Notes under the pieces: generated by a model | Seen by the model: only the letters and a program-made list of their open reading frames with translations | What the model was told of the DNA's origin: nothing | Databases searched by the model: none | Program-made: the position numbers and the translations under genes | From: Fidelibacterota bacterium | GTDB taxonomy: Bacteria; Fidelibacterota; Marinisomatia; Marinisomatales; TCS55 | Direction: 5' to 3' | Assembly: GCA_018674655.1 (NCBI GenBank) | Contig: JABGZQ010000064.1 | Location: 9,019 to 73,018, forward strand | DNA: 64,000 nucleotides | Shown here: one piece after another, positions 1 to 64,000 of the stretch | How positions within the stretch are numbered: the first letter of the stretch is position 1 | Layout: each line of letters opens with the position of its first letter

Positions 1-985
1 AGGAACCATCTCCATTGTTGATCCAAATGCGATCAGGACTCTCAAAATCATTGCAAATATATATATCAGGATGAGAATCGTTATTGATATCTCGGAACTG
101 GGCCGTAAGTCCCCAGTCTCTTAAATGATGATTTATTGGGTTGCCATTTTCATCTGAGAATCGCCTCTGAGTCATGTCCTCAAATTCGAATTCACCATTT
201 CCATTATTTATATAAAAATGATCTACCTCTGCCATTTCAAAACGAAGAAGAATATTGTCTCGAACTTCCGTTTCATAATGTTGATTAAATGGGGGCATCA
301 CAATCCAGCGGTTGTTCGTGAGCTCCATTAGGGTGTTTTCAAAACTTATTACAGGCGGAGGAAGGGAATCGCGCATGGCCAACCGTTTGTAATTTGTAAT
401 ATATAAATCCAAATCACCATCGTTATCCACATCAGCCAAAGCAGAGGATGTACTTCCAGGGTTATCCAACTTGGAAGGCAAAAACGATTCAGTAAATACA
501 CCGCTTCCATCATTGATAAATAAACTATTTGGTCCACCTAGAGCCGTCACAATTAAATCTAAATCGCGATCACCGTCTACATCAGCAAAAACAGAACCCG
601 TTGAATAACGAGACCCACACGCGACACCGGCAGGTGTGGTTTTATCTTCAAATACCCAATTTCCTTTATTGATATATAAAACATTCGGTTCTCGGATTCT
701 GGCCATATAAATATCAACCCAACCGTCTCCATTTACATCCCCAAGCGCCACGCCGGAACCATGCATCAAATGCTGGTTTTCTAAAATTTCTTTATCACCA
801 ATTCGATTGGAAGCTGTAATGCCAGTATGGGATGATTTCATCTCTATAAACCCAGATTGCCCATTACCCACAGGAACAATCAATTTTTCAGATTTGTATA
901 TTTGCCCTTTCTCCCAATTCGGGTCATTTTGTGTGCAACCATCAAACAAAATTAAAAGTGTGAAGAAGGAGATTATGTTTTTCAT
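1..985 (-). CDS. FG-GAP/VCBS-repeat lipoprotein (CRTAC1/ASPIC-UnbV-like); 3' end runs off the left edge of the window
   Basis: Absent from the supplied ORF track because there is no stop in the window. Hand translation of the reverse strand from ATG at 985 gives MKNIISFFTLLILFDGCTQND (lipobox). It then shows repeated FG-GAP Ca-binding motifs GDVNGDGWVDIY, ADVDGDRDLDLIV, ADVDNDGDLDLYI and RDINNDSHPDIYI. The frame stays open to nt 1. Confidence 0.75.
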   Translation of the reverse strand, partial: MKNIISFFTLLILFDGCTQNDPNWEKGQIYKSEKLIVPVGNGQSGFIEMKSSHTGITASNRIGDKEILENQHLMHGSGVALGDVNGDGWVDIYMARIREPNVLYINKGNWVFEDKTTPAGVACGSRYSTGSVFADVDGDRDLDLIVTALGGPNSLFINDGSGVFTESFLPSKLDNPGSTSSALADVDNDGDLDLYITNYKRLAMRDSLPPPVISFENTLMELTNNRWIVMPPFNQHYETEVRDNILLRFEMAEVDHFYINNGNGEFEFEDMTQRRFSDENGNPINHHLRDWGLTAQFRDINNDSHPDIYICNDFESPDRIWINNGDGS

Positions 986-1024
986 ATCAACGGTAAAGTT
1001 ACTGCGTTATAAGGGATGGTGTCT

Positions 1025-1507
1025 TCAGGAATCGGTATTGTCGGCGCCCGTCATTTTCAATACAATATCTGTACTTTCTTTGAATGATTTATGCTGGATT
1101 ATAGTTGCTTTGAAAAAGTAATAAAGGGTTAGTATATATAAAATATGAAACCACCATTCGGAAACCTTACCAATGAAAAAAGCGCCATCTATAATCACCA
1201 TAACCATAAACAAAACTGTTACCATCATTGTGGGTGGGTAGAGTTTTCTTTTAATAGCAAACATTTTTTTATATAGATCTTTTCCTAAAGATGGGTTGGC
1301 CTCAAGATATTCTCGAATATTTACACCGGTGCCGACAAAAAAGAACATAACCAATGTTTGGCCAGCAATAAACACGATGCTAACCAATAAATCTAAAGTA
1401 ATATGGTTTTGTGCCCAAAAATCAAAATAATGATTTATACCAACCATTAACAAACCAATGCCAGAAAGCGCCACCATTACATAAGAGAGTATCATAAAAA
1501 ACCACAT
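1025..1507 (-). CDS. hypothetical integral membrane protein
   Basis: 160-aa ORF with several hydrophobic helices (MWFFMILSYVMVALSGIGLLMVGI, LVSIVFIAGQTLVMFFFVG, MMVTVLFMVMVIIDGAFFIG). It lies 10 nt downstream of ychF on the same strand. No family recognised. Confidence 0.5.
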   Translation of the reverse strand: MWFFMILSYVMVALSGIGLLMVGINHYFDFWAQNHITLDLLVSIVFIAGQTLVMFFFVGTGVNIREYLEANPSLGKDLYKKMFAIKRKLYPPTMMVTVLFMVMVIIDGAFFIGKVSEWWFHILYILTLYYFFKATIIQHKSFKESTDIVLKMTGADNTDS

Positions 1508-1517
1508 AAACTAATAC

Positions 1518-2615
1518 CTATACATTAAAGTGAAAGTAAATGCAGTCACCATCCTGCACAATATATTCTTTACCCTGCAACTGAGCGAGACCAGCATCTT
1601 TGACGTTTTTTTCTGAACCCAAACGAACAAGATCATTATATTTTATAATTTCTGCTTTAATAAACCCACGTTGAAAATCTGTATGAATTTCGCCAGCAGC
1701 CTCGGGTGCGGTGGCACTTTGTTTAATGGTCCAGGCGCGAACTTCCGTAGGGCCTCCTGTAAAATAAGTTTCTAATTCAAGGAGACGAAACCCAGCATGA
1801 ATAAGTTTGTTTAGCCCGGGTTCCGGGAGGTTAAATTCTTCTAGAAACATACTTTTACCTTCGTCATCCAGAACAGCAATTTCCTGTTCGATTTTCCCAC
1901 ACAATCGAATAGCTAGATTATTTTCTTTTTTTGCATAGTCAAAAAGAGCCTGTACGTGTGGGTTCCTTTTATCATGGGTGATTTCACCTTCGTCCACATT
2001 GGCCACATAAAGAATCGGTTTTCTGGTTAATAAAAACAATGACCTTATTGTAGGCAACTCATCTTCTTCAGCTTCAAAAGTACGTGCCATTTTTCCTGCA
2101 TTACAATGCATCTGTAACCTTAAAACAACGTTTAATTCTTTTTCAACGCTTTTTTCTTTTTTTGCCAGCTTTGATAAGCGATATACACTTTTTTCTAGTG
2201 TTTCCATATCGGCCAATAGCAATTCTGTTTCAATTAGATCTGCATCTCGAACAGGATCGATCCCACCTTCTACGTGGACAATATTATCATCTTCAAAACA
2301 ACGGACCACATGTACGATTGCAGCCACTTGCCGAATTTGGCTCAGAAATTGATTCCCAAGACCTTCGCCTTGACTGGCACCACGCACGAGACCGGCGATA
2401 TCAATAAATTCAACGGTTGCGGGTGTTACCTTTTCAGGTTTAAATATTTTGGTAAGCTCTCCCAATCGTTCATCGGGCAGTGGCACGATTCCCATATGGG
2501 GTTCAATCGTGCAAAACGGATAGTTTTCCGCCGGGACAGAGGATGCCGTCAAGGCATTAAAGATTGTTGATTTTCCCACATTGGGCAAGCCAACGATACC
2601 ACACCGAAGCGCCAT
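1518..2615 (-). CDS. ychF: ribosome-binding ATPase YchF (Obg-family GTPase-like)
   Basis: 365 aa. N-terminus MALRCGIVGLPNVGKSTIFNALT (G1 P-loop) and C-terminal TGS-like end ...GKEYIVQDGDCIYFHFNV are typical of YchF. Confidence 0.93.
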   Translation of the reverse strand: MALRCGIVGLPNVGKSTIFNALTASSVPAENYPFCTIEPHMGIVPLPDERLGELTKIFKPEKVTPATVEFIDIAGLVRGASQGEGLGNQFLSQIRQVAAIVHVVRCFEDDNIVHVEGGIDPVRDADLIETELLLADMETLEKSVYRLSKLAKKEKSVEKELNVVLRLQMHCNAGKMARTFEAEEDELPTIRSLFLLTRKPILYVANVDEGEITHDKRNPHVQALFDYAKKENNLAIRLCGKIEQEIAVLDDEGKSMFLEEFNLPEPGLNKLIHAGFRLLELETYFTGGPTEVRAWTIKQSATAPEAAGEIHTDFQRGFIKAEIIKYNDLVRLGSEKNVKDAGLAQLQGKEYIVQDGDCIYFHFNV

Positions 2616-2656
2616 ATTATATCCTGTTAAATTTTAAGTTATGTTAAAAAAATTGC

Positions 2657-3208
2657 TTAAAAAGAATCCAGAGCTGGGTCACCGCCAAAATCATAGGTAA
2701 GGTTATCAAATAACCCAACTTGTAAATTTTTTGCAAAATAAATAATACGGTCTAACCCTGTGCTTAATTCACCATCTGCCCAGATCATATATTTTCCACC
2801 ACGACTCAACAACTTTTTTATATCAATTTTGTAGGTAACCTTTTCATGATAAGGACGGACTTGCCCTTTAAATTTTAAATCGCTAACACCCAATGCACGG
2901 CCACGTCCATTCCCGCCAACCCAGGTTAAAAAGAACCCCACCAATTGCCACATGCCATCTAAACCGAGGCAGCCCGGCATCACTGGGTCACCTTTAAAAT
3001 GGCAATCAAAAAACCATAAATCATCGGTTACATCTAATTCGGCAACAATTTCACCATTTCCATATTTACCGCCTTCTTCAGAAATGTGAATAATGCGATC
3101 CATCATCAACATGGGCGGTGTGGGAAGTTTCCCCTTTTCTTTGCCGAATAATTTTCCAATTCCACTATCAAGTAAATCTTCTTTAGAATAACTGTTTTTA
3201 CGGGTCAT
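2657..3208 (-). CDS. fabA: 3-hydroxydecanoyl-ACP dehydratase/isomerase FabA
   Basis: 183 aa, collinear with E. coli FabA as I remember it: [64 protein letters not shown]. Confidence 0.88.
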
Positions 3209-3318
3209 TTTTTGCTCCTATTCAAACAATAAATTTACCTAATATTTAGAAAAATTAAGACTAAGTTTTCTATCTCATTTTTTTTACACCTCTATCTACC
3301 TAAATTAACTCTTTAATT

Positions 3319-4113
3319 ATGGAGAAAAATATGACTGATTGGGTATTATTACTGGGCGGCTCTACAGGACATGGCGCAGCTACCGCTAAGCGATTGGCTA
3401 AAGATGGTTATGGCATTATCGCTTTTCATTTTGACCGTGGAGAAGCAAAAAAGATTGCCGAAGAAACAATCGCAGAGGTCAATGAAACAACAGATGGCCG
3501 TTGCCATTATTTCAATACCAACGCCGCCGCTGTAGAAACAATGGACGCATATATTCCGAAAATTAACGAGATCACTGATGGACAGCCAGTAAAACTGCTT
3601 CTTCATTCTATTGCTTTTGGAACCACCACCAATTTTTTTGGTGAAAAACCGGTAACTCAAAAACAGATGGATATGACAGTTCATGTTATGGGGAATTCGC
3701 TTCTTTATTGGACTCAAAAATTATTTGCGACTGATTTATTAGGAAAGGGATCTCGGGTGATGGGACTGACTAGCGAAGGAAATTATTTAGCCATGGAAGG
3801 TTATGGCCCCGTGAGTGTTGCTAAGTTAGCCATGGAATCAATTATTCGCCAGATTGGATGGGAGTTGGGCCAATATGGTATTACAGCGAACGCTGTTCAA
3901 GCGGGCGTAACACCCACGCGCGCACTCACCAAAATTACAGATCGATGGGAAGATTGGGTAGAGAGCACTAAAAAACGGAATCCAATGAAACGGACAACAA
4001 CACCTGAAGATATCGCCGGAACAATTTCAATGCTATTAAAACCAGAAGCAGATTTTATCAATTGCTCCATCATTTATTGCGATGGCGGAGAGCATCGCTC
4101 CGGTACTATTTAA
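3319..4113 (+). CDS. SDR-family oxidoreductase, candidate FabL/FabI-like enoyl-ACP reductase
   Basis: 264 aa. It has an N-terminal Rossmann motif LLLGGSTGHGAATAKRLAKDGY and catalytic Y-x6-K (YGPVSVAK), the spacing typical of enoyl-ACP reductases rather than Y-x3-K. It is divergent from fabA. An alternative ATG exists at 3331. Confidence 0.6.
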   Translation: MEKNMTDWVLLLGGSTGHGAATAKRLAKDGYGIIAFHFDRGEAKKIAEETIAEVNETTDGRCHYFNTNAAAVETMDAYIPKINEITDGQPVKLLLHSIAFGTTTNFFGEKPVTQKQMDMTVHVMGNSLLYWTQKLFATDLLGKGSRVMGLTSEGNYLAMEGYGPVSVAKLAMESIIRQIGWELGQYGITANAVQAGVTPTRALTKITDRWEDWVESTKKRNPMKRTTTPEDIAGTISMLLKPEADFINCSIIYCDGGEHRSGTI

Positions 4114-4136
4114 GCTGGTTTTTTAAATTGAGTTAA

Positions 4137-4511
4137 TTATGAGCCGGATTCTTCGAGTTCGACTCTTTGTTTTATTAATGCGACCAACTCATAATGTTCC
4201 TTGGTCGGTTGCATTTGGAAACAGGTCTCTGCTTCCTGAAGGGCGTAACTCCACCATCCTTTTTTGGTATACATCAAAGATAGATTGTAATGGGCTTTAC
4301 TCAGCGCTTGAAATTCTTCTCTATTTAATTCTTTATATGAATCAGGGTAAAGCCGGGTAACTTCCCTAAACTCTAAGATGGCTTCTTCAACCAATCCTTT
4401 CTGTGCATACCATTTCCCCAATTTTAAATGGCGCTGAGGGTCTTCTTTACACCCACTCACAAAAAAAGCAATGGATAGAATTAGGGCGGGTGTTGTTAGA
4501 CTAAACTTCAT
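4137..4511 (-). CDS. small TPR-like lipoprotein
   Basis: 124 aa with signal peptide plus lipobox MKFSLTTPALILSIAFFVSGC. The remainder is helical-repeat-like (YAQKGLVEEAILEFREV, AHYNLSLMYTKKGWWSYALQEAE). Confidence 0.5.
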   Translation of the reverse strand: MKFSLTTPALILSIAFFVSGCKEDPQRHLKLGKWYAQKGLVEEAILEFREVTRLYPDSYKELNREEFQALSKAHYNLSLMYTKKGWWSYALQEAETCFQMQPTKEHYELVALIKQRVELEESGS

Positions 4512-4562
4512 ATAGTATCCGTAAAATTGCGGCGTGTTTCCTCAAAATTCCAAGGGAAACAT

Positions 4563-5825
4563 TTATGAATTTACAGATATGCTTGATTCATGATGAGGTT
4601 CACGAACAAAAAAAATAATTGTCAATAGTCCCGCAAACATTAATACGCCTAAAATGTGGAATAAGATAATAAACCCAACCGTTTCACTAAGAATTCCACC
4701 TACGATAATTGCCATTAATATAAAAGGACTCAAAATAGTGTCGATTAATGCCATGATCATTTTATTATCACCCTTTTCACCGGCAAAATCAAAAACGATG
4801 GACATGGCAGATGGGAAAAAAGCACCCTGAGCCATCCCTAAGAAAATAAATATACCGTAGACCCAAAACATGGATTGAACCGCAAGTGCCGTTGCAATGG
4901 CAAACAAATGGCCTGCAAAACAAAATGTCATGGCGGCTTTATGACCAATTTTATCTCCGATGCGCCCAGCGACAATGCTTCCCAATCCAAAAGCAACAAG
5001 ACGCGCTGCGGTTAAAAGTCCTGCTTCGCTGATATCAAAATGAAAAATATCCCTGGAATAAACGGCATACAATCCAATAGCTGGGAATTGGGCTGTCAGA
5101 AATATTCGACTATAAATATATCTTCGGAAATTCCTATTTATTTTGAGGATTGTCTTTGTTTCATGTATAAAATCTTGAATAGTCCGCTGTTTTTGATTCT
5201 GGTCAATTTCTTTTACTCGGAACCCCAAATAGGTAAAGATGCCAACCGTTAACGATATAGAGAGTATTATAAATCCCCAGCCAAAATTTGAAGGAAAAGG
5301 AATTGAACTTCCCAACAATTGTTTTACAAGAATACCACCAATAAATCCACCTACGCTATTTCCAATGAAAGATATTCCCAGAAATGTGCCGCGATTATTT
5401 CGTTTTGTCACATGTTTTAAAAAATTTGACCAAATTGGAATAATGAGCCCTATGGCTAGTGAATAAAAAATGAAACAAATATAATAAAAAACCCAAGCCT
5501 TTGGACCGGTAGGTGCAAAAAATGCGAATACAAACCCTGCAAGTAATATAGGCGGCAGTACAGTCAAGTGCACTTTTATGGTGGCCATTTTTATATTTCG
5601 GATGTTTCGTGCCATAAGCGCAGAAATAAGTTGTGGCGCAGCCATTAAAATTGCAAACACACCTGCGATGGATCCCACAACACTGAGTGGTGCACCCAGT
5701 AATGTTAAAAATAAAGGTAAAATTGTGGACACATCATTAAAAGCGAAACCTATACCCCAACAAAACTCGTGAACAATATTCAGCCCCAAATTATGACGAT
5801 GATCACTAAGACTGAGTCTGGCCAT
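4563..5825 (-). CDS. MFS transporter
   Basis: 420 aa with about 12 hydrophobic segments and a central basic loop (RVKEIDQNQKQR). GRIGDKIGHK resembles the MFS loop motif. Confidence 0.7.
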   Translation of the reverse strand: MARLSLSDHRHNLGLNIVHEFCWGIGFAFNDVSTILPLFLTLLGAPLSVVGSIAGVFAILMAAPQLISALMARNIRNIKMATIKVHLTVLPPILLAGFVFAFFAPTGPKAWVFYYICFIFYSLAIGLIIPIWSNFLKHVTKRNNRGTFLGISFIGNSVGGFIGGILVKQLLGSSIPFPSNFGWGFIILSISLTVGIFTYLGFRVKEIDQNQKQRTIQDFIHETKTILKINRNFRRYIYSRIFLTAQFPAIGLYAVYSRDIFHFDISEAGLLTAARLVAFGLGSIVAGRIGDKIGHKAAMTFCFAGHLFAIATALAVQSMFWVYGIFIFLGMAQGAFFPSAMSIVFDFAGEKGDNKMIMALIDTILSPFILMAIIVGGILSETVGFIILFHILGVLMFAGLLTIIFFVREPHHESSISVNS

Positions 5826-6714
5826 TATTTTTTTCTCTTGTTAATAAAACAATGGATCCCAGAAGAAGTACCGCGCCCACCCATTGAGGGAGTGACAAGA
5901 TATTGCCGCGAATAAACCAATCCAGCGCAACAGCGGAGAGTGGCCAAAACAATTCGTAAACAGTTACATGGCTCGCAGGCAATTGGTTCAACCCATAGTA
6001 GTAAAAAAACAGAGCCAATGAACCAGAGCTTAAAACGATTAAAACAATATATCCCCAATGAGAAAAAGTCATGACATTGATAGCGTCATATTCGCCGGTA
6101 GAAAGTAAGACAAATGCGGTTACGGAGGCCGTAACCGCCAGTCTCAAGGATGTGACCGTTGTGAAAGATAAACGTTTGAGTGCATGTTTCCCCAACACAG
6201 TGGAACTCCCCCAACTGAACGCAGAAAGAAGTGCGAGTAAAGTCGCAATAATGGTTTTATCATTCCAATCATTAATAGAACTATTGCCAAAGGTAACCAG
6301 GTATCCGCCGGAAATTGCTACAAAAGCGAATCCAAGAAAACGACGGGTAATTTTTTCTTTCAGGATAATACCGGCTAAGGCAATGGCAAAGATGGGTTGA
6401 AGTTTTTGAAGCAAAACAACGACTGAAAGATCAATATAATTCACATAACTTAGTGCTTTGGTATAAAAAAAAGTCCCGAGAACACCACCAAAAATACTAA
6501 TCCATAAAACGGATATCCACCCACGCTGGCCGAGAGAAGAAACTTCCTTCCAACCTTTAATAAGCAATGGCAAAAATAGTATAGCGCCAATAACATGTTC
6601 TAACGAAACAATTAAAAAGGCAGGTAAGGCAAACAAGTTTTGACGTATAAACCCATCAAAACTCCAAAGAAATGCAGCAAAAATGACAGCAAGGGCAGGA
6701 AGGTACTTTTTCAT
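5806..6714 (-). CDS. EamA/DMT-superfamily transporter
   Basis: 302 aa with about 10 TM segments arranged as two EamA-like halves (FAAFLWSFDGF..., LSAFSWGSSTVLGK...). The 3' end overlaps the MFS gene start by 20 nt. Confidence 0.72.
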   Translation of the reverse strand: MKKYLPALAVIFAAFLWSFDGFIRQNLFALPAFLIVSLEHVIGAILFLPLLIKGWKEVSSLGQRGWISVLWISIFGGVLGTFFYTKALSYVNYIDLSVVVLLQKLQPIFAIALAGIILKEKITRRFLGFAFVAISGGYLVTFGNSSINDWNDKTIIATLLALLSAFSWGSSTVLGKHALKRLSFTTVTSLRLAVTASVTAFVLLSTGEYDAINVMTFSHWGYIVLIVLSSGSLALFFYYYGLNQLPASHVTVYELFWPLSAVALDWFIRGNILSLPQWVGAVLLLGSIVLLTREKNNGQTQS

Positions 6715-6768
6715 CTGGCGAAATTACATCTTATATAGAGGTGGAAAGAAACCGATAAAACAGATATT

Positions 6769-6800
6769 AAGTCTGCCAACAATTCTTTCTTGGCGGACTT
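6769..6800 (-). terminator. hairpin (11-bp stem with one G-U) between the yqgE/ORF80 unit and the eamA promoter region
   Basis: AAGTCTGCCAA (6769-6779) pairs with TTGGCGGACTT (6790-6800) across a 10-nt loop. On the minus strand it is followed by a weak U-run (AATATCTGTTTTA). Confidence 0.35.
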
Positions 6801-6889
6801 TCCCATGTTTTACCAAACGTTGAAAGTTAAGTATAACGATTAAAGGTTAAGAATCTTCCCTAAAAATAAAACAGCGTTGGAATGATTTT

Positions 6890-7132
6890 CTAGAATGGCA
6901 AAAACAAAGGGACGATTGATAAGAATATTGGGTGTTTTGATTTAAGGGTTGAAAATAGGGCAAAGATCAAAGACCCTACTAATAAAATTCCAATCCCTCG
7001 GGGGAGGGAATGAATTAGGGAACCTGTAAAAATGAGTGCGGCGAGTGCCATGGCTGAGACAATAATTATTATCCCGTTTATCGCGCCGGAAATAATATCA
7101 GGGATGAAGTTGAAAGGGTTTGGTTCAGACAC
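6890..7132 (-). CDS. 80-aa membrane ORF resembling the N-terminus of a SulP-family anion permease; possible gene remnant
   Basis: IPDIISGAINGIIIIVSAMALAALIFTGSLIHSLPRGIGILLVGSLIFALFSTL resembles the first two TM helices of SulP/STAS transporters. The ORF stops after 80 aa, and I saw no continuation in any frame in 6715-6889. Confidence 0.35.
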   Translation of the reverse strand: MSEPNPFNFIPDIISGAINGIIIIVSAMALAALIFTGSLIHSLPRGIGILLVGSLIFALFSTLKSKHPIFLSIVPLFLPF

Positions 7133-7143
7133 AGTATTTTTTA

Positions 7144-7701
7144 TTAAGCTTGTCCCCCAAATGATGAAAAACTTGATATATCAATACCAAAAGAACGAAT
7201 GGCCATACCCCACATTTGTTTTTCTGGCATATTAAAAATAAAGTCCGCGGTCGTTTCCTGAACGAGCCAATCGCCATTTTCAATTTCCCGTTCCAATTGT
7301 CCCGACGTCCACCCTGCGTGTCCGAGTAAAAGCCGACATTCTGCATCACTGTTTTGTTTCGAAAGTTCTTCCAATGTTTTTTTATGGCTGGATAGAAAAA
7401 AATCATTTGAAACTTTAATTGAATCTTCGGATAGATAATGACGACCGTGTAGCACAATTCCCCTTTCTACCATAACTGGCCCCCCAAAATAAATTTGATC
7501 CACGGATTTAAGTATTTCATCCGCATCATCATAAAAACTATCAAAGAGTTCTTTCAAGGCTGGGTCGCTGAATGGTTTATTCACGATGAGTCCCATAGCG
7601 CCATCTTTATTATGCTCGCACATAAAAACAACTGAACGATTAAAGTAAGGATCTTGCATATGGGGCATGGGAATGAGGATGTGATTTATTATTGAATTCA
7701 T
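7144..7701 (-). CDS. yqgE: YqgE/AlgH-family protein (UPF0301)
   Basis: 185 aa. HILIPMPHMQDPYFNRSVVFMCEHNKDGAMGLIVNKP and LLGHAGWTSGQLEREIENGDWL match the YqgE/AlgH signature regions. Confidence 0.85.
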   Translation of the reverse strand: MNSIINHILIPMPHMQDPYFNRSVVFMCEHNKDGAMGLIVNKPFSDPALKELFDSFYDDADEILKSVDQIYFGGPVMVERGIVLHGRHYLSEDSIKVSNDFFLSSHKKTLEELSKQNSDAECRLLLGHAGWTSGQLEREIENGDWLVQETTADFIFNMPEKQMWGMAIRSFGIDISSFSSFGGQA

Positions 7702-7839
7702 AGCCTATCTTATGAAATTGTAAGCGCGAAAACCATATAATTTTATAAATATTCAGTAAATCGTTTTTTGATCACCCACAAATTAAGTTGTAAATTCATG
7801 GCCGTCCGAGATTTGGATGAAAATAAACATAAAATATTC

Positions 7840-10677
7840 ATGACAAAGATAGTAGACAAAATAATCATAAAAGGTGCCCGGCAACATAATCTGAAAAATA
7901 TTGATGTAGAAATTGAGCGCAACAAACTTGTAGTCATTACGGGGCTGTCAGGTTCTGGAAAGTCTTCTTTGGCGTTTGATACTCTGTATGCGGAAGGTCA
8001 GCGCAGATATGTAGAATCTTTATCCTCTTATGCACGGCAATTTCTGGGATTAATGGAAAAACCAGATATGGATTATATCGAAGGATTGTCTCCTGCTATT
8101 TCAATTGAGCAAAAAGCCACAGCCCGGAATCCCAGGTCCACCGTGGGGACAGTCACAGAAATCCATGACTATATGCGGCTATTATATGCACACATTGGGA
8201 AGCCTCATTGTTGGATTTGCAACCGGCCGATTCAACGCCAGACGGTACAGCAGATTGTGGATACAATTATCAAATTTGGAGACGGCGCCCGCATCTATAT
8301 CTTGGCGCCGGTAGTTCGAGGTCGAAAAGGACAACATAAAGGCGTTTTTGAAGAAGTGCGGAAAGAAGGATTTTTACGCGTTCGGGTGGATGGGGTCATC
8401 CACGGCGTTAATGGAAAACTCACGTTAGAAAAAAATAAAAAACACTCTATAGAAGTTGTCGTTGATCGCCTTGTTTTAGAGGGAGATTTTAAAGAGCGTC
8501 TCACAGAGTCTGTGGAATTATCATTAAAAATTGGTTCTGGATTAACCATTGTCCATGAACTGCCCAGGAAAGACCATTTGTTTAGCGAACATTTTGCTTG
8601 TCCCCACTGCGAAGTTTCCATGGAAGAATTATCACCCAGAATGTTTTCATTCAATTCACCCTATGGCGCCTGCCCTCACTGTGATGGTTTGGGGTCTCAC
8701 ATGGAAATTGATCCCGAAATGGTGGTGCCGGACAAAACGAAATCCCTCATCCAAGGCGCCATTGTTCCCCTGGGAGAACAACCACGGGGAAATTGGTATG
8801 GCAGTATTTTAAAAAGCCTCTCCCGCCACTATAATTTTAATTTTACCACGCCTTGGATAAAACTGGATCGGGGAATCCGAGAAATATTATTAAATGGTAC
8901 CGGTTCAACTAAATTAAAAATGAAATATTCATCTGAAAGATGGAGTGGCACTTATACCGGTGGGTGGGAAGGAACAATTCCAAACCTCATGCGTCGATAT
9001 AAACAAACCAAATCAAACCATATACGCGATTGGATTGAACAGTTTATGAGCATGCGTCCCTGTCCGGAATGTAATGGTTCTCGGTTAAAGGAAGAGTCTC
9101 GAGCTGTAACAATCGGGAATGTTAGTTTGGGAGAATTGTCTTCCTATTCCATTAAAAACACAGGTGCATTTTTTAGATCACTTAAGTTGGGTAAAACAGA
9201 TGTCACCATTGCCCATCAAATATTAAAAGAAGTTCAAGAGCGATTAAGTTTCTTAATTGATGTAGGTTTAGATTACTTGACCCTAGATAGATCTGCTGCT
9301 ACTCTGTCGGGAGGAGAAGCACAGCGAATAAGACTGGCGACTCAAATTGGGAGTCAACTGGTGGGCGTATTATATATTTTAGATGAACCATCTATTGGCT
9401 TGCACCCCCGAGATAATGGTCGCCTGTTAAATTCTTTGAAAAAACTCAGAGACTTGGGAAATTCGATAGTGGTGGTTGAGCACGACCAAGAAACCATGGA
9501 ATCGGCCGACCAAATTATCGATTTGGGCCCCGGCGCAGGAGAACATGGTGGTGAAGTAGTGTTTTCGGGTTCTCCTAAAAAGATGCTCACATCTGCTACA
9601 TCAATTACAGGTCAATACCTAACGGGTAAAAAAGCTATTCTTATACCACCAAACCGCCGGAATGGTAATGGAAAACTTCTCACTGTTACTGGAGCGCGCG
9701 GAAATAATTTAAAAGAAATTGAAGTTTCTTTTCCGTTGGGTAAAATGGTTGTTGTCACCGGCGTAAGTGGTTCAGGAAAAAGTACTTTATTGAATGAAAC
9801 TGTTTTTCCAGTGCTGTCAAAAGAATTAAATAGGGCCAGAGCTTATCCCTTGCACCATGATTCTGTTTCTGGGTTAGAGTATCTTGATAAAGTTATTGAA
9901 ATAGATCAAAAGCCCATAGGTAGAACCCCCCGTTCTAATCCAGCTACATATACAGGGGTGTTTACTTTTATTAGAGATTTGTTCTCTCAACTTCCAGAAT
10001 CAAAAATAAGGGGCTATAAGCCTGGTCGATTCTCTTTTAATGTAAAAGGTGGACGGTGTGAATCTTGCGAGGGAGATGGGATAATCAAAATTGAAATGAA
10101 CTTTCTCCCCGATGTTTATGTGACATGTGAGGTATGTAAGGGGAAGCGATACAATCGCGAAACGCTGGAAATAAAATATAAGGGAAAAAACATTGCAGAT
10201 ATTTTGAGTATGTCCGTTGAAGAAGCATTAGGGTTTTTTAAAAATATTCCTCCGGTGAAGAAAAAATTGATTACACTCAACGATGTAGGATTGGGGTACA
10301 TCCGCTTGGGCCAACAGGCCACCACATTATCGGGAGGAGAAGCACAACGGATTAAATTAGCGACGGAGCTATCTCGCGCGTCAAAAGACCGAACTTTTTA
10401 TATCCTGGATGAACCCACAACCGGGCTCCACTTTGGAGATGTAAAACTGCTTTTATCGGTTTTACAGAGATTGGTAGATCAGGGTAACACAGTTGTGGTC
10501 ATTGAACATAACCTAGATGTTATTAAATCGGCTGATTGGATTATTGATTTAGGTCCGGAAGGTGGCGAAGAAGGTGGACAGCTCATTTTTTCCGGAACGC
10601 CGGAAGCATTGTCTAAATATCCTGGTTCTTATACGGGATCTTTTTTAAAAACGGCATTAAATGGAAAGCGTAAATAA
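7840..10677 (+). CDS. uvrA: excinuclease ABC subunit UvrA
   Basis: Two ABC modules ([24 protein letters not shown]; LSGGEAQRI twice) and zinc-finger CxxC pairs (CPHC...CPHC, CPEC, CESC...CEVC). The ORF opens at 7768. I place the start at ATG 7840 ([21 protein letters not shown]), the usual UvrA N-terminus. Confidence 0.95.
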
Positions 10678-12998
10678 TGAAATCACCCAAAGAACTCGAA
10701 CAATATTATCCTTATTGGGAAGTGACCAAAGATTTAATTGATCAATGTATAGATATAATGTTGAACTTAAGTCAAAGCGGTCATCCTGGTGGCTCAAGAT
10801 CAAAAGTCCATGCCATGGTAGCGACCCTTCTTTCTGGTGCCATGCGCTGGGATATACGGGAAGCGGGAAAACGGTTTTCAGATCGCTATGTGTTAGTGGC
10901 GGGCCATGCCAACCCAATGGTATATGCTACATTGGCGGTGTTAAATGAAGCCATGCGGATAAAACACCGTCAAACCGGTGATTCCAAGTACCAACATAAC
11001 AAAGGGGAAGAATTCCAACTGGTTTGGGAAGATTTATTGACGCTTCGCCAGAATGGTGGGTTGCCCGGCCATGCAGAAATGGAAGGCAAAACCTTATTTT
11101 TTAAATTTAATACAGGGCCCAGCGGCCACGGTTCTCCAGCTGCTGCGGGTGAAGCATTGGCATTAAAGTTAGCTAAAACATCTGAAGTAAAAGTATTTGC
11201 CTTTGAAGGTGAAGGTGGCTTTACAGCTGGCGCTTCTCACGAGACAATAAATTCTGCATGGGGATTGGGGTTGGGGAATCTCGTGTATTTTATGGATTGG
11301 AATGACTTTGGTATCGATGCCCGGCCCTTTAGTTCGGTTATGTATGGCACACCAGAAGATTGGTTTGGTTCTCACGGTTGGCATGTAGAGGGAACAATGA
11401 ATGGTGAGAGTTGGAATGAATTAACTGAAGCATATTATCGCCTTTTGATAGAAAAAGCTGACCCCAATATTCCAAAAGCACTTTATGCCCGACTGCGTAA
11501 AGGACGTGGGTATTATAAATACGATAATGCGAGTCACGGCGCAGCCCATAAACGGAACTCTGAATTATTTTGGAAAACAAAACAGGATTTCGCTGAAACT
11601 TATAATGTAAACTTTGATGGATTTGGTTCTAATGCGGCACCGACTTGGGAAGGCCAAGTAGACCAGGCTCGATCCCTATTTAACAATGTTTTTTCGGTGT
11701 TAGAATCGAACCAATTATTAGTGAATTACTTAACGGATACGCTCACATCTGTTGGCGATTCCGTACCTGAAGAAATTGATGGTTGCAAAATCACCGTAAA
11801 AAACCCCGCAAAAGATAAAAACCTTTTTAATGTGAATACCCTCCCAGATGATTTATTTGCCTCTCCGGGAACAATGGCCCCCAACCGGGTTGGGTTTTCT
11901 AAATACGCCAGTTATATCAATTCAAAATCTATTGAGAAATATGGACGGCCATTGGTGATTGCCATGAGTGCGGATCTGGCTGATTCAACGAATATTTCCG
12001 GATTTGCAAAAGGATATAACGGTTTACCTGATTTAGGGATGTATGATAAAATAAAAAACCTTGAGAGCCCCCTCATGCCTCAAGGAATTACCGAATTTGC
12101 GAATGCGGGTATGTTGGCAGGGTTAGCAACGGTGAACTTAAATGAAGATCCATATGAAGAATATAATGGATATTTTGGTGCAATGAGTACATATGGGTCG
12201 TTTAGCTATTTAAAGTATGGGCCCATTCGACTTTTTAGTCAGATCGCTCAAGATTCCAATTTTAAAGTGGGAAAACTCATTTGGGTCGCCGGTCACTCGG
12301 GTCCGGAAACGGCAGAAGACAGCCGGACTCATTTTGGTATTTTTTCTCCAGGAGTGACTCAACTGTTACCTGATGGTCAAGTGATAAATATACACCCATG
12401 GGAGCACAATGAAGTGGCCCCTGCTTTAGCGGCGGCTTTAGCCACGGATATTCCAATTGTTGCTGTCCATTTAACCCGCCCGCCTATAGAAATTCCTGAT
12501 CGCGAGGCATTGGGAATGGCTACTCACCTGGATGCAGCGAAAGGTGCATATATTATCAAGGAATATGATATGAATCGACCAAAGGAAGGACTTGTGATTG
12601 TCCGTGGTACGAGTTCAACAAATTCATTAGTGGAGATTTTACCCAAATTGAAACTGAAAGGACCGAATGTTAAAGTGGTGGCTGCCATTTCTTGGGAGTT
12701 GTTTCAACAGCAAACGGAAGGCTATCGCCAATCTACGATTTCGAACCAGGAATGGATGGATGCCATGGTCATTACCAATGGCGCCAAACGATTGATGCAT
12801 AAGTGGATTGCCAATCGGGTTGTAGAAGAATACAGTATGAGTCCTGATTTCGACAACCGCTGGCGATCAGGTGGTTCTCTGGATGAGATTATTGCAGAAT
12901 CCAAACTTGATTCAGAGAGCGTTTGGGAGGGGATTAACCAATTTGCCCGTTCGCGCAAACAGCGGTTAGCTTCTATTCAGGAATCTATTCCTGAATAA
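10677..12998 (+). CDS. transketolase-family ThDP enzyme, unusually long and divergent
   Basis: 773 aa with TK motifs in order: SGHPGGS, LVAGHANPMVY, LPGHAE, TGPSGHG, FEGEGGFTAGASHE...DWNDFGID (ThDP/Mg site), ITEFANAGM, GHSGPETAEDSRTHFG. The ATG overlaps the uvrA stop by 1 nt (TAATG). Confidence 0.75.
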   Translation: MKSPKELEQYYPYWEVTKDLIDQCIDIMLNLSQSGHPGGSRSKVHAMVATLLSGAMRWDIREAGKRFSDRYVLVAGHANPMVYATLAVLNEAMRIKHRQTGDSKYQHNKGEEFQLVWEDLLTLRQNGGLPGHAEMEGKTLFFKFNTGPSGHGSPAAAGEALALKLAKTSEVKVFAFEGEGGFTAGASHETINSAWGLGLGNLVYFMDWNDFGIDARPFSSVMYGTPEDWFGSHGWHVEGTMNGESWNELTEAYYRLLIEKADPNIPKALYARLRKGRGYYKYDNASHGAAHKRNSELFWKTKQDFAETYNVNFDGFGSNAAPTWEGQVDQARSLFNNVFSVLESNQLLVNYLTDTLTSVGDSVPEEIDGCKITVKNPAKDKNLFNVNTLPDDLFASPGTMAPNRVGFSKYASYINSKSIEKYGRPLVIAMSADLADSTNISGFAKGYNGLPDLGMYDKIKNLESPLMPQGITEFANAGMLAGLATVNLNEDPYEEYNGYFGAMSTYGSFSYLKYGPIRLFSQIAQDSNFKVGKLIWVAGHSGPETAEDSRTHFGIFSPGVTQLLPDGQVINIHPWEHNEVAPALAAALATDIPIVAVHLTRPPIEIPDREALGMATHLDAAKGAYIIKEYDMNRPKEGLVIVRGTSSTNSLVEILPKLKLKGPNVKVVAAISWELFQQQTEGYRQSTISNQEWMDAMVITNGAKRLMHKWIANRVVEEYSMSPDFDNRWRSGGSLDEIIAESKLDSESVWEGINQFARSRKQRLASIQESIPE

Positions 12999-13082
12999 TG
13001 CTGCAAAAATTTGACGACCCCCCTTCATTTTTGTACCTTCCACCCCTGATTATGCACGCTTTTTTTCTATTTGAGTTCATAA

Positions 13083-14102
13083 ATGACTGAAATCCATATA
13101 ACAGACCCGCAACCATTTGAAGATGATCTTGTTGTTGAGAAATCCCTTCGCCCAAGCTCCATGGATGAATTCATTGGGCAAAAGGATGTGGTTGACAGTC
13201 TAAAACTCTATATCGAAGCAGCGGGAAAAAGGAATGAAGCATTAGATCATGTTCTTTTATTTGGTCCACCTGGGTTGGGGAAAACAACACTTTCGAATAT
13301 TATAGCCAAGGAATTAAGCGTAAACGTTAAACAAACTTCGGGTCCTGTTTTAGAGCGGGCAGGCGATTTAGCCGGTGTTCTCACAAACCTACAGGGAAGA
13401 GATGTGTTTTTTATAGATGAAATCCACCGTTTGAATTCTGTAGTAGAAGAATATTTATATTCAGCTATGGAAGATTACCGAATTGAAATTATGATTGATA
13501 AGGGCCCCAGCGCTCGCAGTGTTCAACTCAACATTGAACCATTTACTTTGGTTGGCGCTACTACACGGCTGGGAAACTTGACCTCACCGCTTCGAGATAG
13601 ATTTGGCGTTGTGCTTAGGGTAGACTATTATGATCCACAGGATTTATTCCAGATTGTTACACGCTCTGCGGACATTTTGGACGTAGAAATTGATGATACT
13701 GGCGCAATGGAAATCGCACGACGATCAAGGGGAACGCCTCGAATAGCCAATCGTATATTGAGACGAACAAGAGATTATGCTCAAGTAAAAGCCCGTGGAA
13801 AAATTGATGAAAAAGTGGCCAAAGCATCTCTTGAATCTCTGGGGATTGACGAATATGGATTGGATGATATGGATCGCGCTATTTTGGCGGCCTTGATCGA
13901 TAAGTTTAACGGTGGGCCGGTAGGGGTGAACTCCTTATCTGTCGCTGTTAGTGAAGATGCGGCAACCATAGAAGATGTATATGAACCTTATCTAATTAAA
14001 GAAGGGTTTATTCAGAGAACCAACAGAGGTCGCATCGCACAAGAACAGGCTTATGCCCTGCTGGGAAGAACAATTACTAAAAAACAACAAAGGTTATTTT
14101 AA
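13083..14102 (+). CDS. ruvB: Holliday junction branch migration helicase RuvB
   Basis: 339 aa. [12 protein letters not shown], Walker [11 protein letters not shown], Walker [21 protein letters not shown]. Confidence 0.95.
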
Positions 14103-15154
14103 TGATACAAAAGAAGAAAAAATGGAAACTGGCAGATTTTGACTACCCATTACCAGAAAAATATATTGCTCAATATCCAGCAAAACGCCGGGATTTAGCA
14201 AAGATGATGGTTGTTCATCGTGACACAGGAGAAATAGAACATAAAATATTTTCAAATCTTCCTGACTATTTACGAAAAAACGACCTAGTTATTATGAATA
14301 ATACAAAAGTGTTCCCAGCGAGACTTTATGCCAATAAAGATCGTACAGAGGCAAAAGTGGAAGTCTTTTTATTGCGAGAATTAGAGAATGATCTCTGGGA
14401 AGTCATGGTTCGCCCGGCGCGAAAAGTACGCATTGGTAATAAATTGATGTTTACAAAAGATGTGTATTGCGATGTTATTGATAATACCATTTCTGGTGGA
14501 CGGGTTGTTCGTTTTGAATATGATGGTCAAGAAATTTATGATGTCATTGATCGGGTGGGAATTTCACCCTTACCGCCCTATATCAAACGGGAATCGGAGC
14601 CCAAAGATAAAATTCGCTATCAAACAGTTTTTGCGTCAGAGCGGGGTGCGGTTGCGGCACCAACAGCAGGTCTTCACTTCACCGATGGATTAATAAAGCG
14701 CATTCATGATAAGGGCGCTAAAACTGCCTTTACTACATTACATATTGGCTTGGGGACATTTCGTCCCGTTCAGGTGGAAGACTTAAATCGCCACCAAATG
14801 GATTCGGAATATTTTGAAGTGAATCCAAAGACAGCGTTAGCAATCAATGAAACAAAGAAAAAGCGCAGACGGGTTATTGCAGTGGGAACATCTACCGTAA
14901 GATCGTTGGAGACAGTAGCTGTTTCCGGATTTCAAGTGTCCCCCAAGCGTGGCTGGACGGATAAATTTATTTATCCACCTTACGATTTTAAAATGGTTGA
15001 TGGTATTATCACAAACTTTCACCAACCCAAAAGTACATTAATGATGATGACATCCGCATTTGCGAATCGTGATTTAATTATGAAAGCATATCGTTTAGCC
15101 AAGAAAAATGATTATCGATTCTTGAGCTATGGTGATGCCATGCTGATTATCTAA
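14102..15154 (+). CDS. queA: S-adenosylmethionine:tRNA ribosyltransferase-isomerase QueA
   Basis: 350 aa. FDYPLPEKYIAQYP, PLPPYIKRE, AAPTAGLHFT, AVGTSTVRSLE, YRFLSYGDAMLI. There is a 1-nt overlap with the ruvB stop. Confidence 0.93.
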   Translation: MIQKKKKWKLADFDYPLPEKYIAQYPAKRRDLAKMMVVHRDTGEIEHKIFSNLPDYLRKNDLVIMNNTKVFPARLYANKDRTEAKVEVFLLRELENDLWEVMVRPARKVRIGNKLMFTKDVYCDVIDNTISGGRVVRFEYDGQEIYDVIDRVGISPLPPYIKRESEPKDKIRYQTVFASERGAVAAPTAGLHFTDGLIKRIHDKGAKTAFTTLHIGLGTFRPVQVEDLNRHQMDSEYFEVNPKTALAINETKKKRRRVIAVGTSTVRSLETVAVSGFQVSPKRGWTDKFIYPPYDFKMVDGIITNFHQPKSTLMMMTSAFANRDLIMKAYRLAKKNDYRFLSYGDAMLII

Positions 15155-15175
15155 ATATTTAGCAGAGTATCAATT

Positions 15176-15859
15176 ATGAAAATTACAGTTGTCATCCCGG
15201 CTGCAGGGAGCGGTAAGCGGTTTGGTGAAAATAAACAACTCAAAATATTGGGTGACCGCCCATTAGTGTTTCATACACTAAAGCCATTTATTGATTCTGA
15301 ATTAATCAATGAAATTGTAGTTGTGGCACCTAAAAATGATGTGCAGCAATTGAGCCGGGAACTCAAGTCCATGATTTCAGTAAAGTCGGTAATGGTTGTG
15401 GCCGGTGGGAATACACGACAAAAATCAGTCTTTAACGGACTGAAAGCAGCGAGTGATTCATCGGAACTCATTTGTGTTCACGACGCAGTAAGACCCTTTG
15501 TGACAAAAGAGTTAATTGAAAAAGCAGTAAACGCCTGTAGTGAACATGATGGTGTAATCGTGGCTCAATCATCCACAGATACAATTAAAAAAGTCATGGA
15601 TGACCAGATTATGGAAACACTCCCCAGAGAAACAATTTGGCGAGCTCAAACGCCCCAGGTTTTTTCTAAATCTGCATTGCAGGAGGCGTTAAAAATGGCG
15701 GAAGATGAAAATATCCAGGGGACGGATGAAGCTTCGCTTTTGGAGAGAATAGGCTATCAAGTGGGCTTTGTGGAGGGATCGTCTTTGAATATTAAAATTA
15801 CAACTGAGGAAGATTGGGTGTTTGCAGAAGCAATATTTAATCACATACAACATGATTAA
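15176..15859 (+). CDS. ispD: 2-C-methyl-D-erythritol 4-phosphate cytidylyltransferase IspD
   Basis: 227 aa. VIPAAGSGKRFG, VHDAVRPFV, RAQTPQVF. Confidence 0.9.
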   Translation: MKITVVIPAAGSGKRFGENKQLKILGDRPLVFHTLKPFIDSELINEIVVVAPKNDVQQLSRELKSMISVKSVMVVAGGNTRQKSVFNGLKAASDSSELICVHDAVRPFVTKELIEKAVNACSEHDGVIVAQSSTDTIKKVMDDQIMETLPRETIWRAQTPQVFSKSALQEALKMAEDENIQGTDEASLLERIGYQVGFVEGSSLNIKITTEEDWVFAEAIFNHIQHD

Positions 15860-16328
15860 AACAGGCATAGGATACGATGTACATCAATTGGTTGAAGGTG
15901 AAAAACTCATTCTCGGTGGCGTAGAAATTCCCAGTGAAATTGGTGCTGTTGGCCACTCCGATGGTGATGCATTAATTCATGCCATTGTGGATGCCTTGCT
16001 AGGTGCGGCTAATCTTGGGGATATTGGGGCATTATTCCCCAGCAAAGACGACCAATGGAAAGGTGCAGACAGTTTACACTTTCTAAATGTAGCTGGAGAT
16101 AAGGTAAGGGGGGCCGAATTTGATATTAATCATGTTGACTCAGTTATTATACTTCAGAAGCCCAAATTATCGGGATTTATTCCGGAAATGAAATATAAGA
16201 TAGCCTATACTCTTCAGATAGATGAATCGCAGGTTTCGGTGAAAGCAACCACAACAGATCATCTGGGATATATTGGAGAAAGCAAAGGTGTTGCTGCCCA
16301 ATCTATTGTAACAATAATTAAAGTTTAG
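15852..16328 (+). CDS. ispF: 2-C-methyl-D-erythritol 2,4-cyclodiphosphate synthase IspF
   Basis: GIGYDVHQL and GHSDGDALIHA motifs. The ORF opens at 15822. I place the start at ATG 15852 (MIKTGIGYDVH), which forms an ATGATTAA overlap with the ispD stop. Confidence 0.9.
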   Translation: MIKTGIGYDVHQLVEGEKLILGGVEIPSEIGAVGHSDGDALIHAIVDALLGAANLGDIGALFPSKDDQWKGADSLHFLNVAGDKVRGAEFDINHVDSVIILQKPKLSGFIPEMKYKIAYTLQIDESQVSVKATTTDHLGYIGESKGVAAQSIVTIIKV

Positions 16329-16330
16329 TC

Positions 16331-17167
16331 ATGGGCATAAGTTGCCCCACCTTTTCTAAAGTAAATATCGGCCTGAAAATATTGGGCCAACGCGAAGATG
16401 GGTACCATAATATATATACGGTTTTTCAGGAACTGGATTTTGGAGATTCAATCACCATTAAACAAGCGGACTCTGGGTGTACCATATCGTCAAATGTGAA
16501 TTGGATTCCAACAGATGAATCCAATATTTGCTACAAAGCCTACACAGCATTAAAAAGAAAATTCCCTAAATTGGGTGGCGTGTCAATCCATATTAAAAAA
16601 TGGATCCCTGCCGGTAGTGGTTTAGGGGGCGGTTCAGCCAATGGTGCTGCTGTTTTAAAAGGGTTAAACAAACTATACAATCTTGAACTTTCAGATGATG
16701 GGTTAGAAAAAATAGGGTCCGAAGTTGGGGCCGATGTACCATTTTTCATAAAAGGGGGCACACAATTAGGCGAAGAAATTGGAGATAAGCTGACGCCTCT
16801 CCCCCGCTCTGTCGCTGGTGTTTATCTTCTGGTTTTTCCTAACTTATCCATCAGCACAGCTTGGGCATATTCGGGAATAAAAAATAAATTGAAATCGAGA
16901 ATAGTATTACCTAATTTCGTAGGCTTTTTTAGTGGGGATAACTCCTCACTTGAGATATTTGAGAATGATTTTGAACGGATCGTGATTCCAGCATATCCGG
17001 AGATTGGTGCCATTAAGTATAAATTGCTTGAGTTGGGCGCCCGGTTTGCCAGTCTGTCGGGCAGTGGCTCGACTGTGTTTGGGATTTTTGACGAAGACAC
17101 TTCTGCAAAAGAAGCCGAGTTATTTTTCCATCCCGCATACCAGACCACTTTGGCCAACCCCACTTAA
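16331..17167 (+). CDS. ispE: 4-diphosphocytidyl-2-C-methyl-D-erythritol kinase IspE
   Basis: 278 aa GHMP kinase. KVNIGLKILGQREDGYHNI, IPAGSGLGGGSANGAA, LSGSGSTVFG. Confidence 0.9.
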   Translation: MGISCPTFSKVNIGLKILGQREDGYHNIYTVFQELDFGDSITIKQADSGCTISSNVNWIPTDESNICYKAYTALKRKFPKLGGVSIHIKKWIPAGSGLGGGSANGAAVLKGLNKLYNLELSDDGLEKIGSEVGADVPFFIKGGTQLGEEIGDKLTPLPRSVAGVYLLVFPNLSISTAWAYSGIKNKLKSRIVLPNFVGFFSGDNSSLEIFENDFERIVIPAYPEIGAIKYKLLELGARFASLSGSGSTVFGIFDEDTSAKEAELFFHPAYQTTLANPT

Positions 17168-17209
17168 GTCTCCTTTTTTGAATCACATTTTCCAATACAA
17201 AATAAGTAT

Positions 17210-17280
17210 TGGGGCGTCGTCTAACGGTAGGACACCTGGTTTTGGTCCAGGCAGTCGGGGTTCGAGTCCCTGCGCCCCAG
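17210..17280 (+). tRNA. tRNA-Gln (anticodon UUG)
   Basis: Hand-folded cloverleaf. Acceptor TGGGGCG/CGCCCCA; D stem GTCT/GGAC; anticodon stem CCTGG/CCAGG with loop TTTTGGT (anticodon TTG); T arm CGGGG-TTCGAGT-CCCTG; discriminator G. CCA is not encoded. Confidence 0.9.
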
Positions 17281-17290
17281 CAGAAAGAAT

Positions 17291-18235
17291 ATGGATAAAA
17301 ATCTAAAAATATTTTCCGGTCGGAGTAATCCAGTTTTAGCTCAAAAAATAGCTGATTCTTTGGGTATAAACCTAGGTGTATTATCGATCAAAACCTTCTC
17401 TGACGGTGAGCTGTGGATTAAGTTTGAGGAAAACATACGTGGTAGAGATGTTTTTATCATTCAACCGACGAATAGCCCTGCTGAAAACATACTAGAATTA
17501 GTATTGATTATTGATGCAGCTGTTCGGGCTTCCGCCAACACAGTTACCGCAGTGATACCTTATTTTGGATATGGCCGACAGGATCGAAAAGATAATCCAC
17601 GGGTGCCGATTTCATCAAGAGTGATGGTTGATTTAATGACAGCTACGGGTGCAGATCGAATCATAACGATGGATTTACATTCAACCCAGATTCAAGGGTT
17701 TGCGACTATTCCTTTTGACCACTTATATAGTCGTATGGTTCTAATGGATGCAATTACCAATTTAGGGTTTGATCCAAAAAAATCTGCGGTATTGGCACCG
17801 GATGTAGGATCAGCGCGAATGAGTCAAGCATATGCAAAAAGATTAGGCATGCACTTCGCATTAATTGATAAACGTCGATATGCCCCGAATAAGGCTGAGG
17901 TTATGCATTTGATTGGAGAATTAAAAGACAAAGATGTTTTAATCATTGATGACATGATTGATACAGCGGGAACTACAGTCAATGCAGCCAATGCTGCAAA
18001 AGAAAATGGGGCAAAGAGCGTGACGGCTATAGCGACGCATGCAATATTGTCCGGTCTGGCCATAGATCGAATTAAAGAGTCAGCAATTGAAAAATTGGTG
18101 GTGACAGATACAGTATCTATCCCGGAAAATAAAAAATTAGATAATATGGAAATTGTAAGTGTGGCGCAGGTATTTGGAGAAGCGATTCGTCGAGTATATG
18201 ATGGTGAATCGGTTAGCGCCCTTTTCGAATTTTAA
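17291..18235 (+). CDS. prs: ribose-phosphate pyrophosphokinase
   Basis: 314 aa. KIFSGRSNPVLAQKIA, YFGYGRQDRK, DLHSTQIQGFF-like, PRPP-binding loop LIIDDMIDTAGT. Confidence 0.95.
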   Translation: MDKNLKIFSGRSNPVLAQKIADSLGINLGVLSIKTFSDGELWIKFEENIRGRDVFIIQPTNSPAENILELVLIIDAAVRASANTVTAVIPYFGYGRQDRKDNPRVPISSRVMVDLMTATGADRIITMDLHSTQIQGFATIPFDHLYSRMVLMDAITNLGFDPKKSAVLAPDVGSARMSQAYAKRLGMHFALIDKRRYAPNKAEVMHLIGELKDKDVLIIDDMIDTAGTTVNAANAAKENGAKSVTAIATHAILSGLAIDRIKESAIEKLVVTDTVSIPENKKLDNMEIVSVAQVFGEAIRRVYDGESVSALFEF

Positions 18236-18250
18236 ATAGAGGTAAGAAAA

Positions 18251-18952
18251 ATGGCTTCCTACTACAAACTCCCAACTGAAGAGCGGTCTGATATCGGAAC
18301 CGGTTCAGCGCGTGAGATAAGAAGAAATGGAAAAATTCCCGCAAATTATTATTATCATGGTGAATCAAACCAAAACCTAATAATTGATAAAAAAATATTC
18401 CTACATGCTGTAAAATCTGGTCAACGCGTGTTTGAATGTGAAATTAATGGGGAAACGGTTTTCACTATGATCAAAGATGCACAATACCACCCTGTGACAG
18501 AAGATGTAATACATATTGATTTAATGCGTGTTCGTCGAGATCAAAAAATGATAGTTTCAATTCCAATTATATTGGAAGGAGAATCGGTTGGTGCAAGTGA
18601 AGGTGGTATCGTAACTCAAGCCACAAACACAGTTGAGATCGAGTGTTTACCTACAGATGTGCCGGAAAACCTAATCGCGGATATTTCTGCTTTAGAACTG
18701 AATAGTGCCATGACAGCCGTAGATCTCGTTTTGCCAACAGATGTTTCATTGGTATCACCAGAAGAAACAACCATTGTTACGTGCAATCCTCCGAAAGCAG
18801 AAGTCGAGCCTGAACCAGAAGAAGTTGAGGGTGAAGAGGGTGAAGAGGTCGAAGGCGAAGAAGCAGGCGATGGCACAACAGATGAAGAAGGAGAAGACGA
18901 TAAAGATTCTAAAGATGATTCTGATCAGGGGGACACCTCCAAAGAATCATGA
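18251..18952 (+). CDS. rplY: 50S ribosomal protein L25 (Ctc form) with a long acidic C-terminal tail
   Basis: 233 aa. It has an L25/Ctc N-terminal domain (RSDIGTGSAREIRRNGKIPANYY) and a Ctc-type second domain (IPIILEGESVGASEGGIVTQ...ECLPTDVPE), followed by a 50-aa E/D-rich tail. It sits in the conserved prs-ctc-pth context. Confidence 0.85.
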   Translation: MASYYKLPTEERSDIGTGSAREIRRNGKIPANYYYHGESNQNLIIDKKIFLHAVKSGQRVFECEINGETVFTMIKDAQYHPVTEDVIHIDLMRVRRDQKMIVSIPIILEGESVGASEGGIVTQATNTVEIECLPTDVPENLIADISALELNSAMTAVDLVLPTDVSLVSPEETTIVTCNPPKAEVEPEPEEVEGEEGEEVEGEEAGDGTTDEEGEDDKDSKDDSDQGDTSKES

Positions 18953-19503
18953 TTGCCATTATTGGCTTAGGAAACCCTGGTGATAAATATGCAAACACAA
19001 AACATAATGCAGGATTTTGGGTGGTGGACGAGTTAATTCGCCGTCAAAAACTGTCCTTAAAGCCCGGAAAAGGTCCGTTTGTATTTGCGCAGCATCAAAG
19101 GCGAGAAGCTCTGATGATTAAACCAACGACTGGCATGAACCTCAGCGGTATAGCGGTAAAAGATATAGCTGATCGATGGAATCTTTTACCGACAGATATT
19201 CATATTGTTGTTGATGATGTGGATTTGCCTCTGGGCTCCATTCGAATTCGTCCAAAAGGTGGAGATGGTTGTCATCGTGGGATGGAAAACATCATTTATC
19301 AGCTTAGATCGGATCAGTTTCCAAGAGTCCGCTTAGGAATAGGGACTGATGAAAATATGCGACCGGCGGAAAAATTTGTTTTGAAACCATTTCGATCTGA
19401 CGATGAATCGGAAGCAGAATCCATGGTAAAACGAGGAGCAGATGCTTTGGGAAATTTATTAGTGCATGGTTTAAATCATACCATGAATCATTTTAATTCA
19501 TAA
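18949..19503 (+). CDS. pth: peptidyl-tRNA hydrolase
   Basis: 184 aa. IIGLGNPGDKYANTKHNAGFWVVDEL, MNLSG, VVDDVDLPLGSIRIRPKGG..GHRG-like. There is a 4-nt overlap with rplY. Confidence 0.93.
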   Translation: MIAIIGLGNPGDKYANTKHNAGFWVVDELIRRQKLSLKPGKGPFVFAQHQRREALMIKPTTGMNLSGIAVKDIADRWNLLPTDIHIVVDDVDLPLGSIRIRPKGGDGCHRGMENIIYQLRSDQFPRVRLGIGTDENMRPAEKFVLKPFRSDDESEAESMVKRGADALGNLLVHGLNHTMNHFNS

Positions 19504-19522
19504 TTGAGGAGACATTAAATCT

Positions 19523-21670
19523 ATGAATTCTAACTATATGTTTGTAATTGGTGCGGCTGTATTAGCCATGATCTATTCATTCTGGAAAACAAGCTGGATT
19601 TCCAGTCAGGATGAAGGCACCGACCGTATGAAATCTATTGGTGCAAGTATTGCCGATGGCGCCATGGCTTTTTTAAAAGCGGAATATCGCGTTCTTGTTA
19701 TTTTTGTTGTTACAGTTGCCGTTCTTCTTGGATTGGCAAATTCAGGCAGAGCAGATTCAAGCGCTTTAATTTCACTCTCATTTGTTGTGGGTGCCGTTAC
19801 TTCTGGTTTAGCAGGATTCCTTGGAATGAAGGTAGCCACTAAAGCAAATAACCGCACAACCAACGCAGCAAGAAATAGTTTAGCCGCCGCCTTGAATGTT
19901 GCTTTTACCGGTGGCTCTGTTATGGGGATGAGCGTAGTTGGGCTCGGGGTTTTAGGTCTGGGAGGTTTATTTATTTTCTATACCGGCTACTATGGGGATG
20001 ATGCAGTTTCTATAAAAACAGTTTTAAATGTTATCTCAGGATTTTCTTTGGGCGCATCTTCAATTGCACTTTTTGCCCGTGTAGGCGGAGGCATTTATAC
20101 TAAAGCAGCAGATGTAGGCGCAGACCTTGTAGGTAAAGTTGAAGCGGGAATTCCAGAAGATCACCCCTTAAACCCTGCAACGATTGCAGATAATGTAGGT
20201 GACAACGTAGGAGATGTAGCCGGAATGGGCGCGGACCTTTTTGAATCATATGTTGGATCTATTGTAGGGTCAATGGTTCTCGGTGCCAGTATTTTAGTTA
20301 TGGGAGGATTTGACTTTAACTTTGTATTACTTCCATTGCTAATTGCATCAGCAGGAATTATTGTCTCGATAATTGGAACTTTTATGGTATCAGTGAAAGA
20401 GGGTGGTGACCCACAAAAGGCACTTAACCAAGGAGAATTTGGCAGTTCAGCGATTATGGTGGCGGCTATTTATTTTTTAATTAAAGAATTCCTTCCAGCT
20501 GAATTTATTCAGGGGGGGGTTGTTTTTACCAGTATGGGTGTTTTTTATGCAACGGTGATCGGACTGGTTGCAGGCCTTGGGATTGGAATGATTACAGAAC
20601 ACTATACAGGTACGGGGACATCTCCTGTAAAATCAATTACAGATCAATCAGCTACAGGCGCAGCTACAAATATTATTGCCGGATTGGGGGTAGGGATGCA
20701 ATCTACGGCCATTCCAATTTTAATTTTGGCAGCTGGAATAATGGGCGCCCATCATTTTGCAGGTCTTTATGGAATTGCCATGGCTGCACTTGGAATGCTG
20801 GCAAATACAGGTATTCAGTTGGCTGTAGATGCTTATGGCCCAATTTCTGACAACGCTGGTGGAATTGCTGAAATGGCAGAACTTCCAAATGAAGTACGTG
20901 AAAGAACCGATAAGTTGGATGCTGTTGGAAATACAACAGCAGCTATCGGAAAAGGATTTGCCATCGGATCTGCCGCTTTAACGGCGTTAGCATTGTTTGC
21001 AGCTTTTATGGTTCAAAGCGGTATTGATAGTATTGATATTTCTAATCCGATGGTTATGGCAGGATTATTTGTGGGCGGAATGTTACCCTTTCTTTTTTCA
21101 TCAATGGCCATGGGTGCTGTAGGGCGTGCAGCCATGTCTATGATCGAAGAAGTTCGTCGTCAGTTCAGAGAAATCCCCGAGTTAAAAGCTGCACTTGTTG
21201 TTTTGGGAAAAGGTGATGCAACCACGTGGTCAGAAGAAGATAAAGCAACATACGAATTAGGGCTAACCAAAGCGGAGCATGGTCGTTGTGTTGAAATATC
21301 CACACAATCTGCTATTAAGGAAATGGTCCTTCCGGGAATTTTGGCTATTACATCTCCAGTAGCTGTTGGTTTCATTTTTGGCGCAGAAACATTGGGAGGT
21401 CTCTTAGCGGGTGTAACCGTTTCTGGTGTTCTTATGGCGATTTTTCAATCCAATGCTGGTGGTGCATGGGATAATGCAAAAAAAATGATAGAAGAAGGGG
21501 TTGAAATTAATGGACAACCAGTTGGCAAAGGATCCGACGCACATAAAGCAGCTGTGGTCGGTGATACGGTGGGAGATCCTTTCAAAGATACATCCGGCCC
21601 ATCCTTGAATATTTTAATTAAACTTATGTCTGTGGTCTCATTGGTGATTGCACCATTGATTGCACAATAA
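19523..21670 (+). CDS. hppA: membrane-integral pyrophosphate-energised cation pump (K+-dependent-type signature)
   Basis: 715 aa with about 16 TM segments. [80 protein letters not shown]. Confidence 0.95.
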
Positions 21671-21683
21671 ATAGGAGTATTTT

Positions 21684-22226
21684 ATGAGATATTATGAAAG
21701 TCTCTATATCGTAAACCCTAACTATGAACAAGAACGTCTTGATGAAGTGATGAAGACCGTTTTTGACAAAATAGGGGAATATGGTTTCTCAATGATTAAC
21801 CATCACGTATGGGGTAAAAAACGATTGGCTTATGCAATTCAAAAACATAAATATGGGTCATTTATTTTGTTACATTTTGAAACGGAGTCGGTTGAAAACT
21901 TGGATCGATTTCAACGGTTTATGGTTCTGGAAAAACCAATTCTTCGAAACCAGACAGTTGTACTCGAAGCACGGCCAGAGGTTCAGGTGGTAGAAGAAAT
22001 TGTTGATGAGTCTGAAGAAGCGGTAGTAAGTGACACTGGCTCTGATAATTCCGAAGAAAAGAAACCTAAGGAAGAGGTAGTTGAAACAACCGCTATAGAA
22101 ACAGAGGAGCCCTCCGAAGAAATTGTCGAAGAAGCGACCATCGAAGAGGAGCCTGTTGAGAAAGAAACTTCAGAGGATACCAAAGTAAAGGATGAAGTTG
22201 AAGAAAAAGTAGAAATTCAGGAGTAA
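21684..22226 (+). CDS. rpsF: 30S ribosomal protein S6 with a long acidic C-terminal extension
   Basis: MRYYESLYIVNP...WGKKRLAYAI are S6 core motifs within the first ~95 aa. An ~85-aa E-rich tail follows. rpsR and rplI lie immediately downstream. Confidence 0.9.
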   Translation: MRYYESLYIVNPNYEQERLDEVMKTVFDKIGEYGFSMINHHVWGKKRLAYAIQKHKYGSFILLHFETESVENLDRFQRFMVLEKPILRNQTVVLEARPEVQVVEEIVDESEEAVVSDTGSDNSEEKKPKEEVVETTAIETEEPSEEIVEEATIEEEPVEKETSEDTKVKDEVEEKVEIQE

Positions 22227-22229
22227 AAA

Positions 22230-22460
22230 ATGGCATTTCAAAGTAGAAGAAAATTTTGTTATTTTAAAGAAAATAGCATTACGGAAGTAGACTATAAGGA
22301 TGTAAAATTGTTAAGGCGTTTCATAAATGATCAGGGGAAAATTATGCCCCGGCGCGTAACCGGCACCAGTGCAAAAATGCATAGAAAACTTGTCAGAGCT
22401 ATAAAACAGGCGCGCAATATTGCTTTAATGCCCTACACCAACATTAGCACTGAGAGTTAA
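22230..22460 (+). CDS. rpsR: 30S ribosomal protein S18
   Basis: 76 aa. [49 protein letters not shown]. Confidence 0.95.
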
Positions 22461-22462
22461 TC

Positions 22463-22906
22463 ATGGAAATCATTTTATTACAAGACGTAGACACGCTCGG
22501 CACATCTGGTGACATAATTGTGGTTAAACCTGGATATGCTCGGAATTATTTATTTCCACTTGGTTTGGCGGTTCGCTCATCCAAGCGAAACCGAGCATTA
22601 GCCGATGAGAAGAAAAAAGTTGCAAAATCTCGGGCCATCCGAGAGGCAAAAGCTTATGAAAATTTGATGAATAATCTTAAAAAGACTGAAATTACAATTG
22701 AAGTTGAAGTGGGTGGCGAAGATCGCTTGTTTGGATCTGTCACCAGCCAGAATATTCATGAAGCTTTAGCTGAAAAAGGAATTGAAGTAGACCGACACGC
22801 CATTATTTTAGAAGAACCAATTAAAGCATTGGGGATTTATGATGTTCCGGTTAAAATCACAAAAGGGTTAAATCAAGAAGTCAAAGTTTACGTTATCCAA
22901 GCATAA
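22463..22906 (+). CDS. rplI: 50S ribosomal protein L9
   Basis: 147 aa. MEIILLQDVDTLGTSGDIIVVKPGYARNYLFPLGLAV. Confidence 0.95.
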   Translation: MEIILLQDVDTLGTSGDIIVVKPGYARNYLFPLGLAVRSSKRNRALADEKKKVAKSRAIREAKAYENLMNNLKKTEITIEVEVGGEDRLFGSVTSQNIHEALAEKGIEVDRHAIILEEPIKALGIYDVPVKITKGLNQEVKVYVIQA

Positions 22907-22926
22907 GGTTTAACTGTAAAAAAAAT

Positions 22927-22967
22927 AAAGCCCCTGCCGGATATCATTCGGCGGGGGCTTTTCATTT
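22927..22967 (+). terminator. rho-independent terminator after rplI
   Basis: A 10-bp GC-rich stem, GCCCCTGCCG (22930-22939) pairing with CGGCGGGGGC (22949-22958), with one G-U pair. It is followed by TTTTCATTT. Confidence 0.8.
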
Positions 22968-22985
22968 GGAGTAGATTCTATCTAT

Positions 22986-24845
22986 ATGTTTAAACAATCA
23001 TTAAAATATTTCACTCATCTTTATCTGTTTTGGATTGGTTTTTTTACAGTAGAGCGATTATTATTTTTAATATATAATGTGGAAATTTCAAATCTCGAAT
23101 TTTCCCAACTAATCGAACCATTTCTATGGTCAATTCGGTTAGATTTGTCTTCCGTATGTTATCTTATCTCTCCTTTGTTTCTGCTTTGGATTATTCACCT
23201 TTTTATTCCGATTAAGAGATTTAGAATCTACCATAAATTATATTTTTTTATTTTAATACCTGTTTTGGCATTTGGGATGGTTGCTGGTTTAGAGGTATAT
23301 CATGAGTGGGGCTTTAAAATAAATAGGGAAGTTGTTGAGTATTTACAATTCCCAAAAGAAGCTTGGGCTTCATCATTAAACTCACCGATTCTTTTGGGTT
23401 TTGTAATTTATTTTATTTATACCGTTTTCTTTTTAAAGTGGAGTTGGCGAATTGCAAATGCATTACCCAATATTACTTCAGATGCCTCCGGGTTAAATAT
23501 CAAATGGATAGCGAAAAATGGAAGTGCGGGGATTTTTAGTATTATTTTATTCGGGGTCATCCTCAGAGGCGGACTTCAACAATCCCCCATTAATCAAAGT
23601 TTTGCATATTATTCCACGGATACAGCACTAAATGCAGCAGCAGTTAATACCGTGTGGAATTTCATTTATAGTTACTCACGCAAAGGCCAAAAAAATCCAT
23701 ATCAGTTTTTTACAAATGATGAATTGGATGAAATGATTAAACCAACAGAAGACGATAAGCCATTCCCTAAAATATTTACAGGTAACAACCACAATATAAT
23801 ATTGATTGTATTGGAAAGCATATCTTCAGAAATGTTTAAAAGTATGGGTAGCAAAGATCGCTTCACAATCAATATGGATCGTTTAATTTCTGATGGGCTC
23901 TTGTTCAGCAACATTTATGGTTCTGAAAAACGGACTGATCGAGGTATTGTTTCTATTTTAAGCGGTTATCCATCACTTCCTCTCCTTTCAGTAGTAAAGC
24001 AACCGGATAAATCTAAAACGTTATCATTTCTACCAAATAGATTTAAAAAATCAGGATATGAAACACTATTTATCTATGGCGGAGAATCAGAATTTGCAAA
24101 CATGAAAACATACTTGTTAAATGCCGGATTTAACCAAATTCTTGATAAAAACAGTTTTAATAAAAAGGATATGAATTCGAAATGGGGTGCCCATGATCAT
24201 ATCGTTTTTAATCGTGCGTTGATTGAAATAAAAAAAAAGAAGGAACCGTTTTTCTCAAATATTCTTACTTTATCTAGCCACGAGCCATTTGATGTTCCCA
24301 TGATACCAACATTAGAAGGGAGTGATCGCCAAACTTTATATAAAAATTCAGTCATTTATTTAGATCGGTCCTTGGGAAACTTTATGTCTGCTATTTCAAA
24401 AGAACCTTATTATGATAATACGATTTTTATTTTTATTTCTGATCATGGCTTCCGAATAGGAGATGCAATCAACTGGTATCCAAGAAGGCATAAAATCCCT
24501 CTATTTATTTATGGGAAACCATTAAAAAAAGAATGGCGGGGGAAGGTTGTTTCTGATGTGGGAAGTCAGATGGATTTATCAAAAACAATCTTAAAACAAT
24601 TTGACATAAATTCAGAAGGATTTGAATTTTCACGAAATTTGTTGTCTGGTTCAGCCGGATCTGCTTTTTACACATTTAATCATGGCTTCGGTTGGATAGA
24701 GGATCAACAGTCTCTTGTTTATGATCATGATTTAAAGACAGTAACCTATTTTAACAAGAGTGTTTCTGATTCAATAAATACACATCTATTTAACAAAGGA
24801 CGCGCCTATCTTCAAAATGCCCTTCAGGATTTTATTGACCGATAA
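22986..24845 (+). CDS. LTA-synthase-family / alkaline-phosphatase-superfamily membrane transferase
   Basis: 619 aa. An N-terminal block of about 5 TM helices is followed by an extracytoplasmic sulfatase-like domain (IILIVLESISSEMF, GYETLFIYGGESEFANM, WGAHDH, LTLSSHEPF, FIFISDHG). Confidence 0.7.
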   Translation: MFKQSLKYFTHLYLFWIGFFTVERLLFLIYNVEISNLEFSQLIEPFLWSIRLDLSSVCYLISPLFLLWIIHLFIPIKRFRIYHKLYFFILIPVLAFGMVAGLEVYHEWGFKINREVVEYLQFPKEAWASSLNSPILLGFVIYFIYTVFFLKWSWRIANALPNITSDASGLNIKWIAKNGSAGIFSIILFGVILRGGLQQSPINQSFAYYSTDTALNAAAVNTVWNFIYSYSRKGQKNPYQFFTNDELDEMIKPTEDDKPFPKIFTGNNHNIILIVLESISSEMFKSMGSKDRFTINMDRLISDGLLFSNIYGSEKRTDRGIVSILSGYPSLPLLSVVKQPDKSKTLSFLPNRFKKSGYETLFIYGGESEFANMKTYLLNAGFNQILDKNSFNKKDMNSKWGAHDHIVFNRALIEIKKKKEPFFSNILTLSSHEPFDVPMIPTLEGSDRQTLYKNSVIYLDRSLGNFMSAISKEPYYDNTIFIFISDHGFRIGDAINWYPRRHKIPLFIYGKPLKKEWRGKVVSDVGSQMDLSKTILKQFDINSEGFEFSRNLLSGSAGSAFYTFNHGFGWIEDQQSLVYDHDLKTVTYFNKSVSDSINTHLFNKGRAYLQNALQDFIDR

Positions 24846-24895
24846 TCAAACTATCAGTTGCCGCAAGATAAACCCTGCCGGTATTTTCATCGACT

Positions 24896-27118
24896 ATGTT
24901 TGCTGATGTTTCATTTCCGATCTCCAGTTATCAGACTTTTTCCTATGAAATTCCTGATTCATTATTGAAAAAAGTAAAAGTAGGCGTGCGTGTAAACGCC
25001 CCCCTTGGCCGACGAAAAGTTCAAGGGATTGTAGTTGGTTTACAGAAAACATTAAAATATAAAGGGCGCATTCGCCCAATTGAATCTTTGGTTGATGACC
25101 AACCAGTTTTGGATCATCATTTATGGAAACTGATTAACTGGCTTGCAGATTATTATAATACACCGGTTGGAATTGCTGCGAAAACGGCACTTCCAACCAG
25201 TTTGTCCACTCGATATAAACCCAAAACTCAAATGCTGGTAAAATCAACAGGTCAAAAATCTGACTTACCCAAAAAGGCAAAAGCACAAATTGCCGTTTTA
25301 AATCACCTGAAGACACAGAATGGTTTTATAGCGGTTCAATCGTTGGGTGAATTTGCCTCAAACCCGGTTGATGTGTGTAGAAAGCTATCTGGAAAAAATC
25401 TAATTGAAATCAAGCTTGAACCCATCATTCCTGACTTAACGGGGTTTTCCTTTAAACCAATGTTTAAAAAAATTCGATTTTCCGGCTATCAAAAAAGTGC
25501 AGTGGATAAAATTTGCACCTCTTTAGATAAAAATGAATTCACCCCATTTTTGCTTCACGGTGTGACGGGGAGTGGAAAAACAGAAATATATATTGAGGCA
25601 GCGCGCCATGCAATTAGTCAAGGTAAAACCGTCATCATGTTGCTTCCGGAAATATCTTTAACACCACAAATTGCTGGCCGATTTAGATCTGTATTTGGTG
25701 ATGAAGTGGCTATGTGGCATTCAAAGTTAAATCAATCAGCAAGGGCTTGGACTTGGAAACGGATTTGTGCAGGTGATTATAAAGTAGTGATTGGTGCCCG
25801 CTCTGCCATATTCTCCCCATTGAAAAATTTGGGATTAATAGTGGTAGATGAGGAGCAGGAGAATTCTTACAAACAAGAATCGCCAGCGCCAAGATACCAT
25901 GCAAGAGATGTTTCGCTGATGCGAGGCAAAATCCACAATGCAACCGTTGTGTTGGCAAGCGCCACCCCCAGCCTAGAATCTTACTACAACTATATTCAAG
26001 GTAAATTCGAATATATTCATCTTCCAGAGCGGTATGGCGGTGCAAAATATCCCCATGTTCATGTGGTTGATATGATGAAAGAATCAAAAGAAACAGATAT
26101 GTATGGATCTATTTTTTCAAGGATTCTGATAGAAAAGATCTCCGATAGAATTGGGAAAAAAGAACAAGTGATTTTGCTTCATAATCGTCGAGGATTTGCA
26201 CCTGTATTGAAATGTGCGGATTGTGGCGAAATTGAAACATGTCCTCATTGCCAGGTATCCTTAACATATCACAAATCAGGGCAATTTCTTCAGTGCCATT
26301 TTTGTAATCACCTCAAGAAACAATTGCCCACCCAGTGTAGGGAATGTCATAGCCTTACCTTGCAACTGGCGGGAGTAGGTACGCAAAAAGTTGAAGAAGA
26401 ATTAATGAACCTATTCCCCGAAGCAATTGTTGAACGTCTTGATGTTGATACAACCCGGTCTGGAAAGAATATTACAGAAGTATTACAAAGATTTTCCGAT
26501 GGTGATATCAACATATTACTGGGAACACAAATGATTGCTAAAGGATTAGATTTTTCGAATGCAACGCTTGTGGGGATTATCAATGGCGATACCGGGCTCC
26601 ATCTTCCTGATTTTAGAGCAGGAGAACGCGTTTTTCAGCTAATATATCAAGCAGCAGGGCGTTCTGGTCGCGGTCGAATCCCAGGCGAAGTTGTGGTCCA
26701 AACCTATAGTCCGGATCATTCTGTGATTAAATGTGCTACCCAGCTAGATTTGAAAAAATATTATAACATCTGTCTTGATGAGCGACAGACTTTAGATTAT
26801 CCTCCGTTTAGCTGGATGGTCCGATTGGAAATTTCTGGAGAAAATAAAAGAGCGGTAGAGAATGCATCGAAAATAATGGGGCGAAAGTTTAATCATCTAC
26901 CAAAAGGAATGATATTGTTGGGCCCCGCATATTGTTACCGAGAAAGACTGCGAAATAAATACCGGATGCAAATTGTGATTAAATCTAAAAAGACTTCAGA
27001 TCCAAATGGCAATAAATTGCACCATCACTTTAAAAAAGTCATTAACAATAAAGATTCATCCAACTTACCTGGGAATATTCGTCTAATTGTAGACGTAAAC
27101 CCAGTTTCTCTATTATGA
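24896..27118 (+). CDS. priA: primosomal replication-restart helicase PriA
   Basis: 740 aa. Walker A GVTGSGKTE, DEEQE box, Cys-rich zinc insertion CADCGEIETCPHC...CHFCNH...CRECHS, QAAGRSGRG. Confidence 0.93.
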   Translation: MFADVSFPISSYQTFSYEIPDSLLKKVKVGVRVNAPLGRRKVQGIVVGLQKTLKYKGRIRPIESLVDDQPVLDHHLWKLINWLADYYNTPVGIAAKTALPTSLSTRYKPKTQMLVKSTGQKSDLPKKAKAQIAVLNHLKTQNGFIAVQSLGEFASNPVDVCRKLSGKNLIEIKLEPIIPDLTGFSFKPMFKKIRFSGYQKSAVDKICTSLDKNEFTPFLLHGVTGSGKTEIYIEAARHAISQGKTVIMLLPEISLTPQIAGRFRSVFGDEVAMWHSKLNQSARAWTWKRICAGDYKVVIGARSAIFSPLKNLGLIVVDEEQENSYKQESPAPRYHARDVSLMRGKIHNATVVLASATPSLESYYNYIQGKFEYIHLPERYGGAKYPHVHVVDMMKESKETDMYGSIFSRILIEKISDRIGKKEQVILLHNRRGFAPVLKCADCGEIETCPHCQVSLTYHKSGQFLQCHFCNHLKKQLPTQCRECHSLTLQLAGVGTQKVEEELMNLFPEAIVERLDVDTTRSGKNITEVLQRFSDGDINILLGTQMIAKGLDFSNATLVGIINGDTGLHLPDFRAGERVFQLIYQAAGRSGRGRIPGEVVVQTYSPDHSVIKCATQLDLKKYYNICLDERQTLDYPPFSWMVRLEISGENKRAVENASKIMGRKFNHLPKGMILLGPAYCYRERLRNKYRMQIVIKSKKTSDPNGNKLHHHFKKVINNKDSSNLPGNIRLIVDVNPVSLL

Positions 27119-28011
27119 TTCGATTCGTTTTTATTATTAATATTTTCGCGAGCGGCATTTTCGCACAATCATCGTTCTCAGGGCTTAGTAGCTGGACTTT
27201 TAGCCAAACTGTTGGTTTTGCTGGTGGCGGTTATTTGATTACGTCAAATAATGGTTTCCGTAATGGCGCGATGCTGCCAGATTCATCCCGCCATTTTAAA
27301 ATAGATTTGGTGAAATATCCTGCAGGTATCAACGGTCAATCCATTATGACTAATGGGAAAATAAATGGACATCGACTTGGATTAAAAATAAACAGACTTA
27401 ATTATGGCATTTTTGAAGGAAAAAATATGGACAATCAACCAACAGAAGATTATTCTGCGGGCGATATTCATATTCAGATGGCATACGCCAAACCATCAAA
27501 TTCCGGCCGTTTAGTCTTTGGGGTTAATGCGGGCTTTTTTTTGAGTCAAATTGAGCATACAAATGCCAAAGCTTTTACCCTGTCCCCCGGGTTTGTTTTT
27601 AATTCTCGGATTGGAAGCATGGGTCTTACTCTTGAAAATACAGGCGTGGTTTTTGATTCATATACAGAAATCAAAGAAAAACTGCCCTCATTATTAGTTA
27701 CATCAATTGTGAGTAAAATACCAAAAATTCCAATAGAATTTGAAATAGACTATCTTCGAGCACTAAATATTGAATCCCATTTAATTACATTCTCAGGCCT
27801 TATCCATTTAAAAAACGGACTTATAATAAAAGGGGGTGCTTCAACAAAAAAATCAGATCAAATGACCAATATTTCATTTATTAATGATTTATTTACGGAT
27901 ATGGGCGTAGGTGTATCATATGAGATAGAGGATATATTTATTGATATAAACTCATACACTTATGGTCCTGGAGGCTTAGTATTTGCGTTCGGGATTTCCG
28001 TTAGATATTAA
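27115..28011 (+). CDS. hypothetical secreted protein, probable outer-membrane beta-barrel
   Basis: 298 aa with signal peptide MIRFVFIINIFASGIFAQ. It shows alternating hydrophobic beta-strand patterns and a C-terminal FAFGISVRY (aromatic terminus typical of OMPs). The ATGA start overlaps the priA stop. Confidence 0.5.
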   Translation: MIRFVFIINIFASGIFAQSSFSGLSSWTFSQTVGFAGGGYLITSNNGFRNGAMLPDSSRHFKIDLVKYPAGINGQSIMTNGKINGHRLGLKINRLNYGIFEGKNMDNQPTEDYSAGDIHIQMAYAKPSNSGRLVFGVNAGFFLSQIEHTNAKAFTLSPGFVFNSRIGSMGLTLENTGVVFDSYTEIKEKLPSLLVTSIVSKIPKIPIEFEIDYLRALNIESHLITFSGLIHLKNGLIIKGGASTKKSDQMTNISFINDLFTDMGVGVSYEIEDIFIDINSYTYGPGGLVFAFGISVRY

Positions 28012-28028
28012 CTATAGACTAAACTATT

Positions 28029-28060
28029 TTAATTATTGATTTGGTAAAATCAATAATTAA
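28029..28060. promoter_or_regulatory. perfect 12-bp inverted repeat upstream of lrp (candidate operator, or terminator of the upstream gene)
   Basis: TTAATTATTGAT (28029-28040), an 8-nt spacer, then ATCAATAATTAA (28049-28060). It lies 76 nt upstream of the lrp ATG. Confidence 0.4.
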
Positions 28061-28135
28061 ATAAGTAATCCCACCCTTTTTAAGAAATTATTTATGTTTT
28101 AACTTTAATATTAATAAAAATACAGGAAAAAGACT

Positions 28136-28612
28136 ATGGTTGACATTCGAGATATAAAAATTCTGGAAATTCTGCAAAAAAATGGCCGTTCTACAGCAAG
28201 CGAAATAGCTAAAGTAGTTGATTTATCTATTCCAGCCGTTGGGGAGCGTATTAAAAAACTAGCCGATAAAGGGTTGATCGAACGCTTTGTAGCCATACTA
28301 AATCATAAAAATGCAGGATTGGATTTAACTGCCTATGTATTTATTGTCAGTGAGCATTCAGACCATTATGATGAATTTGTAAACAAAGCGAATGAGAACA
28401 TGGAAGTAATGGAATGTCATTCGATTACCGGTACAGGATCTCATCTACTTAAAATTCGTGTAAAAAACTCACAAGCACTTGAAGATTTTTTATATGAAAT
28501 TCAAAATTGGCCCGGCGTATCAAGGACTCAGTCAAATGTTGTTCTTTCTACATATAAAGAATCTACAGATATTGACTTAAAAACTTTAAAGGAAATACAC
28601 AATATTACTTAA
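28136..28612 (+). CDS. lrp: Lrp/AsnC-family transcriptional regulator
   Basis: 158 aa. It has an N-terminal HTH (DIKILEILQKNGRSTASEIAKVVDLSIPAVGERIKKLADKGLI) and a C-terminal RAM/AsnC_trans_reg domain (MECHSITGTGSHLLKIRV). Confidence 0.88.
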   Translation: MVDIRDIKILEILQKNGRSTASEIAKVVDLSIPAVGERIKKLADKGLIERFVAILNHKNAGLDLTAYVFIVSEHSDHYDEFVNKANENMEVMECHSITGTGSHLLKIRVKNSQALEDFLYEIQNWPGVSRTQSNVVLSTYKESTDIDLKTLKEIHNIT

Positions 28613-28766
28613 TTAGTAACGAATCTATTGTTTATGCTTAAAAATATTGGTAAATTAAATAAGGGTGTAAATGGCGTATTTTTCATAGAAAATCCCGAGA
28701 AAAACACGGAATCAACAAGCTCTCATTAAGAGTTAATAAATAACTCGTTGATTATTATTTAAGGAT

Positions 28767-28794
28767 CGCCCCTCTCGCAAGGCAGGGGCTTTTT
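28767..28794 (+). terminator. terminator-like hairpin plus U-run 28 nt upstream of the gltB start (candidate attenuator)
   Basis: GCCCCT (28767-28772) pairs with AGGGGC (28783-28788) and is followed by TTTTTT (28789-28794). The gltB ATG is at 28823. Confidence 0.55.
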
Positions 28795-28822
28795 TATTTC
28801 CTTACAGATAAAAAGTAAAATC

Positions 28823-31800
28823 ATGGTAAAAGAAAAGATATATCCACTGGTAGATCAAAACGCATTCCACGATGCTTGTGGCACTGGATTTATCGTATCA
28901 CATTCAGGCAAACCGGAGAAGCGAATCCTACCCTTGGCGATTAAAGCACTCCAACGATTGGCGCACCGTGGTGCAACATCGGCTGATAATGAAACAGGGG
29001 ATGGGGCCGGAATCCTCACGGATATACCAAGGCTTTTTTTTCAAGAAGTTTTAAAAGAAGACCTCAATATTAAGCTTCCATTTAGGCGTCCATTTGGTGT
29101 AGCCATGGTTTTTACTACGCGGCGAGAATTCAATTGGCTTGAAGAAATAGCAAGAAAAAAAGCAAAAGAAAACGGGTTTAAAACATTAGCCGTACGGGAA
29201 GTGCCCGTCAATGAGAATACCTTGGGGAAAACAGCAAGAAAATTGCAGCCGTTCATTATTCAGTTTTTTTTCACTGTAGCGCAAAAAGAAAACCGACCCA
29301 TAGAAGCACGCCTATACTTATTAAGAAAATCGATTGAAAAGGAGATCAGGGAGAAAAAGAAAAAATCTTATATTTGCTCATTATCTTCAGATACAATTGT
29401 TTATAAAGGTCTAATGACATCCACTCAATTGGATTGTTATTACACAGACCTTACCCATAAAAAGTATATTGTAAAATTGGCATTATTCCATGAACGGTTT
29501 TCTACAAATACTCAATCAACGTGGGCAATGGCTCAGCCCTTTCGGATGTTGGCTCACAATGGTGAAATAAATACTATAAAGGGCAACCGTCTTTGGATGC
29601 ACGCTCGGGAAAAAGTTATTCAATCACAATTTTGGACGGATGATATTGATATACTAAAACCGATCGTAAGTAAAAGCGGCAGCGACTCAGCCAGTATGGA
29701 TAATATTCTAGAATTTCTGACAAAAAGCGGTCGCAGTATTTTCAGAAATATCATGATGCTGGTCCCCGATCCTTACGAGTATAATAAAATAATACCATCA
29801 GCATTAAAGAGTTTTTTCATTTACCATGAAAATTTTATGGAGCCTTGGGATGGTCCCGCTGCATTAGTCTTTACCGATGGAAATTATGTGGTGGCCAAAA
29901 TGGATCGTAATGGCCTCCGCCCTTTACGCTATACTGTTACCAAGGATGGATTGATTATCATGGCTTCAGAAGCTGGTGTTGTTGACGTTGAAGATAATAA
30001 TCTTCTGGTTCATCATCATATGACCTCCGGAGAAATATTTGCTGTTTCTCTTAAAGGGAAAGGTATTCTTCTTAATGATAGGATCAAACGTGAAACTGCC
30101 GGAGAAAGGCCCTATTCCAAATCATTGAAGCAGCACATGTCTTCAATAAAAAGAAAAGATGTAAATGAAGAATTTGGGATTTACGGCTTGCCAAAAGAAG
30201 GGTTTGACCAACGGCTCCGCGTTGCTTTTGGATGGTCATCAGAAGATCTAACGCGATATTTGATTCCTATGGCAACCAGTGGCAGAGAACCTCTGGGTTC
30301 AATGGGAGATGATACGCCGCCGGCTGTCATGTCCCAGCACGATCGTCGTTTTTATGATTATTTTAAACAAAGTTTTGCTCAGGTTACTAATCCCCCGATT
30401 GATTCAATTCGAGAAAGAAGTGTCATGGCTCTTTTTAAATACTTGGGTTCAGAAAATAATTTGCTGGATGAAAATCCAACTTTTGGTGGTGCACTTCGGA
30501 TTGAAAGTCCGATTTTATCTCCTCTGGATATTATCGAACTTTTTCATAGAAAAGAGAATTATCCTAACGAAAAAATTTCAACCCACATATCTATAGATAA
30601 GGATTTAGATACTCGCTTAAAATCGATAAAGAGAAAAGCAAAGGTAGCTGTTGAGAAAGGGGCAAAAATTATATTTTTATCCGATGAGAATTTGATCGAA
30701 GGCAAATTGCCCTTACCCATGCCATTGGTAGTCTCAGCGATTCACCATCATTTGGTTAAATATAAAATGCGAGCCCAGGTATCATTGATCCCCATCTCCG
30801 GCGATATTGTTGAAGATCATCATGTGGCAGTTTTAATCGGTTTGGGGGCCAGCGCGGTTTACCCCTATATGGCGTATGAACTGATTCGTGAACACTTTGC
30901 CAATGACGAAGACTGGCCCGACAAAATGGGCAATTATCGATATGCACTTGAAAAAGGTCTGCTTAAAATAATGGGTAAAATGGGCATATCCACCTTAAGC
31001 AGTTACCACGGCAGTATGCTGTTCCACGCTTTTGGGCTGGATCATGAATTTCTGAAAAAATATTTTCCTTCGATTCAAAGCATAATTGGCGGAATTGGCT
31101 CAAGCCAGATTTATAGAATTTTACTCAAACGTCATGATGCTGCTTTTGAATCGGTAGAGCCGGAGTTTATTGAAAAGGGATATTTCCGTTTCCGGCGTAA
31201 TGGTGAAAAGCACGGCTTTGCCCCTAAATATTTTAAACCAATCGGGCAAAAGGCCCAGCAAAAAGAGGTAAAGTCGACAAAATCAGACGAATTTATTTAC
31301 CTGCGTAATTTGATGACTATAAAGAGCCATCGTAAATCGATTCAAACAGATCAAGTTGAATCGACTCAAAAAATATTAAACCGGTTTGGATCTGGCGCCA
31401 TTTCATTTGGGGCTATTTCAGAAGAGTCCCACCGTGTATTGGCGCGAGGAATGGCCATGGCTGGTGCCCGCAGCAATACGGGCGAGGGGGGTGAAATGGA
31501 AGATCGGTACAGCCGTACCAATCCGGACAAAGATGTGAATTCGTATATTAAGCAGATCGCCAGTGGCCGTTTCGGTGTATCGGTAGATTATTTAGCCGCC
31601 GCTCGTGAAATTCAGATTAAAATGGCTCAGGGGGCCAAGCCGGGCGAAGGGGGTCAATTGCCGGGGCATAAAGTTTCAGCTCAAATTGCCCACGCCCGGT
31701 CTGCCACACCGGGGGTGCCATTGATTTCGCCCCCTCCCCACCACGATATTTATAGCATTGAAGATATCAAGCAGCTCATCCATGATCTAAAAGAAGTGAA

Positions 31801-33295
31801 CCCCCGAGCAAAAGTATCTGTAAAACTGGTGGCTCAACCGGGCGTAGGAACGGTTGCTTCTGGTGTTGCCAAAGCCGGCGCAGATATTATTCTCATTTCC
31901 GGCGGAGATGGCGGCACAGGTGCAAGCCCTTTGGGTTCTCTAAAGCATACCGGTTTTCCTTGGGAATTGGGCCTTTCCGAGACACACCAGGCTTTGGTAG
32001 CCAATGGTTTAAGAGAACAAATAATTCTTCGAGTTGACGGCGGTTTGAAAACAGCCAGAGATATTGTAATGGCAGCCATTATGGGCGCCGAAGAATTTGA
32101 TTTTGGCACATCGGTGATGGTGGTACTAGGTTGTGTCATGGCGCGGCAATGCCACCTTAATACTTGCCCTGCGGGAATCGCCACCCAAGACAAGCATTTC
32201 ATTAAAAAATTTCGTGGGAAACCAGAAAATATAAAATATTATTTGGAAGCAATAGCAAAATCGATCCAGCAGCAAATTGCCGAGATGGGCTTTCAAAAAT
32301 TGTATGACATTATTGGCAGAACCGATCTGTTGGTCATGGATGCCACTGCAAAATCTGTCATAAAAGAAAGAGGATTAGATTTAAAATCCATTATTAATCC
32401 TGAGTCGAAGAAGGGATTACCATTGGCGAGTTCATTAAAGGTCCGTCTGCAGGGGGCTCGCAATGATGACAGTCTTGATGACGAAATTTTGAATGAAGTC
32501 CGACCTGCGATCATGACTCATGGTCATGCGGTCGTTATCAAAAGTGTGAATAATACGATGCGATCGATTGGTACACGTATATCGGGCGAAATTGCATTCC
32601 TTTATGGCAAAGGCAACTTTAACGGCAATATCCAGATACGAATGGGTGGTGCTGCAGGCCAAAGTTTTGGGGCATATTTGACAGATGGTGTTGAATTGCG
32701 TTTAAAAGGGGTTGCCAATGATTATGTTGGCAAAGGTCTTACCGGTGGATTGATTTCAGTAAGGATGCCTCTGGCGGTGCGTCGTAAAAAAGGTGAGCAT
32801 ACAATTATTGGGAACGTAGCCCTTTATGGCGCCACAGGGGGACATTTGTTCGTAGCCGGAAGGGGTGGTGAAAGATTTGCCGTAAGAAATAGTGGTGCCG
32901 CCGCTGTGATTGAAGGAGTTGGGAATCATGGCTGTGAGTATATGACCCGCGGTGCCGTGGTTGTTTTGGGGGAAATCGGAGCCAATTTTGGCGCCGGGAT
33001 GACAGGTGGCCAAGCTTTTGTTTATGCGCGCAATAAGGCCATTTCAAAAAAACTGAATAAAGAATATGTGCGAGAAGATGATTTGACCGAAAGTGATATC
33101 AACCTCCTTTACCGTTTACTGCGAAACCATGAATTTCATACTGGGTCTGTTATTGCTAAAAGCATCATGGCGGATTGGGAAACGCATCAAGTATATTTTC
33201 GTCGGATTACACCCGTGGCATTAGAGATTGTTGATTTCCAAAATATTTATGATATGCAGGTTGCTGACAGGATGGGCGTAATGCTAAACGAGTAG
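28823..33295 (+). CDS. gltB: glutamate synthase large subunit (GOGAT alpha chain)
   Basis: 1490 aa. Ntn amidotransferase Cys after a short propeptide (HDACGTGFI); LAHRGA; FMN/Fe-S domain (NTGEGGE, KMAQGAKPGEGGQLPG, SPPPHHDIYSIEDL, CHLNTCPAGIATQD); C-terminal GXGXG beta-helix domain. Confidence 0.95.
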   Translation: MVKEKIYPLVDQNAFHDACGTGFIVSHSGKPEKRILPLAIKALQRLAHRGATSADNETGDGAGILTDIPRLFFQEVLKEDLNIKLPFRRPFGVAMVFTTRREFNWLEEIARKKAKENGFKTLAVREVPVNENTLGKTARKLQPFIIQFFFTVAQKENRPIEARLYLLRKSIEKEIREKKKKSYICSLSSDTIVYKGLMTSTQLDCYYTDLTHKKYIVKLALFHERFSTNTQSTWAMAQPFRMLAHNGEINTIKGNRLWMHAREKVIQSQFWTDDIDILKPIVSKSGSDSASMDNILEFLTKSGRSIFRNIMMLVPDPYEYNKIIPSALKSFFIYHENFMEPWDGPAALVFTDGNYVVAKMDRNGLRPLRYTVTKDGLIIMASEAGVVDVEDNNLLVHHHMTSGEIFAVSLKGKGILLNDRIKRETAGERPYSKSLKQHMSSIKRKDVNEEFGIYGLPKEGFDQRLRVAFGWSSEDLTRYLIPMATSGREPLGSMGDDTPPAVMSQHDRRFYDYFKQSFAQVTNPPIDSIRERSVMALFKYLGSENNLLDENPTFGGALRIESPILSPLDIIELFHRKENYPNEKISTHISIDKDLDTRLKSIKRKAKVAVEKGAKIIFLSDENLIEGKLPLPMPLVVSAIHHHLVKYKMRAQVSLIPISGDIVEDHHVAVLIGLGASAVYPYMAYELIREHFANDEDWPDKMGNYRYALEKGLLKIMGKMGISTLSSYHGSMLFHAFGLDHEFLKKYFPSIQSIIGGIGSSQIYRILLKRHDAAFESVEPEFIEKGYFRFRRNGEKHGFAPKYFKPIGQKAQQKEVKSTKSDEFIYLRNLMTIKSHRKSIQTDQVESTQKILNRFGSGAISFGAISEESHRVLARGMAMAGARSNTGEGGEMEDRYSRTNPDKDVNSYIKQIASGRFGVSVDYLAAAREIQIKMAQGAKPGEGGQLPGHKVSAQIAHARSATPGVPLISPPPHHDIYSIEDIKQLIHDLKEVNPRAKVSVKLVAQPGVGTVASGVAKAGADIILISGGDGGTGASPLGSLKHTGFPWELGLSETHQALVANGLREQIILRVDGGLKTARDIVMAAIMGAEEFDFGTSVMVVLGCVMARQCHLNTCPAGIATQDKHFIKKFRGKPENIKYYLEAIAKSIQQQIAEMGFQKLYDIIGRTDLLVMDATAKSVIKERGLDLKSIINPESKKGLPLASSLKVRLQGARNDDSLDDEILNEVRPAIMTHGHAVVIKSVNNTMRSIGTRISGEIAFLYGKGNFNGNIQIRMGGAAGQSFGAYLTDGVELRLKGVANDYVGKGLTGGLISVRMPLAVRRKKGEHTIIGNVALYGATGGHLFVAGRGGERFAVRNSGAAAVIEGVGNHGCEYMTRGAVVVLGEIGANFGAGMTGGQAFVYARNKAISKKLNKEYVREDDLTESDINLLYRLLRNHEFHTGSVIAKSIMADWETHQVYFRRITPVALEIVDFQNIYDMQVADRMGVMLNE

Positions 33296-33473
33296 TTTTT
33301 GCCTTAAAGTACAAGAGTCTGGAGTCGGCACACCTAAATTATTAATGTAAATTATAAATAAATATTAATTTAATATTGTACTATTGCTTTATATATTTTA
33401 TATTAATGGCATATATACCTAAATAAATAATGTATTTATACCATTTATCATAATAAATAAAGGATACAGAATC

Positions 33474-34091
33474 ATGAGAAAATCACTGATTTTAACATTA
33501 ATAACAACTGCCATAACCGCAGTTGGATATGGCCAATCCAGCATTGGGATTGATATTTATAACCGGTATCTATGGCGTGGGACTGATTTCGGAAATGCAG
33601 CGGCACTCCAACCCTATCTCGAGTTTAAAAAAGGGGATTTATCTTTCGGAGCCTGGAGTTCTTGGGCTGTGAATAGTGGCAGCGCCAATGAAAATGATAT
33701 CTATGTTTCTGCCGAGTTTAAATCTTTTTCCCTGACCGTTACAGATTACTTTTTCCCAGGATATGAAGGAGGGGATAAACTTTTCGACTACTCAGAAAAA
33801 GCAGGTTCTCACTTTGTGGAAGCCAGTCTGAGCACATCTTTGGGACCCGTTGGTATTACAGCCGGATATTTTTTCGTCGATCCGGATAAATCCACCTACA
33901 TTGAAGCCAGTTACGGGCCGCTGTCAGTGGGTGCTGGGAATGGGATGTATACAATCGAAGGAGAGGATGAGAAAGATTCTTTCCAGGTTGTAAATGTCGG
34001 TCTCACCGCAAGCCGAGAGCAGTTTACGGCAACCTATGTAATTAACCCGCAGCAGGAAACATCATTTCTTGTGTTCGGTGTTAGCTTTTAA
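33474..34091 (+). CDS. small outer-membrane porin-like protein (TorF/Gcw_chp-like) preceding amt
   Basis: 205 aa with signal peptide MRKSLILTLITTAITAVGYGQ. NRYLWRGTDFG and ALQPYLEF resemble motifs of this beta-barrel family. It ends FLVFGVSF. Confidence 0.5.
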   Translation: MRKSLILTLITTAITAVGYGQSSIGIDIYNRYLWRGTDFGNAAALQPYLEFKKGDLSFGAWSSWAVNSGSANENDIYVSAEFKSFSLTVTDYFFPGYEGGDKLFDYSEKAGSHFVEASLSTSLGPVGITAGYFFVDPDKSTYIEASYGPLSVGAGNGMYTIEGEDEKDSFQVVNVGLTASREQFTATYVINPQQETSFLVFGVSF

Positions 34092-34108
34092 TCGAGGGAA
34101 CTCAAATA

Positions 34109-35401
34109 ATGAAAAATAAAATACTTTGGTGTATCTTTTTTTGCATGGGTTCATTACTCATGGCGCAAGATAGCTTGTCTCTTGAGGTGAATGCTTATGC
34201 TATAGATAACCTATTTTTGTTTGTCTGTGCCGTACTTGTGTTATTTATGCAGGCTGGATTTGCCATGTTGGAAGCAGGTTTAAATAGCGCCAAAAACACA
34301 GTAAATATCCTCTTTAAAAACATAATGGACTTGAGCGCCGGTGCCTTGCTTTACTACATTCTTGGATATGGTCTGATGTATCCAGGTGATGGGAATGGGT
34401 GGTTTGCATTTGCAGGATTCGGCGTAAGTGAAGCCGGGGTAGATCCCGCGTCAGGCGCACTCCATCCCCAGGTGGATTGGCTTTTTCAAGTAGCCTTTGC
34501 GGCCACAGCTGCCACGATTGTTTCGGGCGCGGTTGCAGGGCGGTTGAAATTTTCAGCGTACCTGATATACTCAGTAGTACTAACGGGAATTATCTATCCT
34601 ATTAGTGGTTACTGGAAATGGGGCGGCGGCTGGCTAGACCAACTGGGCTTTTATGACTTTGCTGGATCACTCGTTGTTCACGCATTAGGTGGATTTGCAG
34701 GATTAGCCGGTGCTATCGTCCTTGGACCACGACTTGGACGATTTGGAAAAAACGGCCATTCAAAAGTTATTCCCGGATCAAACCTTGCGCTCTCTGCCCT
34801 AGGCGTATTAATCCTTTGGGTTGGTTGGTATGGGTTTAACCCAGGAAGTCAATTGGCTATCAGCGGTGCTGCCAATACTAACGCGGTTATGCTTATTGCC
34901 GCAAATACGACTTTAGCGGCAGCGAGCGGCGCTGTGGCTGCAATGTTAATGGCCTGGTCACTGTATAAGAAGCCAGATTTAACAATGGCCCTTAACGGCG
35001 CATTGGCAGGACTTGTAGGCATCACGGCTAACTGTGATTCAGTTACAAATATTGAATCAATTATCATCGGTTTAGTGGCGGGTTTATTAGTTGTTTTAGG
35101 TATTAAGCTCTTAAATAAACTAAAAATTGATGATCCTGTAGGTGCATGGCCCGTTCATGGTTTGTGTGGTATTTGGGGTGGTATTGCCACTGGTTTATTT
35201 GGCGGGCATCCTTTAGTTGCCCAGATTATTGGATCTATTGTCATTCCAGCATGGGCATTCATAACTATGTTTATTCTTTTTTCAATTTTGAAATCTGTAG
35301 ATTTACTCCGTGTTTCTGAAGAAGAAGAACTTATTGGTTTGGACATCAGCGAACACAAGGAAGAAGCATATGCTGGTTTTCAAATTTTTACTGTAGAATA
35401 G
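34109..35401 (+). CDS. amt: ammonium transporter (Amt family)
   Basis: 430 aa. MQAGFAMLEAG, FAATAATIVSGAVAGR, DFAGSLVVHALGGFAGLAGA, GWYGFNPGS, DDPVGAWPVHGLCGIWGG. Confidence 0.95.
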   Translation: MKNKILWCIFFCMGSLLMAQDSLSLEVNAYAIDNLFLFVCAVLVLFMQAGFAMLEAGLNSAKNTVNILFKNIMDLSAGALLYYILGYGLMYPGDGNGWFAFAGFGVSEAGVDPASGALHPQVDWLFQVAFAATAATIVSGAVAGRLKFSAYLIYSVVLTGIIYPISGYWKWGGGWLDQLGFYDFAGSLVVHALGGFAGLAGAIVLGPRLGRFGKNGHSKVIPGSNLALSALGVLILWVGWYGFNPGSQLAISGAANTNAVMLIAANTTLAAASGAVAAMLMAWSLYKKPDLTMALNGALAGLVGITANCDSVTNIESIIIGLVAGLLVVLGIKLLNKLKIDDPVGAWPVHGLCGIWGGIATGLFGGHPLVAQIIGSIVIPAWAFITMFILFSILKSVDLLRVSEEEELIGLDISEHKEEAYAGFQIFTVE

Positions 35402-35413
35402 GAGGAATAAAAA

Positions 35414-35758
35414 ATGAAACTAATAATTTCAATCATTCAGCCAGAAGAATTACCTGCTATTAAGGAGGAACTTCTTAAGCGCAAGATTTACAAGTTCACC
35501 ATCACTAATGCTAAAGGGCAGGGAAAAGAAATTCCCGTTCAAGAAGTATACCGAGGCATATCACACGAAATTACCCTGCTCATTAAAGTGAGATTGGAGA
35601 TTGCCGTGAATGATGAATATGTAGATGCAGTTATTGATGCCATCACAACTGTGGCAAAACAAGACGGCGACAAAGGTCGCGGAAAAATTTTCATCATGCC
35701 TATCGAAGAATGTATACGAATTCGAACTGGTGAAAAAGGTACCACAGCAATTGGGTAA
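35414..35758 (+). CDS. glnK: P-II nitrogen regulatory protein (GlnK-type by context)
   Basis: 114 aa, aligning without gaps to E. coli GlnB as I remember it (K.I..II.P, T-loop GQGKE...VYRG, KIFI..IEECIRIRTGEKG). It lies immediately downstream of amt. Confidence 0.9.
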   Translation: MKLIISIIQPEELPAIKEELLKRKIYKFTITNAKGQGKEIPVQEVYRGISHEITLLIKVRLEIAVNDEYVDAVIDAITTVAKQDGDKGRGKIFIMPIEECIRIRTGEKGTTAIG

Positions 35759-35867
35759 TTATGTATATTGCGCCATGTATTTCCTTGAAATAACTAAGAA
35801 ATGCTTTAATAATATAGGGGATACAGGCGTAATACATAAAATATTAATAAATGATTAGAGGACAAAA

Positions 35868-36878
35868 ATGGGATTAATTAAAGCTGAGTACATCTGGATT
35901 GACGGACATAAACCGACGGCTAAACTGCGGTCTAAAACAAAAGTATTTGATGGGCCGGTTAACAATTTAAATGAAATTCCTGAATGGGGGTTTGACGGGT
36001 CCAGTACTATGCAGGCAGAAGGGAAAAATAGTGACTGTATGTTGAAACCAGTTAATTTTATTCCGGATCCCATTCGTGGTGGTGATGATATTTTAATTAT
36101 GAATGAAGTTCGAAATGCGGATGGCTCCGTTCATGTATCCAATACTAGATCCCAGTTGGTAGAAATTGCAGAAAAATATAAAGATGAGGAAGCGTGGTTT
36201 GGTATCGAGCAGGAATATACTTTTTTTCAAGGTCGATCTCCACTAGGTTGGCCGGAGGGTGGTTACCCGGCCCCCCAGGGACCATTCTACTGTGGTGTGG
36301 GTGCCGATGAGGTGTTTGGTCGAGATATTGTTGAAGATCATATGGAAGCCTGTGTACAGGCGGGAATTGGTATTTCCGGCATTAATGCAGAGGTAATGCC
36401 AGGACAATGGGAGTTTCAGGTTGGTCCATTGGGCCCCTTAGATGCATCAGATCAACTTTGGTTTTCGCGATGGCTTTTGTATCGGATTGCGGAGGAATAT
36501 GGTGTTAATGCCACCCTTCATCCAAAACCAGTTTCTGGAGATTGGAATGGTGCAGGAGCACATACTAATTTCAGTACAAAATCAATGCGGTCAAAAGGTG
36601 GGTTAAAAATCATTGAAAAGGCTTGTGATGCATTGGGTAAAAAGCACGAAGAACATATTGCAGTTTATGGCGCCCACAATGAGGAACGCCTGACGGGGCT
36701 ACACGAAACATGCTCCATTCATGATTTTCGTTATGGTGTTAGCGATCGAGGTGCGTCTATCCGCATACCGATGGCTACGGCAAATGATGGATATGGATAT
36801 TTAGAAGACCGCAGGCCATCAGCCAATATGGATCCATATGAAGTGTGCGCAGCGTTGATTAATACCTGCTGTTCATAG
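35868..36878 (+). CDS. glnII: glutamine synthetase type II (eukaryote-like GSII)
   Basis: 336 aa. KAEYIWIDGHKPTAKLRSKTK, WGFDGSST, GIEQEYTFF, PQGPFYCGVGAD, NAEVMPGQWEFQVGP, KPV.GDWNGAGAHTNFST, DRGASIRIP, EDRRPSANMDPY. Confidence 0.92.
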   Translation: MGLIKAEYIWIDGHKPTAKLRSKTKVFDGPVNNLNEIPEWGFDGSSTMQAEGKNSDCMLKPVNFIPDPIRGGDDILIMNEVRNADGSVHVSNTRSQLVEIAEKYKDEEAWFGIEQEYTFFQGRSPLGWPEGGYPAPQGPFYCGVGADEVFGRDIVEDHMEACVQAGIGISGINAEVMPGQWEFQVGPLGPLDASDQLWFSRWLLYRIAEEYGVNATLHPKPVSGDWNGAGAHTNFSTKSMRSKGGLKIIEKACDALGKKHEEHIAVYGAHNEERLTGLHETCSIHDFRYGVSDRGASIRIPMATANDGYGYLEDRRPSANMDPYEVCAALINTCCS

Positions 36879-36906
36879 TATAAAAATCAAATAGCTACTT
36901 GTTTTA

Positions 36907-36937
36907 GAAGGCCTCAATTTGAGGCCTTCATTTTTTT
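36907..36937 (+). terminator. rho-independent terminator after glnII
   Basis: Perfect 9-bp stem GAAGGCCTC / GAGGCCTTC with a 5-nt loop, followed by A and T7. Confidence 0.85.
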
Positions 36938-36980
36938 AAGTAATTACGTAAACTCCTGTCACAAAAATGATCTCCAAAAG

Positions 36981-38321
36981 ATGAAATTCCTACCAAAAAC
37001 AATATTCTTTCTTATTATTTTATCTGCTTGTTCAGAAAAAGTGCCGAGTGAATCAGAAACATGGAATGTAATTCAGGAGGAAATTCTGACACCCCAATGT
37101 GTGAACTGCCATTCTCAAGGAACCGCAATCGCCAAACAGTCTGGATTGATATTAAGCGACGGATTCTCATATGGTGCAATGGTTGGTGTGCCACCAAAAA
37201 ATATTGCAGCAAAAAATGATAATTTGGTTATCGTTAGCAACGAAGGTGGTTTAAAAGGTCTGGGTAAAAGTTTTTTATGGGAAAAAATTAATGCCCACGA
37301 TAGAGAACATTATTTAAGTGATCATCAAAACTATGGGCAGATGATGCCCCCAGGGGATAATTTTTTAAATGATGGGCAATTACAATTTATTAGAGCTTGG
37401 ATAGAAGCGGGTGCACCCGAGTTAGGAATTGTCGCAGATGAAAAATTATTATTGGATTCAAACAAGTATAAACCTCCACCCTTTCATCCTTTGGATCCAC
37501 CGGAAAAAGGTTTTCAGGTGCATCTCGGCCCGTTTGAAGTCCCCCCAAATTTTGAGAGAGAGTTTTTTCATTATACAGATACAAGGTTGAATGAAGATGT
37601 TTTTGTGAATCGAATCCAAATTGAGATGAGACCTGGAAGTCATCATTTCATTCTTTACTCATTTGAGCCAGATACAAAATCTGGCAGGTTACCTGATTTT
37701 GGTGTTAACAGGGAGTTGCGAGATCCAGATGGTGCGATCCATACCTCAACACTAATAACCATGTTAAACCACCAGTTTTTTACTGGAACCCAGTGGCCCC
37801 GTATGGATTATAAATTACCCGAAGGTGTTGCTTTGCGCTTAACCTCAAAGTTTGGTTTGGATCAAAATGCGCACTATGTTAATAGATCCGATTCAGTTAT
37901 TGTGGGAGAGGTTTATTCAAATATCCATACCGTTGATAAATCACAAGTTGAACATATTGCAGAATTATTTGCTTTCTCTAATAGGGACTTTAGCTTGCCA
38001 CCCAAAAAAGTAACCACCGTTGAGCGAACATATCGCGTGAATAAAGATATGTATATTGGTCAAATGTTTTCTCATGCTCATGAATTAATGACCGAATTTA
38101 TTGTCAAAGTCTCAGGGGGCTCTCGAGATGGAGAGGTGGTATACTGGACTGACGATTGGCAACATCCACCTATTTTAGAGTATGACCCATTAATTGAATT
38201 AAAATCTGGGGAAGGGTTATCACTTATTGCGACATTTGATAATTCAACAGATCAAACGGTTAAATTTGGGTTTCTATCAACAGATGAAATGATGATTGTT
38301 TTTGGTTGGTATTTTGAATAA
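36981..38321 (+). CDS. lipoprotein fusing a c-type cytochrome domain to a PHM/DBH-like copper monooxygenase-like domain
   Basis: 446 aa. Lipobox IILSAC and CxxCH (C40VNCH44). The ligand pattern is HH(221-222), H298, HxH(365/367), M437, with STDEMM close to the PHM SSDEM motif. Confidence 0.6.
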   Translation: MKFLPKTIFFLIILSACSEKVPSESETWNVIQEEILTPQCVNCHSQGTAIAKQSGLILSDGFSYGAMVGVPPKNIAAKNDNLVIVSNEGGLKGLGKSFLWEKINAHDREHYLSDHQNYGQMMPPGDNFLNDGQLQFIRAWIEAGAPELGIVADEKLLLDSNKYKPPPFHPLDPPEKGFQVHLGPFEVPPNFEREFFHYTDTRLNEDVFVNRIQIEMRPGSHHFILYSFEPDTKSGRLPDFGVNRELRDPDGAIHTSTLITMLNHQFFTGTQWPRMDYKLPEGVALRLTSKFGLDQNAHYVNRSDSVIVGEVYSNIHTVDKSQVEHIAELFAFSNRDFSLPPKKVTTVERTYRVNKDMYIGQMFSHAHELMTEFIVKVSGGSRDGEVVYWTDDWQHPPILEYDPLIELKSGEGLSLIATFDNSTDQTVKFGFLSTDEMMIVFGWYFE

Positions 38322-38356
38322 ACCGCATTAATCCATTAGTCAAATAAATAAACTTA

Positions 38357-39565
38357 TTGATGAAAAGAAATAGATCGTTTTTATGGTTGGGACTTTTTTT
38401 AGCCTCAATGGTTTCTGCTGAAAATAACTATCCGATTATATTGGTTCACGGCTTTATGGGGTGGGGTCGAGAAGAAATGGGGAATTATAGATATTGGGGA
38501 GGAAAGGTTGATTTAGAACAATATTTAATAGAAAAGGGATATACGGTTTATACAGCGAATGTGGGGCCGGTTTCTTCAAATTGGGATCGTGCCGTTGAGT
38601 TATACTATCAAATAAAAGGCGGCCAAGTCGATTATGGAAAAACCCACTCCGAATTATATGGGTTAGTCCGTGGACCAGAGGAAAAATCCTATAAAGGATT
38701 ATATTCTGAATGGGATGAAAATCATCCTGTGCATCTAGTTGGGCACAGTATGGGTGGACAGACGATCCGTATGTTAGATTACATGCTGAGAACATCTATC
38801 ATAGATTCCTCCGGGTTATCCGAAGATAGTGGTTTATTAGGGAAAACTCACGAAGGATGGATTAAATCCATCACGTCAATTTCCACGCCACACAATGGCA
38901 CCACCCTTTCAAATATTGTTTCCACGGGCATACCGTTTTTACAGGATTTTATTGCCTTAGCGGCTATTGCGGGAAATTCGTTTTATAATTTTGACTTAGA
39001 GCAGTGGGGATTTCAAAGAACCAAGAATGAATCATGGGGAGACTATTTCAGGCGAATGAGAGAACATCCGGCATGGGGAACAAAAAATATTGTATCATGG
39101 GATGTGAGTGTAGAAGGCGCACGCCAAATGAATTCATTTTGCACCGCAAACCCAGAAGTATATTATTTTTCATTTATTACGAGTAATACAGTATTAGACT
39201 CTACTTCTTATTGCCACGTTCCAGACGAAGGCATGTCGTATATAATCAGAGCCAATGCGAGACTGATGGGAATGAAAAAAGCTTTTTTCGCTGATGGGTC
39301 GTCAACAGATTCAACGTGGTTTGAAAACGATGGAATTGTAAATAAAATGTCTATGTATGGTCCAACAACAGGTTTAAATGGGCCCGATCCCATTACAACC
39401 TATCGGAAAAATGAGTTACTCATTCCTGGTCAATGGTATGTCATGGGAGAATATAGGTCAGACCACCGTAAATTTGCCGGACATAGCTTAAATAAAAATG
39501 AGTTAAAGATATTTAAAAATATATATTCCAACCATATGGAATTATTGTGGTCTTTGCCAAAATAA
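38357..39565 (+). CDS. secreted triacylglycerol lipase (Geobacillus/Staphylococcus-type, family I.5/I.6-like)
   Basis: 402 aa with a signal peptide. YPIILVHGFMGWGREEMGNYRYWGG, GPVSSNWDRAVELYYQIKGGQVDYG and the nucleophile elbow GHSMGGQTIRML are collinear with those lipases as I remember them. Confidence 0.8.
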   Translation: MMKRNRSFLWLGLFLASMVSAENNYPIILVHGFMGWGREEMGNYRYWGGKVDLEQYLIEKGYTVYTANVGPVSSNWDRAVELYYQIKGGQVDYGKTHSELYGLVRGPEEKSYKGLYSEWDENHPVHLVGHSMGGQTIRMLDYMLRTSIIDSSGLSEDSGLLGKTHEGWIKSITSISTPHNGTTLSNIVSTGIPFLQDFIALAAIAGNSFYNFDLEQWGFQRTKNESWGDYFRRMREHPAWGTKNIVSWDVSVEGARQMNSFCTANPEVYYFSFITSNTVLDSTSYCHVPDEGMSYIIRANARLMGMKKAFFADGSSTDSTWFENDGIVNKMSMYGPTTGLNGPDPITTYRKNELLIPGQWYVMGEYRSDHRKFAGHSLNKNELKIFKNIYSNHMELLWSLPK

Positions 39566-39580
39566 GACAAGACAAACATT

Positions 39581-39910
39581 ATGATTGAAATAAAATCTTT
39601 TGGAAAACTTGAGTTAAGGGTGGGTACAATTGAATTGGCTGAAGATTTCCCCGAAGCCAACAAACCAGCCTATAAACTGAAAATTGATTTTGGCCCCCAA
39701 GGGAAAAAGTGGTCCAGCGCCCAAATCACAGAAAACTACAATATTGATGAATTGCCAGGATGTCGGATTGTAGCCGTGTTCAACTTAGGTAAAAAGAAAA
39801 TCGGTTCATTTATATCAGAAGTACTTGTTATGGGCACTGAAGATACACATGGAAATATCGTTTTATTAAAACCAGATGCTAAGATACGCGAAGGTTCGTT
39901 GGTTCGTTGA
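39581..39910 (+). CDS. csaA: tRNA-binding-domain protein (CsaA/EMAP-II-like OB fold)
   Basis: 109 aa. LELRVGTIELAEDFPEANKPAYKLKIDFG...IVAVFNLGKKKIGSFISEVLVMG. Confidence 0.75.
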   Translation: MIEIKSFGKLELRVGTIELAEDFPEANKPAYKLKIDFGPQGKKWSSAQITENYNIDELPGCRIVAVFNLGKKKIGSFISEVLVMGTEDTHGNIVLLKPDAKIREGSLVR

Positions 39911-39923
39911 GGGTGCTTGTTTA

Positions 39924-39952
39924 TTACAAGATATATTTGTAATATACAAATA
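39924..39952. promoter_or_regulatory. nested TTGTA/TACAA palindromes abutting the marR start (candidate MarR operator)
   Basis: TTACAA (39924-39929)-N7-TTGTAA (39937-42), and TATTTGTA (39934-41)-ATA-TACAAATA (39945-52). The last A is the A of the marR ATG. Confidence 0.5.
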
Positions 39953-40374
39953 TGGAATTTGGCGAATTACTTAAACAATTTCTCATCGACCTTCAGTCTC
40001 TTTTTCGCACTCATACAAAAAACTTAAATCTAACCCTTCCACAAATTACACTTATGTCATCAATTCCTACAGATGGTATTGACATGACATCCCTTTCCCA
40101 TAGAATCGGCGTGGATAACAGCACGCTTACTCGACTAATTGATTTACTCATTAAAAATAAATATGTTCTGAAAAATAAAAACCCATTAGATGGTCGATCT
40201 ATGTTGGTTTTTTTAACAGATTCTGGCGAATTACTTCAAGCGGAAATCGAGAAAGAAGTCGATCGGCTTGGGTCTGATATATTTAATCAAATTCCAATGG
40301 AAGATCAGGATGAGGTAAAAGAAATACTATCCACTTTTCACTGGACAGTGACAAAGTATAAAATGAAAAAGTAA
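39952..40374 (+). CDS. MarR-family transcriptional regulator
   Basis: 140 aa with a winged HTH (LTLPQITLMSSIPTDGIDMTSLSHRIGVDNSTLTRLIDLLIKNKYVLKNKNPLDGRSMLVFLTDSG). Confidence 0.8.
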   Translation: MEFGELLKQFLIDLQSLFRTHTKNLNLTLPQITLMSSIPTDGIDMTSLSHRIGVDNSTLTRLIDLLIKNKYVLKNKNPLDGRSMLVFLTDSGELLQAEIEKEVDRLGSDIFNQIPMEDQDEVKEILSTFHWTVTKYKMKK

Positions 40375-40375
40375 T

Positions 40376-41425
40376 TTGTATAATACAAGTAATAATATAT
40401 CAAAATGGTATAGTTTAAATAAACGAGATCTACCATGGAGAGAATCGCGCGATCCATATAAGATATGGCTATCTGAAGTAATGTTACAACAAACTCAGGT
40501 AGAAACCGTTATTCCTTACTATGAAAGATGGTTAAATAAATATCCAACAGTTAATTCAGTGGCGAGTGAAAAGATAGACAAACTTCTAAAAATATGGGAA
40601 GGGTTAGGATACTATTCTCGATGTAGAAACTTCCATGAAGCAACAAAAGAGATTATTAAATCTCACAACGGTGTAATCCCTAATCAATTTGGGGTATTTA
40701 AATCACTTAAGGGTGTTGGGAATTATATTGCTGGCGCTGTTATGTCGATTGCATTTAACCAACCATACGTTGCCATTGATGGCAATCAACAAAGAGTTAT
40801 CGCTCGTGTACTTGGTATTAAAAACCTTACTCAAAGAAATAGAAAAAGGCTGAGCTTATACTTATCACAATTGGTTAATTATGGAAATTCTGGCGATATT
40901 AATCAAGCTCTTATGGACCTTGGTAGTTCAATTTGTAAGCCCCGAAAAGTTGATTGTACTCATTGCCCGTTTCGCTTAACATGTAAGGCCCATAAATTTA
41001 ACGATCCTCTTGGATACCCAATAATAATTGCAAAACAAAAAATCCCGACTAAAAGATTTGCCGCGATGTTGATTCGCCATAAAGATAATATTTTTATAAA
41101 TAAAAGAGCCGAAAGTGGATTGTTGGGTGGATTGTGGGAGTTGCCAAATGTTGAAATTCACAATGGTAGCAAATCAAAGACTTTATTAAAAGAAAAATTA
41201 GGGTGTCGATTTGGATGTGAGGTTAAAGTTGGTCCTAAATTGGGTGCAATCAGTCACGCTTTTACACACTTCAAAATGAATATAGATTTATTCGATGGCC
41301 AATTAAAAATTAATCCCAAATTAAAGACTGGCGAAAAGTGGGTCGCTTTTTCAGATATAGACCAGTATGCATTTTCTAAGGCAAATCATAAGTTGTTTGA
41401 ATTGGTTGATGTAAGCAATGGTTAG
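40376..41425 (+). CDS. mutY: A/G-specific adenine DNA glycosylase MutY
   Basis: 349 aa. WY..NKRDLPWR, PYKIWLSEVMLQQTQV, HhH GVGNYIAGAV, 4Fe-4S loop CKPRKVDCTHCPFRLTC, and a C-terminal NUDIX-like domain. It has a TTG start; no in-frame ATG lies upstream of the conserved region. Confidence 0.88.
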   Translation: MYNTSNNISKWYSLNKRDLPWRESRDPYKIWLSEVMLQQTQVETVIPYYERWLNKYPTVNSVASEKIDKLLKIWEGLGYYSRCRNFHEATKEIIKSHNGVIPNQFGVFKSLKGVGNYIAGAVMSIAFNQPYVAIDGNQQRVIARVLGIKNLTQRNRKRLSLYLSQLVNYGNSGDINQALMDLGSSICKPRKVDCTHCPFRLTCKAHKFNDPLGYPIIIAKQKIPTKRFAAMLIRHKDNIFINKRAESGLLGGLWELPNVEIHNGSKSKTLLKEKLGCRFGCEVKVGPKLGAISHAFTHFKMNIDLFDGQLKINPKLKTGEKWVAFSDIDQYAFSKANHKLFELVDVSNG

Positions 41426-42125
41426 GGCAATTCTTTCCTTTTTTCTTTGGCCCATATGGTCCATTATATTTTTAGCTGGTGCCCTTGTTTATTCATTTTT
41501 TATTTTATTTTTTCCATCACATAAATTGCATCCTCTCGCAAGAATACTTAGCTGGTTATTTATGTTTTTTGGCGGACAGTGGTTTAGAGTAAGGGGCACT
41601 GCACCAGATCCAAAACAAGGCCCATATTTATATTTAATGAATCACGAATCTTTGTTTGATGGGTTTATGATGGTGGCGGGTATACGTCATTATTTTACTG
41701 GCGTGGGCGCTGTGGAACAATTTTCCTATCCCGTATGGGGATATTTGGTAAAAAAGTATGGCGTTATACCGATTATTAGACAAAAATTGAAAACAGCAAT
41801 TACTAGCCTACAAACATTGGAAGAGGCGATAAATAATGGGACATCAATGATGATTGCCCCCGAGGGCACCCGGACGCTAACAGGTAAAATGGGTCCATTC
41901 AAAAAAGGCCCGTTCCATGTTGCGATAAATACGGGCGTGACAATAGTACCCGTTGGGCTTGTTGGTGCATATAATGCAAAAAGCAAAAACGATTGGCGGA
42001 TTAGACCGGGTGTCCTAACAACAGTATTCGGAGAACCGATTCAAAAGAAAGAATATGAACACTTAATCTTGAGCGAATTACAGGAACTGATCAGGGAAAA
42101 AATATCGACGTTGATCGATCAATAA
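41418..42125 (+). CDS. plsC: 1-acyl-sn-glycerol-3-phosphate acyltransferase
   Basis: 235 aa with an N-terminal TM helix. Acyltransferase motifs NHESLFD (HX4D), GVIPIIR, APEGTR, IVPVG. Confidence 0.82.
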   Translation: MVRAILSFFLWPIWSIIFLAGALVYSFFILFFPSHKLHPLARILSWLFMFFGGQWFRVRGTAPDPKQGPYLYLMNHESLFDGFMMVAGIRHYFTGVGAVEQFSYPVWGYLVKKYGVIPIIRQKLKTAITSLQTLEEAINNGTSMMIAPEGTRTLTGKMGPFKKGPFHVAINTGVTIVPVGLVGAYNAKSKNDWRIRPGVLTTVFGEPIQKKEYEHLILSELQELIREKISTLIDQ

Positions 42126-42140
42126 AGAAGTAGAAATAAA

Positions 42141-42539
42141 TTGATTACATATTATTCAACCCTAAAGTTATTTCATTTAATTGGAATGGCTGCATGGTTT
42201 GGTACCGCATTGGTTGTTTCAATTGTTTGGTTCAGAAAAAATATTGGGGACAAGGAATTGATTCTTGATGTTATTACTAAGGTGGAGATGCCCGCATCAT
42301 TTTTTATCCCGATGACCGGTGTGTTAATGATGATTGAGCAACCATTATGGCTTCAGGTTGGATGGCTTCACTTAAAAATACTTATTGGGCTTGCAGCGGT
42401 TGTATTTAGTCATTTCTCTCGAGCAAAACTAATTCATGCAGATATGAAAGATGAATATGTTCGGCAAAAATTCAGCCTATTTCGAAATCTATGTCTCTTA
42501 ATGTTATTAATTGTTATAATCATTGTAGGTTACAAATAA
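42141..42539 (+). CDS. hypothetical 4-TM membrane protein
   Basis: 132 aa with a TTG start and four hydrophobic helices (LKLFHLIGMAAWFGTALVVSIVWF ...). No confident family assignment. Confidence 0.45.
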   Translation: MITYYSTLKLFHLIGMAAWFGTALVVSIVWFRKNIGDKELILDVITKVEMPASFFIPMTGVLMMIEQPLWLQVGWLHLKILIGLAAVVFSHFSRAKLIHADMKDEYVRQKFSLFRNLCLLMLLIVIIIVGYK

Positions 42540-42557
42540 TATACCGATTCGAATTAC

Positions 42558-43139
42558 ATGCCTAACATAGAACGCCCACATGAATATTCTTCACTAAAGT
42601 CGATTGATGTAAACTCAGAAAAAATTGAAGGAAAATTAATTAGAAAAATTCTCCCAGATTTTAAAATTCTGAATTTTAAAAAAAGTGATGATAGTCCAGA
42701 ACGAATCAATAATAGATCAGATGAAATAATTCTTTACTCATTCTTTTCTGAGTGGTGCCTCAATTGTCACTATGATGCGGATACATTAAAGAAATTGTTT
42801 TCAATTTATAATAAAAAAGGATTAATGATGGTATTAACGATGGATTATTCACATAGAAATCTATCAACTTCGTTTATTGAAAAGTATGGGTTGAATATAC
42901 CATTCACATTTGGAGAGTTAGATGAAAAGAATGAACAGAAAAGAAACGCTACTCAACTTTATCGACTTAGAAAGACTTTGGGCGATGAGCGTGATTGGGG
43001 TACCCCGTTTCATATCCTAATGAAAAATGGAAGTAAAAATATAGTTGGTATTATCATGGGTGAAATTATTGAATCAGAATTAATACCATATTTAAATGAA
43101 GCACTTTCTACCAGTTGGCCTATTTCTAATAAAACTTAA
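42558..43139 (+). CDS. thioredoxin-fold protein (TlpA/redoxin-like, WCxxC)
   Basis: 193 aa. ILYSFFSEWCLNCHYDADTLKKL fits the beta1-CxxC-alpha1 thioredoxin pattern. No obvious signal peptide. Confidence 0.55.
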   Translation: MPNIERPHEYSSLKSIDVNSEKIEGKLIRKILPDFKILNFKKSDDSPERINNRSDEIILYSFFSEWCLNCHYDADTLKKLFSIYNKKGLMMVLTMDYSHRNLSTSFIEKYGLNIPFTFGELDEKNEQKRNATQLYRLRKTLGDERDWGTPFHILMKNGSKNIVGIIMGEIIESELIPYLNEALSTSWPISNKT

Positions 43140-44587
43140 ATAACGCCAGCTTTTTCTAGGGCTGTATTCCACCGGTTAGTTTTTTTATCAACTTCTTTCG
43201 CATTCATTATTGGTGTATAAACTTCATCTGATTCCAGTTTTATATTAGGCCACAATCCAGTTGTTGATTGAATCAACAATGAATGGACACCCAGAGCTGT
43301 TCGGTCTTTCATTATTCCGTGATTTATTGTTAAACCAGTTAAATCAGAAATAAATTGAAGAAGAGGCGGTCTCCCACCTCCCCCGCTTGCCATTACCGCC
43401 CGAGGTAATATACTTAAATGTGTTTTTGCCAACGTCCAAATATCATTAACGAGAAATCCTATCGATTCCATACCAGCACGAATAATTTCATTGGGTAGAT
43501 TATCACCATAACCTTCAGAAATATTTTTAAATTGATCTGTCCAATAGGGCGCTGCAATGCCTGTAACAGAAGGAACATAAACACCTCTGGTCTCGGTCTC
43601 TGCGCATCGAAGATGCCATTGCATTTTTTTGTGAGATATATTTAATTCATCTTCCAATGAATAGAATAAAGAGTTACAAGCATTAATGGTTCCCTCAAGT
43701 AAATACTGCCTATGGCTAGGTTTAGAAAACAAAACACTACTAATTAACCCATTCACATAAGCTGAGTGTTTACCGGCATTGATTTGGACTGATCCAGATG
43801 TACCAAAATTCATTGCTACCGAACCGGTGCTATACCCACCCTGACCTATTAATGCGGCCTGTTGATCTCCAATAACAATTTTTAAAGGTATTGAGTAGCC
43901 ATTATATTTTATGTGTCCAAAATTGTAATCGGATGACACAAGTTTCGGTAAACAACTATTTGGTACTGAAAATAAATTTAACAAATCTTTATCCCACTGA
44001 CAGGTATCTAAATTCATCATAGTAAACCTTGACGCAATGGTTTCGTCAACTAGACAGTTTCCCGTTAGATAGTGAGTGAGAAATGCACTGATTGTACCAA
44101 AAACGGCTGATCCTTTTTCAACCTTGTTTTTTAATAAAGCTGAATTGTTCAGTAGATGTAAAAACTTTGGGCCTCCAAAATGTGGATTAAGTGGAGCACC
44201 AGAAATCTTGAAAATAGATTTGGAATTAGAATGAAACTTTTCAACGATTTCAGCCGCTCTGCCATCCTGCCAACTTAGTGCAGGTGTTAATGGCTTAATT
44301 GTTTTACGATCCCAAAATAAAAAAGTGGACCGTTGTAACGCAATTCCAGCAGATGAAATAATAATATTTTTATATTTTGCAAACGCTATTGCTTCATGGA
44401 TTAATTTTAGACAACTGTGAGCAATAGCAAGAGCATCTCCCTCCACGTGTCCAGGTTTTGGGTTTTTTAACGTATGTTTTTCGTGAGCCTTAAATACCAC
44501 ATGGTTAGTTGAATTAAAAAGAAAGACTTTTGTGGCAGAGGTACCCTGATCTATAACCAGAGTGAGAAATTTATCAGCCAATGGCAA
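43136..44587 (-). CDS. FGGY-family carbohydrate kinase (divergent glycerol-kinase-like)
   Basis: 483 aa. VIDQGTSATK, PKPGHVEGD, GIALQRSTFLFWD, LSWQDGRA, and a C-terminal GGG motif (MASGGGGRPPLLQFISD). It has a TTG start 1 nt after the upstream ferredoxin stop. Confidence 0.78.
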   Translation of the reverse strand: MPLADKFLTLVIDQGTSATKVFLFNSTNHVVFKAHEKHTLKNPKPGHVEGDALAIAHSCLKLIHEAIAFAKYKNIIISSAGIALQRSTFLFWDRKTIKPLTPALSWQDGRAAEIVEKFHSNSKSIFKISGAPLNPHFGGPKFLHLLNNSALLKNKVEKGSAVFGTISAFLTHYLTGNCLVDETIASRFTMMNLDTCQWDKDLLNLFSVPNSCLPKLVSSDYNFGHIKYNGYSIPLKIVIGDQQAALIGQGGYSTGSVAMNFGTSGSVQINAGKHSAYVNGLISSVLFSKPSHRQYLLEGTINACNSLFYSLEDELNISHKKMQWHLRCAETETRGVYVPSVTGIAAPYWTDQFKNISEGYGDNLPNEIIRAGMESIGFLVNDIWTLAKTHLSILPRAVMASGGGGRPPLLQFISDLTGLTINHGIMKDRTALGVHSLLIQSTTGLWPNIKLESDEVYTPIMNAKEVDKKTNRWNTALEKAGVI

Positions 44588-44588
44588 A

Positions 44589-44924
44589 TCAGCCAGAAAG
44601 GGTTATGTCGTAAATATCTTCAAACGTTTTGGTCTTTATCATACGAATTGCATCCCACGTCAGCTTTGAGCATACTTTGGCACATATCTGACAACCAATA
44701 CATTCATCATGGCGAACTTGAACGGGTGGAATTGGAATTCCATATTTTTCAATGGGAGTTGGTTCAATACAATCAACGGGGCAAAATGGTACACAAACCT
44801 GACATCCGGTACAATTATCCTCGTCCACCACAGCAATAAGTTTCGGTTTCTTTTTCTTAAAGTTTACCTTTTCTGCTGGGTCGGGTACAGTTTTATAGTG
44901 ATCGTAGTTAAATTTATTTGCCAT
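44589..44924 (-). CDS. 2x[4Fe-4S] dicluster ferredoxin-domain protein
   Basis: 111 aa. CTGCQVCVPFCP and CIGCQICAKVCS cluster motifs follow a Lys-rich N-terminus. Confidence 0.8.
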   Translation of the reverse strand: MANKFNYDHYKTVPDPAEKVNFKKKKPKLIAVVDEDNCTGCQVCVPFCPVDCIEPTPIEKYGIPIPPVQVRHDECIGCQICAKVCSKLTWDAIRMIKTKTFEDIYDITLSG

Positions 44925-45052
44925 AATTAATTACTTAAATTTAGGGTCCCGAAGTTAAAAGAATTTATTTTTTATCACCAAAAGCCTTTTTGTCTATTAT
45001 AAAAAGTAGTTTAATTTCTCGGATACTATTAAAACACTATTAGGAGAAAATA

Positions 45053-45346
45053 ATGGCCTACATTATTGCTGAACCATGTGTCGGAACTTGCGATACAGCT
45101 TGCGTGGAAGTTTGTCCCGTTGATTGCATTCAACCCACAAAAGACTCGTGGGAAGAAAAAGGATATGACGAAAACAATTTAGACGGTAAACTACTTTACA
45201 TTGATCCCGAAGAATGTATTGATTGTGGGGCATGCGAACCCGAGTGCCCAGTTGAAGCTATTTTTGAGGAAAGCGAAGTCCCTGAAGAATGGAATAAATA
45301 CATCAAAATTAACTATGATTACTTCGGTCGCGAATATTCAGGTTAA
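45053..45346 (+). CDS. fdxA: ferredoxin (FdxA-like, 7Fe-type pattern)
   Basis: 97 aa. YIIAEPCVGTCDTACVEVCPVDCI and CIDCGACEPECPVEAIF. AGGAG lies 6 nt upstream of the ATG. Confidence 0.85.
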   Translation: MAYIIAEPCVGTCDTACVEVCPVDCIQPTKDSWEEKGYDENNLDGKLLYIDPEECIDCGACEPECPVEAIFEESEVPEEWNKYIKINYDYFGREYSG

Positions 45347-45369
45347 TATTTAAAAAACAAATCTTATTT

Positions 45370-45404
45370 AAACGGCTGTTGGTTTCTCAACAGCCGTTTT
45401 TTTT
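45370..45404 (+). terminator. rho-independent terminator after fdxA, 9 nt before the mrp start
   Basis: AAACGGCTGTTG (45370-81) pairs with CAACAGCCGTTT (45388-99) across a 6-nt loop. The T-run continues to 45404. Confidence 0.8.
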
Positions 45405-45412
45405 GGTTATCT

Positions 45413-46531
45413 ATGAATAAAAATAAAATATTAGAATTATTAAAAACGGTTAATTACCCAGGTTTTAGTCGAGATATTGTTTCCTTTGGAATGGTGGATA
45501 ATGTATCTATAGATGGAGATACCATCAATGTTGAATTAAAAATCACCACACAAAATGAAGATAAAAAAACGTCTGTTATTAATGAAGTAAATAAAGCATT
45601 AGAAAATACAAATTCGTTTACCAATATCAAGATTACTATTCAGGAAGGCGCCCCGTCTTCTCCACAACCTCAAGAGCCCAAATCCCAAGAGCCGCCGCCG
45701 GCTGCACCTTTAGATGGGGTAAAACATATTATTGCAGTTGCGAGTGGAAAAGGTGGCGTAGGCAAATCAACGGTCGCAGCAAATATCGCACTTGGATTAA
45801 AAAATTCTGGCCACTCAGTTGGTCTTTTAGATTTAGATATCTATGGCCCATCCCTTCCTATTATTCTGGGAATCCAAGAACAGCCAGAATTAACGCAAGA
45901 TCGGAAGCTTGTTCCTTTAGACCACTTAGGAATGAAAATAATGAGTTTCGGATTTATAAGCGGAAACCAAACACCTATAATTTGGCGTGGACCTTTGGTA
46001 GCCCGAATGACCGAACAGTTTTTTCGTGATGTTGAATGGGGAGAATTAGACTATTTAATCCTTGATCTACCTCCAGGGACTGGAGATGTACACCTTACAT
46101 TAACACAAAAATTAAAAGTCGATGGTGTAATCATTGTAACCACACCGCAAGATATTGCCTTAGCCGATGTTAGTAAAGGTGCGGATATGTTTAAAAAAGT
46201 TCACACGCCAATCTTGGGTGTTGTTGAAAATATGTCCGGTCTATATATTGAGGGTAAGGCTGATAAAGGAAGTCAGGTAACGATCGAAGGTCAAGAATTA
46301 ATATTGGATTCAGATGGCCAATTTTCTCTTCGAATTGATATGTTTAAACGAGGCGGTGGGCAATCTGAAAGTGATCGATTGAATGTACCATTGTTAGGTG
46401 AAATTCCCTTAACGCAGGAGATTATGGAAGCCACAGATGCGGGTGAGCCAATTATCAGTAAAACCCCCAAAGCGCATGTATCTAAAATATATCAATCCAT
46501 TACTGAAAAGGTAATGAATGCACTGAACTAA
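45413..46531 (+). CDS. mrp: Mrp/NBP35/ApbC-family P-loop ATPase, completely cysteine-free
   Basis: 372 aa. N-terminal DUF59-like domain (LLKTVNYPGFSRDIVSFGMV), deviant Walker A AVASGKGGVGKST, DLPPGTGD, VVENMS. The translation contains no Cys residue, and the usual CxxC position is replaced by an insert. Confidence 0.8.
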   Translation: MNKNKILELLKTVNYPGFSRDIVSFGMVDNVSIDGDTINVELKITTQNEDKKTSVINEVNKALENTNSFTNIKITIQEGAPSSPQPQEPKSQEPPPAAPLDGVKHIIAVASGKGGVGKSTVAANIALGLKNSGHSVGLLDLDIYGPSLPIILGIQEQPELTQDRKLVPLDHLGMKIMSFGFISGNQTPIIWRGPLVARMTEQFFRDVEWGELDYLILDLPPGTGDVHLTLTQKLKVDGVIIVTTPQDIALADVSKGADMFKKVHTPILGVVENMSGLYIEGKADKGSQVTIEGQELILDSDGQFSLRIDMFKRGGGQSESDRLNVPLLGEIPLTQEIMEATDAGEPIISKTPKAHVSKIYQSITEKVMNALN

Positions 46532-47322
46532 TGTTCAATTATTTTACTGATATTATTGTCCTTATATTTCTTGGCTTTGCTATTGTATATCCATTTTTTC
46601 TTTGGATCGCTCCCCTTAAAAAAATAGACATTGGTTTTTATCGTTTTAATCTTGGCATGTGTTGTATTGTTGGGGCCATAGGTATTGCCTCATTTCAATT
46701 TCTTGACTCAAGTTTTATTTCTAAGATATATGTATGGGTCTGGTTTGGTGCATTCTTGATAATTACAGCACTATATTGGAACTCAGATCACATAAACAAT
46801 ATGGTGATTTCATCCCTTGCTTTATTTGGCACAGGTACGATGATAGGAGTTGTGGCCGATATAATTTTTGTCAAAATTTTTCCTGGTACCTGGTTTATTG
46901 TTCTATTGGGATCGGCTATTACCGCAGGGGTTTTTTTTGCTATGATATTGGGTCATTGGTATTTAAATGTTGTTGCATTGCCCATCAACTTGCTAAAAAA
47001 GGCCACCATAAGCCTATGGGTTTTATTGACAATTCGATTATTTTGGGATTTGGTTTATCTTTCAACTAATACGTTTACAAACAATTTCGGGATATCACGT
47101 AGCTTATGGTCATTCATGCTCCAATTTGATGGATTCCTCTTAGCGGTTGCTTTTTTTATGGGGAATATTGTACCTATCGTTTTAAACTTTTTTATCTGGC
47201 GCACTTTAACCCTTCAGGCAACTCAAAGTGCCACTGGACTGTTATATGTCTCAATCGTCTCAATTCTATTTGGAGATTTACTTTTTAAATACTATCTGAT
47301 TCAATATGGATTCTTAGTATGA
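46531..47322 (+). CDS. hypothetical polytopic membrane protein (about 8 TM)
   Basis: 263 aa and highly hydrophobic, containing GHWYLN and ATGLLYVS segments. The start overlaps the mrp stop by 1 nt (TAATG). Confidence 0.55.
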   Translation: MFNYFTDIIVLIFLGFAIVYPFFLWIAPLKKIDIGFYRFNLGMCCIVGAIGIASFQFLDSSFISKIYVWVWFGAFLIITALYWNSDHINNMVISSLALFGTGTMIGVVADIIFVKIFPGTWFIVLLGSAITAGVFFAMILGHWYLNVVALPINLLKKATISLWVLLTIRLFWDLVYLSTNTFTNNFGISRSLWSFMLQFDGFLLAVAFFMGNIVPIVLNFFIWRTLTLQATQSATGLLYVSIVSILFGDLLFKYYLIQYGFLV

Positions 47323-47705
47323 GTCAACTAGATTGTGAAGTTTGTAATAAAACAAAAACATTTTTAGAAGCGGTTAAATGTGATAAATGTCAGAAATCAA
47401 ATTTATTTGACTATAGCTTAAGTTTTTCTGAGTGCCCTGTTTGTGGGTGTAATCACCTTTATCGAAAAAAAGATTTTAATCAAGCAATTGGATGTATTAT
47501 TATTTTAATTGGTGCTTTGTTAGTCCCATGGACATATGGTGTTAGTTTGATTGTTCTATCCATTATTGATTTATTATTATATCGTCGAATCAAGGATTCT
47601 GTTGAGTGTTATAAATGTAAAACAGAATATAAAAATATGGCTGTACCAGAAGAGATAAGCCCATTTGACCATCACACAGCGGAACTATATGAATCAAGGG
47701 AATAG
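47319..47705 (+). CDS. membrane-anchored double zinc-ribbon protein (four CxxC pairs flanking a TM hairpin)
   Basis: 128 aa. C6xxC9, C21xxC24, C39xxC42, then a TM hairpin (about residues 57-88), then C97xxC100. The ATGA start overlaps the upstream gene. Confidence 0.55.
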   Translation: MSQLDCEVCNKTKTFLEAVKCDKCQKSNLFDYSLSFSECPVCGCNHLYRKKDFNQAIGCIIILIGALLVPWTYGVSLIVLSIIDLLLYRRIKDSVECYKCKTEYKNMAVPEEISPFDHHTAELYESRE

Positions 47706-47792
47706 TAAGAATGATTATTTATTGATTGCCCTCGTCGGAAAGAGTAAATTTACCAGCTGTATTTCAATTGATATTAATGCCAAACCCATTTC

Positions 47793-48542
47793 ATGCCGAC
47801 ATTGTTGAAAAAAGAAATCCTTGATCAAGGGGATATACCCACCCATATTGCCATAATTATGGATGGAAATGGGCGTTGGGCTAAGGCAAGAAACTTACCC
47901 CGGGTTGCTGGGCACGGCGAAGGAATTAACTCTGTGAGAGAAATTGTGCGGGCATGTGGAGAAATTGGTGTTTCCTATTTGACGCTCTATACTTTTTCAA
48001 GCGAAAATTGGCAACGCCCACGGACAGAAGTTTCTGCTATAATGAAGCTATTATTAGGAACGATAAAAAAAGAAATTAAAAACCTTCATAAAAATGGTGT
48101 CAAACTTTCTTCAATTGGAAATCTCGAAGAATTGCCAAAAGATTCTCGTGAAGGAATTCTTAATGGCATTGAAATGACCCGAAATAACAATGGACTTAAT
48201 TTAATTTTAGCATTGAGTTATGGTGGAAGGCAGGAACTATTGATGGCTATTCGGCGTATTGCAGATAAAATTCAATCAGGTGAAATGGAAAAAGATCAAA
48301 TTTCTGAAGAAAAATTAGTAAACGAATTATATACGACAAACGTACCAGATCCGGATTTATTAATAAGGACAGGTGGCGAGCATCGCCTTAGCAATTTTTT
48401 ACTTTGGCAATCTGCATATTCAGAACTTTATTTATCTGATATATTTTGGCCGGATTTTAGGGAAAATGAACTGATAACTGCCATTCTAGATTACCAAGCG
48501 CGCCAAAGAAGATTTGGAAAAACAGGGGAACAAATATCTTAA
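47793..48542 (+). CDS. uppS: undecaprenyl diphosphate synthase
   Basis: 249 aa. HIAIIMDGNGRWA, YLTLYTFSSENWQRP, RTGGEHRLSNFLLWQSAYSELY. Confidence 0.95.
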   Translation: MPTLLKKEILDQGDIPTHIAIIMDGNGRWAKARNLPRVAGHGEGINSVREIVRACGEIGVSYLTLYTFSSENWQRPRTEVSAIMKLLLGTIKKEIKNLHKNGVKLSSIGNLEELPKDSREGILNGIEMTRNNNGLNLILALSYGGRQELLMAIRRIADKIQSGEMEKDQISEEKLVNELYTTNVPDPDLLIRTGGEHRLSNFLLWQSAYSELYLSDIFWPDFRENELITAILDYQARQRRFGKTGEQIS

Positions 48543-50977
48543 TGAAAAAACTAATTCCATTTATTCTTTTGGCCTTCGTTGCTGCACAAGCGCCTCCATC
48601 TTTTAAACTTAAAGAGGTGCGGGTAGAAGGGAATAAAGAAACCAGCGAAAATATGGTTTTATATACAGCTGGTTTGCAGGCCGGGCAGGATGTATCTACA
48701 GAAGACTTTCGACGTGCAGTAAAACGCTTATGGGAATTAGGCGTTTTTAGTAATATTCAGATTCATTTTGAAGGCGAATCGCCAGAGGGAATTCTTATCT
48801 CTATTGAAGTTGAAGAATCCCCAGTACTTGGGAAAGTTATATTTAAGGGAAATAAAAAACTTAAAGACCGAAAGTTTAAAGATAAAATTTCATTTCAGCG
48901 TGGGATGCGCATCAAACCGAATTTCATGATAAAAACAATTAAAAAGATGAAAGATTTGTATATGGAAGATGGGTATTTCCTCGCAACAATTACGGGCGAA
49001 ATGATCCCATCGGAGACTGGAAACGATGACGGCAAACAGGATATTGTTTTTACAATAAAAGAAGGCAAAAAAGTTAAGATTAAGGATATTGTCATTGAGG
49101 GGAATGAGAATTATTTTGGTTGGGTTGCGGAAAAGTCATGGATTCCAATGCCAACCACTTTACGAAAAAAATTAACTTTATTTAAACTTAGATGGCAACT
49201 GAAAGAAACTAAAATTCGCTCTTGGTGGAAATTTTGGGCACCGGCATTTGACCAGAAAAAATATACAGAAGATAAAGACGTTCTGACTACTTTTTACCGA
49301 GACGAGGGATATCGGGACTTCACAATTTTATCTGATTCAATTTATTATGAACCCAAGAAAAAAGGCTTGGTTGTTCATATTAATGTGGACGAAGGAAGCC
49401 GTTATAAATACCGAAATTTTACATGGGAAGGAAACGCCTTATACGAAACTGAAATTCTTGAAAAAACTTTAAATTTGAGCGATGGAGACTATTATAGCAA
49501 ATCTGGTTTTGAAGAAGCCGTTTTTCAAAATGTGCAAAGCCTATATATGGATCGTGGTTATTTGTATAGTAGCATAGAACCATTTTTTACGCCGGTGGGA
49601 GAAGATGCTATCGATGTGCATTTCTCAATTACAGAAAACAATAAAGTATATATTAGAAATATCAATATTTATGGCAATGATAAAACTCGAGAAAATGTCA
49701 TTCGACGAGAACTAGATGTATTCCCCGGTGATTTATTTCGGCGAACATTATTGCAACGTAGTATGCGAAAACTCAATGTTTTAAATTATTTTGATCCAAC
49801 ATCATTGAGCCCTAATGTGATTCCTGTTGACGAAGATGAAATAGACCTTGATATTTCACTTGCAGAAAAATCGTCAGATAAAGCTAGCGCTAATATTGGT
49901 TTTACTGGAATTTATGGAATGACCGGGGGTGGTAACATTGAATTCAATAATTTCATGGGTAGGGGGCAAATTCTTTCATTTGGATTTAATGTTGGGACAC
50001 AAGTATCTGTTTACAACAATTATGGTAAGCCCGGGAAATATGAAAGTGTAGAAATGCGGTTTATGGATCCCATGTTTAACGATACGCCTAATCGAATCGG
50101 ATTTTCACTGCTATATCGATTTAGAGGTCAGGGCAATTCATTTTATTTTTATCCATTCGATGAAAGAACCCGAGGTGGATCAATCCAATGGGGCCGCCGG
50201 TTAAAATGGCCGGATGATTATTTTAGAGCTTACTGGGAAATGTCCTATATAAGAAGAGAATATAGTGGTGATGAAGAAACACTGAGCCAGTATTTTGGCA
50301 ATTTTCGAAAATCAACTGGTATCAGTTTAAAACAATCCATCAGTCGGGATAGTCGAGATCGAGCTGAATTTCCGACACAAGGATCGAGCGCAGCATGGAT
50401 ATCAACATTTTCCGGAGGAATTTTTGGTGGGGATGAAAACTATCATAAACATGTTTTGACTTTAGATTGGTATACACCTACATTCTGGAAATTTGTTTTA
50501 ACCAGTTCTTTAAAAATTGGGACCATTCAAATGTTAAATACGGATGATGGTGGTTTTACGTACATTCCACCCTATGAACGATTCATTATGGGAGGCAATG
50601 GCATTCCTTATGGGACAATGATGAGAGGGTATCCGGATAATTCTATCGGACCCACAACTTCACAGGGACGTGGAATTGGTGGTAACACAATGTTTAAGTA
50701 TTCAACTGAATTTAGGGTCCCTTTTTCTGAGAATCCGGTTGTATATGCTATGCTGTTTGCTGAAGCAGGTGGTGTTTGGAACGACACTCAATTGTTATCA
50801 CCGATGGGGTTCCAAAGGAGAAATCCATTGGAACTTAAACGAGCGGCTGGTATCGGCATCAGGTTTTTCATGCCCATGATTGGAATGCTTGGTTTCGATA
50901 TGGGATATGGGTTCGATGATATAACAGGTGATGGGAATCCTCAAGGTTGGGAATACACAATTATTTTTGGAAGATAA
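48542..50977 (+). CDS. bamA: outer membrane protein assembly factor BamA
   Basis: 811 aa with a signal peptide, POTRA repeats (VRVEGNKETSENMV..., IVIEGNENY, FTWEGNALY, INIYGNDKTRENVIRREL) and a C-terminal Omp85 barrel ending WEYTIIFGR. Confidence 0.93.
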   Translation: MKKLIPFILLAFVAAQAPPSFKLKEVRVEGNKETSENMVLYTAGLQAGQDVSTEDFRRAVKRLWELGVFSNIQIHFEGESPEGILISIEVEESPVLGKVIFKGNKKLKDRKFKDKISFQRGMRIKPNFMIKTIKKMKDLYMEDGYFLATITGEMIPSETGNDDGKQDIVFTIKEGKKVKIKDIVIEGNENYFGWVAEKSWIPMPTTLRKKLTLFKLRWQLKETKIRSWWKFWAPAFDQKKYTEDKDVLTTFYRDEGYRDFTILSDSIYYEPKKKGLVVHINVDEGSRYKYRNFTWEGNALYETEILEKTLNLSDGDYYSKSGFEEAVFQNVQSLYMDRGYLYSSIEPFFTPVGEDAIDVHFSITENNKVYIRNINIYGNDKTRENVIRRELDVFPGDLFRRTLLQRSMRKLNVLNYFDPTSLSPNVIPVDEDEIDLDISLAEKSSDKASANIGFTGIYGMTGGGNIEFNNFMGRGQILSFGFNVGTQVSVYNNYGKPGKYESVEMRFMDPMFNDTPNRIGFSLLYRFRGQGNSFYFYPFDERTRGGSIQWGRRLKWPDDYFRAYWEMSYIRREYSGDEETLSQYFGNFRKSTGISLKQSISRDSRDRAEFPTQGSSAAWISTFSGGIFGGDENYHKHVLTLDWYTPTFWKFVLTSSLKIGTIQMLNTDDGGFTYIPPYERFIMGGNGIPYGTMMRGYPDNSIGPTTSQGRGIGGNTMFKYSTEFRVPFSENPVVYAMLFAEAGGVWNDTQLLSPMGFQRRNPLELKRAAGIGIRFFMPMIGMLGFDMGYGFDDITGDGNPQGWEYTIIFGR

Positions 50978-50999
50978 TAATTAAATCAAGGAGTTAAAT

Positions 51000-51551
51000 G
51001 TGATTAGACAAACAATGAAAACACTAAGTATTGCAGCAATGATTTTGCCTGTTTTACTTATGGCGCAAAATAATATCGGATTTGTTCAATCCGATCGAAT
51101 TCGTGCAGAATACGAAGAATTCAAAGATGCAGAAGCACAGCTTCAGTTGGAATATCGACAAGTAAATGCTCAGTATAACTTAATGATCGTTGAGCTCGAT
51201 AGTATTAAACAGGCGTTTGAAACTCAACGTCTCATGAGTAGCCCAGAGTGGCGGAAAGAAAAAGAAGCGGAACTAATTGCACGCGAGCAATCAATTCAAA
51301 AATTTCAGGTCACAATGGTTGGCCCGGAAGGCGAACTTTATCGAAGACAAGCTCAATTAGAATTTGATATTTTATCAAAGGTTAAACGCGCTGTGGATAA
51401 AGTAGCTGCTGCAAAAAGCATTGATTTTATTATCGATGGTTCTGTAGCCTTGCTCTATGGAAATCCAACATATGATTTGACAGATGATGTTCTATTTGAA
51501 TTGCGCAAATACAATGTTTCTGACGATAAAGATTCAGCTAACAAAAAATAA
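51000..51551 (+). CDS. skp: periplasmic chaperone Skp (OmpH)
   Basis: 183 aa with a signal peptide and a coiled-coil-rich sequence (AEYEEFKDAEAQLQLEYRQ...). It sits in the bamA-skp-lpxD context. GTG start with AAGGAG 6 nt upstream; an alternative ATG exists at 51015. Confidence 0.8.
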   Translation: MIRQTMKTLSIAAMILPVLLMAQNNIGFVQSDRIRAEYEEFKDAEAQLQLEYRQVNAQYNLMIVELDSIKQAFETQRLMSSPEWRKEKEAELIAREQSIQKFQVTMVGPEGELYRRQAQLEFDILSKVKRAVDKVAAAKSIDFIIDGSVALLYGNPTYDLTDDVLFELRKYNVSDDKDSANKK

Positions 51552-51560
51552 TTTCGGTCA

Positions 51561-52574
51561 TTGGCCACGTTAAAAGAGTTGGCCGACATTGTACAGGGGA
51601 CTGTCGTCGGCAATACCGAATTGAAAATTAAAGGAGTCTCCACGATTCAGGATGGGAAACCTGAAACGATCACCTTTATTGCTCATCCCAAATATCTCAA
51701 ATTTGTTCAATCCACCCAGGCTGCAGCCGTGATTACCTCAAGTACAGAGAATTTGAAGGATAAAGATGGGATTCTTGTGGAAAACCCACAGTGGGCAATG
51801 GCAAAAGTATTGGGCCATTTTTCACCCAAATATTCTATCAATAGAGAGATTCATAAAACAGCTATAATTGCCTCAGATGTCTTGATCGGGGAAAATGTAT
51901 CCATTGGTCCATATACAATTATTGAAAAAGGGGTGGTTATCGGTGATAATGTTGTTATAGGCGCCAATAATATGATAGATATAGACACAGCTATTGGTCA
52001 GGATTCTGAGATTAAAAGTAATGTACATTTATACCCTCGGACTTCAATCGGGAAACGGTGTTTAATCCACTCCGGCGCTGTTATTGGTTCTGACGGATAT
52101 GGGTTTGTAAGCCAAAAAGAAATACATTTAAAGATCCCACAAAATGGAAAGGTTCTTATTGGGAATGATGTAGAAATAGGTGCAAATTGTACAATAGACC
52201 GGGGCACGATTGACAACACAACGATTGGAGATATGTGTAAATTTGACAATAGTGTTCAAATTGCCCATAATGTTACAATTGGAAAAGGCTGTTTGCTGAC
52301 AGCCCATGTTACAATTGCTGGTAGTACAAAAATTGGAGATTTCTGTCTATTCGGTGGGCAGGCTGGTGCAATTGATCATATTACAATAGGTGATCGATCG
52401 GTGTTTGCCTGTTATACTGTTGCAATGAAAAACCTTGTTGGCGGAAAAATTTATTCTGGAGTTCCTGCTCGGGAGATAAAAGTAAAAAACCATCAGGACG
52501 CTGTTCATGTTGAGGTAAAACAGTTGAAAAAAAGACTAAAACAGTTAGAAGAAAAATTTATAACAATACCATAA
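51561..52574 (+). CDS. lpxD: UDP-3-O-acylglucosamine N-acyltransferase LpxD
   Basis: 337 aa. It has an N-terminal LpxD domain (LKELADIVQGTVVGN...ITFIAHPKYLK) followed by a long hexapeptide-repeat LbH domain. TTG start. Confidence 0.9.
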   Translation: MATLKELADIVQGTVVGNTELKIKGVSTIQDGKPETITFIAHPKYLKFVQSTQAAAVITSSTENLKDKDGILVENPQWAMAKVLGHFSPKYSINREIHKTAIIASDVLIGENVSIGPYTIIEKGVVIGDNVVIGANNMIDIDTAIGQDSEIKSNVHLYPRTSIGKRCLIHSGAVIGSDGYGFVSQKEIHLKIPQNGKVLIGNDVEIGANCTIDRGTIDNTTIGDMCKFDNSVQIAHNVTIGKGCLLTAHVTIAGSTKIGDFCLFGGQAGAIDHITIGDRSVFACYTVAMKNLVGGKIYSGVPAREIKVKNHQDAVHVEVKQLKKRLKQLEEKFITIP

Positions 52575-52575
52575 A

Positions 52576-53985
52576 ATGGGTATTATAAAATATCAGCGTA
52601 CAATCGGAAAAGAAACATCCTGTGTTGGTATAGGTTTACATACTGGTGTTGAGTCAACAATCACATTTAAACCTGCGTCCGAGGATTTTGGTATTCGCTT
52701 TAAACGTATGGATGTGGATGGCGGGCCAGAAATACGTGCAGATATTGACCATGTTGTTGATATCTCTCGGGGCACAACAATTGAAGAAAATGGCGTAAGG
52801 ATCCACACGGTTGAACATGCGTTGGCGGCATGCGTTGGCATTGGTCTGGATAATGTTTTAATTGAATTAACAGAAAAAGAACCTCCAGTGATGGATGGTA
52901 GTTCAATTGATTTTGTAGAAGCATTGCTTAAAAGCGGTATCGTGAAACAGGATGCACCTAGAAATTATCTTCATATTGATGAAGCCGTGGGTTACTCTGA
53001 TTCAGAACGAGGTGTTGATATTCATATTATGCCATCAGATCAGTTTCGAATCACGTTTATGATAGATTATAAATATCAATCACTGGGAACCCAATTCACT
53101 ACAATGGATCAATTAGAGCAAAACTTTGCAAAAGATATTGCACCAGCGAGGACTTTTTGTTTTTTAAGTGAGGTTGAAACATTAAAGAAAAACGGTCTTA
53201 TTCAAGGGGGAAATCTGGAGAATGCTGTTGTAATTGTTGATAAAGAAATTGATCAGGCCGAAGCAGATAACCTCCGAGGGTTGTTTGGCATTAAGCAAGA
53301 AATTAGCTTGGGTGCGAATGGGATATTAAATGGGAAAAAATTGAGATTCGAAAATGAACCAGTCCGCCACAAAGCATTAGATTTAATTGGCGATTTAGCA
53401 TTATTGGGAATGCCATTACAAGGCCACATTATAGCATCAAAAAGCGGGCATGCTGCAAATGTCGAACTTGTAAAGCGAATCAAAAAAACGTATGAGAAGA
53501 AAATACTTCGCCAACGATTTCGAAAAAGCAATTCAACAGATATTTTATTTGATATTAATTCAATTTTAAGTCTCCTTCCCCACCGATATCCATTTGTTTT
53601 GGTTGACAGAATTATTGATATCACACCCGGGGAAAAACTAACTGCCATTAAAAATGTAACCATTAATGAACCGTTTTTTCAGGGGCACTTTCCTAATCAG
53701 CCTGTCATGCCTGGTGTCTTGGTTCTAGAAGCCATGGCGCAGGCAGGTTCTTTTTTAGTTCTCAACACCGTTGATAATCCCATGAAAAAGAATATGTTTT
53801 TCTCTTCATTAACCGAAGCAAAATTCCGGCATCCAATTGTTCCTGGCGATCAACTACGCCTTGAGATGGAATTAGAAAAGTTTAAGATGGGGACGGCTTT
53901 CCTTGTAGGGAAAGGTTATGTCGGCGATAAACTGGTGGCAGAAGGCAGACTAAAAGCTACAGTGGTGGATCGGGCAGGAGCCTGA
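52576..53985 (+). CDS. lpxC-fabZ: bifunctional UDP-3-O-acyl-GlcNAc deacetylase / 3-hydroxyacyl-ACP dehydratase (LpxC-FabZ fusion)
   Basis: 469 aa. The LpxC part shows QRTI, GIGLHTG, TVEHALAA, HKALDLIGDLAL, SGHAAN. The FabZ part shows LPHRYPFVLVDRI, NEPFFQGHFP..PVMPGVL.LEAMAQ. Confidence 0.93.
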   Translation: MGIIKYQRTIGKETSCVGIGLHTGVESTITFKPASEDFGIRFKRMDVDGGPEIRADIDHVVDISRGTTIEENGVRIHTVEHALAACVGIGLDNVLIELTEKEPPVMDGSSIDFVEALLKSGIVKQDAPRNYLHIDEAVGYSDSERGVDIHIMPSDQFRITFMIDYKYQSLGTQFTTMDQLEQNFAKDIAPARTFCFLSEVETLKKNGLIQGGNLENAVVIVDKEIDQAEADNLRGLFGIKQEISLGANGILNGKKLRFENEPVRHKALDLIGDLALLGMPLQGHIIASKSGHAANVELVKRIKKTYEKKILRQRFRKSNSTDILFDINSILSLLPHRYPFVLVDRIIDITPGEKLTAIKNVTINEPFFQGHFPNQPVMPGVLVLEAMAQAGSFLVLNTVDNPMKKNMFFSSLTEAKFRHPIVPGDQLRLEMELEKFKMGTAFLVGKGYVGDKLVAEGRLKATVVDRAGA

Positions 53986-53989
53986 AGCC

Positions 53990-54757
53990 ATCCACATTCA
54001 TCCCACAGCAATCATATCGCCAAAGGCGAATCTCGGTCAGAATATATCCATCGGTGCCTATACATTATTAGAAGATAACGTAACGATTGGAGATGGAACA
54101 TCTATTGGAAACCACAATACCATCTGCCAAGGGACCACCATTGGTTCAAATTGCACCATCTTTCATAATTGTTCAATTGGAGAATCACCTCAAGATTTAA
54201 AATATGCTGGTGAAGACACCACAGCAATTATAGGGAATAATGTAATAATTCGTGAATCTGTTACAATAAATCGAGGTACAATCGCTTATGGAAAAACAGA
54301 AATTGGTGATCATGTATTATTAATGGCTTGTTCTCACATTGCCCACGATTGTATTGTTGGTGACCATACAATCATTGCAAACTTGGCCACTCTAGGGGGT
54401 CATGTTGAATTGGGAGATTACGTCAATTTGGGTGGGGGAGTTTTGGTACACCAATTTGGCAAAATAGGGTCACACTCTTTTATCGGAGGCGGATATCGTG
54501 TGGTTCAGGATGTACCCCCATTCATTATCGCCGCTGGTGAACCACTTCGTTTTGGCGGGATCAATAAGATTGGTCTTCAACGACGTGGATATTCAGATGA
54601 GACAAGATCCCTTATCAAAAAGGCATACAGGTTTTACTTTATATCGAAAATGAATCGTTCGGATGCAATAAAAAAAATGAAATTAGAATTACCTGCCACA
54701 GACGAAATAAATGCAATTATTCAATTTATTGAATCTAGTGAGCGAGGAATTATTTAA
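53990..54757 (+). CDS. lpxA: acyl-ACP--UDP-GlcNAc O-acyltransferase LpxA; no canonical start codon for the conserved N-terminal half
   Basis: The track lists only 54323-54757. The same frame is open from 53954 and encodes IHIHPTAIISPKANLGQNISIGAYTLLEDNVTIGDG...SPQDLKYAGEDT...RESVTINRGT, which is the LpxA N-terminus. There is no ATG/GTG/TTG before 54323. AGGAG (53976-80) lies 9 nt upstream of ATC 53990. Confidence 0.75.
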   Translation: MHIHPTAIISPKANLGQNISIGAYTLLEDNVTIGDGTSIGNHNTICQGTTIGSNCTIFHNCSIGESPQDLKYAGEDTTAIIGNNVIIRESVTINRGTIAYGKTEIGDHVLLMACSHIAHDCIVGDHTIIANLATLGGHVELGDYVNLGGGVLVHQFGKIGSHSFIGGGYRVVQDVPPFIIAAGEPLRFGGINKIGLQRRGYSDETRSLIKKAYRFYFISKMNRSDAIKKMKLELPATDEINAIIQFIESSERGII

Positions 54758-54773
54758 TTTTAGCGTCCCAGAG

Positions 54774-55454
54774 ATGGGTGTGATAAAAAAATTATCTTTC
54801 ATTTTTATTCTGTCTGTTTCATTGGGACAATGGACATCCTTTCAAATGGATGAATTCACTTATTCTTCGAAAAAGTCCAACATGATGTTTAGAACCGCAG
54901 GATTTACTTCCACCCACAATTTTCCGATAGACATATCTAAAGACGATCGGATTGCGCTGGGATTATCCATGTTAAAAGGAATATCTGAAAATGGATTTCT
55001 GCCCATGATTAATGGGAAAATAAACGTATCGTGGAATTTATCCTTAAGAGGACGAATGGCAGCGTATTCCGCCGAAGAAGGAACGACTCAGGTTTTTGGA
55101 TGGGGGTTATCTTTAAAGCCGAGCAAAGATGAAGAATCATCAAAATGGGTCGTGAATCTAGATTCTGGAAAATTAAATTCAAACAACACAATAATCGTTT
55201 CAGCTATACAGGCAAGTATAAACCGCCAATTTGATTTACATATATTTCCGATCCATGCAGGTTTTGGTTTGAATATTTTAAATGCGAATTCAAAATTACT
55301 ATCAAGTAAGGAATATCAAGGGAAAAAAGAAATTCAAACGAATTATATTAATATCGGAACTAAAATCCCGATTTATGGTTTGAGTTTTATTCCACAAGTG
55401 TGGTTTGGATCAGAATACACCATGATATCTTTTAATATATCGAGTACATTTTAA
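54774..55454 (+). CDS. hypothetical secreted / outer-membrane-like protein
   Basis: The ORF opens at 54711. I place the start at ATG 54774 (MGVIKKLSFIFILSVSLGQ, a signal peptide). It is beta-rich and ends ISFNISSTF. Confidence 0.45.
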   Translation: MGVIKKLSFIFILSVSLGQWTSFQMDEFTYSSKKSNMMFRTAGFTSTHNFPIDISKDDRIALGLSMLKGISENGFLPMINGKINVSWNLSLRGRMAAYSAEEGTTQVFGWGLSLKPSKDEESSKWVVNLDSGKLNSNNTIIVSAIQASINRQFDLHIFPIHAGFGLNILNANSKLLSSKEYQGKKEIQTNYINIGTKIPIYGLSFIPQVWFGSEYTMISFNISSTF

Positions 55455-55456
55455 TA

Positions 55457-56614
55457 ATGAAAAAAATATCTATACTTGGTTCCACCGGATCGATTGGGGT
55501 GAATGCCTTGAACGTAATCGATCATTTGGGTGATGATTATATTGTGACAGCATTAAGTGCCAACAAGAATGGAAAAAGATTGATTGAACAAGCTAAAAAA
55601 TATCACCCCGCATCAATCGCAATTGTAGATAAAGATTCTGCACAATTTGTTAAAACTGAATTAAAAGAATCTGGAATTAAAATTTTTACTGGCCGAGAAG
55701 GTTTACTTGAAATGGCAGGTCGCAGCGATTTAGATATCATGCTAAATGGATTGGTTGGATCCTCAGGAATGGAACCAACCATGAAAGCAGTAAAATGTGG
55801 CGTTGATGTGGCGCTCAGTAATAAAGAAAGTTTGGTAATGGCTGGCGATCTTATTACACGAGAAAAGAAAAAAACAGGCGCCCATATTTACCCAATAGAT
55901 AGCGAACATTCCGCAATTTGGCAATGTCTTTCTGGTGAAACGATGAATGATGTAGAACGGATTATTCTTACGGGAAGTGGTGGCCCATTTCGGACACGAC
56001 CGTTAAATACCTTTAAAGATGTGACTACCGTAGATGCGCTGAATCATCCGAATTGGGAAATGGGGCAAAAAATAACGATTGATTCAGCGACCATGATGAA
56101 TAAAGGGTTAGAAGTCATTGAAGCGCGATGGTTGTTTGGATTGGAATCTGATAAAATAGATATTGTCATTCATCCTCAATCAATCATCCATTCAATGGTA
56201 GAATTCAAGGATAAGTCCGTCAAAGCACAACTGGGGGTACCAGATATGAAAATACCTATTCAGTTTGCGCTCACACATCCTCACCATGCGCCTGCAATGT
56301 GGGAGTCACTTGATCTTATAAAAATTGGATCGCTTTCTTTTGAAGCACCGGATTTAAAAAGATTTCCATGTATTGATTTGGCTTATAAGGCATTGAAAGA
56401 AGAGGGTACAACATCATCTGTATTAAATGTTGCTAACGAACAATCTGTTTATCGTTTTTTAAAAGGTGAAATCGGATTCATGGAAATTCCTGAAATTATT
56501 GAAAAAGCATGTGAAGCACATGAATGGATTTCTCACCCTTCTATCAACAATTTAGTTTATTTGGAAAATTGGACAATGGATTTTGTATCAACATTTAAAA
56601 GCCGGTACATTTAA
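55457..56614 (+). CDS. dxr: 1-deoxy-D-xylulose 5-phosphate reductoisomerase
   Basis: 385 aa. ILGSTGSIG, NKESLV, PIDSEHSAIWQCL, LTGSGGPFR, HPNWEMGQKITIDSATMMNKGLE. Confidence 0.95.
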   Translation: MKKISILGSTGSIGVNALNVIDHLGDDYIVTALSANKNGKRLIEQAKKYHPASIAIVDKDSAQFVKTELKESGIKIFTGREGLLEMAGRSDLDIMLNGLVGSSGMEPTMKAVKCGVDVALSNKESLVMAGDLITREKKKTGAHIYPIDSEHSAIWQCLSGETMNDVERIILTGSGGPFRTRPLNTFKDVTTVDALNHPNWEMGQKITIDSATMMNKGLEVIEARWLFGLESDKIDIVIHPQSIIHSMVEFKDKSVKAQLGVPDMKIPIQFALTHPHHAPAMWESLDLIKIGSLSFEAPDLKRFPCIDLAYKALKEEGTTSSVLNVANEQSVYRFLKGEIGFMEIPEIIEKACEAHEWISHPSINNLVYLENWTMDFVSTFKSRYI

Positions 56615-56656
56615 GCAAGAATTACTCATATTAAATTGAAGAAATAAGAAAAAATA

Positions 56657-57826
56657 ATGACCACTTTAATTGCCACAATCATTTTACTTGGTGTTTTAAT
56701 TTTTATTCATGAATTGGGCCATTACCTTGCGGCGCGCTCGATTGGCGTTCGAGTAGAGCGATTTTCTGTAGGGTATCCACCTCGTCTCATGACATTCACG
56801 TCTATTCCAGAGGGTTGGGAGTTCCGATTATTCTTTTATCGGAAAAACAAAGACGGAAAGTTGCTGTGGGGACCCATCAAGTCAACCACAATTTCTTCAC
56901 CCGGGCGAAAAGGTAGCGGAACAGAATATTGTTTTGCAGTTATTCCCTTTGGAGGTTATGTAAAAGTGGCCGGAGTGATAGATGAAAGTATGGATAAGAC
57001 TTTTGACCATAAACCCCATGAACTCATGAGTAAAGCCAAATGGAAACAAATATGGTTTATGAGTGCCGGGGTTATCATGAATACTTTATTGGCTTTTATA
57101 ATATTTACAGGACTGTCTAATTACATGGGGAAACCTGTCGTCTCTCAGGCGCCAATTATTAGTGAATTACTTCCGGGAATGCCGGCAGATATAGCTGGGT
57201 TGCAATCGGGAGATGTGATTAAAAGAATCGAAGGAGAAAAAATATCCTCTTGGGATGAACTAACAACTAAAATCCACAGACACCCAAACCAAAATATTGA
57301 TCTTCAATATACGAGAGAAAGAATATCAGAGTCGATTTCTTTAAAAACCAGCTATAGACTTGATACCGCTACAGGAGATACGATAGGTGTAATTGGCATT
57401 TACCCAGAATTTGAATATCAACCCGTTACTTATTCTGAAAGCATCAAAATGGGAATGGCTACCACGGCGAGAGGTTTTGGAATGATTATTCTTTCGATAC
57501 GGATGGTTAGCTCTGGGCAAGCATCTATCAAAGAATTTGGTGGGCCGATTATGATCGCTCAATTAGCCGGTGAAACAGCAAAAGCAGGGTGGATTCCCTT
57601 TTTATCCCTCATGGCACTTATCAGTTGTAACCTTGCTTTTATTAATGTTCTTCCTATCCCAGGGTTAGATGGTGGACATATTTTTCTAACTATAATTGAA
57701 GGGATCATTCGCCGACCGCTCTCTATGAAAATGCGAATGGTCATTCAACAAATAGGCATGGTCTTATTATTAATGTTGATGATTACGGTAATCGTGAATG
57801 ATGTGGGGCGGTTATTTGGAAATTAA
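56657..57826 (+). CDS. rseP: RIP site-2 metalloprotease RseP
   Basis: 389 aa. HELGHYLAAR zinc motif in TM1, a PDZ domain (PGMPADIAGLQSGDVI), and a C-terminal NVLPIPGLDGGH motif. Confidence 0.9.
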   Translation: MTTLIATIILLGVLIFIHELGHYLAARSIGVRVERFSVGYPPRLMTFTSIPEGWEFRLFFYRKNKDGKLLWGPIKSTTISSPGRKGSGTEYCFAVIPFGGYVKVAGVIDESMDKTFDHKPHELMSKAKWKQIWFMSAGVIMNTLLAFIIFTGLSNYMGKPVVSQAPIISELLPGMPADIAGLQSGDVIKRIEGEKISSWDELTTKIHRHPNQNIDLQYTRERISESISLKTSYRLDTATGDTIGVIGIYPEFEYQPVTYSESIKMGMATTARGFGMIILSIRMVSSGQASIKEFGGPIMIAQLAGETAKAGWIPFLSLMALISCNLAFINVLPIPGLDGGHIFLTIIEGIIRRPLSMKMRMVIQQIGMVLLLMLMITVIVNDVGRLFGN

Positions 57827-57839
57827 ATCCGTTGTTCGT

Positions 57840-58544
57840 TTAATTAATTTTTTTTAATAATAAAGTCATAGATCCAAATTTCATTTTAATTTGAATCTTC
57901 ACCGGTAACCGTCTGGCATCTTCACTAATCCATATTTGCATATCACCTTGGTTTTTAAATAAGTTTTTTCCTTTTTGGAAAGGGCGTATAACCTTGCATA
58001 CAAATGTTCCTACAGGTGAATTAATGATTTCTTTTCCGGTTATTTGTAAGTTGTAATTGACAATATTTTTTCCTTCAAAAGAAGTGAACGACATGATTTC
58101 TTTTTCTTTTAACTGAATTGTTCGTAAATAATAAAACATAGAAAAGGGATCCCGAGCGGTAAAATTAATTTTAACATCTTTGGTGTTTGTTCGAGCAACA
58201 CCTTCATCATAATCAAAGGTGATATCTACTGATTTACGATAGGAACCCTCTCGAATATTTTTCTTTAATCTGTGAGTATATAATTCTTTACTGTCCAGCC
58301 ATATGTCAATTTGATCGCGAATTTTAAATAATTGATTGGCCAATCCTTTTGTTTGAGCAGAAAAAGACACATGATAAGCATCGTTTCCCTGAATTTGTTC
58401 TATTCCAGACACATAAAGTTCTGCCTCTCCCACAGGAATCAAATTGAATTCAGCCGAATATTTTAAGGATTCTCCTGTTTTGAAAGGGACATCTTTTGCC
58501 AATGAAATAGATAGAATTAAAAGAATCGGTAAAAATATTTTCAA
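57840..58544 (-). CDS. DUF3108-like secreted protein
   Basis: 234 aa with a signal peptide. GESLKYSAEFNLIPVGEAELYV...AYHVSFSAQTKG matches the DUF3108 pattern as I remember it. The ATGA start overlaps the tsaC stop. Confidence 0.5.
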   Translation of the reverse strand: MKIFLPILLILSISLAKDVPFKTGESLKYSAEFNLIPVGEAELYVSGIEQIQGNDAYHVSFSAQTKGLANQLFKIRDQIDIWLDSKELYTHRLKKNIREGSYRKSVDITFDYDEGVARTNTKDVKINFTARDPFSMFYYLRTIQLKEKEIMSFTSFEGKNIVNYNLQITGKEIINSPVGTFVCKVIRPFQKGKNLFKNQGDMQIWISEDARRLPVKIQIKMKFGSMTLLLKKIN

Positions 58545-59128
58545 GGTCGAATCACTTTCAATTTTGATTTTTCTAATTTATAAATTGTTGATCCCGTAGA
58601 TTGAGGGAGTTCCCCATCGTCAATCAGCAAATCAAACTCACCATCAAACTCGGAAATGATTTCATCTGGATTGTTAAATGGGGGCTGTCCTGATCGATTG
58701 ACTGAAGTTGTTGTTATTGGGAAGCCCAGCTTATCACACAGGTTTGGACCAAAGGGGTGCGCAGGGATTCGAATCCCCAATGTACCATCTTTTCCCATTA
58801 TGGAAGGGTGAACAATATCTTTTTTTACGGGCAAAATAATTGTAGTAGAACCACGTAAATACTTTTTCACCATTTCCCAATCTTCATAGGAGATGTCAGT
58901 CCAAGAAAGAACAGTGCTGACATTTGGTGCGATGACACTAATAGGTACTGTTCGTCCTTTAATTTTATTAAGACGTTTAATCGCAGAATCATTGCGAGCA
59001 TCTACGCCAAATCCGTATAGAGTGTCGGTTGGATATACAATAATCCCACCATACAGAATGGCATTCCCGGCAACTTGAAGTGCAAGTTCTGAATTTATGT
59101 TAATTCGATCTGTTGATTTTTGGCTCAT
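58541..59128 (-). CDS. tsaC: L-threonylcarbamoyladenylate synthase (TsaC/YrdC family)
   Basis: GGIIVYPTDTLYGFGVDA, GLRIPAHP and TSVNRSGQPP motifs. The ORF opens at 59164. I prefer the ATG at 59128, which forms an ATGA overlap with the upstream acyltransferase stop. Confidence 0.85.
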   Translation of the reverse strand: MSQKSTDRININSELALQVAGNAILYGGIIVYPTDTLYGFGVDARNDSAIKRLNKIKGRTVPISVIAPNVSTVLSWTDISYEDWEMVKKYLRGSTTIILPVKKDIVHPSIMGKDGTLGIRIPAHPFGPNLCDKLGFPITTTSVNRSGQPPFNNPDEIISEFDGEFDLLIDDGELPQSTGSTIYKLEKSKLKVIRP

Positions 59129-59985
59129 TGTTTTTTTCTCGTTTTCCATTTTCGATGGAACCAAAAATAATGATCTGGATATTCTCTTATTTTATCTTCA
59201 AGCATTGTCGTATAGGTTTGTGTAATCGTTTCTATGGACGCGCTACCATTCAATTCAATTTTATCAAACGAAATAACAACGGTGCCGTCTTTTTCTTTAT
59301 GGGCGAGAGAAAAAACCATGGGTGCACCAGATTGTATATGGAAACGGGCGGAGCCCTTTGGTGTAGAAGATGGTTGACCAAAAAAATTCACGAAAACTCC
59401 CCGCTTTTTGGCATCTTGATCGCTAGCAAGAATAAGCATTTTATTTTCTTTAAGTAATGCATACATATTTTCTATTGAGGACTTTCGATACAAATGTTTC
59501 ATGCCATAAGATTCCCGAAGTTCCTTAACAAATAAATCTGCACCTCGGTTCCCTTGGCGCTGAATGATTCCCCAAACTGGGTATCCGTTTTTACCCAACC
59601 ATGACCCTAATATTTCCCACAATCCAAAATGACCAGTAATAATTAGAACACCCTTTCCTTGTTGGGCAGCATCATCAACAATATGTTGATTTTCTACACG
59701 GAAATTAAGAGACTCGTATGATTTCGGGAGTGCCAAGAACTCCATGAAATTTGTACTGACTAAACGATAAGATCCTTTCAAAACATTGTTAACCCAAGCC
59801 ATATTTTTATTGGGGAATGCTATTTTTATATTTTGAATTGCTTGATTTTTTCGAATTGGAATTCGATTATAAACAAATGCACCCAGTTTATTAGAAAAAC
59901 GTGATCGACTTGAATTCGGCAATCGTCGAAGACGCCGAGAAATCACATGTAATAGTCGATATGTGAATTGTTCTTTGAGATTCAT
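59125..59985 (-). CDS. lipid A biosynthesis (LpxL/HtrB-family) lysophospholipid acyltransferase
   Basis: 286 aa. ITGHFGLWE (HX4E catalytic motif), ASDQDA, and C-terminal EYPDHYFWFHRKWK, typical of the family. Confidence 0.78.
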   Translation of the reverse strand: MNLKEQFTYRLLHVISRRLRRLPNSSRSRFSNKLGAFVYNRIPIRKNQAIQNIKIAFPNKNMAWVNNVLKGSYRLVSTNFMEFLALPKSYESLNFRVENQHIVDDAAQQGKGVLIITGHFGLWEILGSWLGKNGYPVWGIIQRQGNRGADLFVKELRESYGMKHLYRKSSIENMYALLKENKMLILASDQDAKKRGVFVNFFGQPSSTPKGSARFHIQSGAPMVFSLAHKEKDGTVVISFDKIELNGSASIETITQTYTTMLEDKIREYPDHYFWFHRKWKTRKKQ

Positions 59986-60084
59986 AACTGTTTTTTTTAC
60001 TTCTATCCCTTAGCAGGTGAAATTACCTATAAATTTGTGTTACCATCATTGTTTTTATCGAAGATAACGGCTAAACTTAGGTGA

Positions 60085-61440
60085 ATGAAGAACCGCATAT
60101 TATTCACTCTAATGTTCATCGCATCCCTCGGGCAGGCCCAAGTTGTCTATAAAGTACCGATTCATGATACCATTGATTTAGGTCTTCCTCCCTTTATTGA
60201 ACGCAGTATCCAGATGGCAGAAGCGGATAGTGCGGCCGCAATTATATTTGATATTGACACGTTTGGGGGGCGTTTGGATGCAGCCACCCAAATAAAAGAT
60301 GCGATTCTCAGCGCTAAAATTCCAACAATTGCATTTATTAATCGTCGGGCCATTTCTGCCGGTGCGTTAATTTCATTATCTTGTGAAAAAATATTTATGA
60401 CAAGTGGTGCAACCATTGGTGCGGCTACAGCTGTAGATATGTCAGGAAAAAAAGGAAGTGAAAAAGTTATTAGTTATATGCGGGAAGAAATGGCTGCTAC
60501 CGCAGAAAGCCGGAACCGGAACGTGGATATTGCGAAAGGTATGGTGGATGAAGAATTATCATTTACTCATTTAATGATAGATGGTGATTCGATTGAAGTT
60601 CAAGATTTGGAAGGCCGTAAAGAAGGGAAACTAATTACACTCACCACAGAACTATCTTTGAAATACAAAATCGCGAATGAAGAACAAGAAACATTTGATG
60701 AATTGCTGATTTCACTTGGTCTAGAAGGCGCAAAAATTATTAGTACGGATGAAAACTGGTCAGAAGCTTTTGTTCGTTTTTTAACCAATCCGGTTGTGGC
60801 ATCTTTACTAACGACATTTGGATTCCTTGGAATATTATTTGAACTCCAAAGTCCAGGTTGGGGCATACCCGGATCTTTTGGATTGGTTTGTTTAGCGTTA
60901 TCACTAGGCGCATCTTTCATTGCGCGATTGGCCACCATGACTGATATATTGATCATTTTGGCCGGCGTGGCGCTACTTATATTAGAAATTATTGTCATTC
61001 CCGGCTTTGGAGTGGCGGGGATTGGTGGAATTGTCCTCATTTTATGGGGATTATATGAGTTGCTATTGCCTGACATACCGATTGGTCCAGAAGTTGAAGC
61101 AATGGCCCTGTGGGGACTTATTATCGGAATTATAGGCGCACTGATTGGATTGGTCTTATTGTTTAAAATGATGACCAAAACAACATTTTGGCAAAAGCTC
61201 ACTTCCCCTGGGGTAGAAGGTGCCGAGGCTGGCTATAGTACATCAGTGGGTTGGGAAAATTTGGTTGGGAGGGAAGGTGAATCCCAATCGGATCTACGCC
61301 CTTCTGGATGGGTCAACGTAGACGGACAGCGCGTTTTTGTTGTCAGTGAAGGCGATTTCATTGAAAAGAATTGTAAAGTTAAAGTCCTCTCGGTTGATGG
61401 AAACCGTGTGGTAGTAAGAAAACTGAACTCAAAGGAGTAA
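60085..61440 (+). CDS. nfeD: NfeD-family membrane-bound ClpP-class serine protease
   Basis: 451 aa with a signal peptide, a ClpP-like domain (FDIDTFGGRLDAA...RAISAGALISL), central TM helices and a C-terminal NfeD OB domain (GWVNVDGQRVFVVSEGDFI). It lies directly upstream of floA. Confidence 0.8.
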   Translation: MKNRILFTLMFIASLGQAQVVYKVPIHDTIDLGLPPFIERSIQMAEADSAAAIIFDIDTFGGRLDAATQIKDAILSAKIPTIAFINRRAISAGALISLSCEKIFMTSGATIGAATAVDMSGKKGSEKVISYMREEMAATAESRNRNVDIAKGMVDEELSFTHLMIDGDSIEVQDLEGRKEGKLITLTTELSLKYKIANEEQETFDELLISLGLEGAKIISTDENWSEAFVRFLTNPVVASLLTTFGFLGILFELQSPGWGIPGSFGLVCLALSLGASFIARLATMTDILIILAGVALLILEIIVIPGFGVAGIGGIVLILWGLYELLLPDIPIGPEVEAMALWGLIIGIIGALIGLVLLFKMMTKTTFWQKLTSPGVEGAEAGYSTSVGWENLVGREGESQSDLRPSGWVNVDGQRVFVVSEGDFIEKNCKVKVLSVDGNRVVVRKLNSKE

Positions 61441-61443
61441 ATC

Positions 61444-62457
61444 ATGGATGTTATGGGAATTATCATGTTGGCATTTTTGCTAATTTTTGTTTTTCTATTA
61501 TTTTATTTTGTTCCGGTTGGCATGTGGATTCAAGGGATGGTCAGTCTTGGTCTTGGCCGAATTACCATTATTGATCTGATCCGTATGCGATTGCGAAAAA
61601 TTTCACCGCGCCTCATCGTGGATGGTGTGATCAATACACACAAAGCAGGTTTAGTTAGTATAAAAACAGACATGCTGGAAACACATTATTTGGCCGGGGG
61701 TAATGTGGTCAATGTCGTTTTTGCTTTAATCGCATCCGACAAAGCCAATATCCCATTGACGTTCGAAACGGCTACGGCAATTGACCTAGCAGGACGTGAC
61801 GTAAAGACAGCCGTGGAAACCAGTGTTTATCCCAAGGTGATTGATGCTCCTCGAGACGGGTTTCTATCGGCTGTGGCTAAGGATGGTATAGAATTGAAGG
61901 CCCGTGCCCGGGTAACGGTGCGGACAAACATCCCCGGCTTGGTTGGTGGTGCCACTGATGATACCATTATTGCCCGTGTTGGTGAAGGAATTGTAAGCGC
62001 CATTGGTTCATCTACCAATTACGGTGGTGTGTTGGAAAACCCTGATAATATTTCCCGCGCCGTTTTGGAAAAGGGACTTGATGCCGGTACTGCTTTTGAA
62101 ATATTATCTATTGATATTGCTGATCTGGATGTAGGTAAAAATGTAGGCGCCCAGCTTCAGGCAGACCAGGCCGAAGCAGACCTTCGTGTTGCCCAGGCAA
62201 GGGCCGAAACACGTCGTGCCATGGCTGTTGCAGAAGAGCAGGAAATGAAAGCCCGAACGCAAGAAATGCAAGCCAAAGTTGTTGCATCAGAAGCTGAGGT
62301 GCCCTTAGCCATGGCTCAGGCATTTCGTGAAGGGAAACTGGGTGTATTCGATTATGTGAATATGAGAAATATTCAAGCTGATACGGATATGCGTGAATCA
62401 ATTTCTGGTGGTTCAGAAAGTAGTTCAACTCAAGCGCCAGAGCGAGATAACGACTAA
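61444..62457 (+). CDS. floA: flotillin-like protein FloA (SPFH domain, UPF0365/YqfA)
   Basis: 337 aa, near-collinear with B. subtilis YqfA as I remember it: [75 protein letters not shown]. Confidence 0.92.
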
Positions 62458-62925
62458 ATGGAAGGATTAGGTTACTGGGTTTTTTTGGCGATAATGTACC
62501 TGCTGTCTGCGTTTTTGAAAAAACGCAAGCAGCAGGATACCCGCCATCAAGAAGAACATGAGGAATTAGACCCCCAAACCCCATTTAAATCTGGTTTTCT
62601 ACAAGATTTGTTTGGGGATATGAAGGAGTTTGTCAATGAAGCGCAGGAAGATGTTTCAGAAAAATTCGACGTTAATGAAATCAATGAAGTAGTCGTAGAG
62701 CCTGACCCTGTCCAGATTCCAGTGGAACAGGATCACGTCGTGTTTGAAGATTTGTCTAACCCAGATTCGGAACCGATTCACAAAGAATTTCAATTTTGGA
62801 AAGAACCAAAACAAAATAAACATTCTTTTATTCCGCAATTAAAAAGTATGGATGACTTGAAACGGGGAATTGTGATGAAAGAAATTATAGACAAACCTCG
62901 AGCCTTAAGGCGGGCGATCCGATAG
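62458..62925 (+). CDS. hypothetical single-pass membrane protein with an acidic cytoplasmic region
   Basis: 155 aa with an N-terminal TM helix (WVFLAIMYLLSAFL), an E/D-rich middle and a basic C-terminus (KEIIDKPRALRRAIR). The start abuts the floA stop, making it the third gene of the nfeD-floA unit. Confidence 0.5.
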   Translation: MEGLGYWVFLAIMYLLSAFLKKRKQQDTRHQEEHEELDPQTPFKSGFLQDLFGDMKEFVNEAQEDVSEKFDVNEINEVVVEPDPVQIPVEQDHVVFEDLSNPDSEPIHKEFQFWKEPKQNKHSFIPQLKSMDDLKRGIVMKEIIDKPRALRRAIR

Positions 62926-62950
62926 GCTGAGATCATTTATTAAACTTTAA

Positions 62951-62995
62951 AAAAGGCAACCCAACCATTATGACTAAAAATGGTTTAGGCCTTTT
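62951..62995. terminator. bidirectional terminator hairpin between convergent genes
   Basis: AAAAGGC...AACCATT (62951-62969) pairs with AATGGTT...GCCTTTT (62979-62995). U-runs are present on both strands. Confidence 0.6.
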
Positions 62996-63030
62996 GGATC
63001 TTATATATTTAAATAAGTCAGAAAAATATA

Positions 63031-63624
63031 TTAGATCAAATTATTGATGAGAGATTCAACCCGTTTTTTGAGTTCACCCTCTGTGTTGTCATTATGAATG
63101 ACAAAATCAGCCATATTTACCTTCTCTTCTTCCGGCCATTGGAATTCAACGCGTTTTAATATTTCTTCACGAGAGAGTGTTTCTCGGCTTAAGGCGCGTT
63201 CCATTCGATTTTTCAAATGGGCTGTCACAACAATGACATAATCCAAATGAGCATCAAATCCGGTTTCATAAATCAAGGCAGCATCAACAATAAAAACGCC
63301 ATGCTTTTTATGATTGAATACACGATTAAATTCTTTATCAATGAGTTCAAATATATATGGATGAACAACCGAATTCAATCTTTGCTGGTGATCTTCATCT
63401 TGGAATGCCACCCGGGCCAATTTTTTTTTATCCATCCTTCCTGTGCCATCAATAATATCGGTCCCGAATTCTGAAATAAGTTCATGTTGAACAATTTCAT
63501 TTGTTGTAATTAAAACTTTAGCTTCCTTGTCAGCATCCAAAACAAAGGCACCTAGTGATTCAAAATACCGGCTGGCGGTACTTTTCCCACTACCAATTCC
63601 TCCTGTGAGGCCCACTTTTAACAC
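63031..63624 (-). CDS. coaE: dephospho-CoA kinase
   Basis: 197 aa. VGLTGGIGSGKST P-loop, DADKEA, HPYI. Confidence 0.9.
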   Translation of the reverse strand: MLKVGLTGGIGSGKSTASRYFESLGAFVLDADKEAKVLITTNEIVQHELISEFGTDIIDGTGRMDKKKLARVAFQDEDHQQRLNSVVHPYIFELIDKEFNRVFNHKKHGVFIVDAALIYETGFDAHLDYVIVVTAHLKNRMERALSRETLSREEILKRVEFQWPEEEKVNMADFVIHNDNTEGELKKRVESLINNLI

Positions 63625-63625
63625 T

Positions 63626-64000
63626 TTAATTTAAAACCTTCAAAATTCGTTCTGTGATTTCAGGAATATCCCCAATACCGTTGACCTCTTTCAATAAGTT
63701 TTTTTCACGATAAAAATCCAATAAAGGTGCCGTTTGTTCCCAATAAACTTTTTGCCGTTGCCGGATTATCTCAGGGGTATCATCGCTACGTCCGGATTCT
63801 TTTCCTCGGTTGATTAATCGTTGTACCAACTCATTTTCATCAGCATTCAAACTTAGAGCGCAATCCAACGAATGGGATATATTGTTCATTATATTGTCCA
63901 ATCCATTTGCTTGAGGGATAGTACGAGGGAAACCATCTAAAAGGTATCCACTCTGTACATCATCTTTTTTTAACCTGTTATTCATCATCCCCAATAATAC
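63626..64000 (-). CDS. adk: adenylate kinase; N-terminus lies beyond the right edge of the window
   Basis: GYLLDGFPRTIPQA, GRSDD (short LID-type segment) and VYWEQTAPLLDFYR motifs. The frame is open to nt 64000, so the track ORF start at 63994 is an internal Met. Confidence 0.88.
   Translation of the reverse strand, partial: VLLGMMNNRLKKDDVQSGYLLDGFPRTIPQANGLDNIMNNISHSLDCALSLNADENELVQRLINRGKESGRSDDTPEIIRQRQKVYWEQTAPLLDFYREKNLLKEVNGIGDIPEITERILKVLN

Follow-up and report, generated by a model that had tools for sequence, protein, structure and literature searches.

A predicted bacterial lipoprotein combining a mono-haem cytochrome c with a homologue of the two-copper PHM/DBH monooxygenase core

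A gene from a marine Marinimicrobia bacterium, contained in a window of 64,000 nucleotides (the whole stretch of DNA that was analysed, to which all coordinates refer), encodes a protein in which the N-terminal 130 residues form a mono-haem cytochrome c and the C-terminal 270 residues are homologous to the catalytic core of peptidylglycine alpha-hydroxylating monooxygenase (PHM) and dopamine beta-monooxygenase (DBH). There are no biochemical data, and we consider it likely that this is an extracytoplasmic lipoprotein whose haem feeds a copper monooxygenase. Enzymes of the PHM/DBH superfamily carry out O2-dependent hydroxylation with two coppers that are about 11 Å apart, and animals use them to make amidated hormones and noradrenaline. 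PHM, DBH and tyramine beta-monooxygenase (TBM) are the textbook examples of ‘non-coupled binuclear copper’ enzymes; to our knowledge, nearly all work on them concerns animals, and the reductant has always been ascorbate. The electron route to the CuH site and across to the CuM site is still debated.

The layout of the gene and its surroundings is given in Table 1. All residues listed in the earlier note on this DNA (C17, C40-V-N-C43-H44, H221-H222, H298, H365-x-H367 and M437) were found at their positions in the translation, and C17, C40 and C43 are the only cysteines of the protein. The N-terminus, MKFLPKTIFFLIILSAC17, is K-rich and has a hydrophobic core followed by L-S-A-C, which matches the lipobox consensus [LVI][ASTVI][GAS]C, and a lipobox-like motif is present in 36 of the 92 full-length representatives of the family described below. 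On these grounds we predict a lipoprotein, the lipidation itself being inferred.

Table 1 Features of the fusion gene and its immediate surroundings, in window coordinates
Feature	Position	Strand	Details and basis
Terminator-like hairpin	36907..36929	+	10-bp stem with 6 GC pairs, 3-nt loop, then ATTTTTTT (T-run)
Monooxygenase-like ORF	36981..38321	+	ATG start, 446 aa; direct reading of the ORF and its translation
Predicted lipoprotein signal peptide	36981..37031	+	lipobox I-L-S-A-C17, Cys17 codon 37029-37031; translation only
Mono-haem cytochrome c domain	37050..37430	+	~residues 24-150, all-helical; cytochrome-domain profile (A2) and AF2
Haem c attachment motif C40-V-N-C43-H44	37098..37112	+	sole CxxCH; H44 as predicted proximal haem ligand
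M122-P123, candidate distal (sixth) haem ligand	37344..37349	+	in YGxxMPxG motif; conservation
First beta-sandwich, CuH-domain equivalent	37506..37940	+	~residues 176-320; AF2 strands 177-318, Foldseek, HMM alignment
H221-H222 (GSHHFILY), aligned to PHM H107-H108 (CuH)	37641..37646	+	HMM: SHHf vs VHHM
H298 (NAHYVN), aligned to PHM H172 (CuH)	37872..37874	+	hhalign and HMM alignments
Second beta-sandwich, CuM (catalytic)-domain equivalent	37941..38318	+	~residues 321-446; AF2 strands 325-445, Pfam in relatives, HMM and hhalign
H365-A-H367 (FSHAHE), aligned to PHM H242/H244 (CuM)	38073..38081	+	hhalign and HMM alignments
M437 in D-E-M (STDEMM), aligned to PHM M314 (CuM)	38289..38291	+	hhalign and HMM alignments
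Secreted lipase gene (signal peptide)	38357..39565	+	35 nt downstream; Pfam Lip_C E 6.6e-62

Homology of the copper part to the PHM/DBH catalytic core

The full-length AF2 model (pLDDT 79.5, pTM 0.70) contains two consecutive beta-sandwich (jelly-roll) domains, and the PHM-like reading thereby passes the structural check under which, according to the earlier note, any other predicted fold would have refuted it. When this model was compared with the PDB by Foldseek, the best 29 matches were all PHM, extending through both domains over 289-304 columns with E-values from 3.9e-12 to 1.6e-9 and TM scores of 0.53-0.66 (normalised to PHM), at an identity of only ~15%; the 50 Foldseek matches listed for the model did not include DBH.

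At this level of identity single-sequence searches returned little. Pfam and NCBIfam scans of the fusion protein itself gave no match, phmmer against the PDB found only a chance antibody match (E 1.7), and a narrow profile made from 26 close relatives (A1) had 0 matches in the PDB, so that a wider profile was needed. This family HMM, built from the copper part of 111 diverse representatives without any PHM sequence, matched rat PHM residues 61-322 across both domains with 43.6 bits (E 1.9e-10 in a PDB-sized search), placing all six copper ligands in register. An hhalign comparison of A1 with a single PHM sequence aligned four of the ligands, but with weak statistics (E 0.026, probability 1.9%), and serves as corroboration only. 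The similarity to Pfam Cu2_monooxygen domains that had been anticipated for the protein was seen only indirectly and in part: the C-terminal model Cu2_monoox_C (PF03712) matched 22 of the 26 close relatives weakly, reached 23.6 bits against a gathering cut-off of 23 in P0111, a relative from Ekhidna lutea, and scored 38.2 bits (E 1e-9) in a haem-less relative (P0264), and PHM itself was reached through the family profile. The fusion protein remained unmatched, and the N-terminal Cu2_monooxygen model (PF01082) was matched in no Pfam scan, although the family profile aligns with the N domain of PHM.

The copper ligands are conserved far beyond the immediate relatives, as the earlier note would have required of orthologues. 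All six are invariant in A1, and they occupy 96-100% of the ungapped cells among 120 representatives that are <50% identical to each other (conservation was counted over ungapped cells throughout). Histidine is found in 118 of 118 representatives at each of the positions of H221 and H222, in 117 of 117 at H298, in 113 of 114 at H365 and in 114 of 114 at H367, and the position of M437 holds Met in 110 of 114, preceded by Glu in 111 of 114, while the adjacent M438 is poorly kept. The distance from H367 to M437 is 70 residues and equals that from H244 to M314 in rat PHM, a correspondence that the earlier note had pointed out and that we could verify with the sequence and numbering of PDB 5wm0_A.

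Homology, fold and ligand conservation thus connect the C-terminal part to the PHM/DBH catalytic core, and the initial recognition of a PHM/DBH-like two-copper ligand pattern is borne out by all three. That the His/Met pattern merely arose by chance in an unrelated protein could be argued only from the lack of direct Pfam matches for the fusion protein; given a profile match to PHM with E 1.9e-10 and ligands in register, Foldseek matches down to E 4e-12 and near-invariant ligands, this idea is already refuted and retains practically no weight. As judged from these alignments, the pattern is not a coincidence, because its ligands are near-invariant across a homologous family that is statistically related to PHM.

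Compared with PHM, the catalytic core of PAM (1PHM, 1OPM, 1SDW, 5WM0), the fusion protein has in common the two-domain beta-sandwich, the CuH and CuM ligands, the D-E-M and the 70-residue HxH-Met spacing, and the position of Q170 holds an Asn (N296), as in 112 of 117 representatives. It differs in being bacterial, predicted to be lipid-anchored and equipped with an N-terminal cytochrome c domain. Its copper domains contain no Cys and hence no disulfides, as against 10 Cys in the PHM core, and PHM lacks the W-x-H-P-P motif (W393, H395) that is specific to the family. DBH, TBM and MOXD1 (4ZEL) belong to the same superfamily, the rat PHM core matching DBH 4zel_A with E 6e-24. DBH-type enzymes carry an extra N-terminal DOMON domain, whose counterparts in related proteins bind haem b or take part in electron transfer. 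In the fusion protein, by contrast, the extra domain is a c-type cytochrome, which would bind its haem covalently and is unrelated to DOMON, and there is no dimerisation domain.

The cytochrome c domain and its genetic link to the copper module

Motif conservation and profile comparison identify the N-terminal domain as a c-type cytochrome, in agreement with the haem c motif noticed earlier, which is the sole CxxCH of the protein. No variation is seen at C40 and H44 in A1, and C, C and H are all invariant in A2, a profile of the N-terminal cytochrome domain. Among the 120 representatives the three positions are kept as C in 110, C in 101 and H in 98; Cx3-4CH replaces CxxCH in about half of the family, and exactly one motif of either form occurs in 87 of the 92 full-length representatives. 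M122 is likewise invariant in A1, the representatives having M in 98 and the following P in 109 cases. Considering that the usual haem ligation of class I cytochromes c is His/Met, M122 is probably the distal haem ligand, with the ligation itself inferred.

Searching the PDB with A2 yielded 56 sequences at E<=10, nearly all of them c-type cytochromes, with modest best matches to FoxE (E 2.6e-4), a c555 trimer (1.4e-3) and hydrazine synthase alpha (0.002); c6 was also matched. The alignment with the haem domain of hydrazine synthase alpha (5c2v_A residues 649-766) covers profile positions 7-118, nearly the whole domain. An AF2 model of the isolated cytochrome domain is all-helical (pLDDT 90.6), and a Foldseek search with it gave no match better than E 7, with human cytochrome c at rank 2 (E 8.5). 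The resemblance to the planctomycete-type cytochrome c domain (PSCyt1) that had been proposed holds for the general motif type: the haem domains of PSCyt1, FoxE and hydrazine synthase alpha have the order CxxCH ... MP ... L..I..WI..GA in common with the fusion protein, with modest profile similarity. It does not hold for the Pfam PSCyt1 model, which has 59 positions, about half the length of the haem domain, and matched insignificantly (E 0.53, in 1 of 26 relatives).

Additional evidence that the two modules belong together comes from homologues without haem. In three out of four of those with usable context, a cytochrome c of this type is encoded by its own gene directly beside the copper gene. 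This cytochrome gene lies 145 nt upstream at locus L090 (E 5e-37 against A2) and 28 nt upstream at L091 and L092 (E 1e-33), and at L086 a gene for a 128-aa CSTCH..MPP..WI lipoprotein is situated 34 nt downstream, with Rieske and DUF2231 genes after it. Fused in one arrangement and adjacent in the other, the cytochrome and copper modules are genetically linked in the manner of a Rosetta stone. The haem-less Cu2_monoox_C proteins (P0264 at L086, P0165 at L090 and P0180 at L091) have the same copper domain and ligands as the fusion protein and are also lipoproteins; they differ from it in their split architecture, in which the same type of cytochrome c is encoded by a separate gene. Moreover, L090 and L091 share a third gene, which is conserved and whose small product resembles an outer-membrane beta-barrel, and neither this gene nor the Rieske and DUF2231 genes of L086 have a counterpart near the fusion gene. 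As a side observation, fusion and split-gene adjacency support a haem partner and say nothing about the use of ascorbate.

Proposed electron supply, substrate and competing readings

How the protein might work is inferred from the homologies, and this applies to metal and haem loading, to the direction of electron flow, to the monooxygenase chemistry and to the cellular location. Each beta-sandwich would hold one copper, CuH through H221, H222 and H298 and CuM through H365, H367 and M437, and the haem would be bound to C40 and C43, H44 being the proximal and M122 probably the distal ligand. The haem would take single electrons from a donor in the cell envelope and hand them to CuH, thereby substituting for the supply by ascorbate, cytochrome b561 or DOMON of the animal enzymes; two one-electron steps would bring both coppers to Cu(I), and CuM could then bind O2 and hydroxylate a C-H bond of the bound substrate. 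We infer that the reductant is probably the haem rather than ascorbate. A comparable logic is known from cellobiose dehydrogenase, whose haem b cytochrome domain feeds lytic polysaccharide monooxygenases with a mononuclear histidine-brace copper. There too a haem domain supplies a copper oxygenase outside the cytoplasm with electrons one at a time, although the folds are unrelated, the haem is b instead of c and the partners are separate proteins.

The suggestion that the fused cytochrome serves as a periplasmic electron donor needs correcting as regards the compartment, which is not established: a type IX secretion tail is present in 51 of 150 representatives, about a third, and members with such a tail probably sit outside the outer membrane, where there is no obvious respiratory donor. 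These type IX-secreted members without obvious reductant would also suit a haem-copper electron-transfer protein or oxidase that does not oxygenate any substrate and instead reduces O2, superoxide or H2O2 or oxidises, e.g., Fe(II), with electrons moving in either direction. Among PDB sequences, the haem domain indeed matches FoxE, an Fe(II)-oxidising cytochrome, best, but the match is good only over the short MP...WI..GAP segment; in addition, SodC-like genes lie 3’ of the gene at L059 and L082, and L090 has a nearby gene of the MbnP family, MbnP being a copper-binding protein. We nevertheless regard this alternative as unlikely: the full set of CuH and CuM ligands, the Met and the D-E-M typical of an O2-activating site among them, is near-always kept, and plain electron transfer is disfavoured because it does not need such ligand conservation over great divergence.

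Since none of the bacterial members has a known catalytic activity and no conserved operon partner was found, one might also think of a non-catalytic lipoprotein for copper binding, storage or sensing, or of a PNGase F-like binding module that has the mere fold of PHM. This appears scarcely tenable, as the top structural matches are all PHM and neither PNGase F nor lectins, and a fused or adjacent cytochrome c points to redox turnover over storage.

For the cytochrome-fed monooxygenase that we favour, the residues aligned with the substrate pocket of PHM bear on the nature of the substrate. In the PHM complex 1OPM, the peptide carboxylate is bound by R240 and Y318 and the backbone by N316. According to the alignment, the fusion protein has F363, I439 and F441 in place of the anchoring residues R240, N316 and Y318. 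Among the 120 representatives, the six commonest residues at the R240 position are T, S, V, F, Q and W, Arg never being among them, and the N316 position is occupied by I, L, V or F. Hydrophobic residues occupy the carboxylate-binding positions of PHM, from which we infer that the substrate is not a glycine-extended peptide; a non-carboxylate and possibly lipid-like compound is more likely. A genuine peptide-amidating enzyme, which would hydroxylate the C-terminal Gly of peptides or N-acylglycines with haem c in the place of ascorbate, would agree with the fold and copper ligands, which are the same as in PHM, and with the penicillin amidase gene that adjoins the Ekhidna relative, the M20 peptidase neighbours at L059, L078 and L084 and the beta-lactamase-family protein at L038. 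These hydrolase neighbours, however, vary by lineage with none conserved, and with the three substrate-holding residues of PHM not kept we judge peptide amidation to be very unlikely.

Family spread, wider meaning and gene neighbourhood

At E<=1e-3 the family comprises 3825 clusters (50% identity), some of which have hundreds of members in ocean metagenomes, and 326 loci are distributed across at least nine phyla. It represents a large, uncharacterised bacterial family, of which the fusion protein is missed by Pfam and NCBIfam, and the limited collection of literature searched turned up no study of PHM-like proteins in bacteria or of cytochrome c fusions. A wider reading, to which we would give somewhat less than even chances, is that this is a large and broad prokaryotic PHM/DBH-type family that is run on a dedicated fused or adjacent cytochrome c without ascorbate, located in the periplasm or at the surface of abundant marine heterotrophs (SAR406/Marinimicrobia, Bacteroidota, Gemmatimonadota and others), and oxygenating a hydrophobic non-peptide substrate. 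If true, it would provide a new O2-dependent route of attack on organic matter and possibly represent the bacterial ancestry of the hormone-processing enzymes of animals. Discovery of the substrate could expose an unrecognised O2-dependent step in the processing of lipids or dissolved organic matter by marine bacteria. Furthermore, a natural, covalently linked one-electron haem donor would allow triggered and timed intramolecular electron delivery, in a version that would also be easily made in bacteria.

The genomic context contributes less. No gene partner common across phyla, which could have given a clue to the substrate, was found in the neighbourhood comparison of family loci. The secreted lipase said to be encoded by the next gene was confirmed by its signal peptide and its Lip_C domain, and it is the downstream neighbour in 33 of 33 Marinimicrobia loci as opposed to 0 loci from other phyla. 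We rejected a conserved functional pair of lipase and monooxygenase, the lipase being confined to Marinimicrobia, where the whole region is syntenic. Likewise, the proposal that the two genes may form their own unit is not shown, because no terminator was found after the lipase gene. The strong terminator reported ahead of the fusion gene, in turn, corresponds to the terminator-like hairpin just upstream, which may terminate the preceding glutamine synthetase gene and mark the start of a new transcription unit. A link to the nitrogen-assimilation cluster upstream was set aside because of this intervening terminator and because the cluster is missing outside the phylum; the cluster itself (GOGAT, Amt, PII and GS) is kept upstream of the gene in a 50%-identical relative.

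The copper part and its relatives

The gene encoding the window protein starts with ATG and comprises 446 codons, and residue counting reproduced what the earlier note had read from it: a lipobox, ILSAC, ending at C17, a sole CxxCH haem motif (C40-V-N-C43-H44), and, at H221-H222, H298, H365-x-H367 and M437, the ligand pattern of the two copper sites (CuH and CuM) of peptidylglycine alpha-hydroxylating monooxygenase (PHM) and dopamine beta-monooxygenase (DBH). The only cysteines are C17, C40 and C43. The spacing of 70 residues from H367 to M437, proposed to equal that from H244 to M314 in rat PHM, held when the numbering was checked. A terminator-like hairpin, in keeping with the terminator named in the earlier note, sets the gene apart from the glutamine synthetase gene upstream, and the lipase predicted to follow it, after a gap of 35 nt, has a signal peptide and a Pfam Lip_C match (E 6.6e-62).

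Coordinates of features in the window and at loci of family members
Feature	Coordinates	Strand	Remark
Cytochrome-copper fusion gene	window 36981-38321	+	
Haem motif	window 37098-37112		within the fusion gene
Terminator-like hairpin	window 36907-36929		strong; between upstream glutamine synthetase gene and fusion gene
Nitrogen-assimilation cluster	window 28823-36878	+	compact; directly upstream of fusion gene
205-aa ORF	window 33474-34091	+	signal peptide; between glutamate synthase and ammonium transporter genes
205-aa gene, equivalent position	L005:2456-3073		
Sequences with a Cx3-4CH haem motif, examples	L090:3-404; L091:3421-3972		
Conserved gene of ~197 aa	L090:1542-2138; L091:4985-5575		
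MbnP-family gene	L090:2205-2813		
DUF5777, Rieske and DUF2231 genes	L086:3654-5659		
Penicillin amidase, Ekhidna	L036:3741-5906; L044:3616-5910		

Searched alone, the window protein had no match in Pfam, NCBIfam or PDB sequences. A collection of 5.8 billion proteins contained 1083 relatives, the closest from Marinimicrobia MAGs and those at about 50% identity from Ekhidna, KSB1 and other taxa, and when 1.84 billion representatives were searched exhaustively with a profile, 3825 family clusters reached E<=1e-3, of which 308 passed E<=1e-30. None of the six proposed ligands varies in A1, an alignment of 26 relatives. In a wider alignment, of the 120 listed representatives that reach 300 aa, and counting only ungapped sequences, the CuH columns hold His in 118/118, 118/118 and 117/117 sequences and the CuM columns His in 113/114, His in 114/114 and Met in 110/114. 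Scanned singly, 22 of the 26 members of A1 gave weak matches to Pfam Cu2_monoox_C; that of P0111, from Ekhidna lutea, lies narrowly above the gathering score (23.6 bits vs 23) and covers profile positions 29-137, the region holding the HxH and the Met, and in one source P0111 is annotated as 'Copper type II ascorbate-dependent monooxygenase, C-terminal domain'. A haem-less relative, P0264, reached 38.2 bits. An HMM of the copper part, built from 111 representatives with PHM sequences excluded, matched the rat PHM core (reference sequence PDB 5wm0_A) over PHM residues 61-322 at 43.6 bits (E 1.9e-10, PDB-sized search space), pairing SHHf with VHHM (H107/H108) and NsHy with QVHY (H172) at CuH, and SHtH with VHTH (H242/H244) and DEmm with DEMC (M314) at CuM; independently of this HMM, hhalign of A1 against PHM gave the same register for four ligands.

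An AlphaFold2 model computed from A1 (pLDDT 79.5, pTM 0.70) is helical in its N-terminal part and then forms two all-beta domains, and its best 29 PDB matches in Foldseek are all rat PHM structures (E 3.9e-12 to 1.6e-9, 289-304 columns, TM 0.53-0.66 normalised to PHM), followed by double-jelly-roll capsid proteins at E >1e-6 and an rmsd of about 15 A. The earlier note had held that its proposal would fail without similarity to Cu2_monooxygen domains, without a double beta-sandwich fold or without conserved ligands; Pfam similarity, lacking in the window protein itself, was found among its relatives, mostly weakly and for the C-terminal domain model, and the family HMM matches PHM, Foldseek ranks PHM first for the model, and conservation is at least 110/114 at each ligand column. 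As far as sequence and a predicted fold can show, the HMM, hhalign, Pfam, Foldseek and ligand-conservation evidence establishes that the copper part is homologous to the catalytic core of PHM/DBH and retains both predicted copper sites.

The cytochrome domain, fused and split

C40, C43, H44 and the M122-P123 pair are kept family-wide, and exactly one haem motif is present in 87 of 92 full-length representatives. A profile of the N-terminal domain from 26 diverse members (A2) retrieved 56 PDB sequences at E<=10, nearly all c-type cytochromes, with FoxE as the best match (E 2.6e-4), followed by a cytochrome c555 construct (E 1.4e-3), the C-terminal haem domain of hydrazine synthase alpha (E 2e-3, aligned from CxxCH through the WI..GA motif) and many cytochromes c6. 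The domain is modelled as all-helical (pLDDT 90.6), and Foldseek returned no significant match for this model. On the N-terminal part of A1 members, Pfam Cytochrome_CBB3, PSCyt1, Cytochrom_C550 and Haem_bd all remained sub-threshold, as did the N-terminal haem region of fatty-acid cis/trans isomerase; the 'planctomycete-type' label given to the domain therefore describes motif order, which fits, but has no significant Pfam match behind it. The 92 representatives differ in haem spacing, with CxxCH in 44 and Cx3-4CH in about 43 (e.g. CATSGCH, CALSGCH).

Most full-length representatives contain both modules, and we have very little doubt that a PHM-superfamily two-copper domain and a c-type cytochrome domain are joined in one protein; the sequence features that the earlier note listed are confirmed, and its reading of them is supported. 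The cytochrome domain is missing from some relatives, which measure about 310 aa, and genomic context was inspected for four of them (L090, L091/L092, L086 and L093). At L090, a separate cytochrome gene of the same type (E 5e-37 vs A2, motif CATSGCH) lies 145 nt 5' of the copper gene, which has its own lipoprotein signal peptide, and L091 together with L092 presents the same arrangement with a gap of 28 nt (E 1e-33). At L086, a 128-aa lipoprotein (CSTCH ... MPP ... WI) is encoded 34 nt 3' of the copper gene, and the genes after it, for DUF5777, a Rieske iron-sulfur protein and a DUF2231 membrane protein, could with these two make up a complete electron-input chain. No cytochrome gene adjoining the copper gene was found at L093. 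Two modules that are fused in some genomes and neighbours in others classically point to a functional partnership, which supports the proposal that the haem domain serves the copper enzyme as its dedicated redox partner.

Other genes accompany the split forms. A GntR regulator precedes the haem-less copper gene at L086. At L090 and L091, next after the cytochrome c and copper genes comes a conserved gene for a protein of about 197 aa; the two products are 26% identical (E 6e-22), weakly match outer-membrane beta-barrel models and may be a channel for substrate, and no homologue was found near fused genes. Two genes 3' of the haem-less member at L090 lies a gene of the family of MbnP, a copper-binding partner of MbnH.

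Proposed mechanism, substrate and gene neighbourhoods

In PHM, electrons enter at CuH, and O2 binds at CuM, which abstracts hydrogen from the substrate across a solvent cleft. By analogy, a His/Met haem c would probably hand two successive single electrons to CuH in place of ascorbate; a soluble cytochrome or a membrane complex might be the source for a periplasmic lipoprotein, and the Rieske and DUF2231 proteins might serve at L086. Metal loading, direction of electron flow and oxygenase chemistry of the window protein are inferred and not shown, and we regard the full mechanistic statement, a haem-fed monooxygenase acting on a non-peptidylglycine substrate, as reasonably likely.

In the PHM complex 1OPM, R240 and Y318 hold the peptide carboxylate and N316 the backbone, whereas the window protein has F363, I439 and F441 at the positions of R240, N316 and Y318, and the family T/S/V/F, I/L/V/F and F/Y/I. 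Judged by these anchoring residues, the window protein lies outside PHM proper, the enzymes with peptidylglycine specificity. Its copper domains lack all of the PHM disulfides, it carries a strongly conserved, family-specific W-x-H-P-P motif (W393, H395, P396), and it has N296, strongly conserved in the family, at the position of PHM Q170.

Gene context gives no firm substrate clue. A lipase gene lies 3' of the family gene at 33/33 Marinimicrobia loci, where the whole region is syntenic, and at no locus in other phyla; neighbours outside Marinimicrobia are heterogeneous (M20 peptidases, a beta-lactamase-family protein, SodC-like proteins, housekeeping genes). A hydrophobic substrate is our leading guess, held with low confidence, because of the hydrophobic pocket replacements, the beta-barrel-like gene of two split loci and the Marinimicrobia lipase. 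At two Ekhidna loci, the family gene is preceded on its own strand, with 42-46 nt in between, by a gene for a penicillin amidase (Ntn hydrolase). The Ekhidna family gene is directly followed by a DUF4488-like gene (~236-242 aa), a neighbour shared by four Bacteroidota loci (L036, L044, L052, L056). In two further Bacteroidota genomes (L059, L082), lipoproteins of 194-197 aa resembling Cu/Zn superoxide dismutase (Pfam Sod_Cu, E 4e-15) are encoded directly 3' of the monooxygenase gene.

Spread, location and the upstream cluster

Enzymes of the PHM/DBH kind are well known in animals. Our search found no literature on bacterial PHM-like proteins or such cytochrome c fusions, which does not prove its absence. 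Set against the animal enzymes, the bacterial clade stands out as a new form by a cytochrome c that is either fused or adjacent, by its missing disulfides and by a substrate pocket that differs. Its members, nearly all labelled hypothetical, come from Marinimicrobia, Bacteroidota, Rhodothermia, Gemmatimonadota, KSB1, Calditrichia, Poribacteria, Planctomycetota and Verrucomicrobia. For the window protein, predicted to be a lipoprotein, a periplasmic location is unproven. A type IX secretion C-terminal tail (Pfam Por_Secre_tail matches) occurs in 51 of 150 representatives (P0121-P0270), and further members carry fused FG-GAP, PD40 or Ig-like repeats (e.g. P0141, P0191, P0228); many proteins of the family are thus likely to be exposed at the cell surface or secreted.

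The nitrogen-assimilation cluster of the window encodes a large glutamate synthase, the 205-aa ORF, Amt, PII and a short, 336-aa glutamine synthetase, and occupies the same place at L005, L006, L008, L033 and L035, though not at every Marinimicrobia locus. The 205-aa ORF, without a Pfam match, may encode an outer-membrane protein connected with the uptake of nitrogen, and a 205-aa gene takes the equivalent position at L005, the locus of a relative at 50% identity.

Follow-up and report, generated by a model that had tools for sequence, protein, structure and literature searches.

A Mrp/ApbC-Family ATPase That Has Lost Its CxxC Motif Is Encoded Next to an Uncharacterized Membrane and Zinc-Ribbon Gene Pair in Marinimicrobia

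A stretch of 64,000 nucleotides (the window) from a marine bacterium of the phylum Marinimicrobia (SAR406), also named Fidelibacterota, was analyzed around an mrp gene and the two genes that follow it on the same strand. The mrp gene overlaps the gene of an 8-TM membrane protein by 1 nt (TAATG), and the latter overlaps the gene of a small zinc-ribbon protein by 4 nt (ATGA); these two downstream genes are referred to as the TM-Zn pair. The features of the locus are as follows:

45053..45346, forward strand: FdxA-type ferredoxin gene (fdxA), which in almost every Marinimicrobia locus lies directly 5' of mrp
45370..45399, forward strand: intrinsic-terminator-like hairpin in the gap between fdxA and mrp (13-bp stem followed by a T-run)
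45413..46531, forward strand: P-loop ATPase of the Mrp/ApbC/NBP35 family (372 aa, no cysteine; based on Pfam, fold matches, dN/dS and an AF2 model)
45413..45646, forward strand: DUF59/FeS_assembly_P-like N-terminal domain of Mrp (aa 1-78; PF01883 with 34.8 bits and E = 2e-8 over aa 4-66; alpha/beta unit in the AF2 model)
45734..45772, forward strand: deviant Walker A motif AVASGKGGVGKST with its signature lysine (aa 108-120; read from the translation and invariant in alignment A2)
46238..46345, forward strand: cysteine-free, beta-rich insert (aa 276-311) at the site of the CxxC loop after ENMS (based on the gap in the ApbC alignment, AF2 strands and dN/dS)
46531..47322, forward strand: 8-TM membrane protein whose family has no name (263 aa; AF2 model with pLDDT 84 and eight long helices; HMMER)
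47319..47705, forward strand: zinc-ribbon/TM-hairpin protein (128 aa; based on the reading of its cysteines and on alignments)
47793..48542, forward strand: uppS, starting 87 nt after the zinc-ribbon gene

The Mrp protein matches PF10609 with 303.7 bits (Pfam gathering cut-off 27.1) and contains the motifs GKGGVGKST (aa 112-120), DLDIYGPS (aa 140-147) and DLPPGTGD (aa 218-225), all of which are invariant in alignment A2 (26 Mrp sequences), followed by VVENMS at aa 270-275. Its best sequence and fold matches are the ApbC/Nbp35/Cfd1/Ind1 proteins; it aligns to Escherichia coli ApbC (PDB 8zkc) over residues 100-275 and 310-368, and further alignments were obtained with Cfd1 and AF2382. The window Mrp shares with this group the DUF59-like and PF10609 domains, the deviant Walker A, the switch motifs and ENMS, but it differs by the absence of the CxxC motif, by a beta insert of 34-36 aa and by scores below the NCBIfam equivalog cut-offs of ApbC (NF008669; 265.6 vs. 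348 bits) and MrpORP (NF041136; 272.2 vs. 450 bits). The score is far below the MinD cut-off (TIGR01968; 66.3 vs. 212.9 bits), and a PADLOC search returned the protein only as a generic P-loop match. The AF2 model of Mrp has a pLDDT of 80, with a high block-mean value in the final helix (aa 355-371), and the N-terminal domain lacks the cysteine that some DUF59 proteins carry. Compared with close orthologues, dN/dS is 0.09 overall, 0.05 in the core and 0.16-0.18 in the insert. Overall, coordinates, cysteine count and domain matches (PF10609 and PF01883) agree with the preliminary description, which had reported a cysteine-free protein of Mrp/ApbC architecture at this position. The protein is the orthologous housekeeping ATPase of Mrp/ApbC architecture of the Marinimicrobia, with the CxxC motif lost in the window lineage, and since all motifs for nucleotide binding and switching are preserved and purifying selection is strong, it is still predicted to act as an ATP-dependent dimerizing switch.

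The conserved CxxC that follows ENMS and serves as ligand of the bridging [4Fe-4S] cluster in the Mrp family is absent from the window Mrp, where VVENMS is followed by GLYIEGKADKGSQVTIEGQELILDSDGQFSLRIDMF and then by KRGGG. Residues 276-309 remain unaligned to 8zkc precisely at the CxxC loop, and the resulting length of 34-36 aa agrees with the cysteine-free insert of about 35 aa that had been noted at this site earlier. In the AF2 monomer model the insert contains two strands (aa 276-282 and 303-309) that are predicted with medium confidence (pLDDT 63-71). The inserts of some orthologues are 45 aa long and match positions 2-43 (out of 82) of the CarboxypepD_reg model (PF13620, E = 9e-7 to 0.02) with at most 29.6 bits, below the gathering cut-off of 32.3, and the shorter insert of the window Mrp itself does not match PF13620. 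Judged by sequence, the window insert appears to be a trimmed form of this 45-aa segment, which resembles the first half of the CarboxypepD_reg (transthyretin-like) beta-sandwich. The genome as a whole is poor in cysteine (0.79%), 19 out of 60 ORFs in the window contain none, and the probability of a 372-aa protein without cysteine against this background is ~0.05. In the orthologues that bear a CxxC motif, those two residues are the sole cysteines, so that the actual observation is the loss of two functional cysteines and not the absence of cysteine as such.

A comparison of the orthologues within the Marinimicrobia revealed several forms of the loop. At the same gene position, ENM[ST]xFxCPHC is kept in five loci (L068, L069, L071, L095, and L096), CPDT is found instead of CPHC in two (L073 and L078), and a second, different cysteine-free insert is present in L080 and in P0388 and its relatives, nested among the CxxC types. 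The CxxC motif was therefore lost at least three separate times within the phylum and within one orthologue. A tblastn search of plasmids for Mrp returned mostly proteobacterial and haloarchaeal copies, and a scan of viral contigs returned only two loci.

The two downstream proteins were found as first described, including the approximately eight TM segments, the cysteine pairs 6/9, 21/24, 39/42 and 97/100, and both gene overlaps. An exhaustive HMMER search assigned 1005 cluster representatives (50% identity) to the family of the 8-TM protein, which shares two universal motifs, GHWYL (aa 141-145) and TQSATGxLY (aa 231-239), that probably lie at the cytoplasmic face. The 128-aa protein consists of an N-terminal zinc ribbon (C6/C9 and C21/C24) and a second ribbon (C39/C42...C97/C100) that is split around the TM hairpin, with two additional cysteines (C44 and C59) and the C-terminal motif FDHHTAELYE. 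None of the eight ribbon cysteines (C6, C9, C21, C24, C39, C42, C97, and C100) varies in alignment A3, and with two conserved CxxC pairs per site the protein has the generic pattern of a zinc ribbon; its predicted zinc domain is expected to face the cytoplasm. Some Marinimicrobia clades have no first ribbon, and distant lineages keep the C39/C42/C97/C100 quartet, a KDFNQ motif and the TM hairpin. Neither protein, distant homologues included, belongs to a Pfam, NCBIfam or PADLOC family (E ≤ 0.01 for the 128-aa protein in Pfam and NCBIfam), in line with the earlier remark that the trio was not recognized as a described system. Used as a profile, the TM alignment matched nothing in the PDB even at E = 10, and Foldseek returned weak matches of the 8-TM model to CydB, ActF and PsrC (best E 0.087, TM-scores 0.42-0.51).

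Across the phylum, the genes form the syntenic block fdxA-mrp-TM-Zn-uppS-bamA-skp-lpxD, in which the TM-Zn pair sits between mrp and uppS in a long conserved envelope-biogenesis operon. The terminator-like hairpin after fdxA indicates that the transcription unit starts at mrp, and no terminator was detected between the zinc-ribbon gene and uppS; the TM-Zn pair is predicted to be co-transcribed with mrp from one transcription unit. One clade lacks the pair and carries uppS directly after mrp. Overlapping genes are a habit of this genome (13 out of 51 same-strand junctions in the 64-kb window) and the overlaps are therefore no special mark of the three genes. Four loci contain the TM-Zn pair without Mrp (L061, L062, L063, and L077), and distant homologues adjoin a zinc-ribbon gene and not Mrp. 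Outside the Marinimicrobia, none of the 80 metagenome loci recovered with the distant-homologue profile has Mrp beside the TM-Zn pair, and one representative encodes a TM-Zn fusion protein. The pair is thus a separate and widespread two-gene membrane module, and the window contains a variant of the Mrp family next to an uncharacterized gene pair. The Fe-S proteins encoded beside TM-Zn in other lineages (ferredoxin, NadA, and a radical SAM enzyme) fit an Fe-S-related theme.

The CxxC motif may commonly be absent from the Mrp proteins of Bacteroidota and Firmicutes, and it is probably also absent from SalA of Bacillus subtilis. SalA is a Mrp-family ATPase that has been assigned a non-Fe-S role, as proposed here for the window Mrp: it regulates transcription and activates the tyrosine kinase PtkA (PMC5035731). 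It differs by the lack of the beta insert and of membrane-gene partners and belongs to a different phylum. Chloroplast HCF101 is of the Mrp/NBP35 class, has a DUF59 domain and lacks the canonical CxxC like the window Mrp (PMC2805927), but it still binds [4Fe-4S] via other cysteines, of which the window Mrp has none. In the literature searched, HCF101 and SalA were the only, partial, precedents for a cysteine-less bacterial Mrp. The best mechanistic parallel to an ATPase with a zinc-ribbon partner is HypB/HypA of Thermococcus kodakarensis (PDB 3vx3, 5aun, and 5auo), a Mrp/MinD-type ATPase and a small protein with a CxxC...CxxC zinc site. HypB is among the top fold matches of the window Mrp (E ~1e-15). 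HypA differs from the 128-aa protein, being soluble with an MHE nickel site and the PF01155 signature, whereas the latter has a TM hairpin, no match to the HypA profile PF01155 and, on reading, no MHE nickel motif. The annotated ORFs of the window include no hydrogenase genes. The quinone-interacting subunits NrfD/PsrC, ActC/ActF and CydB share the arrangement of two four-helix bundles with the 8-TM protein, at Foldseek E ≥ 0.087 and with no sequence similarity, and in other lineages TM-Zn is found near a CofH/MqnC-type radical SAM gene, cytochrome oxidase genes and ferredoxin genes; a relationship is a lead only.

The preferred reading, to which a probability of roughly 0.5 is assigned, is that the Mrp protein without a canonical cluster works as a nucleotide-dependent adaptor and that the TM-Zn pair is a separate unit linked to it by its position in the operon. 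Both cysteines of the CxxC motif, through which the two subunits normally share a bridging [4Fe-4S] cluster, were lost in the window lineage, leaving Mrp presumably without the canonical way of carrying one. According to the medium-confidence monomer model, the two inserts of a dimer probably meet on the dimer axis at the former cluster site, where they might form a protein clasp or a docking surface. Mrp would then act as an adaptor in the style of MinD, ParA or Get3 instead of a cluster carrier; a MinD/ParA-like role outside Fe-S metabolism is compatible with all data. Points against the preferred reading are the transcription unit shared by the three genes, the losses of CxxC seen only at loci with TM-Zn, and the Fe-S proteins encoded beside TM-Zn in other lineages.

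A less likely alternative is a true three-part system, in which a Mrp dimer lacking the cluster would bind, dependent on ATP, to the cytoplasmic face of the TM-Zn pair and drive or target this membrane module, whose presence would have made the CxxC of Mrp dispensable. The three genes are co-directional and overlapping within one predicted transcription unit, the TM motifs and the zinc domain are probably cytoplasmic, and a precedent is provided by HypB, a Mrp/MinD-type ATPase whose partner is the zinc-finger protein HypA (5aun/5auo). Furthermore, TM-Zn is present in 100% of the cysteine-less Mrp loci examined, the losses of CxxC (at least three) are seen only at loci with TM-Zn, and the clade without TM-Zn at its 10-kb loci keeps CxxC in 5/5 sampled members, which is what functional dependence would predict. 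However, the TM-Zn-negative set is a single clade that accounts for 31% of the total branch length, and by chance all three losses would miss it with a probability of ~0.33, so the association is not significant; that the loss of CxxC is contingent on TM-Zn is suggestive at this value. The co-conservation of the pair with cysteine-less Mrp holds at every examined locus of that type but is not exclusive, since a CPHC-type Mrp is followed by the same pair in five loci within about three Mrp clades, which shows that TM-Zn neither requires nor immediately causes the loss of the cysteines. Similarly, the neighborhood of the three genes is conserved within the Marinimicrobia but not beyond, where TM-Zn adjoins Mrp in none of the 80 metagenome loci. 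Mirror-tree partial correlations (Mrp-TM 0.29 and Mrp-Zn 0.28) show no excess of co-evolution over control pairs (0.1-0.6), in a test without power given the value of -0.01 for the TM-Zn pair itself. The synteny of the whole block and the frequency of overlaps account for the adjacency, and the stoichiometric three-part module proposed in the preliminary description is therefore not established.

A bolder and unlikely version is that the TM-Zn pair represents a membrane receptor for Mrp-family ATPases that took over the holding of the metal or cluster in the Marinimicrobia. The presence of the pair would make the CxxC of Mrp dispensable and so explain the losses only where the pair is present. 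If this were true, the beta insert would be a docking element and the pair a previously unknown membrane-anchored station for Fe-S or metal delivery, with quinone-linked respiratory or ferredoxin-dependent membrane proteins as possible clients.

It is improbable that Mrp remains a cluster carrier with ligands supplied in trans, with Fe-S or another metal held where Mrp meets the CxxC pairs of the zinc-ribbon protein, as had also been suggested initially. The four CxxC pairs of the partner are probably cytoplasmic and the neighborhood is rich in Fe-S genes, since two ferredoxin genes, one of them fdxA, lie upstream. Against this, the same eight cysteines are found beside CxxC-type Mrp and in lineages without adjacent Mrp, lineages with cysteine-less Mrp gain no new cysteine in the zinc-ribbon protein, and some lineages with cysteine-less Mrp (L018, L024, and L038) have fully lost the N-terminal ribbon. 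The universal quartet holds the TM hairpin together at its base, like a structural zinc site. As the ribbon cysteines are constant regardless of the cysteine status of Mrp, the suggestion is unsupported.

Still less credible is a cluster carried by Mrp alone via His, Asp, Glu or external thiols of the glutathione type. The full architecture including DUF59 is kept and fdxA is adjacent in all lineages, but Mrp contains no cysteine, a variable insert, in which no pattern of His, Asp or Cys is conserved among the orthologues, takes the place of the loop that approaches the dimer axis, and no precedent was found in the literature searched.

An artefact or decaying gene, with a sequencing error hiding the CxxC or mrp being a pseudogene, has nothing in its favor except the odd sequence and can be dismissed: ~70 syntenic orthologous loci in independent assemblies of other genomes have a cysteine-free insert at the same site (32-45 aa), dN/dS is 0.05-0.09 and the ATPase motifs are invariant. 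Both alternative frames through the insert are full of stops, which together with the ~70 orthologues rules out a sequencing error or frameshift.

The TM-Zn pair adds a sizeable gene family without a name, family model or known function. For the Mrp family, the CxxC motif, as ligand of the bridging [4Fe-4S] cluster, is reported to be essential in vivo, and what ATP hydrolysis does in Mrp/ApbC/Nbp35/Ind1 is still called unclear (PMC6345978). The cluster held by CxxC is regarded as essential. In the Marinimicrobia, one orthologous gene occurs in a CxxC form, in a form that keeps half of the motif, and in two forms that carry different cysteine-free inserts, and the core is strongly constrained in all of these loop forms, so that the series represents a natural separation of ATPase function from cluster binding.

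The genes concerned overlap on the forward strand, downstream of an oppositely oriented ferredoxin gene:

44589-44924, reverse strand, 2x[4Fe-4S] ferredoxin (111 aa), 1.6 kb upstream of the TM gene
45413-46531, forward strand, mrp, P-loop ATPase of the Mrp/ApbC/NBP35 family (372 aa)
46531-47322, forward strand, TM, membrane protein with eight transmembrane helices (263 aa)
47319-47705, forward strand, Zn, zinc-ribbon/TM-hairpin protein (128 aa)

The Mrp translation belongs to PF10609 (303.7 bits) with a PF01883 domain at the N-terminus, and scores below the NCBIfam ApbC equivalog cut-off. Residues 100-275 and 310-368 align with the solved ApbC structure 8zkc, and residues 276-309, directly after ENMS, form an unaligned insert at the position of the CxxC loop. 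With zero cysteines in 372 aa, the preliminary description of a cysteine-free Mrp/ApbC-type ATPase with an insert in place of CxxC was borne out. The absence of cysteine is unremarkable per se because the genome is cysteine-poor (0.79%) and 19 of the 60 ORFs in the window are cysteine-free; the meaningful point is the loss of two functional cysteines.

Named homologues of all three proteins belong to the Marinimicrobia/SAR406 (Fidelibacterota/Neomarinimicrobiota), and the order mrp-TM-Zn was found in 75 out of 80 species-level genome loci identified through the TM protein. In about 70 of the Mrp orthologues from these loci, the corresponding position is taken by a cysteine-free insert of 32-45 aa. 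Overall, the single syntenic orthologue displays several loop states within the phylum (L and P numbers denote loci and proteins from the homologue searches):

Loop states of Mrp within the Marinimicrobia
ENM[ST]xFxCPHC: L068, L069, L071 and 113 of the 120 best matches to L068; only two cysteines in the whole protein
CPDT: L073 and L078; one cysteine remaining, no insert
Distinct 39-aa cysteine-free insert: L080, P0379-81, P0388 and P0390
Main insert type: a single large clade, to which the window protein belongs

The 39-aa insert type falls among the CxxC types in a neighbour-joining tree of Mrp, indicating that the motif was lost at least three times. One orthologue (L070:708-1637) ends inside the insert (ENMAGFVVSGFDEGTPIVV...) without the usual C-terminal part, which may reflect a frameshift or deletion in that MAG.

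Against the 82-position CarboxypepD_reg profile, the main insert in its 45-aa form aligns with positions 2-43 (E down to 9e-7) and stays below the cut-off since it covers only half a domain; the 36-aa insert of the window protein is a trimmed derivative of this form. In the AlphaFold2 model the insert forms beta strands with medium confidence (pLDDT 63-71), and the remainder adopts an ApbC/Cfd1/HypB-like fold. In the Mrp family the two CxxC loops of a dimer come together on its axis, and the two half-sandwich inserts would thus be expected to do likewise.

The TM protein (AlphaFold2 pLDDT 84) has no match by sequence in Pfam, NCBIfam or the PDB, and its best Foldseek folds (CydB, ActC/ActF and PsrC) are weak (E >= 0.087). 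Its family comprises 1005 cluster representatives at 50% identity with the universal motifs GHWYL and [ST]QSATGxLY...G[DE]; the positive-inside rule would place these motifs on the cytoplasmic side, at the ends of TM5 and TM8. The Zn protein, which matches no family in Pfam or NCBIfam, combines an N-terminal zinc ribbon with a second quartet (CPxC...CYxC) flanking the TM hairpin, and carries the motifs KDFNQ and, at the C-terminus, FD(HH)xAExYE. Its four CxxC pairs (6/9, 21/24, 39/42 and 97/100) and the gene overlaps TAATG (mrp/TM) and ATGA (TM/Zn) are as initially described; C44 and C59 are further cysteines of the Zn protein. Several Marinimicrobia clades (L016-L018, L022, L024, L026, L036, L038 etc.; P0164-P0189) encode a shortened Zn protein of ~105 aa in which the N-terminal CxxC...CxxC ribbon is entirely missing and the TM hairpin with its surrounding split ribbon persists, as does the FDHHxAExYE tail. 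Distant high-GC TM homologues are followed by a clearly homologous Zn gene, and the representative P0327 (428 aa) is an apparent natural fusion of both proteins, with an N-terminal part that seems frame-shifted or of low quality. Judged by these sequences, the widespread, uncharacterised TM-Zn pair is a genuine two-gene module that extends beyond the Marinimicrobia.

In three related 3.8-4.0 Mb genomes (L061:514-4433, L062 and L077) the pair divergently adjoins a cytochrome c oxidase operon (COX2, COX3, COX1; COX2 also in L151), with genes for a 2x[4Fe-4S] ferredoxin and for a protein containing CarboxypepD_reg downstream. Such ferredoxins occur in several loci; outside the Marinimicrobia genome loci, homologues of the window ferredoxin repeatedly adjoin TM-Zn directly (upstream of TM in L126, L138 and L171). 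Many metagenome contigs (L104-L179) contain a CofH/MqnC-type radical SAM gene directly upstream of distant TM homologues (e.g., L130:47-2354, where it stops 11 nt ahead of TM, and L156:1832-4828), often with nadA (quinolinate synthase) and sodA (Fe/Mn superoxide dismutase) in between. These variable neighbours are anecdotal hints of a redox, quinone or Fe-S theme.

Two further regions of the window encode the following:

42141-43139, HemJ/UPF0093/CopD-like membrane protein (132 aa, below cut-offs) followed by a ResA/DsbE-like thioredoxin-fold protein (193 aa)
52576-53985, single ORF (469 aa)

In many loci of the Marinimicrobia, the first two genes keep their place ahead of the mrp block. An orthologue of the 469-aa ORF, downstream of lpxD in L091, matches PF03331 (LpxC) and PF07977 (FabA/FabZ), suggesting an LpxC-FabZ fusion, which is typical of the FCB group. 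Positions 7768-35401 contain ordinary housekeeping genes (UvrA, a transketolase-like protein, H+-pyrophosphatase, sulfatase, PriA, AmtB and the 1490-aa glutamate synthase large subunit), tRNA-Gln (17210-17281) is the sole RNA gene found, and the ORFs 27115-28011 (298 aa) and 36981-38321 (446 aa) match no Pfam family at E <= 1e-5.

The three genes had been read as a three-part module, and a real Mrp/TM/Zn complex is possible although rather unlikely. The genes overlap co-directionally, an unremarkable feature per se since 13 out of 51 same-strand junctions in the window do so. No locus was found that lost CxxC and lacks TM-Zn; all three or more losses occurred in a TM-Zn-positive background. 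Within a 94-tip CxxC clade, all five sampled members retain CPHC and carry mrp followed directly by uppS without TM-Zn; the mrp-uppS gap of 42-235 nt in TM-Zn-free loci found via CxxC-type Mrp (L091-L094, L097-L099) points to a clean deletion or absence. However, the TM-Zn-negative group is a single clade that accounts for 31% of the tree length, giving the pattern a chance probability of ~0.33 (0.69^3), and the restriction is suggestive but not statistically significant. In a mirror-tree comparison, the partial correlations for Mrp-TM (0.29) and Mrp-Zn (0.28) fell within the 0.1-0.6 spanned by control pairs, and with -0.01 for TM-Zn itself the comparison had no power to discriminate. Outside the Marinimicrobia the pair never adjoins Mrp (L061-63, L077, L081-L090; 0/80 metagenome loci). 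Within the phylum the block fdxA-mrp-TM-Zn-uppS-bamA-skp-lpxD is conserved entire, and synteny does not set the trio apart from its neighbours; the transcription unit that begins behind the terminator (45370-45399) seems to extend into uppS. Furthermore, five loci from about three Mrp clades (L068, L069, L071, L095 and L096) combine a canonical CPHC Mrp with TM-Zn, which also counts against a three-part module. The observation of the trio was confirmed and its interpretation supported only in part.

It is very improbable that ligands from the Zn protein complete a metal or cluster site in trans, as had been proposed: the zinc-ribbon cysteines are identical across Mrp types and some clades with cysteine-less Mrp have lost the N-terminal ribbon. 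Cluster binding by Mrp through non-cysteine ligands is less probable still. A sequencing error hiding a CxxC or a pseudogene, the least credible explanation, was excluded by the ~70 insert-bearing orthologues, low dN/dS against close orthologues (0.09 for the whole gene, 0.05 for the ATPase core, 0.16-0.18 for the insert) and invariant Walker A, switch and Walker B residues, and mrp is a functional gene.

The best explanation, with a probability of roughly one half, is that Mrp is a derivative of the housekeeping protein without a cluster, which would still work as a nucleotide-switch adaptor in an ATP-dependent manner that requires no cysteine. The former cluster site would be filled by a beta clasp or docking element, and mrp would be co-transcribed with an independent membrane pair on which it has no demonstrable dependence.

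Sequence and fold both place the protein in the Mrp/NBP35 family, yet it lacks the functional signature of that family, CxxC. Two proteins offer partial precedents: HCF101 lacks CxxC but uses other cysteines instead (PMC2805927), and SalA, from the Mrp family, plays a regulatory role (PMC5035731). In terms of mechanism, the nearest analogue of an ATPase with a zinc-ribbon partner is the Mrp/MinD-type ATPase HypB with the zinc-finger protein HypA, but the small Zn protein is not a HypA. What is new is a CxxC-less form of a known family that adjoins an uncharacterised pair. The graded natural series of CPHC, CPDT and two inserts offers a handle on the role of the Mrp ATPase apart from cluster binding, and the possibility that CxxC loss is contingent on TM-Zn merits attention.
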